From: Thermodesulfovibrionia bacterium
Lineage (GTDB): Bacteria > Nitrospirota > Thermodesulfovibrionia > UBA6902
DNA length: 64,000 bases
Assembly: GCA_945787795.1 (NCBI GenBank)
Contig: CALZJD010000001.1
Location: forward strand, 5,776 to 69,775
Direction: 5' to 3'
Shown here: one piece after another, positions 1-64,000 of the stretch
How the letters are laid out: each line of letters begins with the position of its first letter
Position numbering within the stretch: the stretch's first letter is position 1
Position numbers and translations under genes: made by a program
Notes under the pieces: model-generated
Databases searched by the model: none
What the model was told of the DNA's origin: nothing
What the model saw: the letters and a program-made list of their open reading frames with translations, nothing else

Positions 1-328
1 CGTAGTCAAATGCAGGATATTGATGGAGGGTTAACTCCGGCTCTACCGTGACATGGTAGCCGCCTGCAACAATTTTTGCACTCCTTACGATTTTTTTTGC
101 CTGTAATGCCAGAGAACCTGCCTGGTCTATACTTGGAGATAGGGCCGTAAAACCAATGATATCGGGTCGTGACTCAATAAGGAGTTCTTCCCATCTTTCA
201 TGCTGCGTGGGGACCTGAAGGTCAAGTATGTTGACTTCATGACCCTGAGCATCCACATAAGCAGCCACATAGCCGAGACTGAGCGGCGGGTAAGATCCCA
301 TAATCGGCTGGACTAATGTAATCCTCAT
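1..328 (-). CDS. B12-binding-domain radical SAM protein, N-terminal fragment (gene runs off the left edge)
   Basis: I translated the minus strand from the ATG at 328-326. The ORF is absent from the track because it is open at the window edge. Translation: MRITLVQPIMGSYPPLSLGYVAAYVDAQGHEVNILDLQVPTQHERWEELLIESRPDIIGFTALSPSIDQAGSLALQAKKIVRSAKIVAGGYHVTVEPE. The pattern LGYxAA..GHEV..D, PDxxGFT and GGxH matches the cobalamin-binding N-domain of class B radical SAM enzymes. The CxxxCxxC core would lie outside the window. Confidence 0.55.
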   Translation of the reverse strand, partial: MRITLVQPIMGSYPPLSLGYVAAYVDAQGHEVNILDLQVPTQHERWEELLIESRPDIIGFTALSPSIDQAGSLALQAKKIVRSAKIVAGGYHVTVEPELTLHQYPAFDY

Positions 329-398
329 ATTTTATTCTTAAAAAAGTATCTTATGGTGTTTCAAGGCAGGATCAGAGAATAAAGACACTGCATTGTCG

Positions 399-1385
399 TT
401 ACACATCTTCCAATAATTTTTTCAGATCATCTTTAGATTTAATAATTTCAGGAGGTTTAAAAACCGATTTAAGTGTATTATTAAATACATCAAGGATATA
501 AAAAGGAACGAAAGTCGCTATTTTCATAAAATATGTTTTCAATTGGAACCTTATAGAATAAGACCTCTTGAATATCTTTCTCGCATCTTTCATATGTCCC
601 CCTCTCAAATAAAAATATCCTAAGGAGTAAAGTCGGTGCGACAAGATATTCTTGAGCAGATCTTCAAGCTCTGAATTCCCTTCCGCCATTTTCAAATGTT
701 TCTCGATGACTCCATTAGAACGTTTTATAGTAGTTTCAACTTTCTTACTTCTTCCCTGAGACTGCTCCCGGTACAGTGAAAGCACCTCATCCAGAAAAAC
801 AATTTTATATTTCATCGCAATCCTTAACCACATGTCATGGTCTTCAATAAGTTCAAGAGACTCATCAAATAACCCTACATCATCAAAACATTTCTTTCTT
901 GCAATTACAGACTGATTCGGAATCATATTCCTCTTTAATAATTCTTTATAAATCCAACCCTCCGATCGTTTCCTTCTATACTTTTCAGGAAGTACCCAGA
1001 TCCCGTCATCATCAAACTTCCTTGCATCGGTGTAAACCAATCCCACTTCAGACGATTGTGTTTTAAAATAGGCAATCTGTTTCTCAAGTTTTTGAGGAAG
1101 CCACAAATCATCAGCGTCAATAAAAGCAATGTATTCTCCGGCAGCAGCCCTTATTCCAACGTTTCTCGCACTCCCGGGACCGCTGTTTTCCTTTAGAATG
1201 AGCCTTATTTTTTCAGGGTGCTTACCGCAATACTGCTTTATTATAGAAACAGTTTGGTCCGTGGAGCCATCATCAACTACAATTACCTCAAAATCAGAAT
1301 ATGTCTGTGTTAAAACTGAATCCAGTGTTTTGTCTATAAATTTACAGACATTATATGTTGGAATGATTACACTAACTTCAATCAT
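399..1385 (-). CDS. Glycosyltransferase family 2 (GT-A fold)
   Basis: 328-aa ORF with the motifs VSVIIPTYNVCKFIDKTLDSVLTQTY, FEVIVVDDGSTD and IAFIDADD (DxD). It shares an ATGA start/stop overlap with the upstream gene at 1382-1385. Confidence 0.9.
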   Translation of the reverse strand: MIEVSVIIPTYNVCKFIDKTLDSVLTQTYSDFEVIVVDDGSTDQTVSIIKQYCGKHPEKIRLILKENSGPGSARNVGIRAAAGEYIAFIDADDLWLPQKLEKQIAYFKTQSSEVGLVYTDARKFDDDGIWVLPEKYRRKRSEGWIYKELLKRNMIPNQSVIARKKCFDDVGLFDESLELIEDHDMWLRIAMKYKIVFLDEVLSLYREQSQGRSKKVETTIKRSNGVIEKHLKMAEGNSELEDLLKNILSHRLYSLGYFYLRGGHMKDARKIFKRSYSIRFQLKTYFMKIATFVPFYILDVFNNTLKSVFKPPEIIKSKDDLKKLLEDV

Positions 1386-2596
1386 TGACTGCCTCTTATT
1401 GCATTTTCACGATCCAGGATTTTACGGATATTCCTGGCCTTTCTGGCTTTAGAAAGATCAATTTTCCACTGGATAATTGCCTGGGGAGTGATTAACCTGT
1501 AAATAGTTCTCAACTTTTCAATAACCACAGGCCTGTAAAGGAATACCAGGGTTTTCAGGCTCGTGGTACCGGTTGCAACAGAAGCGCTGTTTTTGATTTC
1601 AACTCCCCAGCTATTCTTATGGTAAGTTACACCTCCGAGGAAGTCATATTCTTCACATTTATTGTTAATACAATACTGTAATATATATGTCCTAAGAATA
1701 TTTCCTACACCTTTCTTTTCCCAGTCTTTGTCATAGCCTTCCTGCAGGATAAACAATTTTTTATTATAGAGAAACCCATATTCATGGGCCCTGTAAACAT
1801 TGTCAACCTTCAGTGAAAAAATTAGTAGCCAGTTGTTTTCAATAAAGTGGTTGGATAATATCCGGTAAAAATCTCTCCGTTCCGGACAACTGAAGGTGCC
1901 CAGTCTCCCTTCTGCCTGCCATCTTTGCTGATGTGACTCCATTAAAGATTTTAAAACCGAGGGCATATCTTCTTTTTGAGAACAAACTTCAAACTCAACT
2001 TTATGATTTTCATTAAGCCTGCGGGGAAGAGATCGCAATTTTGTCCTCATTCTCGGTTTTAGGCTCGTGATATAGTCATCGAATATATCAGGCAGCTTAA
2101 TAAACGAACATCCATGAGAAGTTTCCTGTGATAACCATTTTCGTTCTCTGATTAGCTTTCTCATTACCGGAAGATATGGAGACACATCAGGGACTTCATA
2201 ATAGAAGAATATATCCCAATCCTTCCTTCTCTCATTGAGAATTTGTACCAGACCGATGCAAATATCTTCTTCCAAACCCTTCTCAGATATTATGTCCAGG
2301 TACTCGGACTCCTTAATGTTCATCTTGAGTCCCCAGAAATAAATGGCTTTATACTTAAATATATGGCCTAACTTGAGAACATTCAAAACTAATGGAGCTA
2401 TGCCGACCAGTTTTTCACGCCTGTCGCGAAAAACTATGATATACGGATCTTCAGTTGTCCTGTATGCCTGCCACCAAGCATCCAGCCACTCCCATGTCAG
2501 AAATACAGAATTGCTCTCACTTCTACTCAAAAGTGAATTCCACTCATCTCTCAGATTCAGGAACCCTTGATATTCTTTTATGATTTCATGTTTCAA
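1382..2596 (-). CDS. FemAB/CelD-like GNAT-fold transferase (PEP-CTERM-locus type)
   Basis: 404-aa ORF. The N-terminal region WNSLLSRSESNSVFLTWEWLDAWWQAY is typical of FemAB-related/CelD (BioF2-like acetyltransferase domain) proteins, which are marker genes of XrtA-type EPS loci. Confidence 0.7.
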   Translation of the reverse strand: MKHEIIKEYQGFLNLRDEWNSLLSRSESNSVFLTWEWLDAWWQAYRTTEDPYIIVFRDRREKLVGIAPLVLNVLKLGHIFKYKAIYFWGLKMNIKESEYLDIISEKGLEEDICIGLVQILNERRKDWDIFFYYEVPDVSPYLPVMRKLIRERKWLSQETSHGCSFIKLPDIFDDYITSLKPRMRTKLRSLPRRLNENHKVEFEVCSQKEDMPSVLKSLMESHQQRWQAEGRLGTFSCPERRDFYRILSNHFIENNWLLIFSLKVDNVYRAHEYGFLYNKKLFILQEGYDKDWEKKGVGNILRTYILQYCINNKCEEYDFLGGVTYHKNSWGVEIKNSASVATGTTSLKTLVFLYRPVVIEKLRTIYRLITPQAIIQWKIDLSKARKARNIRKILDRENAIRGSQ

Positions 2597-2616
2597 ATTA
2601 AAGTTGACCTTATACC

Positions 2617-3564
2617 TTAATGGGGTTTAATTCTTAATTTCCCCTTCATATTCCCACAGATTGCTCCGGTAATTTGAACGATGGTATACAGTGGTGCAAC
2701 AACACGCAACTTTGTCTCTTTACCGATGATGAGTTTTATCAAGCGAAAGAAAAATCCAGCCAAATGAATAATGGAATCCCTTAATTTGCGGATAATATAC
2801 CATTTATATCGCGGTTTAATTTCAGGCAACATTCGGGAACGCCTATACCCGTCATAAGCGTATTTAATATGGACAGTAAAGAATTCTTTTATACTCCCTC
2901 TTGCCACATGATAAATGAGCGCTTCTTTCTGATAAACCGTTTTATAGCCCGACTCTTTCTCCATTCGCACATGAAATTCAGCGTCAGCTCCAGAAGTAAA
3001 TTGATTGTCATCATACCCTCCCGCATCAACAAATGCCTTGCGAAGAAATACATTATTCCCGCCGCCCCATGGCACATAAGGATTAACTCCAATATGACGT
3101 TCGATACTGCCAAATGTGTCTTTTGAGGCGTAATATCTCTGTGCAAGAGTGTTACCCTGCTCAACCATCGTCTTTCCGACAACACACCCGATATTATTCG
3201 ATGTAAAACCTGTCATAAGGTTCTTCAACCACTGAGGGGTAGCAAAACAGTCAGCATCTATATTTGCAACAAAATCGGTTTTGACAAATCTTATTGCAGC
3301 ATTTCTTGCTGCCGGCCATCCCTTTTTACCTTCAAAAAGATAATAAATATTACTATTTTTTTTTACATACTCTTTAATAATTTCAGCAGTTCTGTCTTTA
3401 GCATTATTATCTACTACAATGATTTCATAGTCCGGATAATCAAGTGACAACAGATCATTAAGACATCTCTCAATTGTTTTCTCGGAGTTGTATGCAGCTA
3501 CTACAACTGAAACCTTTGGAATGAAGGTATCAGCCTTTTCGTCTGTCCTGATTTTCAAATTCAC
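2617..3564 (-). CDS. Glycosyltransferase family 2
   Basis: 315-aa ORF with KVSVVVAAYNSEKTIERCLNDLLSLDYPDYEIIVVDNNAKD and NIDADC (DxD-like). Confidence 0.9.
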   Translation of the reverse strand: MNLKIRTDEKADTFIPKVSVVVAAYNSEKTIERCLNDLLSLDYPDYEIIVVDNNAKDRTAEIIKEYVKKNSNIYYLFEGKKGWPAARNAAIRFVKTDFVANIDADCFATPQWLKNLMTGFTSNNIGCVVGKTMVEQGNTLAQRYYASKDTFGSIERHIGVNPYVPWGGGNNVFLRKAFVDAGGYDDNQFTSGADAEFHVRMEKESGYKTVYQKEALIYHVARGSIKEFFTVHIKYAYDGYRRSRMLPEIKPRYKWYIIRKLRDSIIHLAGFFFRLIKLIIGKETKLRVVAPLYTIVQITGAICGNMKGKLRIKPH

Positions 3565-3651
3565 TCCTGAACGATAAGGTTATTAAATAAAGGTGATCTT
3601 TCTTGTTTGAAAAATAATTGTCCTGCAAAATAAATCCTCAGAGAGACTTTG

Positions 3652-6234
3652 TTATTTTTTCACCAGGTAAACCTTCCCTTTTGTACCATCAACAGTGATT
3701 TGTTTCCCATCACTTATTGTCCTCGTTGCCGACTTAGTACCGATTACTGCCGGAATTCCATATTCTCTTGCAATGTTAGCCCCATGAGATAGGACTCCTC
3801 CATGATCAGTAACCAAGCCACCCGCTATAGTAAATAAAGGTGTCCAGAAAGGCCTTGTTGTCGGGCATACAAGGATTTCTCCTTTTTTGAGTCTTTCAAA
3901 TTGTTCCGGAGAGTATATTAACCGTGCTGTACCTGTAACAACTCCTCTGCTCCCGGCCAGGCCTGTAATAGAGCTTTTGTTCTCTGAATCTTTTCTTTCA
4001 TATTCTCTATGAGAGAAACTGATTATGCCAGGAGGAATCAGTCTCTTTTGTTTTTCAAATTCTTTCCTTCTTTCATTAACCGAATAAAAGAAATGTCCGT
4101 TGTCTCCATCTATCATCTCAGGGATTCTTTGAACCTCATAGAAACTAAATAAAAATATATCCTCTGCCTTAAGCAGCTTGCCCAGATCAACTAAACGCTT
4201 CCCGAGAAATAAGAGTGATTTCTTTATGAACCACGTTCCTGTGTAGAGATAGTGGTTGGAATCCTCTTTGAGTGGATAATACTTTTGGGCCAAACCTAAT
4301 ATTTCTGAAAATATTTTCTGCCTGACAGGAAATAATCTATCGATAACAGAAGAGGAGAGTTTATTTTTTATCGATTGAGCAATTTTCTCTCTTTCTATAA
4401 TCTTCTGGTTGTACTTTAATTCCATGTTACAATCATCAGGGCACTGAATATATTCTTTAATAATTGCTATCATTACAGAAGGGTCTTCTTCACAACCCGG
4501 ATCTTTGGGATTTGACCGGGCCCAGAGATAAGAGAAATCCTTTTTTAAGATGTTATTCATATGGATCAGAAACTTCTTCCCTTCCTCACTCTTTCTCAAT
4601 CTGGCATTTATGTCTTTAATAATGTTATGAGAAAATATTGATAATAGTTTTGCATCTCTTCTTACCATATTGGCCAACTCGGAAAGAATGCGATCTTTTT
4701 CTATACTTTTATTCTCAAAACCTTGAAACAGTATTGTATAATCCGTCTCCTGAGAAGGAATAAAGTATTCACATAACTTAACAAGTAATCCAGGGTAAAA
4801 ATTACAATAGAAATCATAAGGAACAGATTCTTTATGAAATTCAACATTTAAAAATACAATTTGGCTTACAGAGTCAACTAAAACCTCCACTGAATTGTTA
4901 TCATTCAAGGAATTGAAGATATCTGTCATATCCCCAAAATAATCACGGAGGATCCTTTGCTGCCATTCTCGATAGATCCTCCTGCCCATATAGAATTGAT
5001 ATATTTTGGACCATATTATTGTTAACCATCTCAGAGGGGGTGGGGAATATATCCACTCTTTATTTACATAGATATAGCCATTAATAATGCGATGATGGAA
5101 TAAAAACCTTTTTTTTGTTATCTTTACAAGTGCATTGCGATACATATCTTTCTTTAAATAATCGAAACTTCTGCCAAATGGAGAGAAAGGAGCATGACCA
5201 TAGGCCAGACTCCAATCCCTTTTTTTGTCTTCATCGTTCTCCCAGGTGAAAGGAAAATAGTCAGGCAGCGAAGTTATAGGACGTACCTGTAATATAAAAA
5301 ACTTACCGCTTTTAAAAGCCCATTCAATATCCTGAGGTCCTCCGTAAAATTGCATTATCAGAATGCTGAGTTTACAAAGCTCTGCAACTTTATCATCTTC
5401 AAGTGACTGTAATTTCTGTTTACTTACAGGCACGTCTGTTTCAGATATACCATGTCTATTATCGTCAGCAGGTACAATCATTGTCTTTTTCTCTGCAATT
5501 TGCTTTTCTTTTAACTCAAGGTTCTCTTCATTAATTACAAACCGGTCAGGAGTTACTATGCCGGATGCAACCGATTCACCAAGACCCCAACTGGAATTGA
5601 TAACTATCTCAAACGGATTGCCTGAAATAGGATTAGCTGTAAAAAGTACCCCTGCGACGTCAGCATTAATCATCTGTTGTATTACGACTGACATGAATCC
5701 GTCCAAGTAATTTAGACGATGGTTAGCCATATAGACCAAATTGTTTTCCGTCCAAAGAGAAGCCCAGCACATTTTTATTTTATGATTGATATTAGCTAAT
5801 CCAGAAACATTCAAGTACGTATCATACAGACCGGCAAAACTGGCATCCGAAAGGTCCTCCATGGTTGCGGAAGATCTCACGGAAACAGATACATTATTAA
5901 CATTAAGTCGATCACACAACTTCTGATATGCATCCTCGACTTCCTGAAGTATTTCATCCGGGATTTCTGCTGTTAAGAATTGTTCTCTGATTTGTGCAGT
6001 ATTCGCTTTGACATGTTTAAGATTATTAAAGTCTGTCTTTGACATTATATCGATCATTTTATGACGTATTCCTGTATTATTTACATAACATTTATATGCT
6101 TCTGTCGTTATACAATAAAAATCCGGGACAGGTATACCTTTAGACAGAAGCTCACCAAGATTGGCTCCTTTTGTACCGATAACATCTCTGTCTTTACTGG
6201 TAATTTCATCCAGCCATTTTATGAACTTTGACAT
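3652..6234 (-). CDS. PEP synthase/PPDK-like ATP-grasp plus C-terminal swivel-His phosphotransferase (RPH/Cj1418-like architecture, no PEP/pyruvate TIM barrel)
   Basis: 860-aa ORF. The N-terminus DRDVIGTKGANLGELLSKGIPVPDFYCITTEAY is the PPDK_N ATP-grasp signature. The extreme C-terminus GEILVCPTTRPFWTPLFTIAGGLVTDHGGVLSHGANIAREYGIPAVIG is the PEP-utilising mobile domain with its phospho-His. About 400 aa of unassigned sequence lie between them, and nothing follows the His domain. Confidence 0.8.
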   Translation of the reverse strand: MSKFIKWLDEITSKDRDVIGTKGANLGELLSKGIPVPDFYCITTEAYKCYVNNTGIRHKMIDIMSKTDFNNLKHVKANTAQIREQFLTAEIPDEILQEVEDAYQKLCDRLNVNNVSVSVRSSATMEDLSDASFAGLYDTYLNVSGLANINHKIKMCWASLWTENNLVYMANHRLNYLDGFMSVVIQQMINADVAGVLFTANPISGNPFEIVINSSWGLGESVASGIVTPDRFVINEENLELKEKQIAEKKTMIVPADDNRHGISETDVPVSKQKLQSLEDDKVAELCKLSILIMQFYGGPQDIEWAFKSGKFFILQVRPITSLPDYFPFTWENDEDKKRDWSLAYGHAPFSPFGRSFDYLKKDMYRNALVKITKKRFLFHHRIINGYIYVNKEWIYSPPPLRWLTIIWSKIYQFYMGRRIYREWQQRILRDYFGDMTDIFNSLNDNNSVEVLVDSVSQIVFLNVEFHKESVPYDFYCNFYPGLLVKLCEYFIPSQETDYTILFQGFENKSIEKDRILSELANMVRRDAKLLSIFSHNIIKDINARLRKSEEGKKFLIHMNNILKKDFSYLWARSNPKDPGCEEDPSVMIAIIKEYIQCPDDCNMELKYNQKIIEREKIAQSIKNKLSSSVIDRLFPVRQKIFSEILGLAQKYYPLKEDSNHYLYTGTWFIKKSLLFLGKRLVDLGKLLKAEDIFLFSFYEVQRIPEMIDGDNGHFFYSVNERRKEFEKQKRLIPPGIISFSHREYERKDSENKSSITGLAGSRGVVTGTARLIYSPEQFERLKKGEILVCPTTRPFWTPLFTIAGGLVTDHGGVLSHGANIAREYGIPAVIGTKSATRTISDGKQITVDGTKGKVYLVKK

Positions 6235-6326
6235 TAGTTATATCCTGATGACTTTCAGATCTTTACTACGAATAATGAAGTATATAAAGAGACATGAACT
6301 AAATTGAAAGAAATCTATAATTATTA

Positions 6327-6477
6327 GAACCTATCTCAAAATTAAAGATGTTGTTCCTGTCATACCCGCAGGTCGTAAGCGGGTATCCAGAAAGCCTTGA
6401 AAAGCCAGGATTCCCCGATCAGGTCGGAGAATGACATTGGATGTTTTTATCATAAAAGCATATTTTGAGATAGGTTC
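6327..6477. repeat. Nested inverted-repeat (MITE/REP-like) element in the asnB to ppsA-like spacer
   Basis: A perfect 16-bp inverted repeat, GAACCTATCTCAAAAT (6327-6342) and ATTTTGAGATAGGTTC (6462-6477), flanks a GC-richer core. The core has termini TGTCAT (6358-6363) and GAATGACA (6429-6436) and an inner hairpin ATACCCGC-N9-GCGGGTAT. Confidence 0.7.
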
Positions 6478-6572
6478 CTGTTATTCATTCATCTTTATAG
6501 TCTTCTATAATATTGATGTCTCCTAATTAATCATTAAGACTTTTAAGGCTAATGACACTTTTTATATTACTT

Positions 6573-8441
6573 TTAATTTATATATTTTAAATGCCAGAGT
6601 TCCAGACATATCAACGCCCAGATTTGATCACTGAAATCATACCGGCTGCTGCTGTGCTCCTTCAAAAGGTTTTCAATATAGGACATATTAAAATATTCCC
6701 TCTCCCTGGCAGCCGATGACAGCAAGATATCTGCAGTAAACTCCTTCAATTGACCCCTGAACCAGATATGCTTTGGGATGGCAAACCCCCTCTTTTCGCG
6801 GTCAATTATATTCTGTGGTATTACCCCCCTGATCATTTCTTTAAGGATGTGCTTGGTGCGGCCGTATGGCATCTTGTAGCGATCAGGAATGGTTCCGGCA
6901 AATTCCACTATGCGGTAATCGAGAAAAGGTGCCCTTGTTTCTAAAGAAACAGCCATACTCGCACGGTCAACCTTTGTCAGGATCGTATCTGTCAAATACA
7001 TCTTCATATCTGTATACTGTCTTCTACTGATATCCGATGCCTTGTCAAATTCATTAAAATAATCTCTCAGCCATTCCAACGGCATATCATGGTTATTCAT
7101 CTTCTGTTTGATATTTTTTGAATAAAGTAATGCCTTCTTTTCAGCATTAAAATAATTGATTTTACTGGAATAATAATCAAATGCGTCTCCTGAGGCGGAC
7201 TTCAACAGCTTTGCGCCTTTCAGGCCCGATGGTACATATGCTGATAGTTTGTTAATTACCTTTAATCTCAATGCCTCTGGGACAGACTGTATCGCTTTTG
7301 CGAGCGGAGGATCTAAGTATCTTTTATATCCTGCAAAGAGCTCGTCTCCACCGTCACCGGACAGTGCTACTGTTACCTTGGAACGAGCCAGCTTTGAAAC
7401 ATAATAAGTCGGGATTGCAGATGAATCCGCAAAAGGCTCGTCTAAAAACCATACCAGTTCAGGGAGCAGCTGTGTCATTTCAGGATTTACAATCATCTCG
7501 TAATGGTTTGTTCCCAGGAGATCAGCAACCTCTCTGGCATAAGGGAGCTCGCTGTAATTTTCTTCTTCAAAACCGATAGTGAATGTCTTAATGTCTTTGA
7601 CTCCGATCTGCGCCATTGCCGCTACTACGATACTGGAATCAACCCCCCCGCTCAAAAAAGCCCCGAGCGGCACATCGCTGATCATTCGTTTTTTCACTGA
7701 ATCGAGAAACAGCTCTCTCAATGTATCTATATAGTAACTTTCTCCCTTATCTTCAGAAGCATTGCCAAATTCCAGACACCAATATGGTGAAACATCAATT
7801 GAATTATTCTTATAAACGAGACTATGCCCGGCAGGCAATTTATTAACACCTTCAAAAAAGGCCAGGTCTCCGGGTACACAGCCAAATGATAAATAATAGT
7901 CCATTGCCTTCAGGTTGATTTCTCTTTTAAAGTTCGGAACAGAGAGCATGGATTTCAACTCGGAAGCAATAATCAATCTCTTTCCGTCAAAGGCATAATA
8001 AAGAGGTTTTTTGCCCAACCTGTCCCGTGCCAATACCAGTAGTTCTTCAGTATCGTCCCAGATGGCGACAGCAAACATGCCGTTTAAGCGCTTGAAACAA
8101 TCAACCCCCTCGTCTTCGTATAAATGAACGATTACTTCCGTGTCACTGTGAGTGTAAAATTCGTGTCCCTTATTAATCAGTTCTGCCCTCAGTTCAGGAA
8201 AATTATAAATTTCACCATTAAATACCAGCCATATGGTTTTATCCTCGTTATGGATCGGTTGATGCCCTGTTACCAGGTCAATTATGCTTAACCTGCGCAT
8301 TCCCAGTCCAATCCGCTCAGAGATATAATATCCTGCATCATCGGGACCCCGATGAACAATTGCTTCACACATTGAATGTATTACAGATTCTGAAACACGT
8401 TCATTTCTATTACAATGCAATATTCCTGCAATACCACACAT
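6573..8441 (-). CDS. asnB: Asparagine synthase-family glutamine amidotransferase (paralog 1)
   Basis: 622-aa ORF. It has an MCGIAGIL N-terminal Cys nucleophile (Ntn class II GATase), an RGPDD motif and an LSGGVDSS PP-loop. Confidence 0.9.
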   Translation of the reverse strand: MCGIAGILHCNRNERVSESVIHSMCEAIVHRGPDDAGYYISERIGLGMRRLSIIDLVTGHQPIHNEDKTIWLVFNGEIYNFPELRAELINKGHEFYTHSDTEVIVHLYEDEGVDCFKRLNGMFAVAIWDDTEELLVLARDRLGKKPLYYAFDGKRLIIASELKSMLSVPNFKREINLKAMDYYLSFGCVPGDLAFFEGVNKLPAGHSLVYKNNSIDVSPYWCLEFGNASEDKGESYYIDTLRELFLDSVKKRMISDVPLGAFLSGGVDSSIVVAAMAQIGVKDIKTFTIGFEEENYSELPYAREVADLLGTNHYEMIVNPEMTQLLPELVWFLDEPFADSSAIPTYYVSKLARSKVTVALSGDGGDELFAGYKRYLDPPLAKAIQSVPEALRLKVINKLSAYVPSGLKGAKLLKSASGDAFDYYSSKINYFNAEKKALLYSKNIKQKMNNHDMPLEWLRDYFNEFDKASDISRRQYTDMKMYLTDTILTKVDRASMAVSLETRAPFLDYRIVEFAGTIPDRYKMPYGRTKHILKEMIRGVIPQNIIDREKRGFAIPKHIWFRGQLKEFTADILLSSAAREREYFNMSYIENLLKEHSSSRYDFSDQIWALICLELWHLKYIN

Positions 8442-8442
8442 G

Positions 8443-9480
8443 CTAATTCTTTCTATCTCTTGCGATCAGGCCAGCCGCCAGGAGTACAATAAGGGTTAAG
8501 TTAAAAATCAGCATACCAATTTTTATTAAGAAAGCAGGTATCTCCTGTTTAAAATAAAAAGCCGGGGTCTTTTGATCCACCCAGTTCAGATAATAGTTCT
8601 TTGTTTCTTCACCGGTTGTATGAACGTGGTCACCGTTTGTCAAAAAATCATTACGAAAAATCACCTGAAAATGGGTAAAATATTCTTTTAATTCTGCCTC
8701 CGGCAAAAAACGTTTTTCATTAAATGAATCCAGGGGATATAACTTTCCTTCTTTTACGACCTTCACATCTTCTGTCTTACCATTAACATAAGCCCGATGT
8801 ACTTCCAGAGTTGTTGCAGGTTTATTTTTATATAAATAATAAATATTAACGGTAGGGTCGAACAGTATCCATTTCTTCAGTTCATTCAACCATACTTCTA
8901 TCACATAATGTCCCAGATAGCCTTTGCTTTGACTCGATGTCGACTGCAAGTGGATAAGTCTGGCATTTCTTCCCAAACTCAGGCTCGCCGTCATCATAGC
9001 TTTTGATATGGAACCGCACCAGAACTTTCCGCCCTTCAGGACATCCTTTGTCAGGTCCAGATAACTATCATACCTCCCCCTGGATGCTGTAAACTTAGCA
9101 GATGCATACTGAGTTTTTTCGTAAATCCGATTCGTTAACCTGAGCGCAAGGTCAAAATCATTTTTATAACCTTTCACTGCATCATAAACCTGTTCTCTGA
9201 TCGACTCCAATCCCTCTGCGCCAGGGCTTTCAAATATAAAGGGGGCGGGTAATGTTGTCTCATCGACATGCCACTTTTTCGGGCAATCGAGGCAGTCTCC
9301 ATTTTCATAATGAACCGGCCAATAAAGATCTCCTTCTTTCTCTGTATCCATTTTAACATCCCTTCCTAAAGGAGCATTTGCAACCTTGTATGCCAAAAAG
9401 ATTTCAGCGACCATTAACATGACAAGCACCACAGCACTCGATATCCGGTATTGTTTAATGGCAATAAATATTTTTTTCAT
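8443..9480 (-). CDS. Membrane-anchored transglutaminase-like (Cys-His-Asp) protein
   Basis: 345-aa ORF with an N-terminal TM segment (ISSAVVLVMLMVAEIFLAY) and a C-terminal TM segment (LIKIGMLIFNLTLIVLLAAGLI). The core GKFWCGSISKAM...GRNARLIHL...GHYVIEVWLNELKKWILFDPT matches the transglutaminase-core C / H / D spacing. A 1-nt gap separates it from asnB downstream. Confidence 0.65.
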   Translation of the reverse strand: MKKIFIAIKQYRISSAVVLVMLMVAEIFLAYKVANAPLGRDVKMDTEKEGDLYWPVHYENGDCLDCPKKWHVDETTLPAPFIFESPGAEGLESIREQVYDAVKGYKNDFDLALRLTNRIYEKTQYASAKFTASRGRYDSYLDLTKDVLKGGKFWCGSISKAMMTASLSLGRNARLIHLQSTSSQSKGYLGHYVIEVWLNELKKWILFDPTVNIYYLYKNKPATTLEVHRAYVNGKTEDVKVVKEGKLYPLDSFNEKRFLPEAELKEYFTHFQVIFRNDFLTNGDHVHTTGEETKNYYLNWVDQKTPAFYFKQEIPAFLIKIGMLIFNLTLIVLLAAGLIARDRKN

Positions 9481-9534
9481 TAAAATATTTTATACTTGCT
9501 CTGTGGAAAACTACCAGCAGTTCATCATTAATCG

Positions 9535-10890
9535 TTACAACCGTAAACATATATATGAAAAAACAGCGAACGTGAGAATTCTTATTGCTAATTCACCCTG
9601 ATAGGGGATAATGTACTGTGAGTCTTGTTTGTCCATTTCATTCATGTTCGTATTTATTGTTTTTTCAGCTATTTTCCTGCTTGCAACTATAAGAGAGATC
9701 AATATATATAACTGAAGAGTATATCCATCATTACTAAACTGTGCTGCAACAAGATATCCTGTTAACGCTATTCCAAGAGCTTTTGTAATTTGTTTCAGAT
9801 CTGCCAATGCAGGATCACCCCTGCACATCTTTAATGCATTTATCAAGTCCTTATAGCTAAGAATCATTATCAACAGAAAAATACAAAACCCTATGAAACC
9901 ATTTTCTGACAACACCTGCAAAGGCGCGTTGTGCACATTAGTTGTTTCTTCCCCCGTTCGACCCCCAACCCTCAACTGGTCTTCATAATTTGAATATATG
10001 ACAAAATTATTGGCATACTCTCCCGTGCCTACTCCCAGAAAAGGATTCGCCTCTACCATCCGTTTGGCCGTTGCCCACGCCGCAAGTCTCTGACCGCCCG
10101 TCCCGCCCTGCTCGATATCGCTATTAATCGTACTAAACGATTCCCAGTAAATATCTGATATTCTGCTAAGAACAATCATTATAATAATTAATGTAACCAG
10201 CAGTCTTTTAACATTAAAATCAGATAAAATTATTAAAAATAAGATAACGGCCAAGCCGAGATATGCTCCCCTGGAGTTTGTACCTATTATGGCATATAAT
10301 ATAAGTACGAAGTAACCCATGGATTCAATTTTTAATATCAATTTTTTCTGTGATATGGCAATAAAAACAGGAAAGGTGGCCATAAATAGCAGTTCTCTTG
10401 CAAAACCGTTCTTGGCCTGCCAATAATAAGCGGTTTCACTGTCATAATAATGTGCAACATAAGCAAGAGCAGCACCAGATATTATCAATACCCATATGAA
10501 ATTTCTTAACCTGTCCTTGCTATTTACCAGATTTATCACAAGTATATGGGCAAAGATTATTTTATAAAAACTGTCCATATACTTATGTCCCATCACTTCA
10601 ACTCCGTTCACAAGCCTAGAGAGACACATTGTAATAAAAAGGGCCACCATAAGTTTCGTTTGCGGAGCAAAATAAATCTTTTTTGAATCCTTGGTAGAAA
10701 GAAGACTGAAAAAGGTCAGTAAAGCAGTTATGAAAGGAATTCTTAACCATTGGTATTGTGCAAAAACATGCATTAAGTGTAATCCAACATACAGTTGGTA
10801 ATACATGAGTCCAACAAAAGGCCGGCCTCTCATGGTTACCAGCCAGATAATTCCTGTCATTCCCAATATAAAGATTTCCTGTTTTCTCAT
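9535..10890 (-). CDS. O-antigen ligase / Wzy-like polymerase family membrane protein
   Basis: 451-aa polytopic membrane ORF. The IGTNSRGAYLGLAVILFL motif and the following loop (GGQRLAAWATAKRMVEANPFLGVGTGEY) are typical of the Wzy_C/O-antigen ligase family. Confidence 0.75.
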   Translation of the reverse strand: MRKQEIFILGMTGIIWLVTMRGRPFVGLMYYQLYVGLHLMHVFAQYQWLRIPFITALLTFFSLLSTKDSKKIYFAPQTKLMVALFITMCLSRLVNGVEVMGHKYMDSFYKIIFAHILVINLVNSKDRLRNFIWVLIISGAALAYVAHYYDSETAYYWQAKNGFARELLFMATFPVFIAISQKKLILKIESMGYFVLILYAIIGTNSRGAYLGLAVILFLIILSDFNVKRLLVTLIIIMIVLSRISDIYWESFSTINSDIEQGGTGGQRLAAWATAKRMVEANPFLGVGTGEYANNFVIYSNYEDQLRVGGRTGEETTNVHNAPLQVLSENGFIGFCIFLLIMILSYKDLINALKMCRGDPALADLKQITKALGIALTGYLVAAQFSNDGYTLQLYILISLIVASRKIAEKTINTNMNEMDKQDSQYIIPYQGELAIRILTFAVFSYICLRL

Positions 10891-10952
10891 GTTTATTCAG
10901 ATTTTATTGTTACAGGTAATACTATGTTTTAGACAAAGATTCCAATCTGTTC

Positions 10953-11981
10953 CTAAGCCTTCTCTATATAATTAATTTTTTTTGCGATAACTATCATTGC
11001 ATCCCCACTTTTGAATAGCTTTGCAAGCGGATATATTGTGTTTACCAAAATGAGGGAAAATCCTCTAATCAATAACCTTGGCATTTTATTAATAAAAGCA
11101 AGTGGGTTTGATCCTTTATACTTAAAATCACAGTCAGAAGCTTTGCTGACATCAGCTTTCTGATACAGCTTATTTGTTTTATGATTGTTTCTTTTCATTA
11201 CATCGATAATAGAGTTTTCCAACTGAGATACTGTATAAGGCTTAAAAATTTCATAGGTCCTAACACCAATACTCTCCAGGCCTGATTTTTCAAGAAGTTT
11301 CAGCAAAGTACATTTTGAAAACTGAAATACATGACCAGGGGGCGTCGGATGTTCCCAGGCGCCAAAGGTTTTAGCAATAACAGCATAGGTGAATACAGGG
11401 AAAAGACCACCAACATTTGGCGTTGATATAATAACAAGCCCGTCATCTTTCATAACCCTCATAATTTCTTTAAGTGTAATAAGGGGATCGGGCATGTGCT
11501 CGATACTGTCAAACAAAGTTATAACATCAAAGTGCTGATCAGGGAAATCAATTTGGTTGCCTGTTTGCAGTTTTATCTGCTTACCGTATTTCTTCTGGTT
11601 AGCCTCAATTAAATTGCGGTTTAAATCACTGCCATAGGGTGTCCAACCTTGATTTGCAACTAAGTCTAAAAAAATACCTGTTGAACATCCTAAATCAAAG
11701 ACATTATTTATATCTTTTTTGTGCTTTTTCAGTAACCGGATCGCAGTGTTGAATTTTTTTATTTTGTGAGCGTCATGTCCTGCATATCTCTGGCTGTCAG
11801 CTATACTCCTACTTGTCTGATCTTCAGATGTATTATAAAGACTGGCAAGTTCATCTTCATCCATCCGCGGATTCAGATAAACCAGATCACATATATTACA
11901 TTTGACAATGTTAAAGGATTTTTTTGTAACTAATAAACGGGAATCGTCCTTATTGCAAAGAATACATTTAATAAATTCCAT
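10953..11981 (-). CDS. Class I SAM-dependent methyltransferase with N-terminal zinc ribbon
   Basis: 342-aa ORF with CILCNKDD...CNICDLVY (CxxC-CxxC), VFDLGCSTGIFLD (motif I) and DVITLFDSIEHMPDP. Confidence 0.85.
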   Translation of the reverse strand: MEFIKCILCNKDDSRLLVTKKSFNIVKCNICDLVYLNPRMDEDELASLYNTSEDQTSRSIADSQRYAGHDAHKIKKFNTAIRLLKKHKKDINNVFDLGCSTGIFLDLVANQGWTPYGSDLNRNLIEANQKKYGKQIKLQTGNQIDFPDQHFDVITLFDSIEHMPDPLITLKEIMRVMKDDGLVIISTPNVGGLFPVFTYAVIAKTFGAWEHPTPPGHVFQFSKCTLLKLLEKSGLESIGVRTYEIFKPYTVSQLENSIIDVMKRNNHKTNKLYQKADVSKASDCDFKYKGSNPLAFINKMPRLLIRGFSLILVNTIYPLAKLFKSGDAMIVIAKKINYIEKA

Positions 11982-12080
11982 TCATATGTCTCTTAATATA
12001 AAGTAATAGTTGATGGGGAAAAATCGTTAGAATAATCATTGCTGCTAACTGAACTCATAAAAAACCTTACTACCTGCAGA

Positions 12081-13265
12081 TCAATGCATCCGCAAACACG
12101 CGTGATATTCATCAAGTATTTTTTTGGAGTAAAATGTAACAGAATGAGGTAACGCATAATCTCTTATTGATTGAGCATCATATGACTTGCTTAAAACCAT
12201 GATTATCGCATTCTTGATATCTTCGATACTCTTTGATGGCACTAACATTCCAAGTTGATCACAAATAAGAATTTCCGGAATTCCACCAACTGCGGTGGCA
12301 ATTACCGGCAATCCACAGGCCATCGCCTCATACAATACATTTGGACGCCCTTCATTAAGACTTGCCAGACAAAAAACATCACTCGCATTCATCCATAGTG
12401 GTATCTCTTCATGTGCAATGTAATCCTTCATGAGGACACAATGTCTGATATCATATTCATCAAGCATTCTTTTGATAGACTCATAAAGAGATCCGGAACC
12501 TATCAAGACAAGTAACGGTTCTGAAACAGCTTTTAAAGAATATATTTCTTTAAAGGCTTTCAGGAGATACTCCGGGCCCTTTACCTTTTCTAAAGCCCCT
12601 ACATAAAGAATCACATTGCTCTTACTGCTCAAGCCCAGCTTTTTCCTTACGTATTGTTTTGACGCAGGTTTGAATATCTTTAAATCAACGCCGTTAGGAA
12701 TAACGGTGATCTTATTTTCATCAACACCTATATCCAAGACTCTTTTTCTCAGAGACTCACTTACTGCTATAACTTTACCTGTATTTTTCAGGGCATATTT
12801 AATAAATATTTTTAATACGGGATCTCTTGGGAAATAGTTTATATCAGTCCCTCTGACAGTAAGTATCACGGCTTTCCTCAATATCTTGCCCAACAACGCC
12901 CCGACAAAGCCTGCCGGATATGCGAAATGAACATGAATAATGTCAAAATTTATAATTTTCTTCTTTTTCAGAAAAAAGTAAACAGAAATAAAATATAAAA
13001 AACCATTTAGATAGACAGTAAGCTTGGGAATCATGAAATATCGAGGGCGATAAATCATTACATCTTCCCACTGCTCTATTTCAGGTCTTTTGTTATCCTT
13101 GCTTCTTTCACGCAACTTTTTAATTGGTGGCACCCATGGAGTAGGTGAAATTATGCAGGCTATGGTGCATAACTTTCTGATTTCATTTAATTGTTCCTTG
13201 ATAAAAATCCCACTGGTTGGTGAAGCGTTGCTTGGAAAAAGAGATGATAATACAAGTACTCTCAC
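12081..13265 (-). CDS. Glycosyltransferase family 4 (GT-B)
   Basis: 394-aa ORF. The C-terminal region SLNEGRPNVLYEAMACGLPVIATAVGGIPE is the EX7E region of retaining GT4 enzymes. Confidence 0.9.
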   Translation of the reverse strand: MRVLVLSSLFPSNASPTSGIFIKEQLNEIRKLCTIACIISPTPWVPPIKKLRERSKDNKRPEIEQWEDVMIYRPRYFMIPKLTVYLNGFLYFISVYFFLKKKKIINFDIIHVHFAYPAGFVGALLGKILRKAVILTVRGTDINYFPRDPVLKIFIKYALKNTGKVIAVSESLRKRVLDIGVDENKITVIPNGVDLKIFKPASKQYVRKKLGLSSKSNVILYVGALEKVKGPEYLLKAFKEIYSLKAVSEPLLVLIGSGSLYESIKRMLDEYDIRHCVLMKDYIAHEEIPLWMNASDVFCLASLNEGRPNVLYEAMACGLPVIATAVGGIPEILICDQLGMLVPSKSIEDIKNAIIMVLSKSYDAQSIRDYALPHSVTFYSKKILDEYHACLRMH

Positions 13266-13325
13266 TTATTTTAATTTATTATAGTCACAATTTCTTTTTA
13301 AGATTTTCATTTAAGAGTCTGTTAG

Positions 13326-14369
13326 TTAAGCTTGAAAAATTATGGCAATAAAAGTGATAGTTAATACAGCAAACAGCAGGACAAATGACACAACAGACAA
13401 TACTATTAACTGGTTACCTCTCCCTTTCCTTATATATCTGAATGCCCTGATTATAGAACGGAGATAACCGGACACAGGCAAAAACTCATCCATCTCAAAT
13501 GATTGAGGGTTTTTTGAATACTTTTCAAATAACGCTTTTACCGTTATAATTTGAATGTCTTTATCATTTTCGATATACTTCATAAGTCTTTCAAATTTTT
13601 CCATATCCTCCCTGTTCGGGGCAAATTTGGATCTCTCCCTGTTTCTGTTTAAGAAGCTAAAACTGTGCATGAGCAGAGTAATAACTTTTACATTATTATT
13701 TTTTGCTGCTGAAATAACAAACTTGAGTTCGCTTAAAGTATTAGCATTGATATCAAAAGGTTTTTCAGGTTGAAACGGGCCCATCCTGAATTGTGTAAAT
13801 CTTGTCACAGGCAGTTCAACTATCCCTTCCTCTGATAATTGAACACTATTGCTTTTAAACTTGTGCTGGGGCAGTTTGCAGTAATTTGAGCCTATGTTTG
13901 AGCTATCAAGAGGTATTCCAACTACCCTCAAGGCAGAGAGGGTGTTATTGTCAGCTCCGAAACCTCCGGCACGGTGTGCTACAGGATATTCCCCTGTCCA
14001 TTTATAAATCATTTCTTTTCCATTCCTCAGCATTTCTGTTTGCTCGTCAAGGGAATGATTCCACATAAAGCGTTTATTTGTAATCCATTTGGGATGAGTA
14101 TGAAGTTGTACATCATGCCCCCTCCTGAAAATATTCCTGCATACCTCTTTCATTCCATCCTCACCTAAAATATGAGACTCGAATGTGCTGACGAAAAAGG
14201 TAGCCTTGCAATTATATTTATCACATATATCCATTATTTTTGTAATCCCGTAATACTCGCCATTAACCTTACCATAAACCATTTTGGAAATCGGAATTAT
14301 TCTCTTTTTTATATAATCGGCTTCAGTGTCGACAGTAATTATGAGATATGTTTTCTTTTGAGTTCTCAT
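13326..14369 (-). CDS. Polysaccharide deacetylase-like (CE4 superfamily) protein with C-terminal TM anchor
   Basis: 347-aa ORF with LIITVDTEADY, HDVQLHTHP (HxxxH metal site) and VAHRAGGF. The C-terminal hydrophobic tail is LIVLSVVSFVLLFAVLTITFIAIIF. Confidence 0.65.
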   Translation of the reverse strand: MRTQKKTYLIITVDTEADYIKKRIIPISKMVYGKVNGEYYGITKIMDICDKYNCKATFFVSTFESHILGEDGMKEVCRNIFRRGHDVQLHTHPKWITNKRFMWNHSLDEQTEMLRNGKEMIYKWTGEYPVAHRAGGFGADNNTLSALRVVGIPLDSSNIGSNYCKLPQHKFKSNSVQLSEEGIVELPVTRFTQFRMGPFQPEKPFDINANTLSELKFVISAAKNNNVKVITLLMHSFSFLNRNRERSKFAPNREDMEKFERLMKYIENDKDIQIITVKALFEKYSKNPQSFEMDEFLPVSGYLRSIIRAFRYIRKGRGNQLIVLSVVSFVLLFAVLTITFIAIIFQA

Positions 14370-14387
14370 GGTACTATTTCCGAATCC

Positions 14388-15566
14388 TCACATATCAATA
14401 TTTTGCTGTCTGTTATAAACCGCACTGTAAAATTTCTCATAGCGTTCAATCATCTTGTGCAGACTCATATTTTCTTTAACATATTGATATCCCCTGTCAG
14501 CAATCTGATCACTCAACACTTTATCATTAGCAAGCCGTATTACTGTCTTTACAAGAGAGTCTTTATCGTTATTCCTAAAAAGGATCCCTCTTTGTCCATC
14601 ATGCAGCAACTCAATATTTCCCTGGATATCAGAAGCGGCAACGGGAACTTTTGCAGCCATGGCTTCCAAAACTGCATTAGGCATTCCTTCACCAAAAGAA
14701 GATGGAAAAAGAAATAAATCAAAGGCATTTAACAATGCATTAACATTATTTGTCGACCCATTGAAGTATATTTTATTTGACAGGCCAAGATCGTTAGCCA
14801 GTGTCTTCAATTTCTTCTCAAGTTTCCCACTGCCTACTAACATAAGTTTTGCAGCAGGGATTTTTTCCAAGAGATCTTTCATGGCTTCAACAGCAAGCGA
14901 TAGATTCTTTTTACGACTGAATCCGGCTACTATACCCACTATAAAGTCTCGATCATTAAATCCAAGCTGATGACGCAAGGACTGTTTTTCGGTAAACCTC
15001 ATAGGATAAAACCGATCCGTATCAACTCCGTTCTGAATAACAACCACGTTATCCGGATCCAGATGAACACTATCAATAAGTATCTCTTTGAATGTGTCAG
15101 AATTTGTCATAAAGTTATCAGTAATATGTTTCAAAAGACGTCTTGTAAAGAGCTTTGCCTTCTGATTATTCTTGCATTCTTCCACTATATTGCTATGATC
15201 ACTGTATACAATCCGGCATCTTCTTTGAAACTTGCTGACGATACATCCCCAGAAATAGGTAGTAAAATTTCGAAAGTGGACAATATCAGGCTTTACGATT
15301 TTTAAATATTTGTAATAAGCATGGAAGTTAACAGGAGAAAGACCGGGTTTCCGGTTCATGAGGTAAACAGGCACGTCCTCCCTCACGTCACTCATCCTTT
15401 GTCCGTAACGGTCCATACAGATAATAGAAGATTCAAAGTATTCACGGGGAAGACCATTTGCTATATCAACGACTATTTTCTCTGTGCCTCCGTAATCAAG
15501 GCTTAAGACAACATGAAGTATCCTGGTTTTTCTTTTCATACCTTCTTGCTTCAGTCTCCACTCCAT
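14388..15566 (-). CDS. Glycosyltransferase family 4
   Basis: 392-aa ORF with ILHVVLSLDYGGTEKIVVDIANGL at the N-terminus and FPSSFGEGMPNAVLEAMAAKVPVAASDIQGNIE (EX7E). Confidence 0.9.
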   Translation of the reverse strand: MEWRLKQEGMKRKTRILHVVLSLDYGGTEKIVVDIANGLPREYFESSIICMDRYGQRMSDVREDVPVYLMNRKPGLSPVNFHAYYKYLKIVKPDIVHFRNFTTYFWGCIVSKFQRRCRIVYSDHSNIVEECKNNQKAKLFTRRLLKHITDNFMTNSDTFKEILIDSVHLDPDNVVVIQNGVDTDRFYPMRFTEKQSLRHQLGFNDRDFIVGIVAGFSRKKNLSLAVEAMKDLLEKIPAAKLMLVGSGKLEKKLKTLANDLGLSNKIYFNGSTNNVNALLNAFDLFLFPSSFGEGMPNAVLEAMAAKVPVAASDIQGNIELLHDGQRGILFRNNDKDSLVKTVIRLANDKVLSDQIADRGYQYVKENMSLHKMIERYEKFYSAVYNRQQNIDM

Positions 15567-15569
15567 GAT

Positions 15570-16607
15570 TTACTTCGGTGTCTTAAAGGCAATCACCTGA
15601 TAATTCGTTACAAAAAAGAGGAATAATTTATTGATAATATCCAACAGGAAAGGGAAACGTTTAACGACTTTTCTTTTAAGATCTAATGCCGGAGCTTTCA
15701 AATCAATAAAGGGGCCTGATAAAATAAAATCGTTTCCAAAAGTACCATGGATAATCAATTTCAATTCACTTAAAGAAAGCAATCGAATAGAGCTATAATT
15801 AACTCCCTTCATCATCTTCACATAGCTGTTCATAAAGGATCGGGGTATGAATCCTACAAATCTTACTTTCACATGGGGCTCCCGTGTAAATATGTTATAT
15901 CTGTTCGGTGAGTTAAAATAAAACCCGCTTCCGCTTTTCAGTACCCGTTTGACCTCTGAGACAAATTGTTCCTGCCCGGGCAGGATATGTTCAATTACAT
16001 CTGTAGCATTGACAAAATCAATAACTCCATCAGGCAATGGCAAACTTCTGGCATCCGCACAAACAAGCTTAAGGTTCATTATTCCGTTTTCATAGAGGAA
16101 CTTCTGCCCCACAATCAAATCAACAATAGAATAGTCTATACCCACCCCACCTTTAAAATTTTTCATAATCCAGGGAACTGCCGTGCCAGAACCACAGCCG
16201 ATATCTAAAAAAAAGTCTCCACCTGAAAAGTTCATCCCCCGGGCTTCCATTAACTTTTCAATCTGAAACAGGCGGTAAGTCCCTTTTTGTTCATAAGAAA
16301 GTTCAAATGCCTTTTGATGCTCGAAAAGACTATTTGGAATCCCATTGCTTGCGTTATAACGAATCTCGATCAACTCTCTAAACGAAGATGATTCATAAGC
16401 TGACATGAGCAAGTCAATGGTTTTTAATTCCTGTTGAGAAGTGCGGAAATTTTTATTAGAGTTACGAAAATCAGGCACTCCCGCATATACGGGGAATACT
16501 AATTTACAGGAATGGCAGTCCAGCGTATATTTCCCGTCCGAAAGCAAGCCATGGCATCTCGGGCAAATTAAACTGTCAGCCACAAATTTTGACAACTTAG
16601 ATATCAC
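15570..16607 (-). CDS. Class I SAM-dependent methyltransferase with Trm112-like zinc-ribbon N-terminus
   Basis: 345-aa ORF with LICPRCHGLL...LDCHSCKLVFPVYAGVPDF and FLDIGCGSGTAV (motif I). Confidence 0.85.
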   Translation of the reverse strand: MISKLSKFVADSLICPRCHGLLSDGKYTLDCHSCKLVFPVYAGVPDFRNSNKNFRTSQQELKTIDLLMSAYESSSFRELIEIRYNASNGIPNSLFEHQKAFELSYEQKGTYRLFQIEKLMEARGMNFSGGDFFLDIGCGSGTAVPWIMKNFKGGVGIDYSIVDLIVGQKFLYENGIMNLKLVCADARSLPLPDGVIDFVNATDVIEHILPGQEQFVSEVKRVLKSGSGFYFNSPNRYNIFTREPHVKVRFVGFIPRSFMNSYVKMMKGVNYSSIRLLSLSELKLIIHGTFGNDFILSGPFIDLKAPALDLKRKVVKRFPFLLDIINKLFLFFVTNYQVIAFKTPK

Positions 16608-16613
16608 TCTTCT

Positions 16614-18098
16614 TTATTTATTTTCCCGCAGAACCCGCAACGTCGCCCAGCGGTAAATAAAATCTAGATCACTCTCTGTGAAGAAATTAAATGCCCTCAT
16701 GATCAAGCCGTAAGAGCCAAAATACAATAATGCAGACATTGTCAGTAATATGAAGGTAGAAACTTCTAAATTTAATAAATCCAACGGGAGTATTAATACA
16801 CATGCAATCAGCGAACATGACAATGGACGAATCAGCCGCTGATAAGGCAGTAAATCCCAAAAAGACAATTTCATATGAATTTTTGTTTGCCATAACATAT
16901 ATCCGCATCCTGCAAGTTCACTAATTACGATTGCCACTGCAGGTCCGCTAAATCCAAATATTCTTTCAAGAACGATACCTAAAGAGACACTTAAAAATAA
17001 GGATATGTTAACGGCCTTAAAAATAATCCTGGTTTTGCCTATAGCCTGTAGTATAGTTCTGTAGGATGCTATCCTGACAGGCAAGAGAACAAGGTAAATG
17101 CGGAATATTAAAACACTTTCCGAATAATTTGAAGTAAACAACAATGTAATTATCTCATCAGCAAAAATAAATGCATATACAAAGAGGGGAAAGAAAACCA
17201 GGGATACTTTCCACATAGATTCCTGCCATAAGTGCAGTATACTTGACCGTTTTCCTTCCTTGTGATACTCAGCGATTTTCGGTATCATTAAAGTACTGAG
17301 TGTATAAGGCAGCAAAGCAACAAAAGGTAATTCAAAGGCCCCCCTCGAATATACGGCAAAATTAACAGGAGTATAAAAAAATGCAATTATGAACTGATCA
17401 ATATATTTTCTTACTACCCCTACCATTATAGATCCTCCTAAGGGAAATGAGTAAACAAACTGCGACTTCAGTGAGGGAAAATCTAAAAGTTTTGGCCATC
17501 CTCCTTTCAGGGTTAGCAATATAGAAGTCACAAGCAGAAATTTCAATATGTATACCGATAACATAAATATTAAAATTATTCTTAGATCTTTACCTAACAA
17601 CAGGGGGATAATAACAAAGAAAAAATTAAATATTGACGTGCCCGCATTCAGAAGAGATGCAAATTTTGTCCTCCCCAGAGAAACCAGGGTGGGCTGGGTA
17701 CACTTGCTAGGTATTAAAAACAAAAAGAAAAGGCTGAATATCCATGAATAATGCAAGAGTTCCGGATTATTAAACTGTTCACTTATCCAGAACCTGAACA
17801 AATAGCTGACCGCGGCGGCAACCAGACCTAATAACGTCAATAAAATAAAGACCTGAAATGCCAGCTGCTTTTTCTCTTTATCTGCAGACACCCTTGGAAT
17901 AAAATAAGACAAACTTTGCGGCAGTCCTATCGCAATAGTCGAAGATATTAAAACAGAGAAAAGCATTATCTGCCGGAATGTACCATAATCAAACTTGGTC
18001 AAATGCCTCACCATGAGCATCCCCATAACTAACTGGAGAAAGGAAGCGATAAAATTGCTCCCCATATAGATTAAAGCTTTATCCGAAAATCTCTTCAT
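16614..18098 (-). CDS. wzx: Wzx-type (MOP superfamily) polysaccharide flippase, copy 1
   Basis: 494-aa ORF, hydrophobic throughout. Its length, multi-TM profile and position in a GT-rich operon are typical of polysaccharide biosynthesis/Wzx proteins. Confidence 0.75.
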   Translation of the reverse strand: MKRFSDKALIYMGSNFIASFLQLVMGMLMVRHLTKFDYGTFRQIMLFSVLISSTIAIGLPQSLSYFIPRVSADKEKKQLAFQVFILLTLLGLVAAAVSYLFRFWISEQFNNPELLHYSWIFSLFFLFLIPSKCTQPTLVSLGRTKFASLLNAGTSIFNFFFVIIPLLLGKDLRIILIFMLSVYILKFLLVTSILLTLKGGWPKLLDFPSLKSQFVYSFPLGGSIMVGVVRKYIDQFIIAFFYTPVNFAVYSRGAFELPFVALLPYTLSTLMIPKIAEYHKEGKRSSILHLWQESMWKVSLVFFPLFVYAFIFADEIITLLFTSNYSESVLIFRIYLVLLPVRIASYRTILQAIGKTRIIFKAVNISLFLSVSLGIVLERIFGFSGPAVAIVISELAGCGYMLWQTKIHMKLSFWDLLPYQRLIRPLSCSLIACVLILPLDLLNLEVSTFILLTMSALLYFGSYGLIMRAFNFFTESDLDFIYRWATLRVLRENK

Positions 18099-18125
18099 TA
18101 TTATTAAAACAGGTCTTTGTACCGT

Positions 18126-19271
18126 TTATCTGCAAATTTCTCCATATACATCCAAAAGGGCTTTTTCAGCGTTCAGCCAGTTATACTTATTTTTACCTGC
18201 CATAAGGGCATTGTCCTTATATTGTGTAACAACAGGTTCCTCCCTTAATATCTTAAAGGCACCCAACAAACTTACCCTGGTTATTTCATTAAGACTGATC
18301 CCGCATTTTTCCTCTTTTACTATTTTTGCGATCTCTCCAAGATTGCCGGTCAGTATTGCCCTGCCTGCCGCCATTGCTTCAAAAAGTTTATTAGGCGCAC
18401 TATATTGGTTGTTACCGGTGTTATATTCCAGACCATAATAAACAACATCGGAGAGCATTGTTATCATTGGGACACGGTCAGGAGGGGTATATCCTATATA
18501 ACGTATATTTTCCTTTCCCTTGACTGCTGCTGAAATCTCATCTACCAATACCCCCTTTCCGCCTATGAGAAGAAACGCTTCTCTGTCCAGGCAAACCGCC
18601 TCAATAAGTGTCAATAACCCCCTGGAGGGGAGAAAGTAGCCAACATAGGAAATAACCAATTTATCTTCCGGAATGTCTAACTCCTTCCTTGCAGTATTAA
18701 TTTGCACATCTGAAAATCTGAAACTTTCCAATCGCTTCCAATTGCCAATGACCCTGGTCCTTTTGGCGCCTCTGCGTTTGTATTCTTCTTCCAGTATTGA
18801 GCCTACTGTTATTAATAAATCAATTCGTTTGACAAGGAATCTTTCGGCTTTTGCAATGCCCCATTTTATTAAAGGATGAACATTGTCCTTCAGCATCTCG
18901 TAATAGCTTTCATGAGCATCAAAAATTACCGGGACATTTAATTTTCTCCCGATCCAATACCCTAACGGCAATGTATTAAAATCATGGGCATGAATTACTA
19001 CCGGCTCAAGGGCAGATACCCGCTTATATGCCTCCTTCCAAAACTTCCATAAGTATCTTAATTGAGATGAACCACGTCCATAAGATGATCGAACAGAAAT
19101 CCTTTCAACCTGAATTCCATCTATGACTTCACGTTCCCTGTACTTTACTTCTCTATCCCAGCAAAATATTGTCACACTGTAACCGGCATCCACCAGAGAT
19201 ACAGCTTCATTATGTACCCTTGGATCCGGGTCAAAGCCATTGGGCAAAAGCATAAGGATCTTTTTTTTCAT
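18126..19271 (-). CDS. Glycosyltransferase family 4
   Basis: 381-aa ORF with GT-B organisation and the C-terminal motif APNKLFEAMAAGRAILTGNLGEIAK. A 4-nt overlap links it to the upstream GT-C gene. Confidence 0.85.
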   Translation of the reverse strand: MKKKILMLLPNGFDPDPRVHNEAVSLVDAGYSVTIFCWDREVKYREREVIDGIQVERISVRSSYGRGSSQLRYLWKFWKEAYKRVSALEPVVIHAHDFNTLPLGYWIGRKLNVPVIFDAHESYYEMLKDNVHPLIKWGIAKAERFLVKRIDLLITVGSILEEEYKRRGAKRTRVIGNWKRLESFRFSDVQINTARKELDIPEDKLVISYVGYFLPSRGLLTLIEAVCLDREAFLLIGGKGVLVDEISAAVKGKENIRYIGYTPPDRVPMITMLSDVVYYGLEYNTGNNQYSAPNKLFEAMAAGRAILTGNLGEIAKIVKEEKCGISLNEITRVSLLGAFKILREEPVVTQYKDNALMAGKNKYNWLNAEKALLDVYGEICR

Positions 19272-21292
19272 TTTTCGATTTTATACAGGTCTACAATATA
19301 TCTGTATTCTCCTGCTTTCTTTGTAGGTAAAACATTAAATCTTTCCATACGTTTTAATTTAGTCCCGGACAAATACTCCGGTATTGGTTTCCACTCTCCA
19401 TCCTGGAAACGTTTAATCAGAGCAAAATCAGGCTGAAATTTTTCTATAGGGTTTGTAAACTTTGGCTGAACATTCTTTTCCCAAAAATAAGAAATTGCGT
19501 ATGCGTCAGTTTCAATCGATAAGGTATCTGCTATCCCGCCAACTATGGTTGTGTCTGCATCCACATATTGTATTAACTTTCTTGATGTATCGATCATGGT
19601 AAAGGACATGTCTTTTGCCCATGATAAATAACTGTAGCCATTGATCAGGATAAATACAGTTACTATTACTACTGCTGTTTTTCTCGACAACTTTAGCCCA
19701 AAACTATTAATCGTCTGTTTTTTTATTAATTTTATTATGTATATTGATAACGTTACAGCTAAAATTAAAAAACACGTGACTAATATGGCGCTTCCAAAAT
19801 AGAGCCCCCTTTCAACGCCTGAAGAAATGTCGAATTCTCTGGAAATCTGCACAATCCAGTGTGTTAAGGTCAGGAAAGAAAAAAAGTATACGAACAGGAA
19901 AACGATAAGCAACTGCCTTAACTTAATAAACATTTGGGATTTTAAATTACCGTCCATTAAAAACCCCGATGTAAGCAATAAAATAATAATAGAGATCAGT
20001 CCTGATTGTCCCAATGTCAGATATACATTCCATCCTCCTAACAGATTAAGAACCTTAGTACCGGTAACTATGCCGTGAGACAATAAAAAATATGCCGGTA
20101 TAAGTAGCATCATGTAGGATAACAATTGAATATACCAGTATCCGTTATCTTTTTTGTAACCTTCAAACAGCGCTTTGGGAGATATGGAGTTTAATTCCAT
20201 CAGGGCCTTTGCTGAAAGGATACTCATTGGAGGTATAAGGATTAGATACCGTCTGTCCGGCTGATGATGCATAACAGCTATAAAAACGCAACCTATAATA
20301 AACCAGCTCATGGAAACAAACTCCAATGAAGACATTCTGGAGAGAAAAGACCGGGGACTATTTTTTACAGAACATATAATATAAAGAATATATACTAAGG
20401 ACAAAGTCGTCAAAACAGGCATCTGACCAAAAACAGGGCTTGTAGGGAAAATAGCAATAAATCTAAATGAATCAAGTAAACTGCTTGATACATTACCAGC
20501 ATAAATGAGAGGGTTGCTAGAAGTTGATACGCCAAATAAATATGCACTAAATAAATGCCATAAAAGAAAAATGGGGAGCATCCCCATTATGAAATATATA
20601 ATTGCAGATTTGTTATTAACAGCTTTGTCCTTTGTTTGAAATTCATTTTCAAAAATATATAATGCGACCACCACAGGTGCAATCACTATACCATTTGGCT
20701 TTGTAAGATAAGCAAATAATATAGAAAATCCTGAAAATATGTAAAACCATTTATTGTCTTTACCCATTTGCCAAAAATACACGGTAAGAACAATAAAGAA
20801 AAGAATCATGGTTTCCTGCAGGGCCAATCTATGATATGTTGTAAATACAAAACTAAAACCCGCCAGACATGTGCTAAGGATTGCCCCTTTCCTATTCCAC
20901 CCTTTTTTTACAAGTAGATAGAGGAAAATAATGGTTAACGATCCAGAAATCGCTGAAACCAGACGGGCCTGTATCAGACCTGTACCAAATATCTTAAAGG
21001 AAGCATATGTAGCGAGATGATGAAGGGGGGAGTTATAAATATTATTATGATTATCCATAATCCACTTATCAAACAATACATAATTACGTGCGTTTCGCGT
21101 CTTCCATCCTTCATCAGTGAAGAAATGATGATGCGTGTTCAGAGGGGGATCCGCACTAAGAAACAGAAATCTTGCAATGAATATCAACATAAACAGAATA
21201 AATACAAATGATCTTTTATCACTCCATAATTTCATAGTCGCAAGAGATTTTTCATAAATTTGACTCATATGAATTATCTTTGGGGTGTCCAT
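19268..21292 (-). CDS. GT-C fold (ArnT/PMT-like) membrane glycosyltransferase
   Basis: 674-aa polytopic ORF. The first-loop motif FLFLSADPPLNTHHHFFTDEGW (acidic DE in the first periplasmic loop), many TM segments and a soluble C-terminal domain fit the ArnT/PMT family, which uses polyprenyl-phosphate sugars. Confidence 0.7.
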   Translation of the reverse strand: MDTPKIIHMSQIYEKSLATMKLWSDKRSFVFILFMLIFIARFLFLSADPPLNTHHHFFTDEGWKTRNARNYVLFDKWIMDNHNNIYNSPLHHLATYASFKIFGTGLIQARLVSAISGSLTIIFLYLLVKKGWNRKGAILSTCLAGFSFVFTTYHRLALQETMILFFIVLTVYFWQMGKDNKWFYIFSGFSILFAYLTKPNGIVIAPVVVALYIFENEFQTKDKAVNNKSAIIYFIMGMLPIFLLWHLFSAYLFGVSTSSNPLIYAGNVSSSLLDSFRFIAIFPTSPVFGQMPVLTTLSLVYILYIICSVKNSPRSFLSRMSSLEFVSMSWFIIGCVFIAVMHHQPDRRYLILIPPMSILSAKALMELNSISPKALFEGYKKDNGYWYIQLLSYMMLLIPAYFLLSHGIVTGTKVLNLLGGWNVYLTLGQSGLISIIILLLTSGFLMDGNLKSQMFIKLRQLLIVFLFVYFFSFLTLTHWIVQISREFDISSGVERGLYFGSAILVTCFLILAVTLSIYIIKLIKKQTINSFGLKLSRKTAVVIVTVFILINGYSYLSWAKDMSFTMIDTSRKLIQYVDADTTIVGGIADTLSIETDAYAISYFWEKNVQPKFTNPIEKFQPDFALIKRFQDGEWKPIPEYLSGTKLKRMERFNVLPTKKAGEYRYIVDLYKIEK

Positions 21293-22491
21293 AATCTATC
21301 TCTTTTGCCGATAATATACTTACAAGTGCCATTTAAAACTGCCAGATTAACTGTACAGAAGTAGTATGGAATGAGAAGCAGTTTCATCTTCGACAGGTTT
21401 TTTTTATCGATTATATAACCAAGCAGAGCCATGCTATAAAACAATGACTGCAATTGAAAGATTAAATAATAGAACTTGTTGTCCAGAAGGAATAAATTAG
21501 AAGCAAAAACAGTTATCAGGAAAACTGGCACCATCCATCTAAGTATCTTATGCGAAAAAAGCTGATAAGAATAAAAGGGGAATTTAAAGGGGTTCAATAT
21601 TGAGGACATGTGCAGCAACCCCGAAATCGCCCTTGTTACGACCCTGCTCCTCATTTTGAATTCTTCCCCTGGGCTCTTTGAAGTTTGTTCTATCGAAATA
21701 GCCTCAGCATCCATAACTGAACGGACGCCCTTTAAATAAACTTTCATGGGAGTTAAGAAATCACCGTCAAGACTTCTGCTGTTAACTATTAATTTTAATG
21801 GTGATATCAGATCACTCAGGTATTCCTCATCGAAAGGGGTATATAATTGCCGCCTCATTGAGTATATACATCCTGCAGCACCCAGTACAGAATTAATGTC
21901 GCTCTCCATCTGCTTTATCCAGCTCTCATATCTCCAGTATAACGCCCCGCCGTCACCTATCACTGTGTCCTCATTATTAGCGTAAATAACTTCACCGGTT
22001 ACACAACCAACACTTTCATCATTATAATTTCTAACTAATTTTTTAATAGAATCTTTCCTGAAAATAGTAGGAGCATCTGAAAAGACAAGTATCTCTCCTG
22101 ATGCAAAAGATACAGCATAATTCTGTGCAGCTGTCTTGCCTTTTCTCTCTTGCAATCTTGCGAGAATTACACCCCGTTTCTCATATACTCTCACAATATT
22201 ATCTGTGTTATCTGTTGAGCAGTCTGATGCAACTATTATTTCGATCCTGTTTTTTGGGTAATCAAGTTCTAATGTGTTTTCGATCTTGTTCCTTATATTC
22301 TTTTCTTCATTATACGCAGCTATAATCACCGAAACACTTGGAGTGGTATCCTTTTTATCTACAGGCTTTCTCATAAATATACGAAGAATAGACAAGATAA
22401 CAGGGTAGATCGCATATGTATATAAAATCAGAAATATTGAAATCCAGAAAACTATCTCAGCCATTATGTCTGTCTCAATCATAAGTGGCAA
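21274..22491 (-). CDS. Membrane-embedded GT2 glycosyltransferase (synthase-like)
   Basis: 405-aa ORF with an N-terminal TM segment, the motifs VSVIIAAYNEEKNIRNKIENTLELDYP, IIVASDCSTD and LVFSDAP, a QxxRW-like FSHKILRW, and C-terminal TM helices. Confidence 0.85.
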   Translation of the reverse strand: MPLMIETDIMAEIVFWISIFLILYTYAIYPVILSILRIFMRKPVDKKDTTPSVSVIIAAYNEEKNIRNKIENTLELDYPKNRIEIIVASDCSTDNTDNIVRVYEKRGVILARLQERKGKTAAQNYAVSFASGEILVFSDAPTIFRKDSIKKLVRNYNDESVGCVTGEVIYANNEDTVIGDGGALYWRYESWIKQMESDINSVLGAAGCIYSMRRQLYTPFDEEYLSDLISPLKLIVNSRSLDGDFLTPMKVYLKGVRSVMDAEAISIEQTSKSPGEEFKMRSRVVTRAISGLLHMSSILNPFKFPFYSYQLFSHKILRWMVPVFLITVFASNLFLLDNKFYYLIFQLQSLFYSMALLGYIIDKKNLSKMKLLLIPYYFCTVNLAVLNGTCKYIIGKRDRLWTPQR

Positions 22492-23128
22492 CTACACAAT
22501 AGAGTTTACCTACTTTCTCTATTCTACTAATCCTGAAATCGGCCTCTTTCATAAGCCGCCTAATACCATTTTTTGTATAGAAATAGACATTGCATTTTTT
22601 AATGGCCAAACGAGCCTTTCTGACAGGCGCCCTCCATGTAAAAAGTCTCGGGAATGAAAGAATTACTTTGCCAGCAGTCAATTCCCTCATTTTTTTTACA
22701 ACTGGCAACGGCTCCTTAATGTAATCGAAGAGCCCAATACCTATGGTAATATCAAATTTCGCGTCTGTCTTATATTCAAGCAGGTCACTCTGCATAAAAT
22801 TACATTCCACATCCACACTGTTACGCTTTGCATACTCTTGTGATGCGTGAACCATATTATTGGAAATATCCAGACCAACAACATGCCCTGCCCCTCTTCT
22901 GGCAAACTCAATAGAATACTGGCCGCTTCCGCACCCGACATCTAAAAAAGTCTTTCCTTTTATGGGTTCAGAGTTATCCATAGTAAATTCAAACCTTTCA
23001 AACATGTCCTTTCTGAATATCCGGTCCAACCATACTTGCACCTTTGATTTTTTGTGCGTATAGATTGCATCAAAAGCTGTAAGCTCAGAGTCCCAAAATT
23101 CACTTTGCCTTTTGATTTCATTGCTCAT
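22475..23128 (-). CDS. Class I SAM-dependent methyltransferase
   Basis: 217-aa ORF with FLDVGCGSGQYSIEFARRGAGHVVGLDIS (motif I plus acidic loop). Confidence 0.85.
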   Translation of the reverse strand: MSNEIKRQSEFWDSELTAFDAIYTHKKSKVQVWLDRIFRKDMFERFEFTMDNSEPIKGKTFLDVGCGSGQYSIEFARRGAGHVVGLDISNNMVHASQEYAKRNSVDVECNFMQSDLLEYKTDAKFDITIGIGLFDYIKEPLPVVKKMRELTAGKVILSFPRLFTWRAPVRKARLAIKKCNVYFYTKNGIRRLMKEADFRISRIEKVGKLYCVVATYD

Positions 23129-23254
23129 GGTTAAATGCTCCCTTCATTTATTTAGTACTGATTTACACCAATAAATACAGAACAACAAATAAGTCTCTAA
23201 GAAATCAATTGTTTTTGAAATATTACAGCGCTGTTGAAATTTCTTCTTTTACAG

Positions 23255-23420
23255 ACCATGACGCAATGTCATTCCAAGCCTGCCTGCCGGTAGGCGGGGC
23301 GACAGCCTTTATATCTCTCAGTTGTAGCCGGTTGATATCATGAAATTCCCGATGCGGGTCTTCGCGAGAGTCGATTCGACTTCAATCCGTCAAGAATGAC
23401 AATTACCACGTTTTCATGGT
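23255..23420. repeat. Second nested inverted-repeat element (same terminal family as 6327-6477)
   Basis: The outer inverted repeat is ACCATGA (23255-23261) / TCATGGT (23414-23420). The inner one is TGTCATTC (23267-23274) / GAATGACA (23394-23401). The GC-rich interior contains the near-palindrome CCTGCCTGCCGGTAGGCGGGG. The element sits in the 337-bp spacer downstream of wecB. Confidence 0.6.
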
Positions 23421-23465
23421 TATGACACAGTCTATTAGTAGAAAGGGATTTATATAACTTTCATG

Positions 23466-24779
23466 TCACAGTGTCTTTGTGGATGAATAGTTACATAAAT
23501 TCAGTAAATACTCGATTATTTTATCACTTGCATTTCCACTGCCATAATAATTATTAGAATTGAAAGCAGTTTTCTTGCTTTTGCCACTAGACCGGAATGG
23601 AACCTCTTTGTTCTTCCCTTTCCCTTCAGCAACAGATAAACAATACTTAATTATTTTTTTTGTATCAGCACCCGCAAGGATATTCCAGCCGCTTTTTACT
23701 GTTTCTATCCATTCTGTCTCATCCCGTAATGTTATACAGGGAGTTTTAAAGAAGTATGCCTCTTTTTGCATGCCGCCGGAATCCGTCGCTATGGCTACGG
23801 CATGTTTTTCCAGAAGGATCATTTCAAGATATCCAAACGGTTCAAATATCTCAAATGACACAGCAATATTGTTCTGCCCGATAATTTTCCTTGTGCGTGG
23901 ATGAAGAGGCAAAACCACCTTTATGCCTTGATCGCTTACATAGTTTAGCGCTTTAATTATACTGCGTAAGCGAATTGTATCGTCGGTATTTTCGGCCCGA
24001 TGGACTGTACAGAGGATAAAAGGCCGGAGATTGTTCTTACTGTCAAATAAATTCATTCTGTTTAAAATATCGGGCTTTTTTTCAGCAATTTTCAGATAAT
24101 ATAAAGCCGTATCATACATCACATCCCCTGCATTAAAGACGATACAAGACGGTCTATTCGCTGATAGATCAATTCTGCTGACTTTATTATTTCCTATGCC
24201 TTCTTTTTTTAAATTTTTTACAGCTGTATCAGTGGGACAGAATAATATATCAGAGAGTTCGTCACTGACTACCCTGTTGACTTCCTCTGGCATACGCCTG
24301 TTATAACTTCTCAGCCCGGCCTCAATGTGTACGAGTATAGGGCGCAATGCTTTATTCGTAAATGATGAACATTGCTTGCGGTTCTTATTCAGACAGCTCT
24401 CATCATACTTGACTTTACTGGCAATTAAAGCGCCTGCTATTGTTGAATTGGTATCGCCGTAAACTAAAACCATATCAGGGTATTCTGTATATACGACTTT
24501 TTCTATTTTCCCCAGCATCTCACCTGTCTGCATCCCATGAGATGCTGATCCCACTCCAAGATTATAATCAGGCTCAGGCAATGCCAGGTCATCGAAAAAT
24601 ATTCTCGACATATTTTCATCATAATGCTGTCCTGTATGTACTATGACTTCTTGTATATACACCCCTTCGGGATTCCTGAAGTTATGATTTTTTACGGCCC
24701 TTGATACCGCCGAAGCCTTGATAAACTGGGGCCGGGCTCCGATAATGGTCATTATTTTTAAGGTCTCTCTGTATTTCAT
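23466..24779 (-). CDS. wecB: UDP-N-acetylglucosamine 2-epimerase (non-hydrolysing)
   Basis: Motifs IMTIIGARPQFIKASAVSRAV, HTGQHYDENMS, YGDTNSTIAGAL, HIEAGLRSYNRRMPEEVNR and TDSGGMQKEA. I chose the start at 24779 (MKYRE...), which forms an ATGA overlap with the deacetylase stop. The track ORF extends to 24935 only by running into the upstream gene. The protein carries internal insertions and a C-terminal extension relative to canonical WecB. Confidence 0.9.
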   Translation of the reverse strand: MKYRETLKIMTIIGARPQFIKASAVSRAVKNHNFRNPEGVYIQEVIVHTGQHYDENMSRIFFDDLALPEPDYNLGVGSASHGMQTGEMLGKIEKVVYTEYPDMVLVYGDTNSTIAGALIASKVKYDESCLNKNRKQCSSFTNKALRPILVHIEAGLRSYNRRMPEEVNRVVSDELSDILFCPTDTAVKNLKKEGIGNNKVSRIDLSANRPSCIVFNAGDVMYDTALYYLKIAEKKPDILNRMNLFDSKNNLRPFILCTVHRAENTDDTIRLRSIIKALNYVSDQGIKVVLPLHPRTRKIIGQNNIAVSFEIFEPFGYLEMILLEKHAVAIATDSGGMQKEAYFFKTPCITLRDETEWIETVKSGWNILAGADTKKIIKYCLSVAEGKGKNKEVPFRSSGKSKKTAFNSNNYYGSGNASDKIIEYLLNLCNYSSTKTL

Positions 24780-25624
24780 AATTTCCCCATATTCAGAACA
24801 CTGCTCATAGGCACAAAGCTGAGGGTAGATAAGAGGTGCCTTAGCTTTCCCATAGTCCTGTCGAGATTGACATAATGTCTGAACCTCGATTTCAGCCCGG
24901 CCTTTATCCTTGGCTGTCCAGGATCTATCTCCCATGGATGAAAATAGAGGACTGCCGGCTGCCCTTCCCTGAAATTAATATGATCAATAGCTTTTCTTAT
25001 CATCCCTGCAGGAAACAGTCTGAGGTATCCTCCGCCTGAAACCGGGATCCTTGTTTCTAAGCTCAGAAAGCGAAGTTTCAGCGTTGACAGAGGGAATTCC
25101 CTTATTGTACCGGAAGAACATTCTATATTATAAGGAAACCTCTTTGCATCAGGGATGCCATATATGTCGTGAATCACCGGGAAGATACTTGAGTCATAGA
25201 GAAAACCCTCTTCGACAAGAATATCTATCGCCCAAAGTGACTCACTTGTTATTGAATAGCTCGGCGCCCTGTAGCCGGTTATTCTCTTTCCTGAGATATC
25301 CTCAAGCAGGGCTTTTGATCTCCTTATGTCATCCCTGAACTTCTCAGGGCCTATACGGTATATTAACTGATGTCCAAAACCGTGACATGCTATGTCATGT
25401 CCCCTCTCCTGTATTTTTTTTATCAGCAAAGGCCGCTTTTCAGCTACCCAGCCAAGCACAAAAAAGGTTGCCCGCACCTGGAACTCATCCAGCAAGTCAA
25501 GTATCTTTAATGTATTATCCTCTACCCTGAGCGGGTACCTATCCCAGTCCTTTGTGCTTATCGACTTTTCAAAGGCAGTAACCTGGAAGTAGTCCTCAAC
25601 GTCGATTGTAAGTGCGTTTAACAT
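24776..25624 (-). CDS. Polysaccharide deacetylase, PEP-CTERM/XrtA-locus type
   Basis: 282-aa ORF with the N-terminus MLNALTIDVEDYFQV, then RATFFVLGWVAE, HDIACHGFGH and ITGYRAPSYS. This is the CE4-like fold with the characteristic C-terminal extension seen in exosortase-associated loci. Confidence 0.85.
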   Translation of the reverse strand: MLNALTIDVEDYFQVTAFEKSISTKDWDRYPLRVEDNTLKILDLLDEFQVRATFFVLGWVAEKRPLLIKKIQERGHDIACHGFGHQLIYRIGPEKFRDDIRRSKALLEDISGKRITGYRAPSYSITSESLWAIDILVEEGFLYDSSIFPVIHDIYGIPDAKRFPYNIECSSGTIREFPLSTLKLRFLSLETRIPVSGGGYLRLFPAGMIRKAIDHINFREGQPAVLYFHPWEIDPGQPRIKAGLKSRFRHYVNLDRTMGKLRHLLSTLSFVPMSSVLNMGKL

Positions 25625-25648
25625 TACTCAGATTATTGATAATAGATG

Positions 25649-26191
25649 CTAAATATCTTTAATAAACTTGTCCTGTCGCCTTTTCCACAGCCATATTCCG
25701 CCCAAAAAAAGTGCTGAATAGCCCAGCTCAAAACTAATGAAAAGCGCATGGCTGGAATGAAATAATCCCTTTGAGTGTTTAACTGCTGGAAAGAATGATA
25801 CAGATGATATAAAAAAGTCATCTGTAAACGGCCATAACAGAAGTATGCCTTTACCTCCGTCAGTAAAGAAATCCAGTAACAGATGGGAACCATAAATCAT
25901 AAAAGTCAAGAGGGACAATCGAATGAATATCTTCCTGTTAAAAAGAATGCAGAGCAAGCCGACGACTGCACTGACAATGAATGTAAAACTTAAACTATGT
26001 GTAAAACCATGATGGTATTTTTTGCCGGCAAGTAATTGTGGAATAAAATCAAAATCGGGCAGAGTTGCAATAAACATACAATAGATTACGTAAACAAGCC
26101 AGCTTTTACTCCATGCAACACTATGCTTATCCAGTGGGAAAAATCGAAAGATAACGTATCCGGTGATCGTATGTGCAATAGGTGATGGCAT
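25649..26191 (-). CDS. Membrane-bound metal-dependent hydrolase (YdjM/DUF457-like)
   Basis: 180-aa ORF with MPSPIAHTITGYVIF, LPDFDFIP, HHGFTHSLSF and several TM segments. Confidence 0.6.
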   Translation of the reverse strand: MPSPIAHTITGYVIFRFFPLDKHSVAWSKSWLVYVIYCMFIATLPDFDFIPQLLAGKKYHHGFTHSLSFTFIVSAVVGLLCILFNRKIFIRLSLLTFMIYGSHLLLDFFTDGGKGILLLWPFTDDFFISSVSFFPAVKHSKGLFHSSHALFISFELGYSALFLGGIWLWKRRQDKFIKDI

Positions 26192-26444
26192 TGTTTCTGG
26201 TCATAGCTCTAATGCGTATTGTGCCTAAAGCTGATGTTAATTTATGTCAGGATTAACCACGCCTGATTTTAAACTTGAGATGATGGATATAGCAATGTTT
26301 GCGTAAGGTCATGCAAATTGGACGTATGTTTAATTAACTTTTATTTCTTTCCAACCAATGATCTTAACGCAAAGTATGTCAAGCTATTTTGAGCAAACCC
26401 TAAAATATTCTTGTTTTATCTTAATCTTATTATACAAGTTACCA

Positions 26445-29150
26445 TTACTCTTTCTTTCTTAATCCATTGGGTGGTGAAGGTGATGTGGTATCAGGAGATG
26501 CAGATGCCGCCTTGACCCTGATATTGTCAATATAGACACTCATATTCTCATCACTCCCGCTCTTGGGACTTAAATAACCTCCAATGGCGACCTCATGCAT
26601 GCCCGCCCCAACACTCATTGCAGTTACGGTTACTGATACCCAGCCAGTGTCCTGCTCTTCGGCATTGCCATTCTTGTGAATGATATAATCATTTGACGAT
26701 ACCCCGACAAGATTGCCGTCTACTGATACAAGCACTTCGGCATATTCGTTTGAATCGATAGAACCTAACATCATTAGTCTATAGTCAAACCCGATCTCCA
26801 GATCATTCCCGGATACTGTAAAGTTGTTTACCCATCCCCCTGATATAGCATCAGTGCCTCCTACATTATGCCCCAGGTCTATGCGCAGGCCGCCCCCTTC
26901 CTTACCGCCAGATGCATCCCACTGTCCATCAGCAAAAGAAGAATTGGATGTTAACCGGAATTTATCATCATTGTAAGTCAAACCCTCAGAGTTGGCATCA
27001 AAGTTATTCATCGACACATATTGATACGACTCCTGTGTATCCGGGGCTATTGTATTTGGACTTGTCGCCCTGTCCCTTATGTTATTAACCGTTAATCTAT
27101 AGGTTGTCCCATCATTATGTGAGGATGTTGTAAGAGTAACGGTCTTAATATCCGTACCTAATGATGCTTCGGAAACTGTGATGCCATTGTCTATATTGTA
27201 GTTTGAAATGTCTTCTGCGCCTTCCTGCTCTACTGGCTCACTGAAGACCACGGTTACACGGGTGAAATCGATGCCTACACTGACAGAGGCTATTGCAGGA
27301 GGAGTTGTATCGGCCATGGTAGTATCCGAAGTCTGCAAACTTTTTTCAGACTCAAGTCCAGCGCCGTTTACAGCAGAGACTGCATACGTATATGTCGTAC
27401 CTTCAATCAGCCCGGCGTCGTCCGAGAATAAATTTGTGGTTGGCTGATCGATAAGGACATTATTACGGTATACTTTGTATTTACTAATACCTGATTCAGG
27501 GTCACTTGAAGCATTCCACATGAGGTCTATTTGTGATTCACTAGTGGCAACGGCATTTAGACTCAGAGGGATGGTTGGAAGTGTTGTATCAGGAGGAGGC
27601 GGAGACGATGACGATTCTCCCACTACTAGTACCCAATCACTGCTAGAAGGGGCATTTAGGTCAAGCTGTCCTGGAGATAGATTACTGATAGATATTTTAT
27701 CTCCATTCATTACATTGATCCAATAAGCTGGTTTGTTTGAAGTTAAATCTGATAGGTCAATACTCATTGAATTTGTGCTTATTTTAAAAAATATATAAAT
27801 ATCATCAGTTCTTCCAATACAATAACCACCAGAAATAAGTTCATTACATCTCTGAAAATCCCCTATATATTCAAGTGACTGCCATAAATCTCCATATGCC
27901 TTATAAGCAGGAATATCTGCTAAAGGATTGCCGCTCGTTCCTGCACCTGCTTGGTATCCTAAGTTAGAAATATCCAGATCTCCTTTGACTCCTATTTTCC
28001 ATCCAATATTTCCAGCCATAGAAATAAGCCATGCTGTACGCTTTAATTCTGTGGGAGTATAGGGATATCCGGAATTATCTTGCCGAAATTGATCGGAATA
28101 GTAAAGTGGCCGATTATCTAAATTATTATAATCCCCTACTACTGCATCGTATTCATTATCTCCATTTATATAAATAGCCCTTCTACCAGATGCCTCATAC
28201 CCACAATCATCGCAGTAATCACCTTGAGAACCAAATCCATACCTGTTACCAACAAGATGATCCCATGGATCGAATTCACGCATCTTATTTGCATAATATT
28301 CTTCCCAACCATCAGGTCGATTCTCTCCAATATCTCCTCCACTATCAAAAATTATTAGAGGGAAAGCGGACAAACGAGCGTTTAAATATTTCAAAAGAAG
28401 TTCTTCCTGAGCTGATTGTCCAGAAAATCTTGGTCTCCAAGAATCATCACCATAAAGCATGATATGGATGCTCTTATGACTTTCATCTAATTTCTCAATT
28501 AAATATTCAAGAGCATGAAAGTTTTCTAGGGAAAATCCCTGATTTTGGTCTGGAGTACAATCAGAATCATCTTCGCAATTTTTCCAGATAGAATTGAAAA
28601 GTATTGTAGCAACTCCGCTAGCTCCTAATTCATTCAGTACCCAGTCAAAAAATACATCAGTCTGATCACGATTAGAATTATCCAGTTGATGGATCCACAT
28701 ACCAGCATGAAATAGAAAATGGCTTTGCCCTTCTGAATATGCCCAACTCTTAGGATTATTCATATCTTTGGTGAGCATACCTGGATGCGAACTTTGAATG
28801 CAACTTAATGAACCCGTATAACCATTTAATTCAGGATCAGATGAAGCAGTAGAATAATCCCAATCACCTAATTTATGACACATAAACCTGAATTTCCAGG
28901 TATCACTTCCATCATAAAAACCATTTTGTACAAGAGTTTCACCACTTTCATGAGTAAAAATAATTTGAGGGAATTCTTCAAAAGGCCTGTTGGAATGAGT
29001 AGGGTTGTGAATGGAAAGTTCCCATTTGTCCCATTTCCCTACTACTTCTGCTGCTTGGGCTGATGTAATCCGCATTAATATTATTAAGATTATAACAGTG
29101 GGAAAAATCATCGTTTGAATCAATTTAATTCTCAAGATTGTTAAGATCAT
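26445..29150 (-). CDS. Secreted multidomain glycoside-hydrolase-like protein (DUF5060/DUF4038-type N-terminal module, then Ser/Pro linker, FN3, Ig-like and C-terminal lectin/CBM-like domains)
   Basis: 901-aa ORF with a signal-anchor ending in ...ITSAQAAEV. The segment GKWDKWELSIHNPTHSNRPFEE...VQNGFYDGSDTWKFRFMCHKLGDWDYS fits the DUF5060-type Ig module preceding a TIM-barrel-like region. An SSSSPPPPDTT linker follows. The FN3 domain is IDLMWNASSDPESGISKYKVYRNN...GTTYTYAVSAVNGAGLES. The Ig-like domain is DTTPPAIASVSV...YRLTVNNIRD. A beta-sandwich tail ends the protein. Confidence 0.65.
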   Translation of the reverse strand: MILTILRIKLIQTMIFPTVIILIILMRITSAQAAEVVGKWDKWELSIHNPTHSNRPFEEFPQIIFTHESGETLVQNGFYDGSDTWKFRFMCHKLGDWDYSTASSDPELNGYTGSLSCIQSSHPGMLTKDMNNPKSWAYSEGQSHFLFHAGMWIHQLDNSNRDQTDVFFDWVLNELGASGVATILFNSIWKNCEDDSDCTPDQNQGFSLENFHALEYLIEKLDESHKSIHIMLYGDDSWRPRFSGQSAQEELLLKYLNARLSAFPLIIFDSGGDIGENRPDGWEEYYANKMREFDPWDHLVGNRYGFGSQGDYCDDCGYEASGRRAIYINGDNEYDAVVGDYNNLDNRPLYYSDQFRQDNSGYPYTPTELKRTAWLISMAGNIGWKIGVKGDLDISNLGYQAGAGTSGNPLADIPAYKAYGDLWQSLEYIGDFQRCNELISGGYCIGRTDDIYIFFKISTNSMSIDLSDLTSNKPAYWINVMNGDKISISNLSPGQLDLNAPSSSDWVLVVGESSSSPPPPDTTLPTIPLSLNAVATSESQIDLMWNASSDPESGISKYKVYRNNVLIDQPTTNLFSDDAGLIEGTTYTYAVSAVNGAGLESEKSLQTSDTTMADTTPPAIASVSVGIDFTRVTVVFSEPVEQEGAEDISNYNIDNGITVSEASLGTDIKTVTLTTSSHNDGTTYRLTVNNIRDRATSPNTIAPDTQESYQYVSMNNFDANSEGLTYNDDKFRLTSNSSFADGQWDASGGKEGGGLRIDLGHNVGGTDAISGGWVNNFTVSGNDLEIGFDYRLMMLGSIDSNEYAEVLVSVDGNLVGVSSNDYIIHKNGNAEEQDTGWVSVTVTAMSVGAGMHEVAIGGYLSPKSGSDENMSVYIDNIRVKAASASPDTTSPSPPNGLRKKE

Positions 29151-29806
29151 TAAGACTCCCTCCAGATTAAGACCTTAGAACTTTTAAGGCATACTCCAAA
29201 AAGCATACATTTACCTTATGTCCTATGACTTTAAGGATCAAATATTGTCAATTGAACTTAATCATATACATTTCTAATAATTTTCATTATTTAATTATTT
29301 TCCTATCAAAATTATATAATAGCTACCTAGTACCCATAATACAAAATCTCTGCAAGATCTATACCATTAGTGAGATGATATCGCATCCTCCCTAAAAATT
29401 ATAAATATTTCATAATAACTTTTCTGTTAGCTCTTTAGTTAAACGAATTATGTATAGTTTTTCATGCAGTCAAAATTTATTTTATTTAACATGTATATGT
29501 CAATACCAATTGTTTATAGCATTTTTTTTACGTTCTACATACAGGTTAAAAGAATTGATCGAAAAATAATGTAATTTAACTCACAAGTTATCTTCTATTT
29601 ATTAGTTTTAGCAGCAATTTATCAAATGTTTTTTTCAACAGGATTTAATAGGAACAAGGTTAAGAATATACAATGCAAAAAAGATATGTTTGAGATTGAA
29701 CAGGAAGCATTAAGGCTTAATATTCAGTCGGCTTTGAGGCGGTTCACAACCGGTAAGTAAACACCTTCTGGAATGAATAAGATCATTTTATCATTATTAA
29801 ACCCAC

Positions 29807-31276
29807 CTACAATTCTTGCTGTCCTTTAAGAGAATAAAAGATTTCTTGGATTTCTTCATAGCTCAATCTTCTCATTGCAAATAAGGCCGAAAAATAAGCT
29901 CCGATGAACAGAAACATTAGAAAAAAATTGGTAATCATCGTACCTTTGAAAATGAATATTAGACCCATAAAACACCCCGGAGCAATTACCTTAAATACGC
30001 CTTTGAGACACGGGATTAATTCATCGCTAAAATAATGTAATAAAACTAATGCAATGATAAAACAAGAAGCAGAAGTAGCAATAGAACAACCCATAGAAAA
30101 ATACTTTGGTATCAAGATAATTGATAAAATTAAAAAGGTAACAAATCCGGCACATAATGCCTGAAGATATCTTTGTGGCTTTTTATAAACAACAGAATAC
30201 ACAAATCCAACTTGAATTAAAATTGTAGGGAAGAGACCCAATAACAGCACCACTACATTGGGGAATACATCCTTATAATCATTCCCCACAAGCAAAGGTA
30301 TAATATCCGAACCCATAAGCACAAATGAACCAAAGAATGCCATATTTATAATACTCATATATTTTATGATCTTGTTAGACCATATATGAATTTTATATTC
30401 CTTTTCCATTATCAACAATTGAGTAAAAATGGGAATGAGTGAATTAATTATGATGACAGTAAAAGATATGACAACAAGAAATATTTGATTTGCAATATCA
30501 AAAAAAGCGACCTTTGCAGAATCTCTTGTTAGAAAATCTATCAAAATATTCCCAAGCCTCTGCCAACAATTCGATAACAGCCATGAACCATATAATAAAA
30601 AACCAAATTTTAAATAGGGCATTAAGAAAGATATGTTAACTCCTGAGTTCTTAAAGTTGATAAATGTTCTGGTCCATACAACTCCAAGAACAAGGAGGGA
30701 GACGTCAACTATAACGATAGCTCCAATAGCGCCTAAAAGGCCATAGTAGTGAAAAAAAATTAATATAAGGGAGAGACTTAGCACTCTCCTTACAGGTTCA
30801 TACAAAGAAAATTTCACCAATTTATTCAAACCGAATAAAAGCGAAAAGAAGACACTTGCCCAATCTCTTATAAGGACAATTAGGCAAATAATTAAAAAGT
30901 AAACACTTGGGAATTGATCTTTATAAACAAGATAAAGTACAAAAAATAGGATAACAGATACAAATAAACTGATAATGGTTTTAAAAAAAAGCATATTGGA
31001 AAATAATCTGTTAGCAATTTGCCATTCCCCTTTAGCTTTATGCTCCGAGATAAATCTTCCATGAATGTCTCCCACCCCGATGTTCACCAAAGCACTAGTG
31101 ATTGTAATTATTGAGATGAATAAAGCGAGTTTTCCATAAATTTCAGGCCCCATAATCCTGGGAACAAACATTATAAAAAGTACTAAAAATGGAAACTGAG
31201 CTACTTTAAGTAAGAAAACACCTGATAAGTTTCGTGCAGTAACAGTTGCTTCTTTACTCGCGATTTTTACTCCCAT
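29807..31276 (-). CDS. wzx: Wzx-type (MOP superfamily) polysaccharide flippase, copy 2
   Basis: 489-aa ORF, extremely hydrophobic with many TM segments. It lies in very AT-rich DNA: the spot count for 30361-30420 is 13/60 G+C. Confidence 0.7.
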   Translation of the reverse strand: MGVKIASKEATVTARNLSGVFLLKVAQFPFLVLFIMFVPRIMGPEIYGKLALFISIITITSALVNIGVGDIHGRFISEHKAKGEWQIANRLFSNMLFFKTIISLFVSVILFFVLYLVYKDQFPSVYFLIICLIVLIRDWASVFFSLLFGLNKLVKFSLYEPVRRVLSLSLILIFFHYYGLLGAIGAIVIVDVSLLVLGVVWTRTFINFKNSGVNISFLMPYLKFGFLLYGSWLLSNCWQRLGNILIDFLTRDSAKVAFFDIANQIFLVVISFTVIIINSLIPIFTQLLIMEKEYKIHIWSNKIIKYMSIINMAFFGSFVLMGSDIIPLLVGNDYKDVFPNVVVLLLGLFPTILIQVGFVYSVVYKKPQRYLQALCAGFVTFLILSIILIPKYFSMGCSIATSASCFIIALVLLHYFSDELIPCLKGVFKVIAPGCFMGLIFIFKGTMITNFFLMFLFIGAYFSALFAMRRLSYEEIQEIFYSLKGQQEL

Positions 31277-31467
31277 ATTAAATCCCAGGACACTGTCATG
31301 TTACATTCCATTGTGATGTGCGCTGTAAGACTACCCTTTATGTAATACCGCTTCAAATTAGTGTTTTCCGATCAGATGACCAGCCAATTAGATAATGCTT
31401 TAAAAAGAAGTTCTTGCAGCCTTTAATACTCTGTAAATTGCTTGACAGATGTGAATAACAGCAATTA

Positions 31468-32373
31468 TTATCTTACCCCAAATTTTGCCGACATATAACC
31501 CGCAGCACGCATTAAACTGGAGAGATATACTAATGGGAAGCACAAAAGTCTATCGGAAGTCTTTTCAACATGTTTGCTTACCAAATAGGGTCGTTTAATA
31601 AGTCTCACTATTCCGCTGGATGTCGCTAAAGACATTTCTGGAGAATCTATATCTATTTCTTGTTTTTTCTGATCGGTTACAAACTGTCCAATCCCATATT
31701 TATAGTATTGCTTTAAGAAAGATTTGAGAGTGCTCCGTTGAAAGTGTGTTACCGTTATATCAGGCGAAAAGATCATTTTATATCCTTTCTTAATAAGTCT
31801 ATTTTGTATTTCAGCTTCTTCACCACCATATATTAATCCTTCCTCAAAATATCCAACATCTTCAACTGCATTCTTTTTATATGACTGATTGTTCCCTACC
31901 AAAAATTTAGTATAATTATTATCAATTAGACGATCATACAGGTAATATGTGACTATTTGCTGGCCAATTCTGGCTATTATATTATCTTCAAAGCCATTAA
32001 AGACCAAGCCGCCTACAGCAGCTACGTCCGGGTATCTAAGGTGGTACTTTGCTATATTTGACACCCAATCTCGACTCACTATGCTGTCATCATCAGTAAA
32101 CGCGACCACTTCCCCTTGAGCGTTTTTCACTGCTGTGTTTCGTGCTGCTCCCAAACCCTTATTTTTTTCATGTTTAATATATCGAAAGGTTACTTTAGAG
32201 TAAACATTCTTTTTATATTCTCCGACCATTTGGTCTGTTCCATCTACAGAACCATCATCTACAACTATAACTTCGTAATTATCGTAATCCTGATTAATAA
32301 AGGAATCCAAGCATTGGGACAAAAAGTTCTTTCTGTTATACGTGCAGACTATTGCAGAAATTTTTATTGTCAT
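31468..32373 (-). CDS. Glycosyltransferase family 2
   Basis: 301-aa ORF with KISAIVCTYNRKNFLSQCLDSFINQDYDNYEVIVVDDGSVDGT and VAFTDDDS (DxD). Confidence 0.9.
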   Translation of the reverse strand: MTIKISAIVCTYNRKNFLSQCLDSFINQDYDNYEVIVVDDGSVDGTDQMVGEYKKNVYSKVTFRYIKHEKNKGLGAARNTAVKNAQGEVVAFTDDDSIVSRDWVSNIAKYHLRYPDVAAVGGLVFNGFEDNIIARIGQQIVTYYLYDRLIDNNYTKFLVGNNQSYKKNAVEDVGYFEEGLIYGGEEAEIQNRLIKKGYKMIFSPDITVTHFQRSTLKSFLKQYYKYGIGQFVTDQKKQEIDIDSPEMSLATSSGIVRLIKRPYLVSKHVEKTSDRLLCFPLVYLSSLMRAAGYMSAKFGVR

Positions 32374-32403
32374 ATCACCTCACTGTTTCAATAAATAGAT
32401 GTA

Positions 32404-32868
32404 TTATTCATAGTAAATTGCAGATTGTACCATGTTTTGCCAATAGATTTTATTTATAACAGAAAGCAGGACGCTTCCATATTTTTCAGTACTATGCGTG
32501 ATGGAAAAACGCTGGGGAACAACATAGGGAAATAAATCGTGTATTGTCACGATACCTTTGCAGGGACACACTACGGAAGCTGAGTGATACGGGAAAAAGA
32601 GCAAATGAAGTCGATCCATAAGAGCTTCAATGGGCAGTCTAATCTGCTGCAAGAGCTTTCTGTTTCCTGATCTTATCACTCGAAATGATGCCGATGGATT
32701 TGAGGTCGTTAACTGTTCTGGTATTTCATCCCGGCACTAAATAAAATATCGATTTTTTGTATCAATCTTTAGCAGGCTATTGATCAGGTTATATGTATAA
32801 ACAATAATACCGTTTTGCAAGCCCTTTTTAATTCCCCAGATTCCTGTTGCATCTATACTAATCTTCAT
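32404..32868 (-). pseudogene. Remnant of a GT4 glycosyltransferase (in-frame amber codon plus 3' truncation)
   Basis: My translation from the ATG at 32868 gives MKISIDATGIWGIKKGLQNGIIVYTYNLINSLLKIDTKNRYFI*CRDEIPEQL... The TAG lies at 32739-32737. The same frame continues into track ORF 32404-32679 (...LHLLFFPYHSASVVCPCKGIVTIHDLFPY...). These are N-terminal GT4 motifs (compare MRIGV...GIGIYTQNLMDHI...NEYVLFYRNPE in 35246-36361). The reading frame ends after about 154 codons, so the whole EX7E C-domain is missing. Confidence 0.7.
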
Positions 32869-32898
32869 ATTTCTGTGCCCGGATTTATTTGCAATTGA

Positions 32899-34992
32899 TC
32901 AAAGTATATATTTCTTCCTGAACCAATCAAATGTCCTGGTTAATCCTTCTTCAAGCGGTATTTCAGTCTCCCATCCTAATTCCTTTTTTGCCTTCGTATT
33001 ATCAAAAATGACCTTTGACTGCTTCGACTTCATCTGGGCTCGCGATGTCACTCCTTTCTTAACAGCTCCCAGAAATGCGGCAACTTCATATGCAGTAGCC
33101 GCGGTATATGGAAAGATGAAAGGCAATGAAATGATGCGGGCATTTATGCCTGTGACTTTCACAAAAAGCTCCAGATATTTTTTGGGCGTTACATGGCCGT
33201 CGTCAACGAGGTTATAAATCTGTCCAACAGCATTATCAGCAAATGCAGCGCGATATATTCCATCTACGGTATTTTCTATGTATGTTAATGGCAATACTGT
33301 GTCCCCGTCTCCAATCATCAGGAATATATTGTTCGGAAGGCGAAATCCCAGATGGGGGAAGAAGACAGGTCCCAGGGGACCTATTACCTTTCCCGGGCGA
33401 ACAACCGTGACTCCGAGCCCATTTTCTCTGTGAGCGTTAAGAGCCAGTTTTTCCACCTCGATTTTTGAGTATGCATATGCCCCCATACGTTCAGGGCTTT
33501 TTTGATATTTCGATCCTTCCGCAATGTTCGTATCATGAATATCCAGCAGTTCATAAACCGCCAGGGACCCGAACTGAACAAATCTTTCAATGCCCTCATC
33601 CAAGGAGGCATTTATGAGATGTCTGGTCCCATTAATTGTGGTGCGCGTCTGTTCTTCGAAGTCACTGCTGTCAGAAGCCGCAGCATGGATTACGGTCTTT
33701 ATGCCTTTTACCGCTCTGCGAAGTGCATTTTCGTCTGACATTTCAACTTCCATAATATCGATATCCAATTTTTTCATCCGACCTGCACGGAGACTGTTCG
33801 GCCTAACAAGCGCGCGAACATCTTTTTTTTCTGACAGTAATTTTTTTATAAGATATGTTCCTATAAGTCCGCTTGCCCCCGTAACAAGTACGCTGGGACA
33901 TGAACTGCGATGTTCCCTTTCAAATGAAGGCAGCTTCTGCTTTATGTCCACTACCGGTTCTGGCCAGACCCTGTTCATTAACTCAACCACCCTCAGACTC
34001 ATATCCAGAGATACGGGCATTTTGCCTTTCTTCCGAACTGCTTCATAAAACTTGCTTATGACCGGTTCTGAATTGTTCTTATGAACTGTTCCGGTGGCAA
34101 ACTTATAAATGTTTGAGACAGCCTCCCTTAAGCTCTGCCTGCTCACCTGAAATCCTGCAAGACCTCTTGTAACAGCTCGAGGAAGGTCGGACTTTGTTCT
34201 TACTATTAAAATGTTGCTAAAGGTGTCCGCCTGTATAGTCCCCTTTTTCCCTTTTATTGTCAGACTTTCAGCTTCAGGCTTTTCATTCAATGAAAGACTT
34301 ATATACCCCATAATACTTGATGAATTAATTATTACCCTGATTTCATCCGGCCACCCTTCAGGCAGGCGGCCATGGCTCTTACTGACACAATGAACTTCCC
34401 GGAGGTCTGACATAAATTCTAAAACCAGAGAGGCCGAATGGGGCATGAGGTCTTCAAGAGGTCCGCCGTTCATTCCATAAATCCAGTGAGTAAATTCGGC
34501 CCCTTCTTCAGTCATGGGCTGATAACGCGTCGGTTCAAAGGACTGGTATGCCTCTACAGATACAATATCACCAACAACTCCTCCAAGCGCAAGTTCCCTA
34601 GCTCTTCGGACTACTTCCGAAAAGAGAGCACTATGGCCGACACATAATTTGACATTGTTTTTTACAGCCTCTTCAATCATGCTCTTTGCGTCTCCTGCCA
34701 TTAATGCCATGGGTTTCTCAACAAATACGTGGCAGCCGTGCTTCATTGCCATAATACTGTTTTGAGCATGGTGCTGCGGAGGAGTAAGTACATGTACAAT
34801 ATCCGGTTTCTGTTCCATGATCATGGCTTCAGCATCATCAAAATAATTGCTGATGTTAAAATCTCTTGCTGCTGCCTTTGCCCTAGTAATGTCTACGTCC
34901 GCTACCCCGACAATTGCTACATCATCCTGCTGCTCAATAACCGGAACATGAGAAAACGCAATGTGCCCTCCACCAATGATCGCTACTCTCAT
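32899..34992 (-). CDS. Fusion protein: N-terminal Gfo/Idh/MocA oxidoreductase plus C-terminal NAD-dependent epimerase/dehydratase (extended SDR)
   Basis: 697-aa ORF. The N-terminal part has MRVAIIGGGHIAFSHVPVI...GCHVFVEKPMAL (Rossmann fold plus EKP motif). From about residue 365 it has VLVTGASGLIGTYLIKKLL (GxxGxxG) and YAYSKIEVEKL (YxxxK). Confidence 0.8.
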   Translation of the reverse strand: MRVAIIGGGHIAFSHVPVIEQQDDVAIVGVADVDITRAKAAARDFNISNYFDDAEAMIMEQKPDIVHVLTPPQHHAQNSIMAMKHGCHVFVEKPMALMAGDAKSMIEEAVKNNVKLCVGHSALFSEVVRRARELALGGVVGDIVSVEAYQSFEPTRYQPMTEEGAEFTHWIYGMNGGPLEDLMPHSASLVLEFMSDLREVHCVSKSHGRLPEGWPDEIRVIINSSSIMGYISLSLNEKPEAESLTIKGKKGTIQADTFSNILIVRTKSDLPRAVTRGLAGFQVSRQSLREAVSNIYKFATGTVHKNNSEPVISKFYEAVRKKGKMPVSLDMSLRVVELMNRVWPEPVVDIKQKLPSFEREHRSSCPSVLVTGASGLIGTYLIKKLLSEKKDVRALVRPNSLRAGRMKKLDIDIMEVEMSDENALRRAVKGIKTVIHAAASDSSDFEEQTRTTINGTRHLINASLDEGIERFVQFGSLAVYELLDIHDTNIAEGSKYQKSPERMGAYAYSKIEVEKLALNAHRENGLGVTVVRPGKVIGPLGPVFFPHLGFRLPNNIFLMIGDGDTVLPLTYIENTVDGIYRAAFADNAVGQIYNLVDDGHVTPKKYLELFVKVTGINARIISLPFIFPYTAATAYEVAAFLGAVKKGVTSRAQMKSKQSKVIFDNTKAKKELGWETEIPLEEGLTRTFDWFRKKYIL

Positions 34993-35245
34993 ATATTTCT
35001 CACCCTTTCTCTATCGTTTACTCATATTAGCAGATTAATATACAGCAATCATACTGCTCAAGCATGTTATACCATTCACAGCAGGCTGTAATTTCGCTCA
35101 CCAGCTTCCATTTCACAGAGGTTACGCCTCTTGAAACAGAACCTTATTAAATATACCGTTCTGATTAAATGAAATAATGCAGGGAAAAGTCATAACTCTA
35201 GAATAGCTGTTTCTGACAGTCGCCCTTATTCTTGTTTGCAGGTTC

Positions 35246-36361
35246 TCATTGATCAGCCATAATAGCATGGAAAATGTCCAGTGTTTCTCTCGCTGCTTTA
35301 TCCCAACTGTATTTTTTCGTTCGACTGAACCCTTCGTTAATCATACTCTCTCTGAGATCTTTGTCTCTGATTACTTTCAAAACAGTTTCGGTAATATTGC
35401 CGACGTCCATAGGATCAACAAACATTGCAGCAGATCCCGCAATTTCAGGCGGAGCCCCTGTTTCAGAAGTCACTACAGGACACCCGCATGCCATAGCTTC
35501 AACAATCGGAATTCCGAAACCCTCGTACATGGATGGAAATAACAACAATTCTGCCATGCTGTAGATCGCCGGAAGATCTCTCTGGCTCACCCAGCCGGTA
35601 GGAACAATATCATCTTTTAACTCCAGTGATCTGATCTGATCATGGTACTCTTCAAAATCCATTTCCAGGTCACCTGCCGCTACTAATTTCACCGGTGCTT
35701 CAAGCTGATCTTTGATGAGCCTGAGGGATTTAATAACGTTCAGAAAATTTTTCCCCGGATAACTCTTTCCTATATAAAGGATGTATCTTTCCGGAAGATC
35801 AAATTTGCTCCGACAGTTCTCCAGTGTATCTTTGTCCCTGACCGGGATAAAATGGGGATCTGTGGCGGAATGTACTACATAAAGTTTCCTGGAGTCAACA
35901 CCTATATGATGTATTATGTCATCTGCAGTAAATCTTGATACAGAAGAAATCGCCGTAGCCTTTTTGCAGTACATCGGCATCATGATATTAATATAAAACC
36001 TGTCGATCATACCGCAATTCCCCGGGTGAACAAACCATTCAGAACCATGCATCACCATAACTGATTTCCTGCGGGTCAGCAGCGGTACCGTAAATTTGGT
36101 ATGAAATAGCAGATCTATTCTCTCACGACTCATTTCAATGGGTATTTTAATCTGGTCCCAGATGACTTTATTGTATGACTTAACAAGCTTTTCCTTCACA
36201 TGGCCATACTGTTTATAACGGCCGAGATACTCCGGGTTGCGGTAAAAGAGGACATATTCATTTTTATCGTCAAAAGGTATGATATGGTCCATCAGATTCT
36301 GCGTGTAGATACCAATCCCCTGTTTCTCATCTATTGTTCTCAGCATAACACCTATCCTCAT
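35246..36361 (-). CDS. Glycosyltransferase family 4
   Basis: 371-aa ORF with LLLFPSMYEGFGIPIVEAMACGCPVVTSETGAPPE (EX7E). Confidence 0.9.
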   Translation of the reverse strand: MRIGVMLRTIDEKQGIGIYTQNLMDHIIPFDDKNEYVLFYRNPEYLGRYKQYGHVKEKLVKSYNKVIWDQIKIPIEMSRERIDLLFHTKFTVPLLTRRKSVMVMHGSEWFVHPGNCGMIDRFYINIMMPMYCKKATAISSVSRFTADDIIHHIGVDSRKLYVVHSATDPHFIPVRDKDTLENCRSKFDLPERYILYIGKSYPGKNFLNVIKSLRLIKDQLEAPVKLVAAGDLEMDFEEYHDQIRSLELKDDIVPTGWVSQRDLPAIYSMAELLLFPSMYEGFGIPIVEAMACGCPVVTSETGAPPEIAGSAAMFVDPMDVGNITETVLKVIRDKDLRESMINEGFSRTKKYSWDKAARETLDIFHAIMADQ

Positions 36362-36427
36362 AAAACCTGGTCATTCCCCCGGAATAAAATTAGTATTTCG
36401 GGAATATCAGTGAATTGTTCACTTACA

Positions 36428-37912
36428 TCAGCCAACTATTTCAACACGATAATACCAGTAAAACTGCTGTTGACTGATATCTGATTCATCCTCTATCGCA
36501 CCACGAATCCCGAAGAGTCCGCGATCTATCCTCTGACTACGTTCTTCTGAAGTTAATTTGCCGATAACTTCAATACCGTTCACTCTGAAGCTGTTAATTG
36601 TATCCCGTTCAACATCGTGGTCAGCGACGATCTCATATTCCCCCTCCGACATCGAATATGGAAGAACTGAATCGGGAATGATTGTGTTTGTGCGGTATCC
36701 ATTTTTTCCGTCACCAACACGATACACTAATCCTCCGGCTTGCCCCGAACCGCCGACGTTCAGTAAAACACCAATAAAAGTAGAGTTAAACTCCTGAGGC
36801 CCGGAAGGGTCCGCAAGAATGAAAATACCCGCCTCCTGTCTGCCGGAGGATATCCTCATGCCAACACCCATAGACAGACTTACGCGAGTGGAGTACCGGA
36901 TTACTCCGGATTCAGGACTCGTCCTATCCTGGTAAAGCCTTGTGATATTAGTACCACTTCCTGGTGCTCTATAACGTATAGATGTCTGATACAGGTCTAT
37001 TTTCATGTCTCCTTCATGCACGGCCTCAATCCATCTATGCTGCTCTATTTTCCCCTGATTCAGATCGTCACTATTCTCCCTGTTAAAATAATCCCGAAAA
37101 ACAATACGGTCATCTACCGAGGGCGGTTCTGCCTTTTCAATAATCAATGAATTCATCCTTATGCTGTGGAAACCTTCATCTACAACTCTTTTCAGTTTAT
37201 TGGACACGCCCTTTGCATAAATGTGATCTTTGACAATCCATCTTACCCACCCCTGATACCATGTTCCTGAATGTCTCCAGCTCCATCCGGCATACGCGGG
37301 ATCGCCCACAACAATGCGAAGATGAGCGTCGGTCACCTCAACAAGGCCTGTCCCCTCTATTAAGAAGTTTCCCTTTACAGCAAGAGGGGCTCCGAAATTG
37401 GCGCCTGCAAATACAACATCATGTGAGCGGCATTTAAAACTGCGCTGATCCACTACGGGCAGAGGCCCTCCCGGGTTCACGGAAGCGCAGGTAACGCGAT
37501 ACCAGCCATCAGGAAGATCAATGCGGAAAACCATCGGCACATTGTCAAAGTGCGCGCCCTGCATATTTGAAAGTTCAAGACGTCCTGCTTCAGCAGGAGA
37601 TGTTATCGTGCCGTCATGAAGCTCAATTGCAGCATATTGGCCTCGGTCGCGGCCGTTGCCGGCCAGATCTGTCAGCCACCCATACCCCCGCGAACCACTA
37701 TAGATTGAGCCATCGTATTCTTCCCATCCTTCAGGATTGGGAGTCATGCGGCTTCCCTTGACTACAAAATTGATTTTCTTTATTATGCCCCTCATCCTGT
37801 CAACTCCATTTTCCGAAACCATATCTGACTGATAGTTATTTGCTGACACTACTGTTTGATAAAAAGATATCAAAAGGAGACAGGCACCGGCGACATAAAA
37901 CCTGCGCTTCAT
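36428..37912 (-). CDS. Secreted protein of unknown function (beta-sandwich / carbohydrate-binding-like)
   Basis: 494-aa ORF with the signal peptide MKRRFYVAGACLLLISFYQTVVSA. The GYGW...FRIDLPDGWYRVTCA pattern resembles lectin-like beta-sandwich modules, and I recognised no catalytic motif. The gene is markedly GC-rich (spot counts 39/60 at 37441-37500 and 38/60 at 37621-37680). A 4-nt overlap links it to the upstream carbamoyltransferase gene. Confidence 0.6.
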   Translation of the reverse strand: MKRRFYVAGACLLLISFYQTVVSANNYQSDMVSENGVDRMRGIIKKINFVVKGSRMTPNPEGWEEYDGSIYSGSRGYGWLTDLAGNGRDRGQYAAIELHDGTITSPAEAGRLELSNMQGAHFDNVPMVFRIDLPDGWYRVTCASVNPGGPLPVVDQRSFKCRSHDVVFAGANFGAPLAVKGNFLIEGTGLVEVTDAHLRIVVGDPAYAGWSWRHSGTWYQGWVRWIVKDHIYAKGVSNKLKRVVDEGFHSIRMNSLIIEKAEPPSVDDRIVFRDYFNRENSDDLNQGKIEQHRWIEAVHEGDMKIDLYQTSIRYRAPGSGTNITRLYQDRTSPESGVIRYSTRVSLSMGVGMRISSGRQEAGIFILADPSGPQEFNSTFIGVLLNVGGSGQAGGLVYRVGDGKNGYRTNTIIPDSVLPYSMSEGEYEIVADHDVERDTINSFRVNGIEVIGKLTSEERSQRIDRGLFGIRGAIEDESDISQQQFYWYYRVEIVG

Positions 37913-39696
37913 AAATCCTGCTTCTGCCGCACTTTCATTCTAACAAGCTTACGCGTTATTTCATATTTGTTTTTGACCAGGTAATTGCCGATAGCAAGAT
38001 AGTCCAGATGTCCAAGTTTAAAAGCCCTCAGAGCATCGTAGGGAGTACAGACAATCGGCTCTTCATGCATATTGAAGCTCGTGTTAATGATTACGGGCAC
38101 GCCTGTCAGGTCATCGAAAGCCTTTATTATATTATGGTAGCTTGGATTATCAGTGTTTCTCACAAGCTGGGGACGGGCTGTGTTGTCAATATGAACTACA
38201 CCGGCACAATGCTCCCTCATCCATTCTGTACAATTAAATGTAACTGTCATAAATCTTGCTGCATCTTCTGCACCCTTGAAATTCACAAAGCACTGCTCAG
38301 CCTTTTCATATAACACGGAAGGCGCAAAAGGCATGAATTCCGTTCTCACAAGGTTTTTATTAAGCCAGTCATTAACATTCGAATCAGAGGGATGGTAAAG
38401 GATTGATCGGTTGCCCAGCGCTCTGGGACCGTATTCCATTCTCCCGTTGAAGCGGGCGACTACATATCCCTCTGCCAGCAGTGATGCTATCTCTTTTTCT
38501 ATTTCTTCAAACCGCCTGTGTTTATAGCCCGCATCCTTTATGGCCGATTCAATTTCTGAATCATCAAACTCAAAGCCTAAATAAGCATCGTTAATAACAG
38601 GGGCTTGAGGGAATGCACCACTGGCGCTCATACTCTCCGCCCAGGACGCAAGCGCAGCACCTACAGCAAGACCCTCATCAGACATTCCGGGATGAATAAA
38701 TATATCTTCAACTTCTTCCAGTTCAAAAACTTCCTGGTTTATTCTTACGTTGGCAAATACTCCTCCGGCAAGGGCCAGTTTGGTCATCTTCGTTTTCTCC
38801 ATCCAGTACTTCACGTAATCTCTGCACAAATTCTCTGACAGCTTTTGAATACTGGAAGCGAGGTCATCTCTGCTGAAATTTTCACCTATCACATTTTTTA
38901 TTTTTTCTATGGCACTGTTGAAAAGCACACCGCCTGTATTTACCATTCTGCCCTTTGAACAGGAAATAAGCGAATTGATTGAATCGTAATATACAGGTTT
39001 CCCACGGGCAGCAAGACCTGTTATCTTGCCCTCATGCTTTTTTGCCTTAAAACCGCAGATCGCTGTTACGTATGCATAGTAATTACCGAGCGAATCATAA
39101 CTGTCGACTTTTGAAAGAAGTTCAAGTCTGCCGTCTTTTCCCAAATAAACATGAGAGGAGTTGCGGTCTCCGCCGCCGTCCATGGTAACAACCAGCCCGT
39201 CCTTGTAACCACTGGTAAAATAAGCAGAAGCAGCGTGAGTGTAATGGTGGTCATGGAAAGATACAGGGGCGTTTATTGAAAACTCATTACTGAGAATCTC
39301 TCTTATTCTTTTCCTTCTTTTAATGTTAATCGGTCTTCTTAGCAGATAATATAATGACTTGAGTACGGGAATACTGTTTGCCACTTTACTGAATTTCGAC
39401 GCAAAGTTAAAAAACAGATTATGTGTATCACGAATGTCCCCTCTTTCTTCAAACCAGCCTTTCCACTCTTTAATTTCCTCATTCAGTTTCATGTCAACCT
39501 GGGCTATGCCCACTGCATCGATACGGGTAGGCTCTATTCCTGCTATTTTCAACACGGCCTTTATTGAAGCGCGGGGAAATCCTCTTGCCTGTTTCAGTCT
39601 CACAAGTCTCTCCTCATTAATGGCTGCAACAATCGCTCCATCAACAATGACAGCAGCACCGCTTGTCTGACCGTCCGTAATTCCCAAAATTACCAT
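37909..39696 (-). CDS. Carbamoyltransferase (NodU/CmcH family)
   Basis: 595-aa ORF with MVILGITDGQTSGAAVIVDGAIVAAINEERLVRLK, FHDHHYTHAASAYFTSG and the C-terminal carbamoyltransferase region ...TSFNMHEEPIVCTP. Confidence 0.85.
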   Translation of the reverse strand: MVILGITDGQTSGAAVIVDGAIVAAINEERLVRLKQARGFPRASIKAVLKIAGIEPTRIDAVGIAQVDMKLNEEIKEWKGWFEERGDIRDTHNLFFNFASKFSKVANSIPVLKSLYYLLRRPINIKRRKRIREILSNEFSINAPVSFHDHHYTHAASAYFTSGYKDGLVVTMDGGGDRNSSHVYLGKDGRLELLSKVDSYDSLGNYYAYVTAICGFKAKKHEGKITGLAARGKPVYYDSINSLISCSKGRMVNTGGVLFNSAIEKIKNVIGENFSRDDLASSIQKLSENLCRDYVKYWMEKTKMTKLALAGGVFANVRINQEVFELEEVEDIFIHPGMSDEGLAVGAALASWAESMSASGAFPQAPVINDAYLGFEFDDSEIESAIKDAGYKHRRFEEIEKEIASLLAEGYVVARFNGRMEYGPRALGNRSILYHPSDSNVNDWLNKNLVRTEFMPFAPSVLYEKAEQCFVNFKGAEDAARFMTVTFNCTEWMREHCAGVVHIDNTARPQLVRNTDNPSYHNIIKAFDDLTGVPVIINTSFNMHEEPIVCTPYDALRAFKLGHLDYLAIGNYLVKNKYEITRKLVRMKVRQKQDL

Positions 39697-39742
39697 TCAC
39701 TATTCTCCTTCAGATTACCTTACCAGGCATATATTGTAACTG

Positions 39743-40723
39743 TTACATCCTCAGCCACTTGTCAATTTCTCCTATGGCCCTGCTCATTACCTTCCTGTCA
39801 TATATATTGAATCCGAGCACTCCCATTGAATTAAAGTAATGGTCAGAATTTTCTATCGTCATATATTTTTTCGGTTCACTCAACAACTCATAGTATTCTC
39901 TCAGGTATATCTTGTCCGGATCATTTTCAAGCTCACCATCAATAAGAAACAGGGGCTTATGAGTAGACTCCGAAAAATAGGGAATATATCGGGCCATATC
40001 AGAGGCGTTCTGTTTAAGCCATATCTCTTTTGTATACCATGTGGGGAACTCCTTTTTATAGACAAGCTTTCTGGTTTTCTGTGCTCTCTGCCAGAAATAC
40101 TCAACATCTTTCGGGTCCTCTGCTCTCTCCGATGACCGGCGAGGAGGTCCAATGGCAACAATTTTCCGAAAACCGTCTTCCTGAATCCCCATTTCAAATG
40201 CTGAGTCAGCTCCTCCGGAATGCCCTATAACATAGACTTCATCCTTATCAATATAATCAAGCTTGATCATATATGATAGTGCTGCCATGACATCTTTATT
40301 ATTATCCAGTGCCTCTACCGAGTCGAGTTGGAATGGATCATCAGATTCTCCGTACCCTGCGAAGTCTATTGTTAATACGATATATCCCATTTGAGCAAAT
40401 CTGCTCGCCATTATCAAATACATAGACAGTTTCCTGCCAAGTGGGGTATTGCCATGCAGCAAAATAATACCCGGCCTTTTTCCATCGCCCTTTACGCCAT
40501 AAAGACTTGCTGATATCCCGAGCCCGTCACTTCGTTTCAGTTTTATGTCTTTGTCCGGAAGGCAGAGGCAAAACCAGAGATCTGTAATATCATTTTTTTC
40601 AAGAAATTGTATAAGCCTTTGGGCTCTCCAGGGAAGTTTCTCTTTAATGTCATCCTTAAAAAGAAAAAGAAGAATGCCTGTAGAAATAAACAACAGGACT
40701 AAAACTGAAATGGCTTTTTTCAC
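39743..40723 (-). CDS. Alpha/beta-fold hydrolase with N-terminal membrane anchor
   Basis: 326-aa ORF with a TM segment (AISVLVLLFISTGILLFLF), ILLHGNTPLG, the nucleophile elbow VIGHSGGADSA (GxSxG) and a distal ENSDHYF. Confidence 0.7.
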   Translation of the reverse strand: MKKAISVLVLLFISTGILLFLFKDDIKEKLPWRAQRLIQFLEKNDITDLWFCLCLPDKDIKLKRSDGLGISASLYGVKGDGKRPGIILLHGNTPLGRKLSMYLIMASRFAQMGYIVLTIDFAGYGESDDPFQLDSVEALDNNKDVMAALSYMIKLDYIDKDEVYVIGHSGGADSAFEMGIQEDGFRKIVAIGPPRRSSERAEDPKDVEYFWQRAQKTRKLVYKKEFPTWYTKEIWLKQNASDMARYIPYFSESTHKPLFLIDGELENDPDKIYLREYYELLSEPKKYMTIENSDHYFNSMGVLGFNIYDRKVMSRAIGEIDKWLRM

Positions 40724-40780
40724 TCGACCGCTCTTTGGCGCATTAGCCGTCCGGACATCCGGGCTTGTGCATTCAATTAT

Positions 40781-42724
40781 CTATGCCCCTGCCCTGCTTT
40801 CGTTATAGACACTAAGTACCACGTCCTCTACTTCTTCACGATTCATCCGCTCAATAAATAATCTGTGCCAGATTTCCATATTCAGCAGCATCCAGATCCT
40901 TACATGATTATCGATCTTATTGCTTCTATGTGACTCAATTAAATCCTTCACCTTTTCTTTACGAAAAATCCCTTCTTTTACAAAGTGGGATTCGAGAAGC
41001 ATTTTAGTAACAAAATCATAGAGCTCATTTCTAAACCAATAAGCTACAGGAAACATGAAGCCCTGTTTTTTCCGGCTTAAAATCTCACTCTGAAGATAAC
41101 GTTCGCCCAGTTTCCTCAGCACATATTTAAGGGTCCTGTTGCGTATCTTGATCGTGCTGGGAAATTTTGCAAGCGTTTCGACCAGTGCGTGATCCAGAAA
41201 CGGCGAGCGCGCTTCAAGACTATGGGCCATGTTCATTCTGTCAGTAAGCATCAAAGTATGTTCAGGCAGTCTCGTCATAAAATCCGCATAAAGCATTTTA
41301 TCAATCTGATCTTCTGCATTTGGTTTATCATATTGTTGAACAATCACGTCCGTTGAATTTATTTTCTTTAGACGGTTCCATATATCGGGGTGAAAAAGGG
41401 CGGCTTTATCGCTGTGATTAAAACGGAAGAAGGCTGTTGCCTCCGCATATCTCTCGCCATCTTCAAAAAAAGAGAGCTGGTTTACCCACCTCATCTTTTG
41501 TGTAGCGCTCTTATATGTAAAACTGTCCGGAATCATATCTACAAGAGGGGCGATCATTGACTTCCTCACAAAATCCGGGATCATTCGATAGTAACTGATC
41601 ATTCTTAATCCGGCATACCTGTCAAATCCCGCAAACAGCTCATCTCCCCCGTCGCCTCCCATCACGACCTTAACATGATGAGACGCAAGCCGGGCGCCAT
41701 GAAACATGCAGGCAGCTATGGGATCAGAAGGCTCATCCATGTGCCATATCATTTTAGTCAGGAGAGTTACAAGGTCGGCCTTGACCAGTTCTTCAACATG
41801 ATCGGTCTTATACTGCGAGGCTACCATCCTGGCATAAGGCAATTCATTGAAATCGTCCTCTTCCACACCAATAGCAAACGTTTTAAAATTTGATTTCAAA
41901 AGGCAGCCCATAACAGCTACCACCATACTGGTATCCATACCCCCGCTCAAAAAAGCGCCTATATCCACATCACTTACCAGGTGTGATTCAATGGCACTGG
42001 TCAGGTGTTCGTCCAGACACTCAATATATTCGTTGTCCGAGAGTAGAAGTTTTTCATTGAAATCAATATCCCAGTAACGGTCCAGCCGCACCTTTCCCTT
42101 CTGGAAAACAAGTATATGGGCCGGCGGTAATTTCTTTATTTTGTGAAACATTGTACCGGGAGAAGGAATAAACCTTAATGAAAAGTAATGATGAACAGAT
42201 TCATAGTCGATGTCCCTGTCGACTTCATTACCCGTCAGAATAGACTTGATTTCCGAAGCAAAATGAAAAATATTATTATCATAGAGATAGAAGACCGGTT
42301 TTTGCCCTAACCTGTCACGCGCAAGAAGCAGTTTCTGGTTTTTCTCATCCCAGATAGCAAACGCATACATTCCACTGAGTCTTTCAACACACCGGTCACC
42401 ATATTCCTCGAAGAGATGGATAATGACTTCCGTGTCTGACCTCGTCCTGAATGTATGTCCCCTGTTAATGAGTTCTGCTCTCAGCTCCCGGTAATTATAG
42501 ACCTCTCCGTTGCATACAATCCATACGGATTGATCTTCATTGCATATAGGCTGCTTTCCGCCTTCAAGGTCAATAATACTTAAGCGGCGATGTCCCAATC
42601 CAACCGGCCCCTTAATATAGTACCCTTCATCATCGGGACCTCGATGAACAAGCATGTTGTTCATAAGCATCATTTCTTCCCGGCTTACTCCGGATTTATT
42701 GATTTTTCCGCAGATACCACACAT
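40781..42724 (-). CDS. asnB: Asparagine synthase-family glutamine amidotransferase (paralog 2)
   Basis: 647-aa ORF with an MCGICG Cys nucleophile, RGPDD and an LSGGMDTS PP-loop. Confidence 0.9.
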   Translation of the reverse strand: MCGICGKINKSGVSREEMMLMNNMLVHRGPDDEGYYIKGPVGLGHRRLSIIDLEGGKQPICNEDQSVWIVCNGEVYNYRELRAELINRGHTFRTRSDTEVIIHLFEEYGDRCVERLSGMYAFAIWDEKNQKLLLARDRLGQKPVFYLYDNNIFHFASEIKSILTGNEVDRDIDYESVHHYFSLRFIPSPGTMFHKIKKLPPAHILVFQKGKVRLDRYWDIDFNEKLLLSDNEYIECLDEHLTSAIESHLVSDVDIGAFLSGGMDTSMVVAVMGCLLKSNFKTFAIGVEEDDFNELPYARMVASQYKTDHVEELVKADLVTLLTKMIWHMDEPSDPIAACMFHGARLASHHVKVVMGGDGGDELFAGFDRYAGLRMISYYRMIPDFVRKSMIAPLVDMIPDSFTYKSATQKMRWVNQLSFFEDGERYAEATAFFRFNHSDKAALFHPDIWNRLKKINSTDVIVQQYDKPNAEDQIDKMLYADFMTRLPEHTLMLTDRMNMAHSLEARSPFLDHALVETLAKFPSTIKIRNRTLKYVLRKLGERYLQSEILSRKKQGFMFPVAYWFRNELYDFVTKMLLESHFVKEGIFRKEKVKDLIESHRSNKIDNHVRIWMLLNMEIWHRLFIERMNREEVEDVVLSVYNESRAGA

Positions 42725-42748
42725 TATAAATTAATCGCATCCCGATCC

Positions 42749-43732
42749 TCAGTTATTATGATTTTCATTAAAAACAATCTGCTTACGGCAGTCACGGAGA
42801 CCTTCCAGAAAAGAAACCCGGGGTACAAAGCCAAGGAGCTTTCGTGACTTTGATATATCAAAAGAATTATTTGTATCAAAAAACTCCAGTGTCCTCCTTG
42901 ACAGGGGAGGTTCCTTTTTCATTAATCTAAAAACACCTTCTGCAGCGGCTGCAAGTACGAAGCCCATCCAGTATGGAATTCTGATTCTGGGTTTCTGTAT
43001 TTCAAGCGCCGTACAAAAATTATCGACCAATTCATTGGTCGTAATGGCACGTTCTCCGCCAATAACAAACATCTCACCTATTGCAGACTCTTTGTCCATG
43101 GCAAGCCTGAATGCGTCCATCATATCTTTAATGTATATGGGGTGGCGCATGTTATTACACTTGCCGATCATTATAAACATCCCTTTCCTCAGGGCCCGGG
43201 ACAATTTCATTGTTCTCGGGCAGCCCGGACCGAAGACCCATGCAGGCCTGATGATGACTACAGAAAAGGATGTTTCCCTGCTGAACTTTATCACTTCTTC
43301 CTCTCCGGCCACTTTTGTTTCACCATAGATCGATTGAGGAACACAGGGCGTTTCTTCATTGGCAGGCCAGGATTTCAAGTTGCCATATGCACCTACCGAG
43401 CTTACATGAATAAACCGTGAGACACCGCTGTTTTTTGCCAGCTCCAGAAATGCCCTCAGGCTGTGAACATTAATGTTCCAGTACTCCTCTTCTGTAAGGC
43501 TGATCTCCAGATGGGCACTTGCCAGATGAAATATTATCTCTACTCCTTCCAGAAGTTTTTTCATGAGTTCCTTATCCCTGAAATCTCCGATGACAGGTCT
43601 GAAATCCTCCCCGGAACTATCATCCGGGAAGTGCAGATCAACCCCCGTTACATCATATCCCGATGCAGAAAGGTCCCTGCAGAGATGATATCCTATAAAG
43701 CCTCCGCCTCCTGTAATTAATACTTTTCTCAT
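42749..43732 (-). CDS. NAD-dependent epimerase/dehydratase (extended SDR)
   Basis: 327-aa ORF with VLITGGGGFIGYHL (GxxGxxG) and YGETKVAGE (YxxxK). Confidence 0.85.
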   Translation of the reverse strand: MRKVLITGGGGFIGYHLCRDLSASGYDVTGVDLHFPDDSSGEDFRPVIGDFRDKELMKKLLEGVEIIFHLASAHLEISLTEEEYWNINVHSLRAFLELAKNSGVSRFIHVSSVGAYGNLKSWPANEETPCVPQSIYGETKVAGEEEVIKFSRETSFSVVIIRPAWVFGPGCPRTMKLSRALRKGMFIMIGKCNNMRHPIYIKDMMDAFRLAMDKESAIGEMFVIGGERAITTNELVDNFCTALEIQKPRIRIPYWMGFVLAAAAEGVFRLMKKEPPLSRRTLEFFDTNNSFDISKSRKLLGFVPRVSFLEGLRDCRKQIVFNENHNN

Positions 43733-43739
43733 TCCGCCA

Positions 43740-44552
43740 TTACTCCCCCGATTTTTTTCCTGATACCATTACCGCGTAACCGGTGATGTAAAAAAAGAGC
43801 ACATCCAGCCTCGATATCAACCAGAATAAGGGGTAGATAAATGAATACATCCTGTATGTCTTTTCAACCGATTTCAACTGGTCCTTTGTTGCCGGCGCAA
43901 TAGTGCCCTCCTCTACGGCCGCTTTGCTTTTTTTCGAAAGTATCATTACATACAGATAATTTATGCTCAGCTCAAGCATCTCAGTAAAAAACCGTGAGAA
44001 ACTGCTCTCTTTATATGGTTCGATATTTGCTGATTTCATGACCTCCTTTAACTCTGGGATATCCAGCCCTTCCCTGAAATGACCGTATTTTTCTTTTGTC
44101 ATACCCACAGCATTTTTTATCCGCGTAACAAGTTTTTTCTCATCACCATTAGGCACGGTAATTACAACCTGGCCGCCCTTTCTTGCAACTCGCCAGAGTT
44201 CGCCGGTAAAAGGCACCGGATCTGCAAGGTGTTCATGAACGTCAATTGATACAATACAATCAAAGGTCTCATCCTCAAATGGCAGTTTTTCAACTTCAAT
44301 TTTATGAACTTTATCCTGCAATAGTTCTTCCATTTCCTTTATACTTTTATCTTCCAGATCGGCCCAGGACCATTCACCGCCTATTTCCCTGAGATAATAG
44401 TTCATTGCACCATTGTTGTCACCACACGTTACCAGCAGACACTTCCCATTAACCTGAATATCCTCAATATGTCTCTTCAGATGCTTCAATCTGAATTTCT
44501 TTTTTAGAGTCTTTTGAAACATTTTTACCTGCCACGGTGTTGTATCAGACAT
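43740..44552 (-). CDS. Class I SAM-dependent methyltransferase
   Basis: I chose the start at 44552 (MSDTTPWQVKMF...), which is preceded by AAAGGAGAGGGT. The longer track ORF (to 44651) overlaps the asnB 3' end. Motifs: CLLVTCGDNNGAMNYYL and DCIVSIDVHEHLADP. Confidence 0.7.
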   Translation of the reverse strand: MSDTTPWQVKMFQKTLKKKFRLKHLKRHIEDIQVNGKCLLVTCGDNNGAMNYYLREIGGEWSWADLEDKSIKEMEELLQDKVHKIEVEKLPFEDETFDCIVSIDVHEHLADPVPFTGELWRVARKGGQVVITVPNGDEKKLVTRIKNAVGMTKEKYGHFREGLDIPELKEVMKSANIEPYKESSFSRFFTEMLELSINYLYVMILSKKSKAAVEEGTIAPATKDQLKSVEKTYRMYSFIYPLFWLISRLDVLFFYITGYAVMVSGKKSGE

Positions 44553-44599
44553 ACCCTCTCCTTTCAAAATCACCCTGCACAACATAACGATCCCTTGAT

Positions 44600-46480
44600 T
44601 CAGGCATGATAAAACCTCTCCATCCAGAGCTGAAAAAGCATCAGGCTCCATATCTGATGACTATTGTTCATTCTATTATCAAGATGGTCTTTCATCATCG
44701 TCTCAATATAATCGGGATTAAAGATCCCCTGTTTTTCTATACGGTCATATGAGAGCATATCGGTCATCATGGGTTTAACCGGGCCCTTGAGCCAGTTCTT
44801 CATTGGAATGCTGAAACCCTGTTTGGGCTTGTTTATCACATTATCAGGCAGCATCTTTTCCGTCATCTTCTTCAGCACATACTTTGTCTTAAAATTTTTT
44901 ATCTTTAAGTCCTGGGGGATTGAAAGGGCGAATTCCACAACCCTGTGGTCCAGAAAGGGAACCCTCGCCTCAAGAGACGTTGCCATACTCATCCTGTCGA
45001 CCTTGACAAGGATATTGTCCACGAGATATGTTTTAATATCTAAGTACATTGACCTGTTGATCCCGCAAAGCCTGTTCTTATCAAGGTATCTCGTGATGAA
45101 TGAAAATGCGCTGCCAGCATCGATGCTTCTGGAGACTTCATCACTGAAGATATGATTATTTTCTTCAGGTCTGAGGAATATCATCCAGCGGAAGTGATCA
45201 TATTGCTCAGGCATGGATGTCCCTCCTACAAAACGCTTAATCTTGTTGATCACTCCTTTCTTCTTTTCAGTGGGAGGCAGAATATTGGCAAGCGGCTGGA
45301 TGATATACTTCCTTAAATGAAAGGGGATCAATGAGTAATACCGGTAAAGTTTTTGTGCTATATATGTGTCATACCCCCCGAAAAGTTCATCTCCTCCATC
45401 CCCTGAAAGAATTACCTTTACTTTCTCCCTTGCCAGTCTTGATACTAAATATGTCGGGAAAATAGAAAAGTCACCGATGGGATCATCCATGTAATTGATA
45501 AGGTTTTCAATAAGGTCTATAGCAGAGGGCTCTATTACCTGGTCTGTATGATCTGTGCCAAACAGTCCAGCTACCTGTGCCGCATAACTCAGCTCGTTGT
45601 AGCTTTTATCATGAAAACCAATCGAGAATGTCTTCGGCTTACTATCAAGCAGTCCGGTCATTTGCCCCACAATTGAGCTTGAATCAATACCGCCACTCAG
45701 GAAGGCGCCAAAGGGCACATCAGACCTGAGACGTAATCTTACAGAGTCCCTAAGCAGAGATTCGAGCTCTTCAACAGTCTCTTCCTCCGACCGCTCCTTT
45801 TCCTCTATCTCTTCGGCGCTCCAGTATTGCCTGATCTTAACACCACTGCTATCTGCGTAGAGAAAATGACCGGGGGGAAGTTTTTTGATGCTCTGTATTA
45901 ATGTTCCCGGAAAGGGGATAAATTCAAAGGCCAGATACTGGGACAAGGCCTCAAGATCCAGTTCAAGGTCCAGGTTTTTTTCCTCCAATATTGCCTTGAT
46001 TTCTGAACCAAATATTAATCTATTCTTATCGAGCATGTAATAAAAAGGCTTGATGCCCAGCCTGTCGCGGGCACAGAATAGTTCTTTATTCTTTTCGTCC
46101 CAGATAGCAAATGCGAACATACCGTTTAAATATTTGAGGCATCCCTCTGAATACTCCTCATAGAGATGCAAGATAACTTCTGTGTCAGAATTTGTTTTGA
46201 AAGTATGGCCTTTTGTCACAAGATCTGGTCTCAGTTCCTTGTAATTATATATTTCTCCGTTAAATACTATATAAAGTGAGTTGTTCTCGTTGGAGATTGG
46301 CTGCTTTCCTGTTTCGAGATCAATAATGCTCAACCTTCTCATTCCTATTCCTATATTATCTTTTATATAACTTCCCACATCATCCGGCCCTCTGTGAACT
46401 ATGGTCTGACACATACTTTCTATGATATTTGTATCAACAGTTTCGCCATTAAGTTTCAGATATCCAACTATTCCACACAT
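44600..46480 (-). CDS. asnB: Asparagine synthase-family glutamine amidotransferase (paralog 3)
   Basis: 626-aa ORF with an MCGIVG Cys nucleophile, RGPDD and an LSGGIDSS PP-loop. Confidence 0.9.
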   Translation of the reverse strand: MCGIVGYLKLNGETVDTNIIESMCQTIVHRGPDDVGSYIKDNIGIGMRRLSIIDLETGKQPISNENNSLYIVFNGEIYNYKELRPDLVTKGHTFKTNSDTEVILHLYEEYSEGCLKYLNGMFAFAIWDEKNKELFCARDRLGIKPFYYMLDKNRLIFGSEIKAILEEKNLDLELDLEALSQYLAFEFIPFPGTLIQSIKKLPPGHFLYADSSGVKIRQYWSAEEIEEKERSEEETVEELESLLRDSVRLRLRSDVPFGAFLSGGIDSSSIVGQMTGLLDSKPKTFSIGFHDKSYNELSYAAQVAGLFGTDHTDQVIEPSAIDLIENLINYMDDPIGDFSIFPTYLVSRLAREKVKVILSGDGGDELFGGYDTYIAQKLYRYYSLIPFHLRKYIIQPLANILPPTEKKKGVINKIKRFVGGTSMPEQYDHFRWMIFLRPEENNHIFSDEVSRSIDAGSAFSFITRYLDKNRLCGINRSMYLDIKTYLVDNILVKVDRMSMATSLEARVPFLDHRVVEFALSIPQDLKIKNFKTKYVLKKMTEKMLPDNVINKPKQGFSIPMKNWLKGPVKPMMTDMLSYDRIEKQGIFNPDYIETMMKDHLDNRMNNSHQIWSLMLFQLWMERFYHA

Positions 46481-46501
46481 AATAATTATGTATTTAAAAA
46501 A

Positions 46502-48178
46502 TTAAAGTCCTGCGGGGACATATACGGCCTTTGTCTCTTCTTTCTCCTGTCTGATTCTTGCCTCATCCCAACCAAGTTCCTTTCCCATGATTTCAGCGGA
46601 TTCATTCAGGGCATTACCTCCAGGATTTTCCGCTGAACCAAGGTCTGTCCTTCGCAAAACTACATCGGACAATTTAAGGGCCATTTCATTGCGAACGCTG
46701 TTAACAATTTCAGCCCTAATTACTTCTGATGAACCGGAAATTGTCCGTAATAATCCCTGGTCTTCATCCATGTATTTCAGAATTTTGCTGTATTCCGAAC
46801 CGTAGTTGTGTACAAGATGCGTGACCACTTTTTCATCCATTCGTGTATTATCTATTGCATTTGACAAGTAATCAGTAAACTTCCCGGTCTCCCCGCCATA
46901 AAGAGGTATTTCTTCTGTCATACATTCAGGGGATGTTCTGCACAGCTTTTTACATATCAGATCAACCGTTTTTCCTGCGACGTGTCTGTGGGTGGTATAT
47001 TTCACACCAACCACGGTTATTAAACCACCAACATTATCTTCAATCGCGTGATCGTAAATTTTGTGCTGAGTTTCGAGATTGACCATTCCTGTATCCTGCC
47101 TGACTTCGGTCATCGGAAGCAGTCCCCCATGGAAAAAGCTGATCTCCTCCCTCCTGATATCCGCTGCCGGATAGGCTTTATTAACAGTTTTCAAGAATGC
47201 CCTTATTTCCGGTTCCCTGATCCTGAAGTCATCCGGTTCTCCATAATAGGGGAGATGGATTGTGCCGATGATCGTAAAATCTCTCCACGGGAGAAAAAAC
47301 AATATCTGGCTTCCTTTATAAATTGTTCCGTCTACCCTCTTATACGTATACGGGCCCGGCAGGCCAGCTGCGTGTTTAAGAAGTAGTCTCTTTTTCACAA
47401 CTATATTCATTGCGGATGAATGTAAAAACCGTTTTACAGTATTCCCGCCGTTTTGTTTTTTCAATATATCATCTATCCAGGGACCTCCAGCATTAACTAC
47501 AACTTTAGCCTGTATGTCAAAGGTATCGTCGCTTAATGTATCCCTGGCATTGACTCCTCTTATCCAGTTTCCGTCATTTAAAAAACCTTCACACTCAACA
47601 TAATTAGCAAACTGCGCTCCAGCCCCGGAAGCTGATAGTGCATATGAAAGAACGAGACGTTCAGTATTGAAACATTGGCAGTCATACCATAAAGCACCTC
47701 CTTTCATTTCCGCATTTTCATACCCGGGCACATACTCCTTTATCTCTTTTTTAGAAATTAACCGACCTCCGGGCACTGTTTTGTCATCACTGCTTAACCT
47801 GTTTCTATCAAAACCAATAAGGTCATTGGCCTGCAACGCCACAAATAAGGCAGTCCTGCTCTTCATTTTGTAACCATACGTCGGCATTATCACGGGAAGA
47901 GGAAAAACAAGATGGGGCGCTATATTCATAAGTACTGCACGTTCATGAATGGACTGTCTCATCCTCCTGAAGTCAAAACGCTGGAGATATCTTAATCCAC
48001 CATGAATTGTCTTCAGGCTGTTTGATGATGTTGCACCTGCAAAATCACCTTTTTCAATCAAGGCAACTTTAAGCCCTCTCAGCGCTGCATCCCAAGCAAT
48101 TGAGACACCATAAACTCCACCCCCGATTATGAGGACATCATATTGCTCATTTGACAGTATATTCAGGTCTCTTATCAT
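46502..48178 (-). CDS. FAD-dependent oxidoreductase of the glycerol-3-phosphate dehydrogenase/oxidase (GlpD/GlpO) family
   Basis: 558-aa ORF. YDVLIIGGGVYGVSIAWDAALRGLKVALIEKGDFAGATSSNSLKTIHGGLRYL is the GlpD-type dinucleotide fold plus the GG(L/I)RYL motif. The C-terminal region ...LKLSDVVLRRTDLG...LGWDEARIRQE resembles the GlpD C-terminal domain. Confidence 0.8.
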   Translation of the reverse strand: MIRDLNILSNEQYDVLIIGGGVYGVSIAWDAALRGLKVALIEKGDFAGATSSNSLKTIHGGLRYLQRFDFRRMRQSIHERAVLMNIAPHLVFPLPVIMPTYGYKMKSRTALFVALQANDLIGFDRNRLSSDDKTVPGGRLISKKEIKEYVPGYENAEMKGGALWYDCQCFNTERLVLSYALSASGAGAQFANYVECEGFLNDGNWIRGVNARDTLSDDTFDIQAKVVVNAGGPWIDDILKKQNGGNTVKRFLHSSAMNIVVKKRLLLKHAAGLPGPYTYKRVDGTIYKGSQILFFLPWRDFTIIGTIHLPYYGEPDDFRIREPEIRAFLKTVNKAYPAADIRREEISFFHGGLLPMTEVRQDTGMVNLETQHKIYDHAIEDNVGGLITVVGVKYTTHRHVAGKTVDLICKKLCRTSPECMTEEIPLYGGETGKFTDYLSNAIDNTRMDEKVVTHLVHNYGSEYSKILKYMDEDQGLLRTISGSSEVIRAEIVNSVRNEMALKLSDVVLRRTDLGSAENPGGNALNESAEIMGKELGWDEARIRQEKEETKAVYVPAGL

Positions 48179-48190
48179 ATATAAGCCGGC

Positions 48191-49384
48191 TTATTGCAAA
48201 AGTTTCAACAAACAACGCATCTTACTCTCATATACCCTTCGGGAATACTTCTCATCGTACAGCTGCAGCGCATTCTTAACTGTATGTTCATGGTTTCCTT
48301 TTTCGTTTAATGCAGAAATTATGCCACGTGCCATATCTTCCGGTTCAGGTTCAACCAGATAAGCCACACCCTCATCCAGTACTTGAGTATGGGAATATAT
48401 ATTAGTGGCTACAAGGGGAATTCCACTGGCAAGCTGCTCATAGATTTTTAAGGGCGTGTTAGTCCCTGCGCTCCGCGGTGACATTATGACCGATGCAAGA
48501 CTGTTATAATATTTGGCCATTGACTGGCTCACGCGCCCCCTAAAAAAGGAATTCTGCTGAAGACCCGTCTGGTCAGCAAGCTGCCTGTATTTTTTCACCT
48601 GTGAAGGCGTCCCTCCGACTACCAGCAAAAAGGCATCGGGATATTCACTCACAACCTTTTTAAACGCTCCAATAAGAATATCTATCCCCTGATAATGTTC
48701 CAGGGTTCCTGCATACACTACAAACCGTTTCCCTTCCGGCAGGATTGGAAGTGACTCTTCAGTTGAAGCCTGACCAGAACCCATTCCTGAGTTTGTCCCT
48801 TTTGCAGCTACCTTCACCGGCTCAAAGATCGAATTCTCTATCAGAAAATGTTTTTTCTTATCATCGATGAATTTCAGGGCATATTCCTCAAGGTCCGGAC
48901 ATATGGTAATTACTGCATCCGATTTTTTAAGACAGGTATCTTCGAGTTTCTTGAACAAGCCGATAAGAAACTTTGATTTTGTGAATTGAAAGTTGCTCAA
49001 CTGCTGGGGAAGACTTGAATGCATGTCATATACCAGCTTGAATCGGAAGAGCGGTTTAAAGAAGCGGCAATAAAATATCGATTCCTCATGGGCATGAACA
49101 AAGTCATACCGCTTTTGAATAAGAAGTGCTAATGTCCAGATCACCATAAAAATATCGAGAAAGAGCTTTAGCATGGAAGGGCCTGTCTTCACATTGCCCA
49201 GAAATGCAAATCTCGGTAATCTGATTATCCTGACCCCGGGGATATCAACATCCTCTCCCTCACCATAAGTCAGGAGATCTATTTTAACACCAAGCTCCGC
49301 TGTCACAAGTGAGCGGTAGTAGACACTGAATGGTGTACCCCTTGGTGAAAAAAACGGCTGCGGTGAAATCACCAAGGCTTTCAT
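48191..49384 (-). CDS. Glycosyltransferase family 4
   Basis: 397-aa ORF with GT-B organisation and the C-terminal motif GTNTPLKIYEQLASGIPLVATNIYS. A 4-nt overlap links it to the upstream gene. Confidence 0.8.
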   Translation of the reverse strand: MKALVISPQPFFSPRGTPFSVYYRSLVTAELGVKIDLLTYGEGEDVDIPGVRIIRLPRFAFLGNVKTGPSMLKLFLDIFMVIWTLALLIQKRYDFVHAHEESIFYCRFFKPLFRFKLVYDMHSSLPQQLSNFQFTKSKFLIGLFKKLEDTCLKKSDAVITICPDLEEYALKFIDDKKKHFLIENSIFEPVKVAAKGTNSGMGSGQASTEESLPILPEGKRFVVYAGTLEHYQGIDILIGAFKKVVSEYPDAFLLVVGGTPSQVKKYRQLADQTGLQQNSFFRGRVSQSMAKYYNSLASVIMSPRSAGTNTPLKIYEQLASGIPLVATNIYSHTQVLDEGVAYLVEPEPEDMARGIISALNEKGNHEHTVKNALQLYDEKYSRRVYESKMRCLLKLLQ

Positions 49385-50214
49385 TTTCCGATAGACACTT
49401 TTTTATGTCTTCTCTTCAACATCTGCATTAGAATTTGATTTCGAATAAAAAGATGCGGCCTCTCCAGATGACCATAGGTCTCGATACGCGTTGCCGGCTC
49501 CTGGAGTAAACCTTTAATAGTCATTGCGGGATAGTCAGGAATGATGGAGTCCTTTATGAAAAAACCGAAACTGCCCGCTTTATGGCACTCATGTTCAAAA
49601 GGCAATGGATCACTACCGGGAAGTATTCTTATCCCCCTGATCTCAGCCAGACTGAAATGAGACGGGCATGACCAGAATGCCGGCCTGCCTCCATTATCCC
49701 CTAAAAACAGGCATTGTTCATCTGATGCTTTTAAATATTCTTCCAGTATCTCCCCCCTGCGCCCCAGCCACTTGCCTGCCCCCCAGGGTATAACCGGGAC
49801 AGCGTCTGCCTGGAGAGTTTTCCCTATTGTGTCCATTAGGGGATATCCGTCTTCGATAAACTTATCAGTTGCCAGGGCCAGCACCTCGAGGTTCTCGGCG
49901 GTTACAATCTGACGGCCAGCCATGATGAACAGATCACGTCCATCGTTCCGTTTTGCATATATTGAACAGTTCTCTTTTGTATGGTGAAAGGTCCAGTCTG
50001 GAATAATATTTTTATCAGTATGCCCGTTGATAGATTCCCATATTTGTTTGAACTTATTGTCATTGCTCGTTTCTGTTAAAAACAGTACAGCTGAAAACCT
50101 GCTTCCGTTATTAAGCCGTGAAGCTTCGGTGCTGAAGTTCAAAACAGCTGCGTTTAAAAATACCGGCAGGTCAAAGCAGTCATAGATATGCACGTGTGCA
50201 TCAGCTAATATCAT
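49381..50214 (-). CDS. Conserved-looking hypothetical protein, possible metal-dependent (PHP/amidohydrolase-like) hydrolase
   Basis: 277-aa ORF, tightly coupled on both sides. The N-terminal ILADAHVHIYD (HxH) and distal ILPGSDPLP weakly recall PHP-type phosphoesterases. I could not make a confident family assignment by eye. Confidence 0.45.
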   Translation of the reverse strand: MILADAHVHIYDCFDLPVFLNAAVLNFSTEASRLNNGSRFSAVLFLTETSNDNKFKQIWESINGHTDKNIIPDWTFHHTKENCSIYAKRNDGRDLFIMAGRQIVTAENLEVLALATDKFIEDGYPLMDTIGKTLQADAVPVIPWGAGKWLGRRGEILEEYLKASDEQCLFLGDNGGRPAFWSCPSHFSLAEIRGIRILPGSDPLPFEHECHKAGSFGFFIKDSIIPDYPAMTIKGLLQEPATRIETYGHLERPHLFIRNQILMQMLKRRHKKVSIGK

Positions 50215-50227
50215 ATGGTCGATTGAT

Positions 50228-51184
50228 CTATATAATCTTTTCGATCACAAATTCTTTCTTTTTCCGGCCATGGGTGAACACAATAATCTCGCCTAAAAGG
50301 CCTACACTGGCTGACTGAATGCCGAGCAACATAAAGAAAAATGACAATAACAGAGAAGGGCGATTGCCGATCGGGATCTCGTATATAAGTTTTTGAGCAA
50401 CAATAAATGTGGTTATTATAAATCCGGTTAATATAAAAAAGACGCCGATAGATATAAAAAATCGCAATGGTTTTTTGGAAAATGAAGTATTAAAGTAAAG
50501 AGTAAAAATATCAATTAATCTGTTAACATATATCGGTACATGATAAAATCCCGCCTTTGCCTGCCTGGGTTCACCATGCTCTCTGTAGTGTTCACACATA
50601 ATTTCTTTACATGTAAACCCTTTTCGGGCTGCATATACTGGGAAAAATCTGTACATGTTTCCATATAACTCCGTCTCCTCAATTACCTCTCTCCTAAATA
50701 CACTGACATTACAGCTCAGGTCAAACATCTTAATTCCGGTAATCCATCTTACTATTGCATTGAACAGATTGGATTGCATTTTATAAAAAGAAGGATCAAA
50801 CCTGTTTAGCCTGCAAGGACTGATTATGTCGGATTCATCACTCACGGCATCAAGTATCTGGTTAAAAGACTTAACTGTGAGCTGCTGGTAAGCACCACTG
50901 GCAAAAATATATTTACCACCGATCTCTTTTAAAACTGACTTAAGGCATATTGCATAAGACGTCTTTTTGCTCATCTCGAAGACTTTGGTTTTGTGATTAG
51001 GCATATAATTATTTTTATACAGTTTTTTTAAAAATCCGCCGGTCCCATTCGCAATAATGACCACTTCAAACGTATCCGACCTTGAGCTGAACACATTAAT
51101 TATTGTCTTTAAATAGCGTGGGAAATCTTCGTTCTTCTTATCCAGCAAAAAAACAACTGAATATTCTACTGATACTTGTTTCAT
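50228..51184 (-). CDS. GtrB/ArnC-like GT2 paralog with degenerate catalytic motifs (probable pseudo-enzyme)
   Basis: 318-aa ORF, collinear with the neighbour 51181-52134 (for example YGNMYRFFPVYAARKG vs YGEMHRFLPALASLTG) and with two C-terminal TM helices. FEVVIIANGTGG replaces YEVIFVDDGSTD, and IFASGAYQQ replaces ITLDGDMQN. An ATGA overlap links it to the upstream gene. Confidence 0.7.
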   Translation of the reverse strand: MKQVSVEYSVVFLLDKKNEDFPRYLKTIINVFSSRSDTFEVVIIANGTGGFLKKLYKNNYMPNHKTKVFEMSKKTSYAICLKSVLKEIGGKYIFASGAYQQLTVKSFNQILDAVSDESDIISPCRLNRFDPSFYKMQSNLFNAIVRWITGIKMFDLSCNVSVFRREVIEETELYGNMYRFFPVYAARKGFTCKEIMCEHYREHGEPRQAKAGFYHVPIYVNRLIDIFTLYFNTSFSKKPLRFFISIGVFFILTGFIITTFIVAQKLIYEIPIGNRPSLLLSFFFMLLGIQSASVGLLGEIIVFTHGRKKKEFVIEKII

Positions 51185-52134
51185 TCTGCGTCGCCTTTCA
51201 TCGTTATAGTCTTCTTTGTAACTTCAGGCATTTTAGTGTGAGACAGGTCGCTCGTGCCAACCACAAGTTCTCCCAGAACACCGAGAGCAATCAGATGTGA
51301 TACGGCCATTCCGTTTAATGCCGTGACAACCATGAAAAAAACTGATTTCCCCGAGGTCCAGTCAAGCATGACAGAAAGACCGCTAAGGATCCCAAAACAT
51401 ACTGTCAGTAAAATAAACGGCAGTGCGCAAATAACAAATCCTTTCAATGGTGTTGAAGAAAAACCGATTATCAGACTAATGCCAATAATATCACTAAAAA
51501 CCTTAAAGATACGGTTAAAGCCGTATTTCGAATCACCGTATTTTCTTGGATGATGTTTAACCGGTATTTCTGTCACTCTGGCCCCTGTTAAACTTGCTAG
51601 TGCAGGTAAAAATCTATGCATCTCTCCATATGCATTCAACGGTTTTATGCATTCAGATCGGTAAGCCTTCAATGTACAGCCATAATCATTCAACTTCACT
51701 CCGGTAGTCAATGAGATAATTGCATTAGCAATCCTGGAAGGAAATACTCGTGAAAAATTATCTTTTCTGTTTTTGCGCCAACCGCTGACAATATCGTTAC
51801 CCTCATCCAATTTTTCTAAAAGGGACGGGATATCAGACGGGTCATTCTGCATGTCTCCATCCAATGTAATGATTATATTACCCGTTGCATAATCAAATCC
51901 GGCAACCATAGCGCTTGTTTGACCATAATTACGACGTAATTTGATACTTCTTAATTTTGGATTTGATTTTTTTAATTTTTCAATGACCTTCCAGGTTATG
52001 TCTGTTGATCCATCATCTACAAAAATAACTTCATAAGCAAGAAAAAGTTTTTGGAGTTCAGTATCAATTTTGTAAAAAAGCGCCTCTACATTCTGCCATT
52101 CATTATATAATGGAACCACAACAGACAAATCCAT
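51181..52134 (-). CDS. Polyprenyl-phosphate glycosyltransferase (GT2, GtrB/ArnC/DPM1-like)
   Basis: 317-aa ORF with LSVVVPLYNEWQNV, YEVIFVDDGSTD, GQTSAMVAGFDYATGNIIITLDGDMQNDP and DIVSGWRKNRKD, plus two C-terminal TM helices. Confidence 0.9.
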   Translation of the reverse strand: MDLSVVVPLYNEWQNVEALFYKIDTELQKLFLAYEVIFVDDGSTDITWKVIEKLKKSNPKLRSIKLRRNYGQTSAMVAGFDYATGNIIITLDGDMQNDPSDIPSLLEKLDEGNDIVSGWRKNRKDNFSRVFPSRIANAIISLTTGVKLNDYGCTLKAYRSECIKPLNAYGEMHRFLPALASLTGARVTEIPVKHHPRKYGDSKYGFNRIFKVFSDIIGISLIIGFSSTPLKGFVICALPFILLTVCFGILSGLSVMLDWTSGKSVFFMVVTALNGMAVSHLIALGVLGELVVGTSDLSHTKMPEVTKKTITMKGDAE

Positions 52135-52147
52135 GATATTAATATCC

Positions 52148-52384
52148 TTAAATCTTCTTTTTGATATCGTCCAGTTTGTGTTTGTAGCTTGTATAACAGG
52201 TTTTATTGCAGCAGAACTCAGAGCACATCTTTAAACTCCGATTAGACATGCATTCCCCTGATTGTTTAGTTCTTCCGAGCATTAGAGGTTTCTCATTCTG
52301 GCGCTTCTGGTCAGAAATGATAACTTGATCTATCTGTAACTCTTTAGAAACAGTTTCCATTATATTAAGAGCAACTATTTGCAC
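52148..52384 (-). CDS. Small Cys-rich ORF of doubtful coding status
   Basis: 78 codons with a GTG start. GGAG lies only 2 nt upstream, and the internal ATG at 52360 has no SD. The C-terminal half is CMSNRSLKMCSEFCCNKTCYTSY. The ORF ends 13 nt before the GT2 start and would be the first ORF of the operon. Confidence 0.25.
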   Translation of the reverse strand: MQIVALNIMETVSKELQIDQVIISDQKRQNEKPLMLGRTKQSGECMSNRSLKMCSEFCCNKTCYTSYKHKLDDIKKKI

Positions 52385-52527
52385 TGCTCCGCCCTTTCAG
52401 TCACATATGACTTCCGTTTGGCTGAAAAAATGTTATGCATACATCGATTTAAACTAAATAAGTTTAGTAGATTCAGATATCGAGATATTTCACTAATTAC
52501 ATTGATGAATTAAGTAGTCTGATTAAA

Positions 52528-52543
52528 TGTAGGATTTCTTACA
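52528..52543 (-). promoter_or_regulatory. Operator-like inverted repeat TGTAGGA-TT-TCTTACA (site C)
   Basis: TGTAGGATTTCTTACA lies in the 271-bp spacer upstream of the 52384-35246 operon. It shares the 9-mer TGTAGGATT with sites at 62532 and 63589. Confidence 0.35.
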
Positions 52544-52655
52544 ATTATTGAACCTATAGTTATTAATATTATTCCAACTCATAAAAGTCACTCTTTAGAT
52601 AATGTCAATCAACCTGCTCAACATACCTTACTCATGATTCACTAACACTATCTTC

Positions 52656-53738
52656 TTATTCTAACTCCTCTTTTTTTTGACCTTTATTGTCTTGCTCTTT
52701 TTTAACTTGTATTTTTTTGAATTTTGAAACCCGGGCTGAAAGGTCATCCAACATGTCATCGTCCACAATTTTCACCATTACTCTATATACCATTTTTTCT
52801 ACAAGCCTTTCGAACACCTCTAATATCTTTTCGCTTTCGCTGAGTAATTCTTCCGAAATTCTGCTATGCTCCAGGTCATCTGTTAACGTGTTATGATTTG
52901 TAGCTAAACCACGATTTGAATCATTCCAGTAGTCATATGCTTTCAGGTCTTTTGAGACTTCTAAAATAATATTAAACCCTACTTCTTTCTCACCCTTAGT
53001 AAACGCACATAGCAATGCAAAATCAGATAAGATATTAATAAGTCTGGGAATTCCCCTGCTGAAATCATAAATAATCTGGAGCATATCATCTGTGAGCTTA
53101 ATTGCATCAGCATTCCCTGCAACCGTTAAGCGATACTTTATATATTCAGAAGTTTCATCAATAGATAAAGGTGTGATGTGATAGTTAATGTTAATACGCT
53201 GTTTTAATTGTAGCAATTCAGGAAGCATGAGCATGTTCTTCAATTCCGGTTGTCCTACGAGAATAATCTGGATCAGTTTTGATTTGTCTGTTTCAAGGTT
53301 TGAGAGAAGCCTTATCTCTTCAAGGAGATCGGACGAAAGATTTTGTGCTTCATCAATTAAAAGTATCGGCTGATTTCCGCTGACATACTGATCTATCAAA
53401 AAATCATTCAATTCGCTAAATAATATTGTTTTGTTCTTCCCTTCAACTATTAAGCCAAAATCTTTGTTAATCATGGAAATGAGTTGTTCAGATGAGACTT
53501 TCGTATAATTAATTCGTGACAGTTTTATTGATCCGTTAAGGTTTTTAATGAGATTTCTGACAATAGTTGTTTTTCCTGAACCAACCTCACCAGAAAGCAA
53601 AATAAAGCCGATCTTTGCCTTTATTCCATAGTCCAGATAAGATATGGCCTTTTTATGTGTTGTGCTTGGAAAAAGAAAATCCGGATTAGGCACTAACTCA
53701 AAGGGTTTGCATTTGAATGAGAAATGATTTTCGTACAT
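52656..53738 (-). CDS. ExeA-like AAA ATPase, PEP-CTERM-locus type
   Basis: MYENHFSFKCKPFELVPNPDFLFPSTTHKKAISYLDYGI...ILLSGEVGSGKTT (Walker A) and ILLIDEAQNL (Walker B). I prefer the start at 53738, where AGGTGAT lies 5 nt upstream. The track ORF starts at the GTG at 53747. Confidence 0.85.
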   Translation of the reverse strand: MYENHFSFKCKPFELVPNPDFLFPSTTHKKAISYLDYGIKAKIGFILLSGEVGSGKTTIVRNLIKNLNGSIKLSRINYTKVSSEQLISMINKDFGLIVEGKNKTILFSELNDFLIDQYVSGNQPILLIDEAQNLSSDLLEEIRLLSNLETDKSKLIQIILVGQPELKNMLMLPELLQLKQRININYHITPLSIDETSEYIKYRLTVAGNADAIKLTDDMLQIIYDFSRGIPRLINILSDFALLCAFTKGEKEVGFNIILEVSKDLKAYDYWNDSNRGLATNHNTLTDDLEHSRISEELLSESEKILEVFERLVEKMVYRVMVKIVDDDMLDDLSARVSKFKKIQVKKEQDNKGQKKEELE

Positions 53739-53743
53739 TTGTA

Positions 53744-55018
53744 TCACCTAAACATCACTGTGGCCTGCAGCCACGTAATATTATTTATATAATCATCACT
53801 CACAATATCTGATTTTCTTACGTCATACCTGTATGCAGCGCCTGTTGTAATATGCCGTCCTAAAATGTAATTTATGCTGCTTCCTGCTCCATATCGATGA
53901 ACTTTTCCGTCTTCATTTCCACCAGAAAACTCCTGCTTTTCCCACTGTCCGTTTAGTGATACATCTATTCTTTTTGATACGGAACGTGATATATCAATAG
54001 CAACACCAGCAATTTCATCTTCTCTGTCAGAGTCCAGATATTCATCAATAGTATAGTAGGAATTTACGGTCAATTTAATTGTTTTTCCCGTTTCAACATT
54101 AATATCAACTCTATGACTTTTAAATAACCCTGACGTAGGTGAATCATTAAAATGAATACCGTAGTTGAATCCTACCGATGTATTTTCTGTTATCTTAAAA
54201 ATATTGTCGGTCCCAATATTCCAAATAAATTCTCGAATGTTATCAACATCTTGATAGTTAAACCATGCAACTCCCAGTGAACCATTGATCGTGACAGACG
54301 GTGTAATTCGATAATCCATTTTAGCAGAAGCCTCATGCCTGTCATACTTCGCTTCTGCAACATTACTACCTTCACCATTCAGATCAGGACGATAAGTATA
54401 ATATTCGTAATGTACTGCTCCATTTATTTTCGGTGAAAACTTTTTATCTAATGTTAAAAATGCAGAATGAGTATCAGAGTTGACTAAAGAAGGATCCCTG
54501 TACCATATGTTTGTGTAGCTATAACCAATTGTTGTAGAAATAGTATCCGTGAAAGGCAATATCATATTAGGAGATGCCGTAAATACATTCCTGTCTGTCA
54601 AATTCAGAAATAAATTTTCGGGACTTGTAGGGTTTCTTATATCTACCGGAACACGTTCATACGTGTCCGAGATATTAATATAAAATCGACTTGATGGTTT
54701 AATCATAGTTTGAAAATTCAGACGTTGAGCCTCGTTCAGGTCCGTATCATTGAGATTAGTGTTTTCACTGTAGAATGTGAAATTCAGTCCATAATCAAGA
54801 TCGAAATTAATGGTTCTATACGGAGAATACTTAAGTACAATTTTCGGATTAATAGTAGTTATAAAATCATCTGTTCTGCCAGTCTCGGTTAAAAATATAT
54901 TGTCATTATATTCTTCCTTTACACTTATACTGGGATTTAATGAAAATTCCGCAAACGATGGAGCGCAAATGAATATTATCATTACCGGTAAGAGTCCAAA
55001 ATAAATCACCTTTCTCAT
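53744..55018 (-). CDS. Outer-membrane beta-barrel protein, PEP-CTERM-locus associated
   Basis: 424-aa ORF with the signal peptide MRKVIYFGLLPVMIIFICAPSFA. It has an alternating-hydrophobicity, Tyr/Asn/Thr-rich strand pattern throughout and sits between the kinase and ATPase genes, as in XrtA loci. Confidence 0.7.
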   Translation of the reverse strand: MRKVIYFGLLPVMIIFICAPSFAEFSLNPSISVKEEYNDNIFLTETGRTDDFITTINPKIVLKYSPYRTINFDLDYGLNFTFYSENTNLNDTDLNEAQRLNFQTMIKPSSRFYINISDTYERVPVDIRNPTSPENLFLNLTDRNVFTASPNMILPFTDTISTTIGYSYTNIWYRDPSLVNSDTHSAFLTLDKKFSPKINGAVHYEYYTYRPDLNGEGSNVAEAKYDRHEASAKMDYRITPSVTINGSLGVAWFNYQDVDNIREFIWNIGTDNIFKITENTSVGFNYGIHFNDSPTSGLFKSHRVDINVETGKTIKLTVNSYYTIDEYLDSDREDEIAGVAIDISRSVSKRIDVSLNGQWEKQEFSGGNEDGKVHRYGAGSSINYILGRHITTGAAYRYDVRKSDIVSDDYINNITWLQATVMFR

Positions 55019-55827
55019 TCTTTCGCATCTCGATTATATCCTGTATATTTGTAACCATAACGATAATAAGGTGTATGAAAGCTACCCGCGCTTGCATCAT
55101 TATATACAACACCCAATATATTCGAAGCCTTAATCATGTGCAAGGCCTCTTCAATTGTTTTTTTCTGCGCATGTGCCTCCCTGATAACGAAAACAATTCC
55201 ATCTACATAAGAGGCTATTGTAATTCCCTCTGCAAAAGGCAGGATTGGAGGCGTGTCAATAATAATATATCTGTCCATATATTTTTGCTTAAACTCTTTA
55301 ATAAGTGATTGCATTTTCTGAGAAGAGAGTAATTCTACGGGATTCTCCACTTGATTGCCTGCCGGAATAAAGACAAGATTGCCAATGCCTGTTTTTATTA
55401 TAATATCTGAAATATCAATATCCCGGGATAAATACTCAGAAAGCCCATATTTATATTCGATTCCGAGATATTTGTGTAAAGTAGGCTTCCTTAGATCTGC
55501 ATCCACCAAAATGACCGAATGGTCAATGTCATGGGCAATTGATACTGCTAGATTTACTGATGTGTTAGATTTACCTTCATTATCAATAGCACTGGTAATC
55601 ATGATAGTATTATGGAAATCTGTCTTTGTTTCCCGGATTAATATTGACTTAAATCTCCTGTACTCCTCAGCAATAGCGGAATGAGGATCGGTTATTGTTA
55701 CCAAACAGGGATTGACAATTTCTTTTCGTTCAATCCTGTTGATGATTTTCAGTTTTTTTCTGCCATCTTCAGTAGTATTTGCCATTAATTTACCTGCTAT
55801 ATCCAGTGCCTTCTCAATTTCGCTCAT
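55015..55827 (-). CDS. BY-type protein tyrosine kinase (stand-alone cytoplasmic domain)
   Basis: 270-aa ORF with Walker A ITSAIDNEGKSNTS, Walker A' VILVDADLRKP, Walker B YIIIDTPP and the C-terminal Tyr cluster PYYRYGYKYTGY. Confidence 0.9.
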   Translation of the reverse strand: MSEIEKALDIAGKLMANTTEDGRKKLKIINRIERKEIVNPCLVTITDPHSAIAEEYRRFKSILIRETKTDFHNTIMITSAIDNEGKSNTSVNLAVSIAHDIDHSVILVDADLRKPTLHKYLGIEYKYGLSEYLSRDIDISDIIIKTGIGNLVFIPAGNQVENPVELLSSQKMQSLIKEFKQKYMDRYIIIDTPPILPFAEGITIASYVDGIVFVIREAHAQKKTIEEALHMIKASNILGVVYNDASAGSFHTPYYRYGYKYTGYNRDAKE

Positions 55828-55844
55828 GCTATCTCCTTACAGAT

Positions 55845-57404
55845 TTATAGATAGTGATTTACAAAGCTGCTATGTATGAATTCTTCAACATATGTAAGAC
55901 CTAAATATTCCATTACAAGGACCCCCAAAATGCACAACATATACACTCCTGCAAAACTATAAAGAAGGATATCTTTTTTCTTTCTTTTTATAATCGTCTC
56001 TGAGCTTTGTATCTTGGGTATTATTGCAAGAACCGGTAATCCGAATGTCTTAAGGACATCAGAAGTTTTAACAGAATTATCTATATAATCAAGCAGGAAA
56101 ATGACCCCAAAAGATACTATGAAACCAAATATAATGCCGGTCAAAATCATCCTTACTCTGCTTGGAGTGATTGGTATTGATGGCATAATAGCAGGCTCAA
56201 TAATTCTGAAAGTAGTAGCCTTATCTTCTATCTCCATTTGTTTTGATACCTCAGACTGGCCGAGTCTTGCCAGTAATTGTTGATATACACTTCGGAAAGA
56301 ATCTCTTTCTTTTTCCAGATCAGCCAGTTTTTTTCTGTTCTCAGGTATAACCCTCAATTCCTTTTTTTTATTCCTGATCAACGTGTTCAAATGATCGTTC
56401 TTTGCATTAAATGCGATAATTTCTGTTTCTACTTCAGCAAGTCTTTGTTTTAATCTTTGATACACAGGATTTGCGGCGCTGATTTCTGTATCTCTCTCGT
56501 TGTTAACATAATCTTCGGGACTATTGTTGTTCTGGTTTTTTAAAACTTCTATTTCGGCTTTCAGTTTAATAATATCCGGATAGTTTTCCGTATATCTGAC
56601 GAGCAATTGTTTGATTCTGTTTTCAAGAGATTCTATCGTTTTCTTAATTTCGCTTGTACTGTACATGGCAACAGTAAAGGGGTCTTCATTGCTTAACTGT
56701 GCTTCGATGCTTTTCTTTCTTGCAATCAATTCTTTCTTCTGTATCTCTATTGTACTAATCTCTTCCAAATGATTCTTTATCTCATTAATAATAGAGCCTT
56801 CATCCGTTGCTATATAGATCCCCTGTTCCTGCCTGAATTTAATTACCTCATCTTCTCCTTTGTCCATCTTTCCTTTAAAAAAAGCGACTTGCTTTTCCAG
56901 GAACTTAGTGGCATTATATGCCTCCTCCCTCTTTGCAAAAATGTTTTTCTCAAGGTATTCATTGACAAGATTATTAATATAATTCTTGGCAAGCGCTGGA
57001 TCGCGATGTATAAAGGACACGGTGATAAGACTGTTATTCCTTATTTTTATATCCGTCTTATTCTGAAACGAATTAATCATTCTTTCTAAGTCTTCACTAT
57101 TATTTGCATGTATATCCAAATCAAGGTTACGTAGCACATTCAGGACAAGACTTCTACCAAGCATAGTATCTCTAAGCACTCTGATTCTCTCATCCATTGA
57201 AGGCGTAATTGCAATACCTTCAACAAGTCGATGTATGACATTTCGCTCAATAAATATAGTGCTCTTTGCTTCATATTCCTTAGGCATAAAATAGCTATAG
57301 CAAGTAATTATGGACATAATAAAAAGAGACAAAGGGACAAAGAGATATCTCTTCTTAATAATCAGTTTCAGATATCTGAGTATTTCCGAATATGGCTGTT
57401 CCAT
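55845..57404 (-). CDS. Polysaccharide chain-length determinant (Wzz/PCP family, PEP-CTERM-locus type)
   Basis: I prefer the start at 57404 (MEQPYSEILRYLKLI...), which is preceded by GAAGGAGAGAAA. The protein has an N-terminal TM segment, a long coiled-coil periplasmic region and a C-terminal TM segment. The track ORF start at 57446 overlaps the upstream gene. Confidence 0.85.
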   Translation of the reverse strand: MEQPYSEILRYLKLIIKKRYLFVPLSLFIMSIITCYSYFMPKEYEAKSTIFIERNVIHRLVEGIAITPSMDERIRVLRDTMLGRSLVLNVLRNLDLDIHANNSEDLERMINSFQNKTDIKIRNNSLITVSFIHRDPALAKNYINNLVNEYLEKNIFAKREEAYNATKFLEKQVAFFKGKMDKGEDEVIKFRQEQGIYIATDEGSIINEIKNHLEEISTIEIQKKELIARKKSIEAQLSNEDPFTVAMYSTSEIKKTIESLENRIKQLLVRYTENYPDIIKLKAEIEVLKNQNNNSPEDYVNNERDTEISAANPVYQRLKQRLAEVETEIIAFNAKNDHLNTLIRNKKKELRVIPENRKKLADLEKERDSFRSVYQQLLARLGQSEVSKQMEIEDKATTFRIIEPAIMPSIPITPSRVRMILTGIIFGFIVSFGVIFLLDYIDNSVKTSDVLKTFGLPVLAIIPKIQSSETIIKRKKKDILLYSFAGVYMLCILGVLVMEYLGLTYVEEFIHSSFVNHYL

Positions 57405-57423
57405 TTTCTCTCCTTCATATTCT

Positions 57424-58236
57424 TTAAAATAAGCTTTCATTGACAATTACAATATCATTGGGCATCATCATTACATTCTCGCTTAAATTACCCTTCATGA
57501 GATTTTTTGCCTTTACCGATATTTCTATCCTTTCCGCATCACCATTTTTTCTAAAAATCTTTACACTATTTTTGTTTGCAAATTCGGTAAATCCACCAAC
57601 AGCAAGAATAACATCCAGAATTGTGTGACCCTCACTGTACTTAATAGTAGTCGGATTATTTACAGCACCAAGTATAGTTATCCGTTTATCAAAGTTGTCA
57701 GGGATAAACAGGGTGTCATTCGGATTCAAAGTAATATCCTGACTGTAATTCCCCTTTTCAAAGAGGGAAGAAAAATCAGTCATTATCTTCTTTTTATCTC
57801 TCAATAAATATGCGTTTTTCAGATCAGCATCTTGAAAGGGTCCAATCTGTGCAAGCAACTCCAGCAGTGTTGTTTGTCTCGTAAGTGTTATGACTCCTGT
57901 TTTCACTCCCGTGCCTATAAGAAATATTCTAGAATTTGTCATGTTTGTAACTATCACAGTGACAATTGGTGTTTTAACTATTGTCTTCATTTCTCGTTCT
58001 AGCAATTTTTTCAACTCCAATGGGGTCAATCCTGATGCCCTAATCTCGCCCATTGCAGGAATTGATATCTTGCCGTCAGGTCTGACTGTACTTGATAAGC
58101 TCAGCTCCGGGATTCCCCAAACAGAAACATTAAGAGAGTCGCCTTCTCCAATAACATAATCTCCTGAAAAGACATATAGTGGAATCAAAACGAATACAAT
58201 CATCAAACTGAATATAGTTTTAACAAACTTCATCAT
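57424..58236 (-). CDS. Polysaccharide export protein (Wza-like; Poly_export plus SLBB domains)
   Basis: 270-aa ORF with a signal peptide, YVIGEGDSLNVSVWGIPELS (Poly_export motif) and SLBB-like repeats. An ATGA overlap links it to the upstream transferase gene. Confidence 0.85.
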   Translation of the reverse strand: MMKFVKTIFSLMIVFVLIPLYVFSGDYVIGEGDSLNVSVWGIPELSLSSTVRPDGKISIPAMGEIRASGLTPLELKKLLEREMKTIVKTPIVTVIVTNMTNSRIFLIGTGVKTGVITLTRQTTLLELLAQIGPFQDADLKNAYLLRDKKKIMTDFSSLFEKGNYSQDITLNPNDTLFIPDNFDKRITILGAVNNPTTIKYSEGHTILDVILAVGGFTEFANKNSVKIFRKNGDAERIEISVKAKNLMKGNLSENVMMMPNDIVIVNESLF

Positions 58237-59615
58237 CTTCCTCCTCTACCGAATAAAATAACTTTCATTGTATCCATCATAATCAGAAAGTCAAGAAAGA
58301 CCGATTGATATTTCATATAGTAGAGATCATATTTCAACTTTTCGACAGCATCTTTCACTGAATCGCCATACTCATGTCTTACCTGAGCCCACCCCGTAAC
58401 TCCCGGCTTAATGCAGTGTCTCTCTGAATAATATGGTATTTGTTTTTTTAGAGTTTCAACGAAAAATGGCCGCTCAGGCCTCGGACCTATAAAACTCATG
58501 TCTCCTCGGATGACATTGAATAACTGGGGGATTTCATCAAGTCGAGTTTTTCTTAAAAAGTTTCCGAGTCTCGTTATCCTACAGTCTCCAGCCTGTGACC
58601 ATACGGGACCGGTATCCTTTTCAGCACAATCAATCATTGTTCTGAATTTATAGACGGTAAATATTTTCTCGCCTTCTCCTATACGTTTCTGTTTAAATAA
58701 AACTGGCCCTTTGGAATCCAGTTTTATGAGAACAGGGATGAAAAAAATAAAAGGCACTGTAATTGCAATACCAAATGCAGCAAACAAGACGTCACATATA
58801 CGTTTTATAAAACTTCGCATAATGGTTATCCTGAATCCATCGGAAAAGATCAGATGGCTTGGATTCATGTTTTCGACAAGCAGTTTTCCAGTCATCTGTT
58901 CATAAAAGGAAGGACCATCAACTATATCTATCCCCTTTAGTTTGCAGTTGAGTATTTCCCTAACAGGAAGATTTCCCCGCCTTTCAGTAAGGGATACAAT
59001 GATCTTCTGAACTTTTTTCTTTAGAGCAACAGCACATAATCTCTCTTCGCTTCCAATTACATTATGTTCAGGGACGTTCACAGGTTCACTCATACATTTT
59101 ATGTATCCTGACAATGCAAAGCCATTGTTGTTGCCGTCAATTATCTTCCCCATGATCATGGCAACCGGTCCTGTACCAAGTATAAGTACGTTTCTACTGC
59201 CAACCGGTAACTCCTGAAAAAAGTCATAACCAATGTGCCATATTGCCTGGAATAAAATTGATATGCACATTGCATAAAGCAATACCCCTCTTCCAAGGAA
59301 TAAAGACTGAACAAAGTAATAAAAAGCAGCAAGTGCAATTGCAGTAATAAATCTGGATAATACTATTTTCGATAGTATCTCCTTTCTGCTAACCTTTTTA
59401 TTACCACTGTATAGTTCTACAAAAAAACAGATAAGCACAATAAAAAACGCAAATGCAATTACCTTTGGCAGAAAGGGATAATATAAATACATATCTTCTA
59501 ATTCGTATTTATAACTGAAATAAAATCTCAAATAAATGCCGGCATAAGCTGAAACTATAGAAATTATGAAATCTCCTATCATTAACATAATATATCTTGG
59601 TAATAAGAATTTCAT
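58233..59615 (-). CDS. Polyprenyl glycosylphosphotransferase (EpsB/WbaP-type initiating sugar transferase)
   Basis: 460-aa ORF with N-terminal TM helices and a central Rossmann-like region. The C-terminal bacterial sugar transferase domain reads RICDVLFAAFGIAITVPFIFFIPVLIKLDSKGPVLFKQKRIG...YKFRTM...RLDEIPQLFNVIRGDMSFIGPRP. Confidence 0.9.
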   Translation of the reverse strand: MKFLLPRYIMLMIGDFIISIVSAYAGIYLRFYFSYKYELEDMYLYYPFLPKVIAFAFFIVLICFFVELYSGNKKVSRKEILSKIVLSRFITAIALAAFYYFVQSLFLGRGVLLYAMCISILFQAIWHIGYDFFQELPVGSRNVLILGTGPVAMIMGKIIDGNNNGFALSGYIKCMSEPVNVPEHNVIGSEERLCAVALKKKVQKIIVSLTERRGNLPVREILNCKLKGIDIVDGPSFYEQMTGKLLVENMNPSHLIFSDGFRITIMRSFIKRICDVLFAAFGIAITVPFIFFIPVLIKLDSKGPVLFKQKRIGEGEKIFTVYKFRTMIDCAEKDTGPVWSQAGDCRITRLGNFLRKTRLDEIPQLFNVIRGDMSFIGPRPERPFFVETLKKQIPYYSERHCIKPGVTGWAQVRHEYGDSVKDAVEKLKYDLYYMKYQSVFLDFLIMMDTMKVILFGRGGR

Positions 59616-62383
59616 TTAATACCTAGACCTGCCAGTAACTTTTTTGCTTCATTAAATTCAGGAAACTTGGAGTCACGTCCCATCTTGATTGCTCTTTCGA
59701 GCTGTTCCTCGGTTTTCTTAAACATCCCCTTTTTATGATATGTCAGAGCTAAATGATAGCGAATTGTCGGTTCATCTGGAAGATATTGAGAAGCTTCTAT
59801 AAAATTCTTCAGAGCATCTTCATAATTTCCACTTTTGTATAAAACCCAACCTAATGTATCATTTATGCGTCCATCTCTGGGAGCTAACTTCTTAGCCCTT
59901 TGAGCCATAATTATTGCCTTTTCAGAAGGGCCATATCCTTCAGCATACAGGAAGGCAAGATTATTCAAGGCAGGGACATAATCCGGAAAAAGCTCCAGAA
60001 CTTCATTATACTTTTCAAGAGAAGGCTTCTTCTTTCCCATCCTCTCTAATATTGCTGCCTGATAAAAATATACTTCAACATTATCGGGATTGGATTTTTG
60101 AATCTTCTCAAAAATATCAAGAGCTTCTTGCAGCTTATTAACTGCAATATATTCCTTGCCGAGCAGGACTTTTGTTTTTATGTTTGATGGATTAATTTTT
60201 TCCGCTTTCTTTAGTGCATCGATAGCATCATTCTGCTTTCGGGACGAGATATATACGTGAGCAAGCAACTGGTATCCATATTCGTTTCCAGGTACCTCGG
60301 AAATTATTTCTTTAGCGGTTTTCTCTGCTTCCCGGTAATCCTTTTCTTTCATGTAAAGATCTGTCATACGGCCCAGGACAACTGCCCTGTTTTTTGTGTC
60401 CGCTAAAAGTGACCTGAACTCTTTTATTGCGCTTTCGTACTCACCCATAACAGCATATAAACCTGCCAGTCTTTCTCTTCCTCTCTCTCTGGAGAGAGAG
60501 GTCATTTCTCTATACAGGGAAATAGCTTTTTTATATTCCTTATTGGCTGTGTAAATCTGTCCTTTCATGTCCATAACGTTTATGTTCTTTGAATCAAGCT
60601 GTAACGCTTCATCAAGAACTTCAATGGCTTTATTGCTGGCTCCATTTCTTTGATAATACCCGGCAAGTGATATATATGTTATTGATTTGTTCTGTTCCTT
60701 TGCTTTCATGTAATAAGAAAGAGCTTTTTCATTATCTTTTTCTGCTTCCAGGATCGCTGCCAGCATCAGCAGTGCCGGAACATTGTCTTTCTCCAGATCA
60801 AGGACCCGCTCATAAACCGTAATCGCCTTTTCTTTTTCATTTGACTTCATGTAAAACAGGCCAAGATTTAAATAAGGAAGCACATACTCTGAATTGGCAG
60901 CTATTGCCTTTTCAAAATGCTCAGCAGCATTATCCATATCTTCAGCTCCAAGATATGCTGTTGCCATTATACTATAGAGAATCGCGTCGTCATGATTCTC
61001 TTTCAAACCTTCATTTAATGTCCTGATTGCATCCTCGTATTTCTTATTTTGAATGTAATACTTGGCTAATATGATCCTTGAATTAAGCATGTCAGGTGCT
61101 ATCTCAACGGCACTGAGAAATTCCTTTTCAGCTTTATGGGGATTGCCTGTCATCAGATTAAAGGCTCCTTTTTTTATGCGAGGATCAATAAGCTCAGGGT
61201 TAAGCTCAATTGCCCTGTCAAACTCTGCTAAAGCAAGATCATTTTTACCAAGTGATAGATGAACGTTTCCAAGCAGGTTGTGAGCAAACGCATTCTTCTC
61301 ATCTATTGCCAGGACCTCTTGTATCTCTCGTTCAGCCTCTTCATCACGCCCTTTTTTTAGGTGTGCAACGGCGAGTAATAAGCGTGACTGCAGAATGTCA
61401 GGTTGCAAATCAATCACTCTCCTGAAGGCACTTGTGGCCTGCTCCAGATCTTCATTGGAAAGATGGCATAATCCAAGATAGTAATATGCACCGGGGATAG
61501 ACGCATGTTTAAGAGATTCCAGAAGTGAGGTTATCGCTTCGTCAATATTTCTCTCATGGAAATACACCAGACCCATAAGATAAGGACCTTCCGGCCTGTC
61601 CCTGTATTCATCTTTAAGGTCTATTGCTATAGCTTTTGCTTTATCAATATTTTTCTTACGGATGTACGTGAAACCTAATTTCAAACGGGCATTAATATCT
61701 TTACCGTCTATTTCAGTTATTCTTTGATACGTTTTAATGAGTTCATCGACCTGATGCTGTTTATTATGTATTTCTGCAAGGACATACAGGGCAGCTTTAT
61801 TCTCTGCTTCTTTTGAAAGAACCTGATGTACGATCTTATCCGCCCTTGAAGTTTCCCCTTTTCTAAGATAAACATCTGCCAGCATAATCCTTGAAGATGT
61901 TCTCCCAGGAGACATTTTAATTGTTTTAGATAAGATGTCTTCTGATTTCGCGTAATCTTTTTTTGCTAAATGCGCGGCTGCAGCTAACTCGTGAGCCTCT
62001 GGATTGTTCTCATTGACAAGCAGGTACAGATTTATCTCGTTTAAAGAGTTATCAATTTCCCCTTTTTCAAGATATATCCTTGCAAGAGATATATGTGCTT
62101 CATGGAATGAAGGACTTAGCAGTAAAACTTTGTGCAGCTCTTTTTCTGCCGATTCATATTTTTCCTGTACCATATATGTCAATGATAATTTGTACCTTGC
62201 CTCAACATAGTCATGATCTTTTTCAATAGCTTTCCTGAAAGCAACTATTGCCCCATTTGGATTTCCTTTATTAAAAAAATAGAGACCTTTTTCGTAATAC
62301 TGGTTCTTACTTATCTCCTGACTACTACAACCACTAATTAATACTGCGACAATCACATAAAATATGACTAACAAATAACGCAT
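59612..62383 (-). CDS. prsT: PEP-CTERM-system TPR-repeat lipoprotein (PrsT-like)
   Basis: The likely start is Met7 at 62383 (GAGGGG upstream); the track ORF starts at 62401. MRYLLVIFYVIVAVLISGC is a lipoprotein signal with an LISGC lipobox. The rest consists of TPR-like repeats. An ATGA overlap links it to the downstream transferase gene. Confidence 0.85.
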   Translation of the reverse strand: MRYLLVIFYVIVAVLISGCSSQEISKNQYYEKGLYFFNKGNPNGAIVAFRKAIEKDHDYVEARYKLSLTYMVQEKYESAEKELHKVLLLSPSFHEAHISLARIYLEKGEIDNSLNEINLYLLVNENNPEAHELAAAAHLAKKDYAKSEDILSKTIKMSPGRTSSRIMLADVYLRKGETSRADKIVHQVLSKEAENKAALYVLAEIHNKQHQVDELIKTYQRITEIDGKDINARLKLGFTYIRKKNIDKAKAIAIDLKDEYRDRPEGPYLMGLVYFHERNIDEAITSLLESLKHASIPGAYYYLGLCHLSNEDLEQATSAFRRVIDLQPDILQSRLLLAVAHLKKGRDEEAEREIQEVLAIDEKNAFAHNLLGNVHLSLGKNDLALAEFDRAIELNPELIDPRIKKGAFNLMTGNPHKAEKEFLSAVEIAPDMLNSRIILAKYYIQNKKYEDAIRTLNEGLKENHDDAILYSIMATAYLGAEDMDNAAEHFEKAIAANSEYVLPYLNLGLFYMKSNEKEKAITVYERVLDLEKDNVPALLMLAAILEAEKDNEKALSYYMKAKEQNKSITYISLAGYYQRNGASNKAIEVLDEALQLDSKNINVMDMKGQIYTANKEYKKAISLYREMTSLSRERGRERLAGLYAVMGEYESAIKEFRSLLADTKNRAVVLGRMTDLYMKEKDYREAEKTAKEIISEVPGNEYGYQLLAHVYISSRKQNDAIDALKKAEKINPSNIKTKVLLGKEYIAVNKLQEALDIFEKIQKSNPDNVEVYFYQAAILERMGKKKPSLEKYNEVLELFPDYVPALNNLAFLYAEGYGPSEKAIIMAQRAKKLAPRDGRINDTLGWVLYKSGNYEDALKNFIEASQYLPDEPTIRYHLALTYHKKGMFKKTEEQLERAIKMGRDSKFPEFNEAKKLLAGLGIK

Positions 62384-62510
62384 TAATGATTCCCCTCGCA
62401 ACTCCCGTCCCTCAGAGTGAATAAGGATAATATTCTATTTATGTAAGTTATGATATATAACAGTGAAATGCTGTATGTAAAAGTTTATTACGTAGAGTAT
62501 GTATTTGGGT

Positions 62511-62572
62511 ATCAGGGTAACCTGATCTTTGTGTAGGATTTTTTATATTCATTTGTAGGGATAACCTTACAT
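62511..62572 (-). promoter_or_regulatory. Operator-like cluster upstream of prsT (site A)
   Basis: A perfect palindrome ATCAGG-GTAA-CCTGAT lies at 62511-62526. It is followed by TGTAGGATT (62532-62540), 12 nt, and TTGTAGGGATAACCTTACAT (62553-62572), which contains the inverted repeat TGTAGGG-ATAA-CCTTACA. The cluster lies 131-190 bp upstream of the prsT ORF. Confidence 0.4.
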
Positions 62573-62697
62573 ATATTACCGCTGAAAGATGTAAGAGACA
62601 CTAGTGTTAGAGGAAGTTACATATCTAAGAAATACTGAACAAATGCGGATTTTCAGTAAAGCCTGGCAAAATCATTAATAACAGCGTATTGAGTTTT

Positions 62698-63348
62698 TTA
62701 TTTATTCAGCTGCTCTACAATACGGTTATTGATTGTATATTGTATAAGCTGGGCAATGTTCTTCATTTTTAATTTATTCAATATTCGGGATCTATAGGTA
62801 CTTATTGTTTTATCACTCAGAGACAGTTCCATAGCAATTTGTTTCACACGCTTCCCTGATGCAGTCATACACATCACCTCATACTCGCGGGCAGAGAGAG
62901 TCTCATGCGGGGCTTTCCTTTCGTCAGTCCTTATATAAAGAGCTAATCTGTTGGCAAGTGAGGCACTGATATACTTTTTCCCTGCCAATATTTTATGTAC
63001 AGCGTTAACAAATTCATCATGTTTAGATGCTTTCGTGAGGTATCCTGCAGCACCTGCCTTTAATGCCCTGACCGCAAATTGCTCTTCCGGATACATGCTT
63101 AGTATAAGAACCTGCAGATCCGGCCTGAAGTTTTTGAGTTGTTTTAATATATCAATACCGTTTCTTCCCGGCATTGATATATCCAGCAAAACCATATCAA
63201 ATTCATTCCCGCTTATTTTTTTCATAACTTCCGACCCATTGCTCGCTTCCTCAATATCATATTTGTCGGGCATGTCCGACAAAATCTGCTTAATCCCTTT
63301 ACGGAATATTTCGTGATCGTCAGCTATGAGTATTTTTGCACTAAGCAC
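62698..63348 (-). CDS. Response regulator, NarL/FixJ (LuxR-type HTH) family
   Basis: 216-aa ORF. The REC domain has KILIADDHEIFRKG and MVLLDISMPGRNG (phospho-acceptor Asp). The C-terminal LuxR HTH reads LSAREYEVMCMTASGKRVKQIAMELSLSDKTISTYRSRILNKL. Confidence 0.9.
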   Translation of the reverse strand: MLSAKILIADDHEIFRKGIKQILSDMPDKYDIEEASNGSEVMKKISGNEFDMVLLDISMPGRNGIDILKQLKNFRPDLQVLILSMYPEEQFAVRALKAGAAGYLTKASKHDEFVNAVHKILAGKKYISASLANRLALYIRTDERKAPHETLSAREYEVMCMTASGKRVKQIAMELSLSDKTISTYRSRILNKLKMKNIAQLIQYTINNRIVEQLNK

Positions 63349-63588
63349 ACATGATCTTTTCTTTTTAACTTTTAAAAAGCTTAGGCATATGATTAAATCT
63401 GTTTACATTATCATCACAAATAAAATATCGGTAAGTTTAGAGATAAATATATTTCATAACTATCAACTGACTATACATAAATATTTTTGTGTAATTCAGA
63501 CGTTATTAGATTAATGAAAGAACATGCTTATTACCGAAAGCATAATATAACTTGTACTTTTCGCGCTATCAGATACGCCTGAATTTTT

Positions 63589-63630
63589 TGTAGGATTACT
63601 AATTTATAATTTGTGAGGAATGCCTTACAT
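63589..63630 (-). promoter_or_regulatory. Operator-like motif upstream of the response-regulator gene (site B)
   Basis: TGTAGGATT (63589-63597), 13 nt, then TTGTGAGGAATGCCTTACAT (63611-63630). The 9-mer is identical to site A and the 20-mer matches it at 15/20 positions, in the same orientation relative to the downstream gene. Confidence 0.4.
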
Positions 63631-63716
63631 GATAAGAACCAGGCATTTATGCAGAGTATGTTACAAAATTTTACATACAAACAGGTTATAAAAGAGACAA
63701 TAATTAATTCTCTACA

Positions 63717-64000
63717 TTATGCATCAGGCTGATTAATGAGATCATTCTGTATTGCATAATGTATTAATTGAGCAATATTATTCATATTCATCTTATTCAG
63801 AATACGGGCTCGATAGGTGCTGATCGTCTTATCACTCAACGCCAGTTTCATCGCGATTTGTTTTACAGATTTCCCTGTGGCCGTCATACACATAACCTCA
63901 TATTCACGATCTGAGAGAGTTTCGTGAAGAGCTTTATTATTATCTTCCTCAACGTAGCACGCTATTTTGTCGGCAAGAGATGGGCTAATGTATCTTTTCC
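63717..64000 (-). CDS. Second NarL/FixJ (LuxR-type) response regulator, C-terminal fragment (gene starts beyond the right edge)
   Basis: My translation is ...KRYISPSLADKIACYVEEDNNKALHETLSDREYEVMCMTATGKSVKQIAMKLALSDKTISTYRARILNKMNMNNIAQLIHYAIQNDLINQPDA*, with the stop at 63719-63717. It is clearly paralogous to 62698-63348. Confidence 0.8.
   Translation of the reverse strand, partial: KRYISPSLADKIACYVEEDNNKALHETLSDREYEVMCMTATGKSVKQIAMKLALSDKTISTYRARILNKMNMNNIAQLIHYAIQNDLINQPDA

Follow-up and report, generated by a model that had tools for sequence, protein, structure and literature searches.

Similar sites upstream of prsT and of an adjacent NarL-type regulator gene are copies of a composite element, putatively a promoter module, around a Gac-box-type site in a Nitrospirota genome

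Why should a gene of an EPS core operon and the gene for a neighbouring LuxR-type regulator be preceded by closely similar sequences? Within the window, that is, the whole 64,000-nt stretch of DNA analysed here, all genes at this locus lie on the minus strand, so that one sequence (site A) is upstream of prsT and the other (site B) upstream of RR1. prsT (59612–62383, minus strand) encodes the TPR lipoprotein of the XrtA/PEP-CTERM system (TIGR02917, 563.9 bits; cut-off 312.2) and heads the EPS core operon, in which EpsB (TIGR03013, 505 bits) comes next. The listed prsT ORF begins at a TTG at 62401; the likely start is the ATG at 62383, judging from the GAGGGG ahead of it and from the signal peptide of a lipoprotein, both read from the sequence. 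RR1 (62698–63348, minus strand), the target of site B, encodes a response regulator of the NarL/FixJ type whose recognition helix resembles that of GacA/UvrY and which is itself a candidate binder; its paralog RR2 (63717–64000, minus strand) runs past the window to C1:70136. The original prediction described the shared sequence as a 41–42-bp motif made of a 9-mer and a 20-mer, preceded at site A by a palindrome. The 9-mer TGTAGGATT is indeed found at 62532–62540 and 63589–63597, the spacers are 12 and 13 nt long, the 20-mers (62553–62572 and 63611–63630) agree at 15/20 positions, and the palindrome ATCAGGGTAACCTGAT is present at 62511–62526.

The similarity is thus real, but the motif as described is too short. 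It spans ∼72 nt (62502–62573 vs 63559–63632), and both sites are confirmed as copies of a real composite element of ∼75 bp, which has the layout of a promoter module with three sites, takes in the palindrome and a −10 box, and is built around a Gac-box-type site. Read in the sense of the downstream gene, it begins with an 18-bp inverted repeat, TGTA(A/G)G-N6-C(C/T)TACA, followed by a CCTACA half-site (the 9-mer) whose site window is centred 22 bp past the repeat, and by a second dyad, ATCAGG-N4-CCTGATA (the palindrome), centred another 22 bp on. In element A (minus strand), the distal repeat TGTAAGGTTATCCCTACA occupies 62554–62571, the middle half-site AATCCTACA (62532–62540) is centred 22 bp downstream of it, and the proximal dyad GATCAGGTTACCCTGATA lies at 62510–62527; a candidate −10 hexamer, TAAACT (62482–62487), follows 22 nt past CTGATA. 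Element B (minus strand) has the distal repeat TGTAAGGCATTCCTCACA (plus strand TGTGAGGAATGCCTTACA; 63612–63629), the same middle half-site (63589–63597), and, as its own counterpart of the palindrome, the proximal dyad ATTCAGGCGTATCTGATA (63567–63584), with two candidate −10 hexamers within 63539–63549: TATGCT at a spacer of 22 (63539–63544) and TATATT at a spacer of 17 (63544–63549). RR2 has its own copy, element C, outside the window (C1:70326-70396). Among the 14 copies aligned, from this genome and its relatives, the TACA core of the middle half-site is invariant, and the half-sites and the 22/22-bp phasing (23 bp in two or three copies) persist despite divergence of the spacers.

How far the resemblance exceeds chance was assessed with a hidden Markov model (HMM) trained without sites A–D, on five other copies from the same genome and five from relatives. 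Scanned against the whole 3.0-Mb Nitrospirota metagenome-assembled genome (MAG), it recovered copies A–D with E values of 1e-10 to 1e-15 (A, E = 1.4e-11; B, E = 3e-10), the best non-member having E = 0.049, and the A/B resemblance is therefore far beyond chance. The 9-mer by itself is weak evidence: it occurs four times in the window, where 0.82 would be expected, and 22 times in the genome, which is about the expected number by our own composition estimate. It is on the composite element that the significance rests. In total, the genome holds nine copies of it; as contig C240 and the end of contig C1 are variants of one another at 91% identity, eight of these count as independent. A 16-bp dyad, TGTAGGATTTCTTACA, at 52528–52543 of the window, which had been proposed as a third site, is not a member (4.2 bits, E = 2.5; neither proximal dyad nor −10 box), and a shared 11-mer, TAGGTTATTCG, was set aside as coding sequence or coincidence.

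All composite copies are intergenic (a crude mask assigns ∼84% of the genome to coding sequence), and all are co-oriented with the downstream gene, which for protein-coding genes begins 70–320 nt away; the next ORF after copy E is ∼700 nt off. The downstream genes are those for prsT/EpsB-EPS, for three tandem NarL-type response regulators, for two PEP-CTERM (PF07589) proteins, for two secreted Cys-rich proteins (MopE/DUF4215), and for a GT4 and GT2 glycosyltransferase pair; both top TIGR02595 PEP-CTERM matches of the genome carry the element. This distribution bears on whether the element has a function at all, since one might see in it a relic of a tandem duplication of a regulator gene with its 3' flank, or else a small mobile repeat dispersed in the genome. 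Each of A and B does follow a gene for one of the paralogous regulators, and tandem duplication therefore probably copied the element locally. We nevertheless regard a non-functional repeat as very improbable: there are unlinked copies on four other contigs ahead of functionally coherent genes, half-sites and phasing have outlasted the divergence of the spacers, orthologous copies exist in other genera and phyla, and the flanks beyond the element are unrelated except in the strain variants C and D. With only 8–9 copies, diverged spacers, and fixed orientation and gene distance, the element also lacks the hallmarks of a MITE/REP-type dispersed repeat.

Downstream of the proximal dyad, a TAnnnT box resembling a −10 element is found 21–22 nt past CTGATA in 14/14 copies (background 0.056 per position), a consistency by which CTGATA comes immediately before the −35 region; a reading in which it is itself the −35 hexamer, with a 17-nt spacer, fits copies B and H only. 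The −35 hexamers are poor (1–4/6 vs TTGACA). With a start assumed 7 nt past the −10 box, the sites would have their centres near −88, −66, and −44, the last lying over the −35 region, and transcription from element A would start near 62475, ∼90 nt before the prsT ATG. On this placement, the sites would not sit in long leaders, as had been supposed, but upstream of the promoter and outside any transcribed leader. Other promoter types fit poorly. A Bacteroidetes-type −33/−7 promoter on the plus strand does not agree with the spacing read from the sequence, and a σ54 promoter within the element was rejected on wrong GG/GC spacing, with no match in any element-bearing promoter. Nor is there a σ54 GG-N10-GC site between element and gene at any of the 14 elements; the sole match with two mismatches lies ∼320 nt into the stretch downstream of element A, at about the prsT start or beyond it. 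Perfect σ54 matches do exist in this genome, at three class-2 PEP-CTERM genes. In public sequencing runs, the sequence was found in DNA metagenomes only, at a low share, and in 0 RNA runs.

Two palindromes capable of forming hairpins, situated downstream of regulator stop codons, could also denote structured RNA, be it a leader, an sRNA, or an element that terminates or stabilises the transcript of the upstream regulator gene, and a simple scan does call the plus-strand hairpin at 62511–62526 terminator-like. We give this reading hardly any weight. The palindromes show no more covariation than shuffled alignments do (0.134 vs 0.120 ± 0.019), variant positions disrupt pairing and do not compensate, neither hairpin is followed by a U-tract on the sense strand, and no Rfam match was found near any copy. 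Copies E, F, and I have lost intact hairpins but kept the sequence blocks, a conserved −10 box lies downstream of the element, and across phyla it is the half-site sequence, not just the ability to pair, that is kept. The genome encodes CsrA, but the Rfam search found no Csr/Rsm-type sRNA gene as a direct target near any copy; a CsrB-like sRNA in the 700-nt gap past copy E was considered and rejected (GGA not enriched when counted by eye, no Rfam match).

The distal repeat points to a known class of site. The Gac box has the consensus TGTAAGN6CTTACA (PMC3171408, PMC11837529), to which the distal repeats conform at 10–12 of 12 positions in 11/14 copies (11/12 in both A and B); those of G021 and G002a, from relatives, are perfect matches. 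At E. coli csrB, UvrY footprints an 18-nt repeat, TGTGAGAGATCTCTTACA, with which the distal repeat of element B shares 14/18 positions, and the same promoter has an extra half-site, TGTAGGAGA, as well as a second point of crosslinking close to −35 (PMC4682653). The two systems thus share the inverted repeat, alike in half-sites and in spacing, and its position upstream of the core promoter, together with an additional TGTAGG-type half-site and a second contact near −35, and by analogy the presumed binder here would likewise be a NarL/FixJ-type regulator with a K-T..Y-R.R helix. They differ in layout, in that the csrB repeat lies near −183 and is assisted by IHF whereas the present repeat stands in a compact arrangement, at about −88 and followed by two phased sites; in targets, which are protein-coding EPS, PEP-CTERM, and regulator genes and not Csr/Rsm sRNAs; in the kinase, which is of the HisKA_3 (NarX/UhpB-like) and not of the tripartite BarA/GacS type; and in host, the Gac/UvrY system being known from gammaproteobacteria (BarA-UvrY, GacS-GacA) and the present host being a member of the Nitrospirota. 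A literature search for TGTAGG/CCTACA half-sites with response regulators returned primer sequences only. The half-sites may also resemble those of EvgA, a likeness that we do not use as evidence.

For the spacing of the three sites, the closest parallel is the Bordetella regulator BvgA, which in its phosphorylated form binds PfhaB at −88.5, −66.5, and −44.5, 22 bp apart, best at the site farthest upstream and weakest next to −35 (PMC9708447). The module shows the same three-site NarL-family layout, with sites two helical turns (22 bp) apart, the best one farthest upstream and the last adjoining −35, at positions (−88/−66/−44) that depend on the assumed start. It differs in that BvgA uses 14-bp TTTCCTA-type heptad palindromes, whereas here TGTARG/CYTACA half-sites are set in an 18-bp frame, the middle site is a half-site only, and the proximal site is strongly conserved instead of degenerate. 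The proximal dyad also allows the opposite reading, namely that the adjacent regulators bind as repressors, the dyad blocking RNA polymerase at −35 and the regulon being switched off on phosphorylation. Its overlap with −35 is a position that NarL-family repressors also use, but the combination of a poor −35 with a good −10 is typical of activator-dependent promoters, and a high-affinity site near −88 with phased sites down to −44 matches the activating layouts of BvgA and UvrY (PMC9708447, PMC4682653). Repression is in our view unlikely.

Which protein reads the module? RR1, RR2, and a third regulator, RRb, encoded on contig C240 just upstream of the window beside a HisKA_3 kinase, carry an identical recognition helix, LSDKTISTYRxRIL, in which the UvrY residues K-T..Y-R.R (K, T, Y, R, R) are kept; overall, the regulators are 31%–35% identical to E. 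coli UvrY. The best-scoring family of RR1 is UvrY/SirA/GacA (NF007018, 168 bits), with RRb at 166 bits, both under the cut-off of 280 bits, so that neither qualifies as a UvrY/SirA/GacA equivalog. The kinase beside RRb fits models of the UhpB/NarQ/LiaS type (HisKA_3) and, by model match, is not a tripartite BarA/GacS hybrid. Because the helix is common to a very large family of regulators, the binder cannot be assigned to one paralog.

In other phyla, too, the dyad lies next to genes for this type of regulator. In Acidobacteriaceae, Desulfuromonadaceae, Geobacter, Bacteroidota, Gemmatimonas, and Ignavibacteriae, a Gac-box-like dyad follows homologous regulator genes, 16–72 nt past their stop codons. 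Of 67 loci, 11 show a match in the 260 nt behind the regulator gene, some eight of these at a distance of 16–72 nt, as against 0 control regions. One Acidobacteriaceae copy aligns to the entire composite model. In three genomes (Acidobacteriaceae, Desulfuromonadaceae), the sole genome-wide match to the dyad plus half-site adjoins the regulator gene, 41–46 nt past its stop, and the reversed control pattern has 0 matches in the same genomes. The same cis-module could still be read, at some or all of its sites, by another transcription factor, or its TGTAGG- and ATCAGG-type half-sites by different proteins: the proximal dyad (ATCAGG/CCTGAT) is unlike the distal dyad in sequence, the distribution of the element departs from that of the nearest regulator orthologs (the same-genus genome G001 has a 67%-identical regulator without an element beside it), and the genome encodes many other HTH regulators. 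We consider a different reader unlikely, given that the family against which these regulators score best has this type of 18-bp repeat as its published site (PMC3171408, PMC4682653), that the sole pattern match in three genomes of other phyla adjoins a homologous regulator gene, and that the elements of G000, G020, and G049 precede regulator genes. The Gac-box dyad, the UvrY/GacA best score, and the cross-phylum linkage thus support the original prediction of an operator for the adjacent dimeric LuxR/NarL regulators, and the presence of an element ahead of prsT-EPS and of each tandem regulator gene agrees with the autoregulation and control of the EPS core operon proposed with it.

Within the family, conservation is patchy. 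Copies do occur in other genera: G020, of a different genus, has a syntenic arrangement (HK-RR-[element]-RR-[element]-XrtA chain-length determinant), and the G049 copy lies ahead of another LuxR-type regulator gene. However, the composite element was found in only 5/50 genomes of the family and is absent beside most regulator orthologs there, which sit in PAS-kinase/regulator operons; the genes behind the two copies in G002 are those for a σ54 activator and an RND pump and do not belong to EPS. Related Nitrospirota genomes instead carry a σ54 PrsR-like activator upstream of prsT. In the system described by Haft et al. (2006) for proteobacterial PEP-CTERM genes, PrsR/PrsK/σ54, the site consists of motif 1 (17 nt, ending in TTTACA), a ∼63-nt spacer, and a σ54 −24/−12 promoter served by an NtrC-type activator. 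That system, too, has a shared module in long intergenic regions ahead of PEP-CTERM/EPS genes and a linked two-component system and PrsT, but the architecture of motif 1 with σ54 −24/−12 is absent from the 14 elements, which have a −10 box and NarL-type regulators in its place. In the present genome, PrsR (TIGR02915) was not found above cut-off (best match 445.7 bits vs 502.6); the genome is 87% complete, so that the absence of PrsR is not proven. In this lineage, the module thus appears to hold the position upstream of prsT that PrsR/σ54 occupies in related genomes.

Taken together, we consider it probable that A and B are activator-dependent, σ70-type promoter modules bound by the adjacent GacA/UvrY-like NarL regulators; the identity of the binder, activation as opposed to repression, and the transcription start are what we infer from site sequence and layout. 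In the mechanism that we propose, phosphorylated dimers of RR1, RR2, and RRb would occupy the distal repeat first, further dimers would then fill the two weaker sites, two turns apart on the same helix face, and the proximal dimer would recruit RNA polymerase. The module would in this way drive prsT with the XrtA-type EPS operon and each tandem regulator gene (by positive autoregulation or in a cascade), as well as the two PEP-CTERM proteins, the secreted Cys-rich repeat proteins, and the GT4/GT2 pair. A wider reading, which we put forward tentatively and rate at somewhat less than an even chance, is that a large NarL-type family with the helix LS.KT[VI]STYR.R, widespread outside Gammaproteobacteria, uses a Gac-box tripartite promoter right after its own gene, and that one Nitrospirota lineage copied this promoter to ∼8 loci, taking over XrtA/PEP-CTERM EPS directly from an ancestral PrsR/σ54 system through three autoregulated tandem paralogs.

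Haft et al. (2006) noted that the regulatory motifs of non-proteobacterial PEP-CTERM systems were still to be found. The element described here is a concrete candidate for such a motif, with a defined regulon, a candidate regulator family, and a putative promoter layout, in an uncultured marine-sediment lineage of Nitrospirota, and the 75-bp model can be used for regulon annotation in related MAGs. It suggests that Gac-box recognition extends beyond the gammaproteobacterial BarA/UvrY-Csr circuits and offers a likely example of a regulatory swap in which, at a conserved EPS locus, a NarL-type activator took the place of a σ54 activator. If the wider reading is true, Gac-type regulation would be ancient and act directly on genes, and the gammaproteobacterial sRNA route would be a derived special case.

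Two look-alike motifs had been described upstream of prsT (59612-62401 as listed, with the likely ATG at 62383; minus strand) and of RR1, a NarL/LuxR-type response regulator (62698-63348; minus strand), and the observation is confirmed: re-examination of the sequence bears out the positions of site A (62532-62572) and site B (63589-63630), the spacers within them (12 and 13 nt), the agreement of their longer segments at 15/20 positions, and the palindrome at 62511-62526. The genes around the two sites all lie on the minus strand, as does RR2, a second regulator whose 3' part is in the window (63717 to beyond 64000). When the two intergenic regions are aligned in gene-sense orientation, the likeness spans ~72 nt, and site B has its own palindrome counterpart (63567-63584).

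The element that contains each site has the sense consensus TGTAGGnTTnnCCCTACAAA - ~11 nt - AAATCCTACAAAAAG - aTCAGGnTTGCCTGATA and falls into three site windows of 18 bp, centred at 22-bp intervals. The distal one is an inverted repeat, the middle one a CCTACA half-site (the 9-mer of the original prediction), and the proximal one a dyad, ATCAGG-N4-CCTGATA (the palindrome of that prediction). Among the copies found genome-wide (lettered A-I), copy I has CCTTACA in place of the proximal dyad, and copies E and F preserve only half of it. A TAnnnT hexamer follows CTGATA by 21 or 22 nt in 14/14 copies from this genome and its relatives (background 0.056 per position), and TAnnnT positions played no part in finding these copies; the hexamer 17 nt upstream of this -10 box matches TTGACA at 1-4 of 6 positions. 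For a transcription start placed 7 nt past the -10 box, the site centres would lie near -88, -66, and -44. A reading of the two palindromes as RNA structure was considered and rejected: over the 14 copies, covariation is not above that of shuffles (0.134 versus 0.120 ± 0.019, with 156/500 shuffles at least as high) and most variant positions in the palindromes break the pairing, there is no Rfam match in the region or around any element copy, no sense-strand U-tract follows either hairpin, and the conserved -10 box is located downstream of the element.

Using an nhmmer profile built from the first six copies, we found nine copies in the whole genome (G000; 3.0 Mb in 349 contigs, 42% GC, 87% complete). 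Three of them, A, B, and C, are on C1, the contig that contains the window (C1:5776-69775), and C lies upstream of RR2 shortly beyond the window end. The others are D on C240, E on C47, F and G on C6, H on C5, and I on C2. Over the C1 end, C240 is a variant with 91.4% identity (C240:1-1015 versus C1:69622-70643, just past the window end), so copy D is a strain variant of copy C, and the difference probably reflects strain heterogeneity in the MAG. C240 runs on upstream into the genes for a third paralogous regulator (RRb, at 854-1498) and for a HisKA_3 kinase (at 1559-2362); with this continuation, the locus order is HisKA_3 kinase - RRb - [C/D] - RR2 - [B] - RR1 - [A] - prsT. A hold-out profile made from copies E-I and five copies from relatives, with A-D left out, retrieves A, B, and C in G000 with E-values of 1.4e-11, 3e-10, and 1.6e-13, respectively, the top non-member being at 0.049. 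The 9-mer TGTAGGATT by itself shows no genome-wide enrichment (22 copies in G000, about the number expected from a composition estimate), with 4 copies in the window versus 0.82 expected. The TGTAGGATTTCTTACA dyad (52528-52543; 16 bp, upstream of a tailoring operon), proposed earlier as a separate third site, does not belong to the element: the composite model gives it 4.2 bits (E = 2.5), it lacks a proximal dyad and a -10 box, and it is at most a degenerate lone site.

Against the published UvrY/GacA box, TGTAAGN6CTTACA (PMC3171408, PMC11837529), the distal repeat agrees at 10-12 of 12 positions in 11 of the 14 copies and is perfect in copies from two relatives (G021 and G002a). UvrY footprints an 18-nt repeat, TGTGAGAGATCTCTTACA, at the csrB promoter, which also carries an extra TGTAGGAGA half-site nearby and, close to the -35 region, a second crosslinking site (PMC4682653). 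This csrB repeat and the plus strand of the site B repeat, TGTGAGGAATGCCTTACA, are identical at 14/18 positions. The top NCBIfam model for the regulators is NF007018 UvrY/SirA/GacA, at 168 bits and so short of the 280-bit cut-off. Alignment with E. coli UvrY gives 31-35% identity and shows no change in the receiver aspartates or in K-T..Y-R.R of the recognition helix. The sequence LSDKTISTYRxRIL is common to all five Nitrospirota paralogs; since the recognition helix is conserved throughout the family, the binder is not assignable to one paralog.

Of 67 loci that encode regulator homologs, drawn from many phyla, 11 have a Gac-box-like dyad (≤2 mismatches) no more than 260 nt past the regulator gene, as against 0 control regions, and ~8 of these 11 dyads are 16-72 nt after the stop codon. 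The dyad-bearing groups are Acidobacteriaceae, Desulfuromonadaceae, Geobacter, Bacteroidota, Gemmatimonas, and Ignavibacteriae. The Acidobacteriaceae copies have the whole layout (repeat, 23 bp to TTCCTACA, 23 bp to GCCTGATAG), and one of them aligns to model positions 3-67. In three of the dyad-bearing genomes (4.1, 3.6, and 1.8 Mb), the sole genome-wide dyad-plus-half-site match falls 41-46 nt after the regulator stop codon, and a reversed control pattern gives 0 matches in the same genomes. These regulator-adjacent dyads are the strongest available argument that the regulator family may recognise this site. Together with the Gac-box match, they support and sharpen the earlier proposal of a putative operator for the adjacent LuxR/NarL regulators and the EPS operon.

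BvgA~P at PfhaB has three sites, centred at -88.5, -66.5, and -44.5 (PMC9708447). There, as predicted for the element, NarL-family sites are spaced 22 bp apart, the best lies farthest upstream, and the last adjoins a weak -35. From this layout, we infer that a regulator would fill the element cooperatively, the distal Gac box first and the site at the -35 region last, and that a sigma-70-type promoter would then be activated; that a regulator binds, that it activates, and where transcription starts are all predictions from sequence. Combining Gac-box recognition with a BvgA-like multi-dimer layout, the element is, as judged from its predicted sites, a new variant of both. That each tandem regulator gene has its own promoter copy implies positive autoregulation or a cascade.

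All copies in G000 are intergenic (crude coding fraction 0.84), and every copy points toward its downstream gene. Copy A precedes PrsT (TIGR02917, 563.9 bits), then a TIGR03013 EpsB and the EPS core; B and C/D precede NarL-type regulators; F and I, PF07589 PEP-CTERM proteins; E and G, MopE-motif and DUF4215 secreted Cys-rich repeat proteins; and H, a GT4 + GT2 glycosyltransferase pair. The top two of 12 TIGR02595 PEP-CTERM matches carry the element. A second PEP-CTERM class of at least nine proteins (tail PEP[IV]SS.LF..GGATLGFRR.RK; contigs C183, C88, C107, C77, C86, C134, C74, C198, and C123, outside the window) is without it. Since three genes of this class have perfect sigma-54 -24/-12 matches upstream (on C86, TGGCATGAGAATTGCA; C74, TGGCATTAAGATTGCA; and C107), G000 seems to run two separate regulatory circuits for PEP-CTERM proteins, and perhaps has two sorting classes; at no element-bearing promoter was a sigma-54 site found ahead of the gene.

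Copy E is followed by ~700 nt without an ORF before the MopE-motif secreted protein (C47:5571-6274); this stretch, which has no Rfam match and, by eye, no GGA enrichment, may represent a long leader or a transcript not yet recognised. G000 also encodes a 76-aa CsrA homolog (C69:11714-11944), and a Csr-type post-transcriptional layer could exist alongside the Gac-box promoters; a scan limited to regions near element copies detected no CsrB/Rsm-like sRNA.

The composite element is present in 5/50 genomes of the family: G000, G002 (same genus; 2 copies), G020 (the MAG 'Nitrospirae bacterium Dive96_bin10.277'; 2 copies), G021 (1 copy), and G049 (1 copy). In G020 the order is syntenic (kinase - RR - [element] - RR - [element] - XrtA chain-length determinant, TIGR03007), and the gene after the G049 copy is another LuxR-type regulator. 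In G002, a complete genome, the genes after the two copies (G002:C1:1465757-1465828 and 1268061-1268117; L010 and L013) are a generic sigma-54 activator, which scores 332 bits with the PrsR model (below cut-off), and an RND-type transporter rather than EPS genes, so regulon content differs between close relatives. Regulator orthologs (≥48% identity) occur in 16/25 sampled family genomes and 0/16 outside the family, and most lie in PAS-kinase/regulator operons without the element. Orthologs in such operons (L024-L032; G019, G008, G015, G018, and others) are at 55-64% identity, and one or two small ORFs of ~110 aa, PilZ-like by eye, often follow. These neighbours hint that the regulator family may have had a c-di-GMP-linked ancestral context.

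True prsT orthologs in six other genomes (G032, G008, G004, G024, G015, and G005; L121-L128), five of the same family and one of a neighbouring family of the same order, have a sigma-54 activator (PrsR-like) and a 125-aa receiver protein upstream; the ~125-aa single-domain receiver lies immediately before prsT, overlapping its start, and the PrsR-like activator is farther upstream. In G000 this position is taken by the NarL-type regulator array, with receiver and PrsR-like genes not seen there. Given the PrsR-like activator before prsT in relatives, and no PrsR match above cut-off in G000 (87% complete), the array and its promoter appear to have supplanted a PrsR/sigma-54 arrangement before prsT. 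The element would represent a predicted direct control of an XrtA/PEP-CTERM exopolysaccharide regulon in Nitrospirota, where relatives use PrsR/sigma-54.
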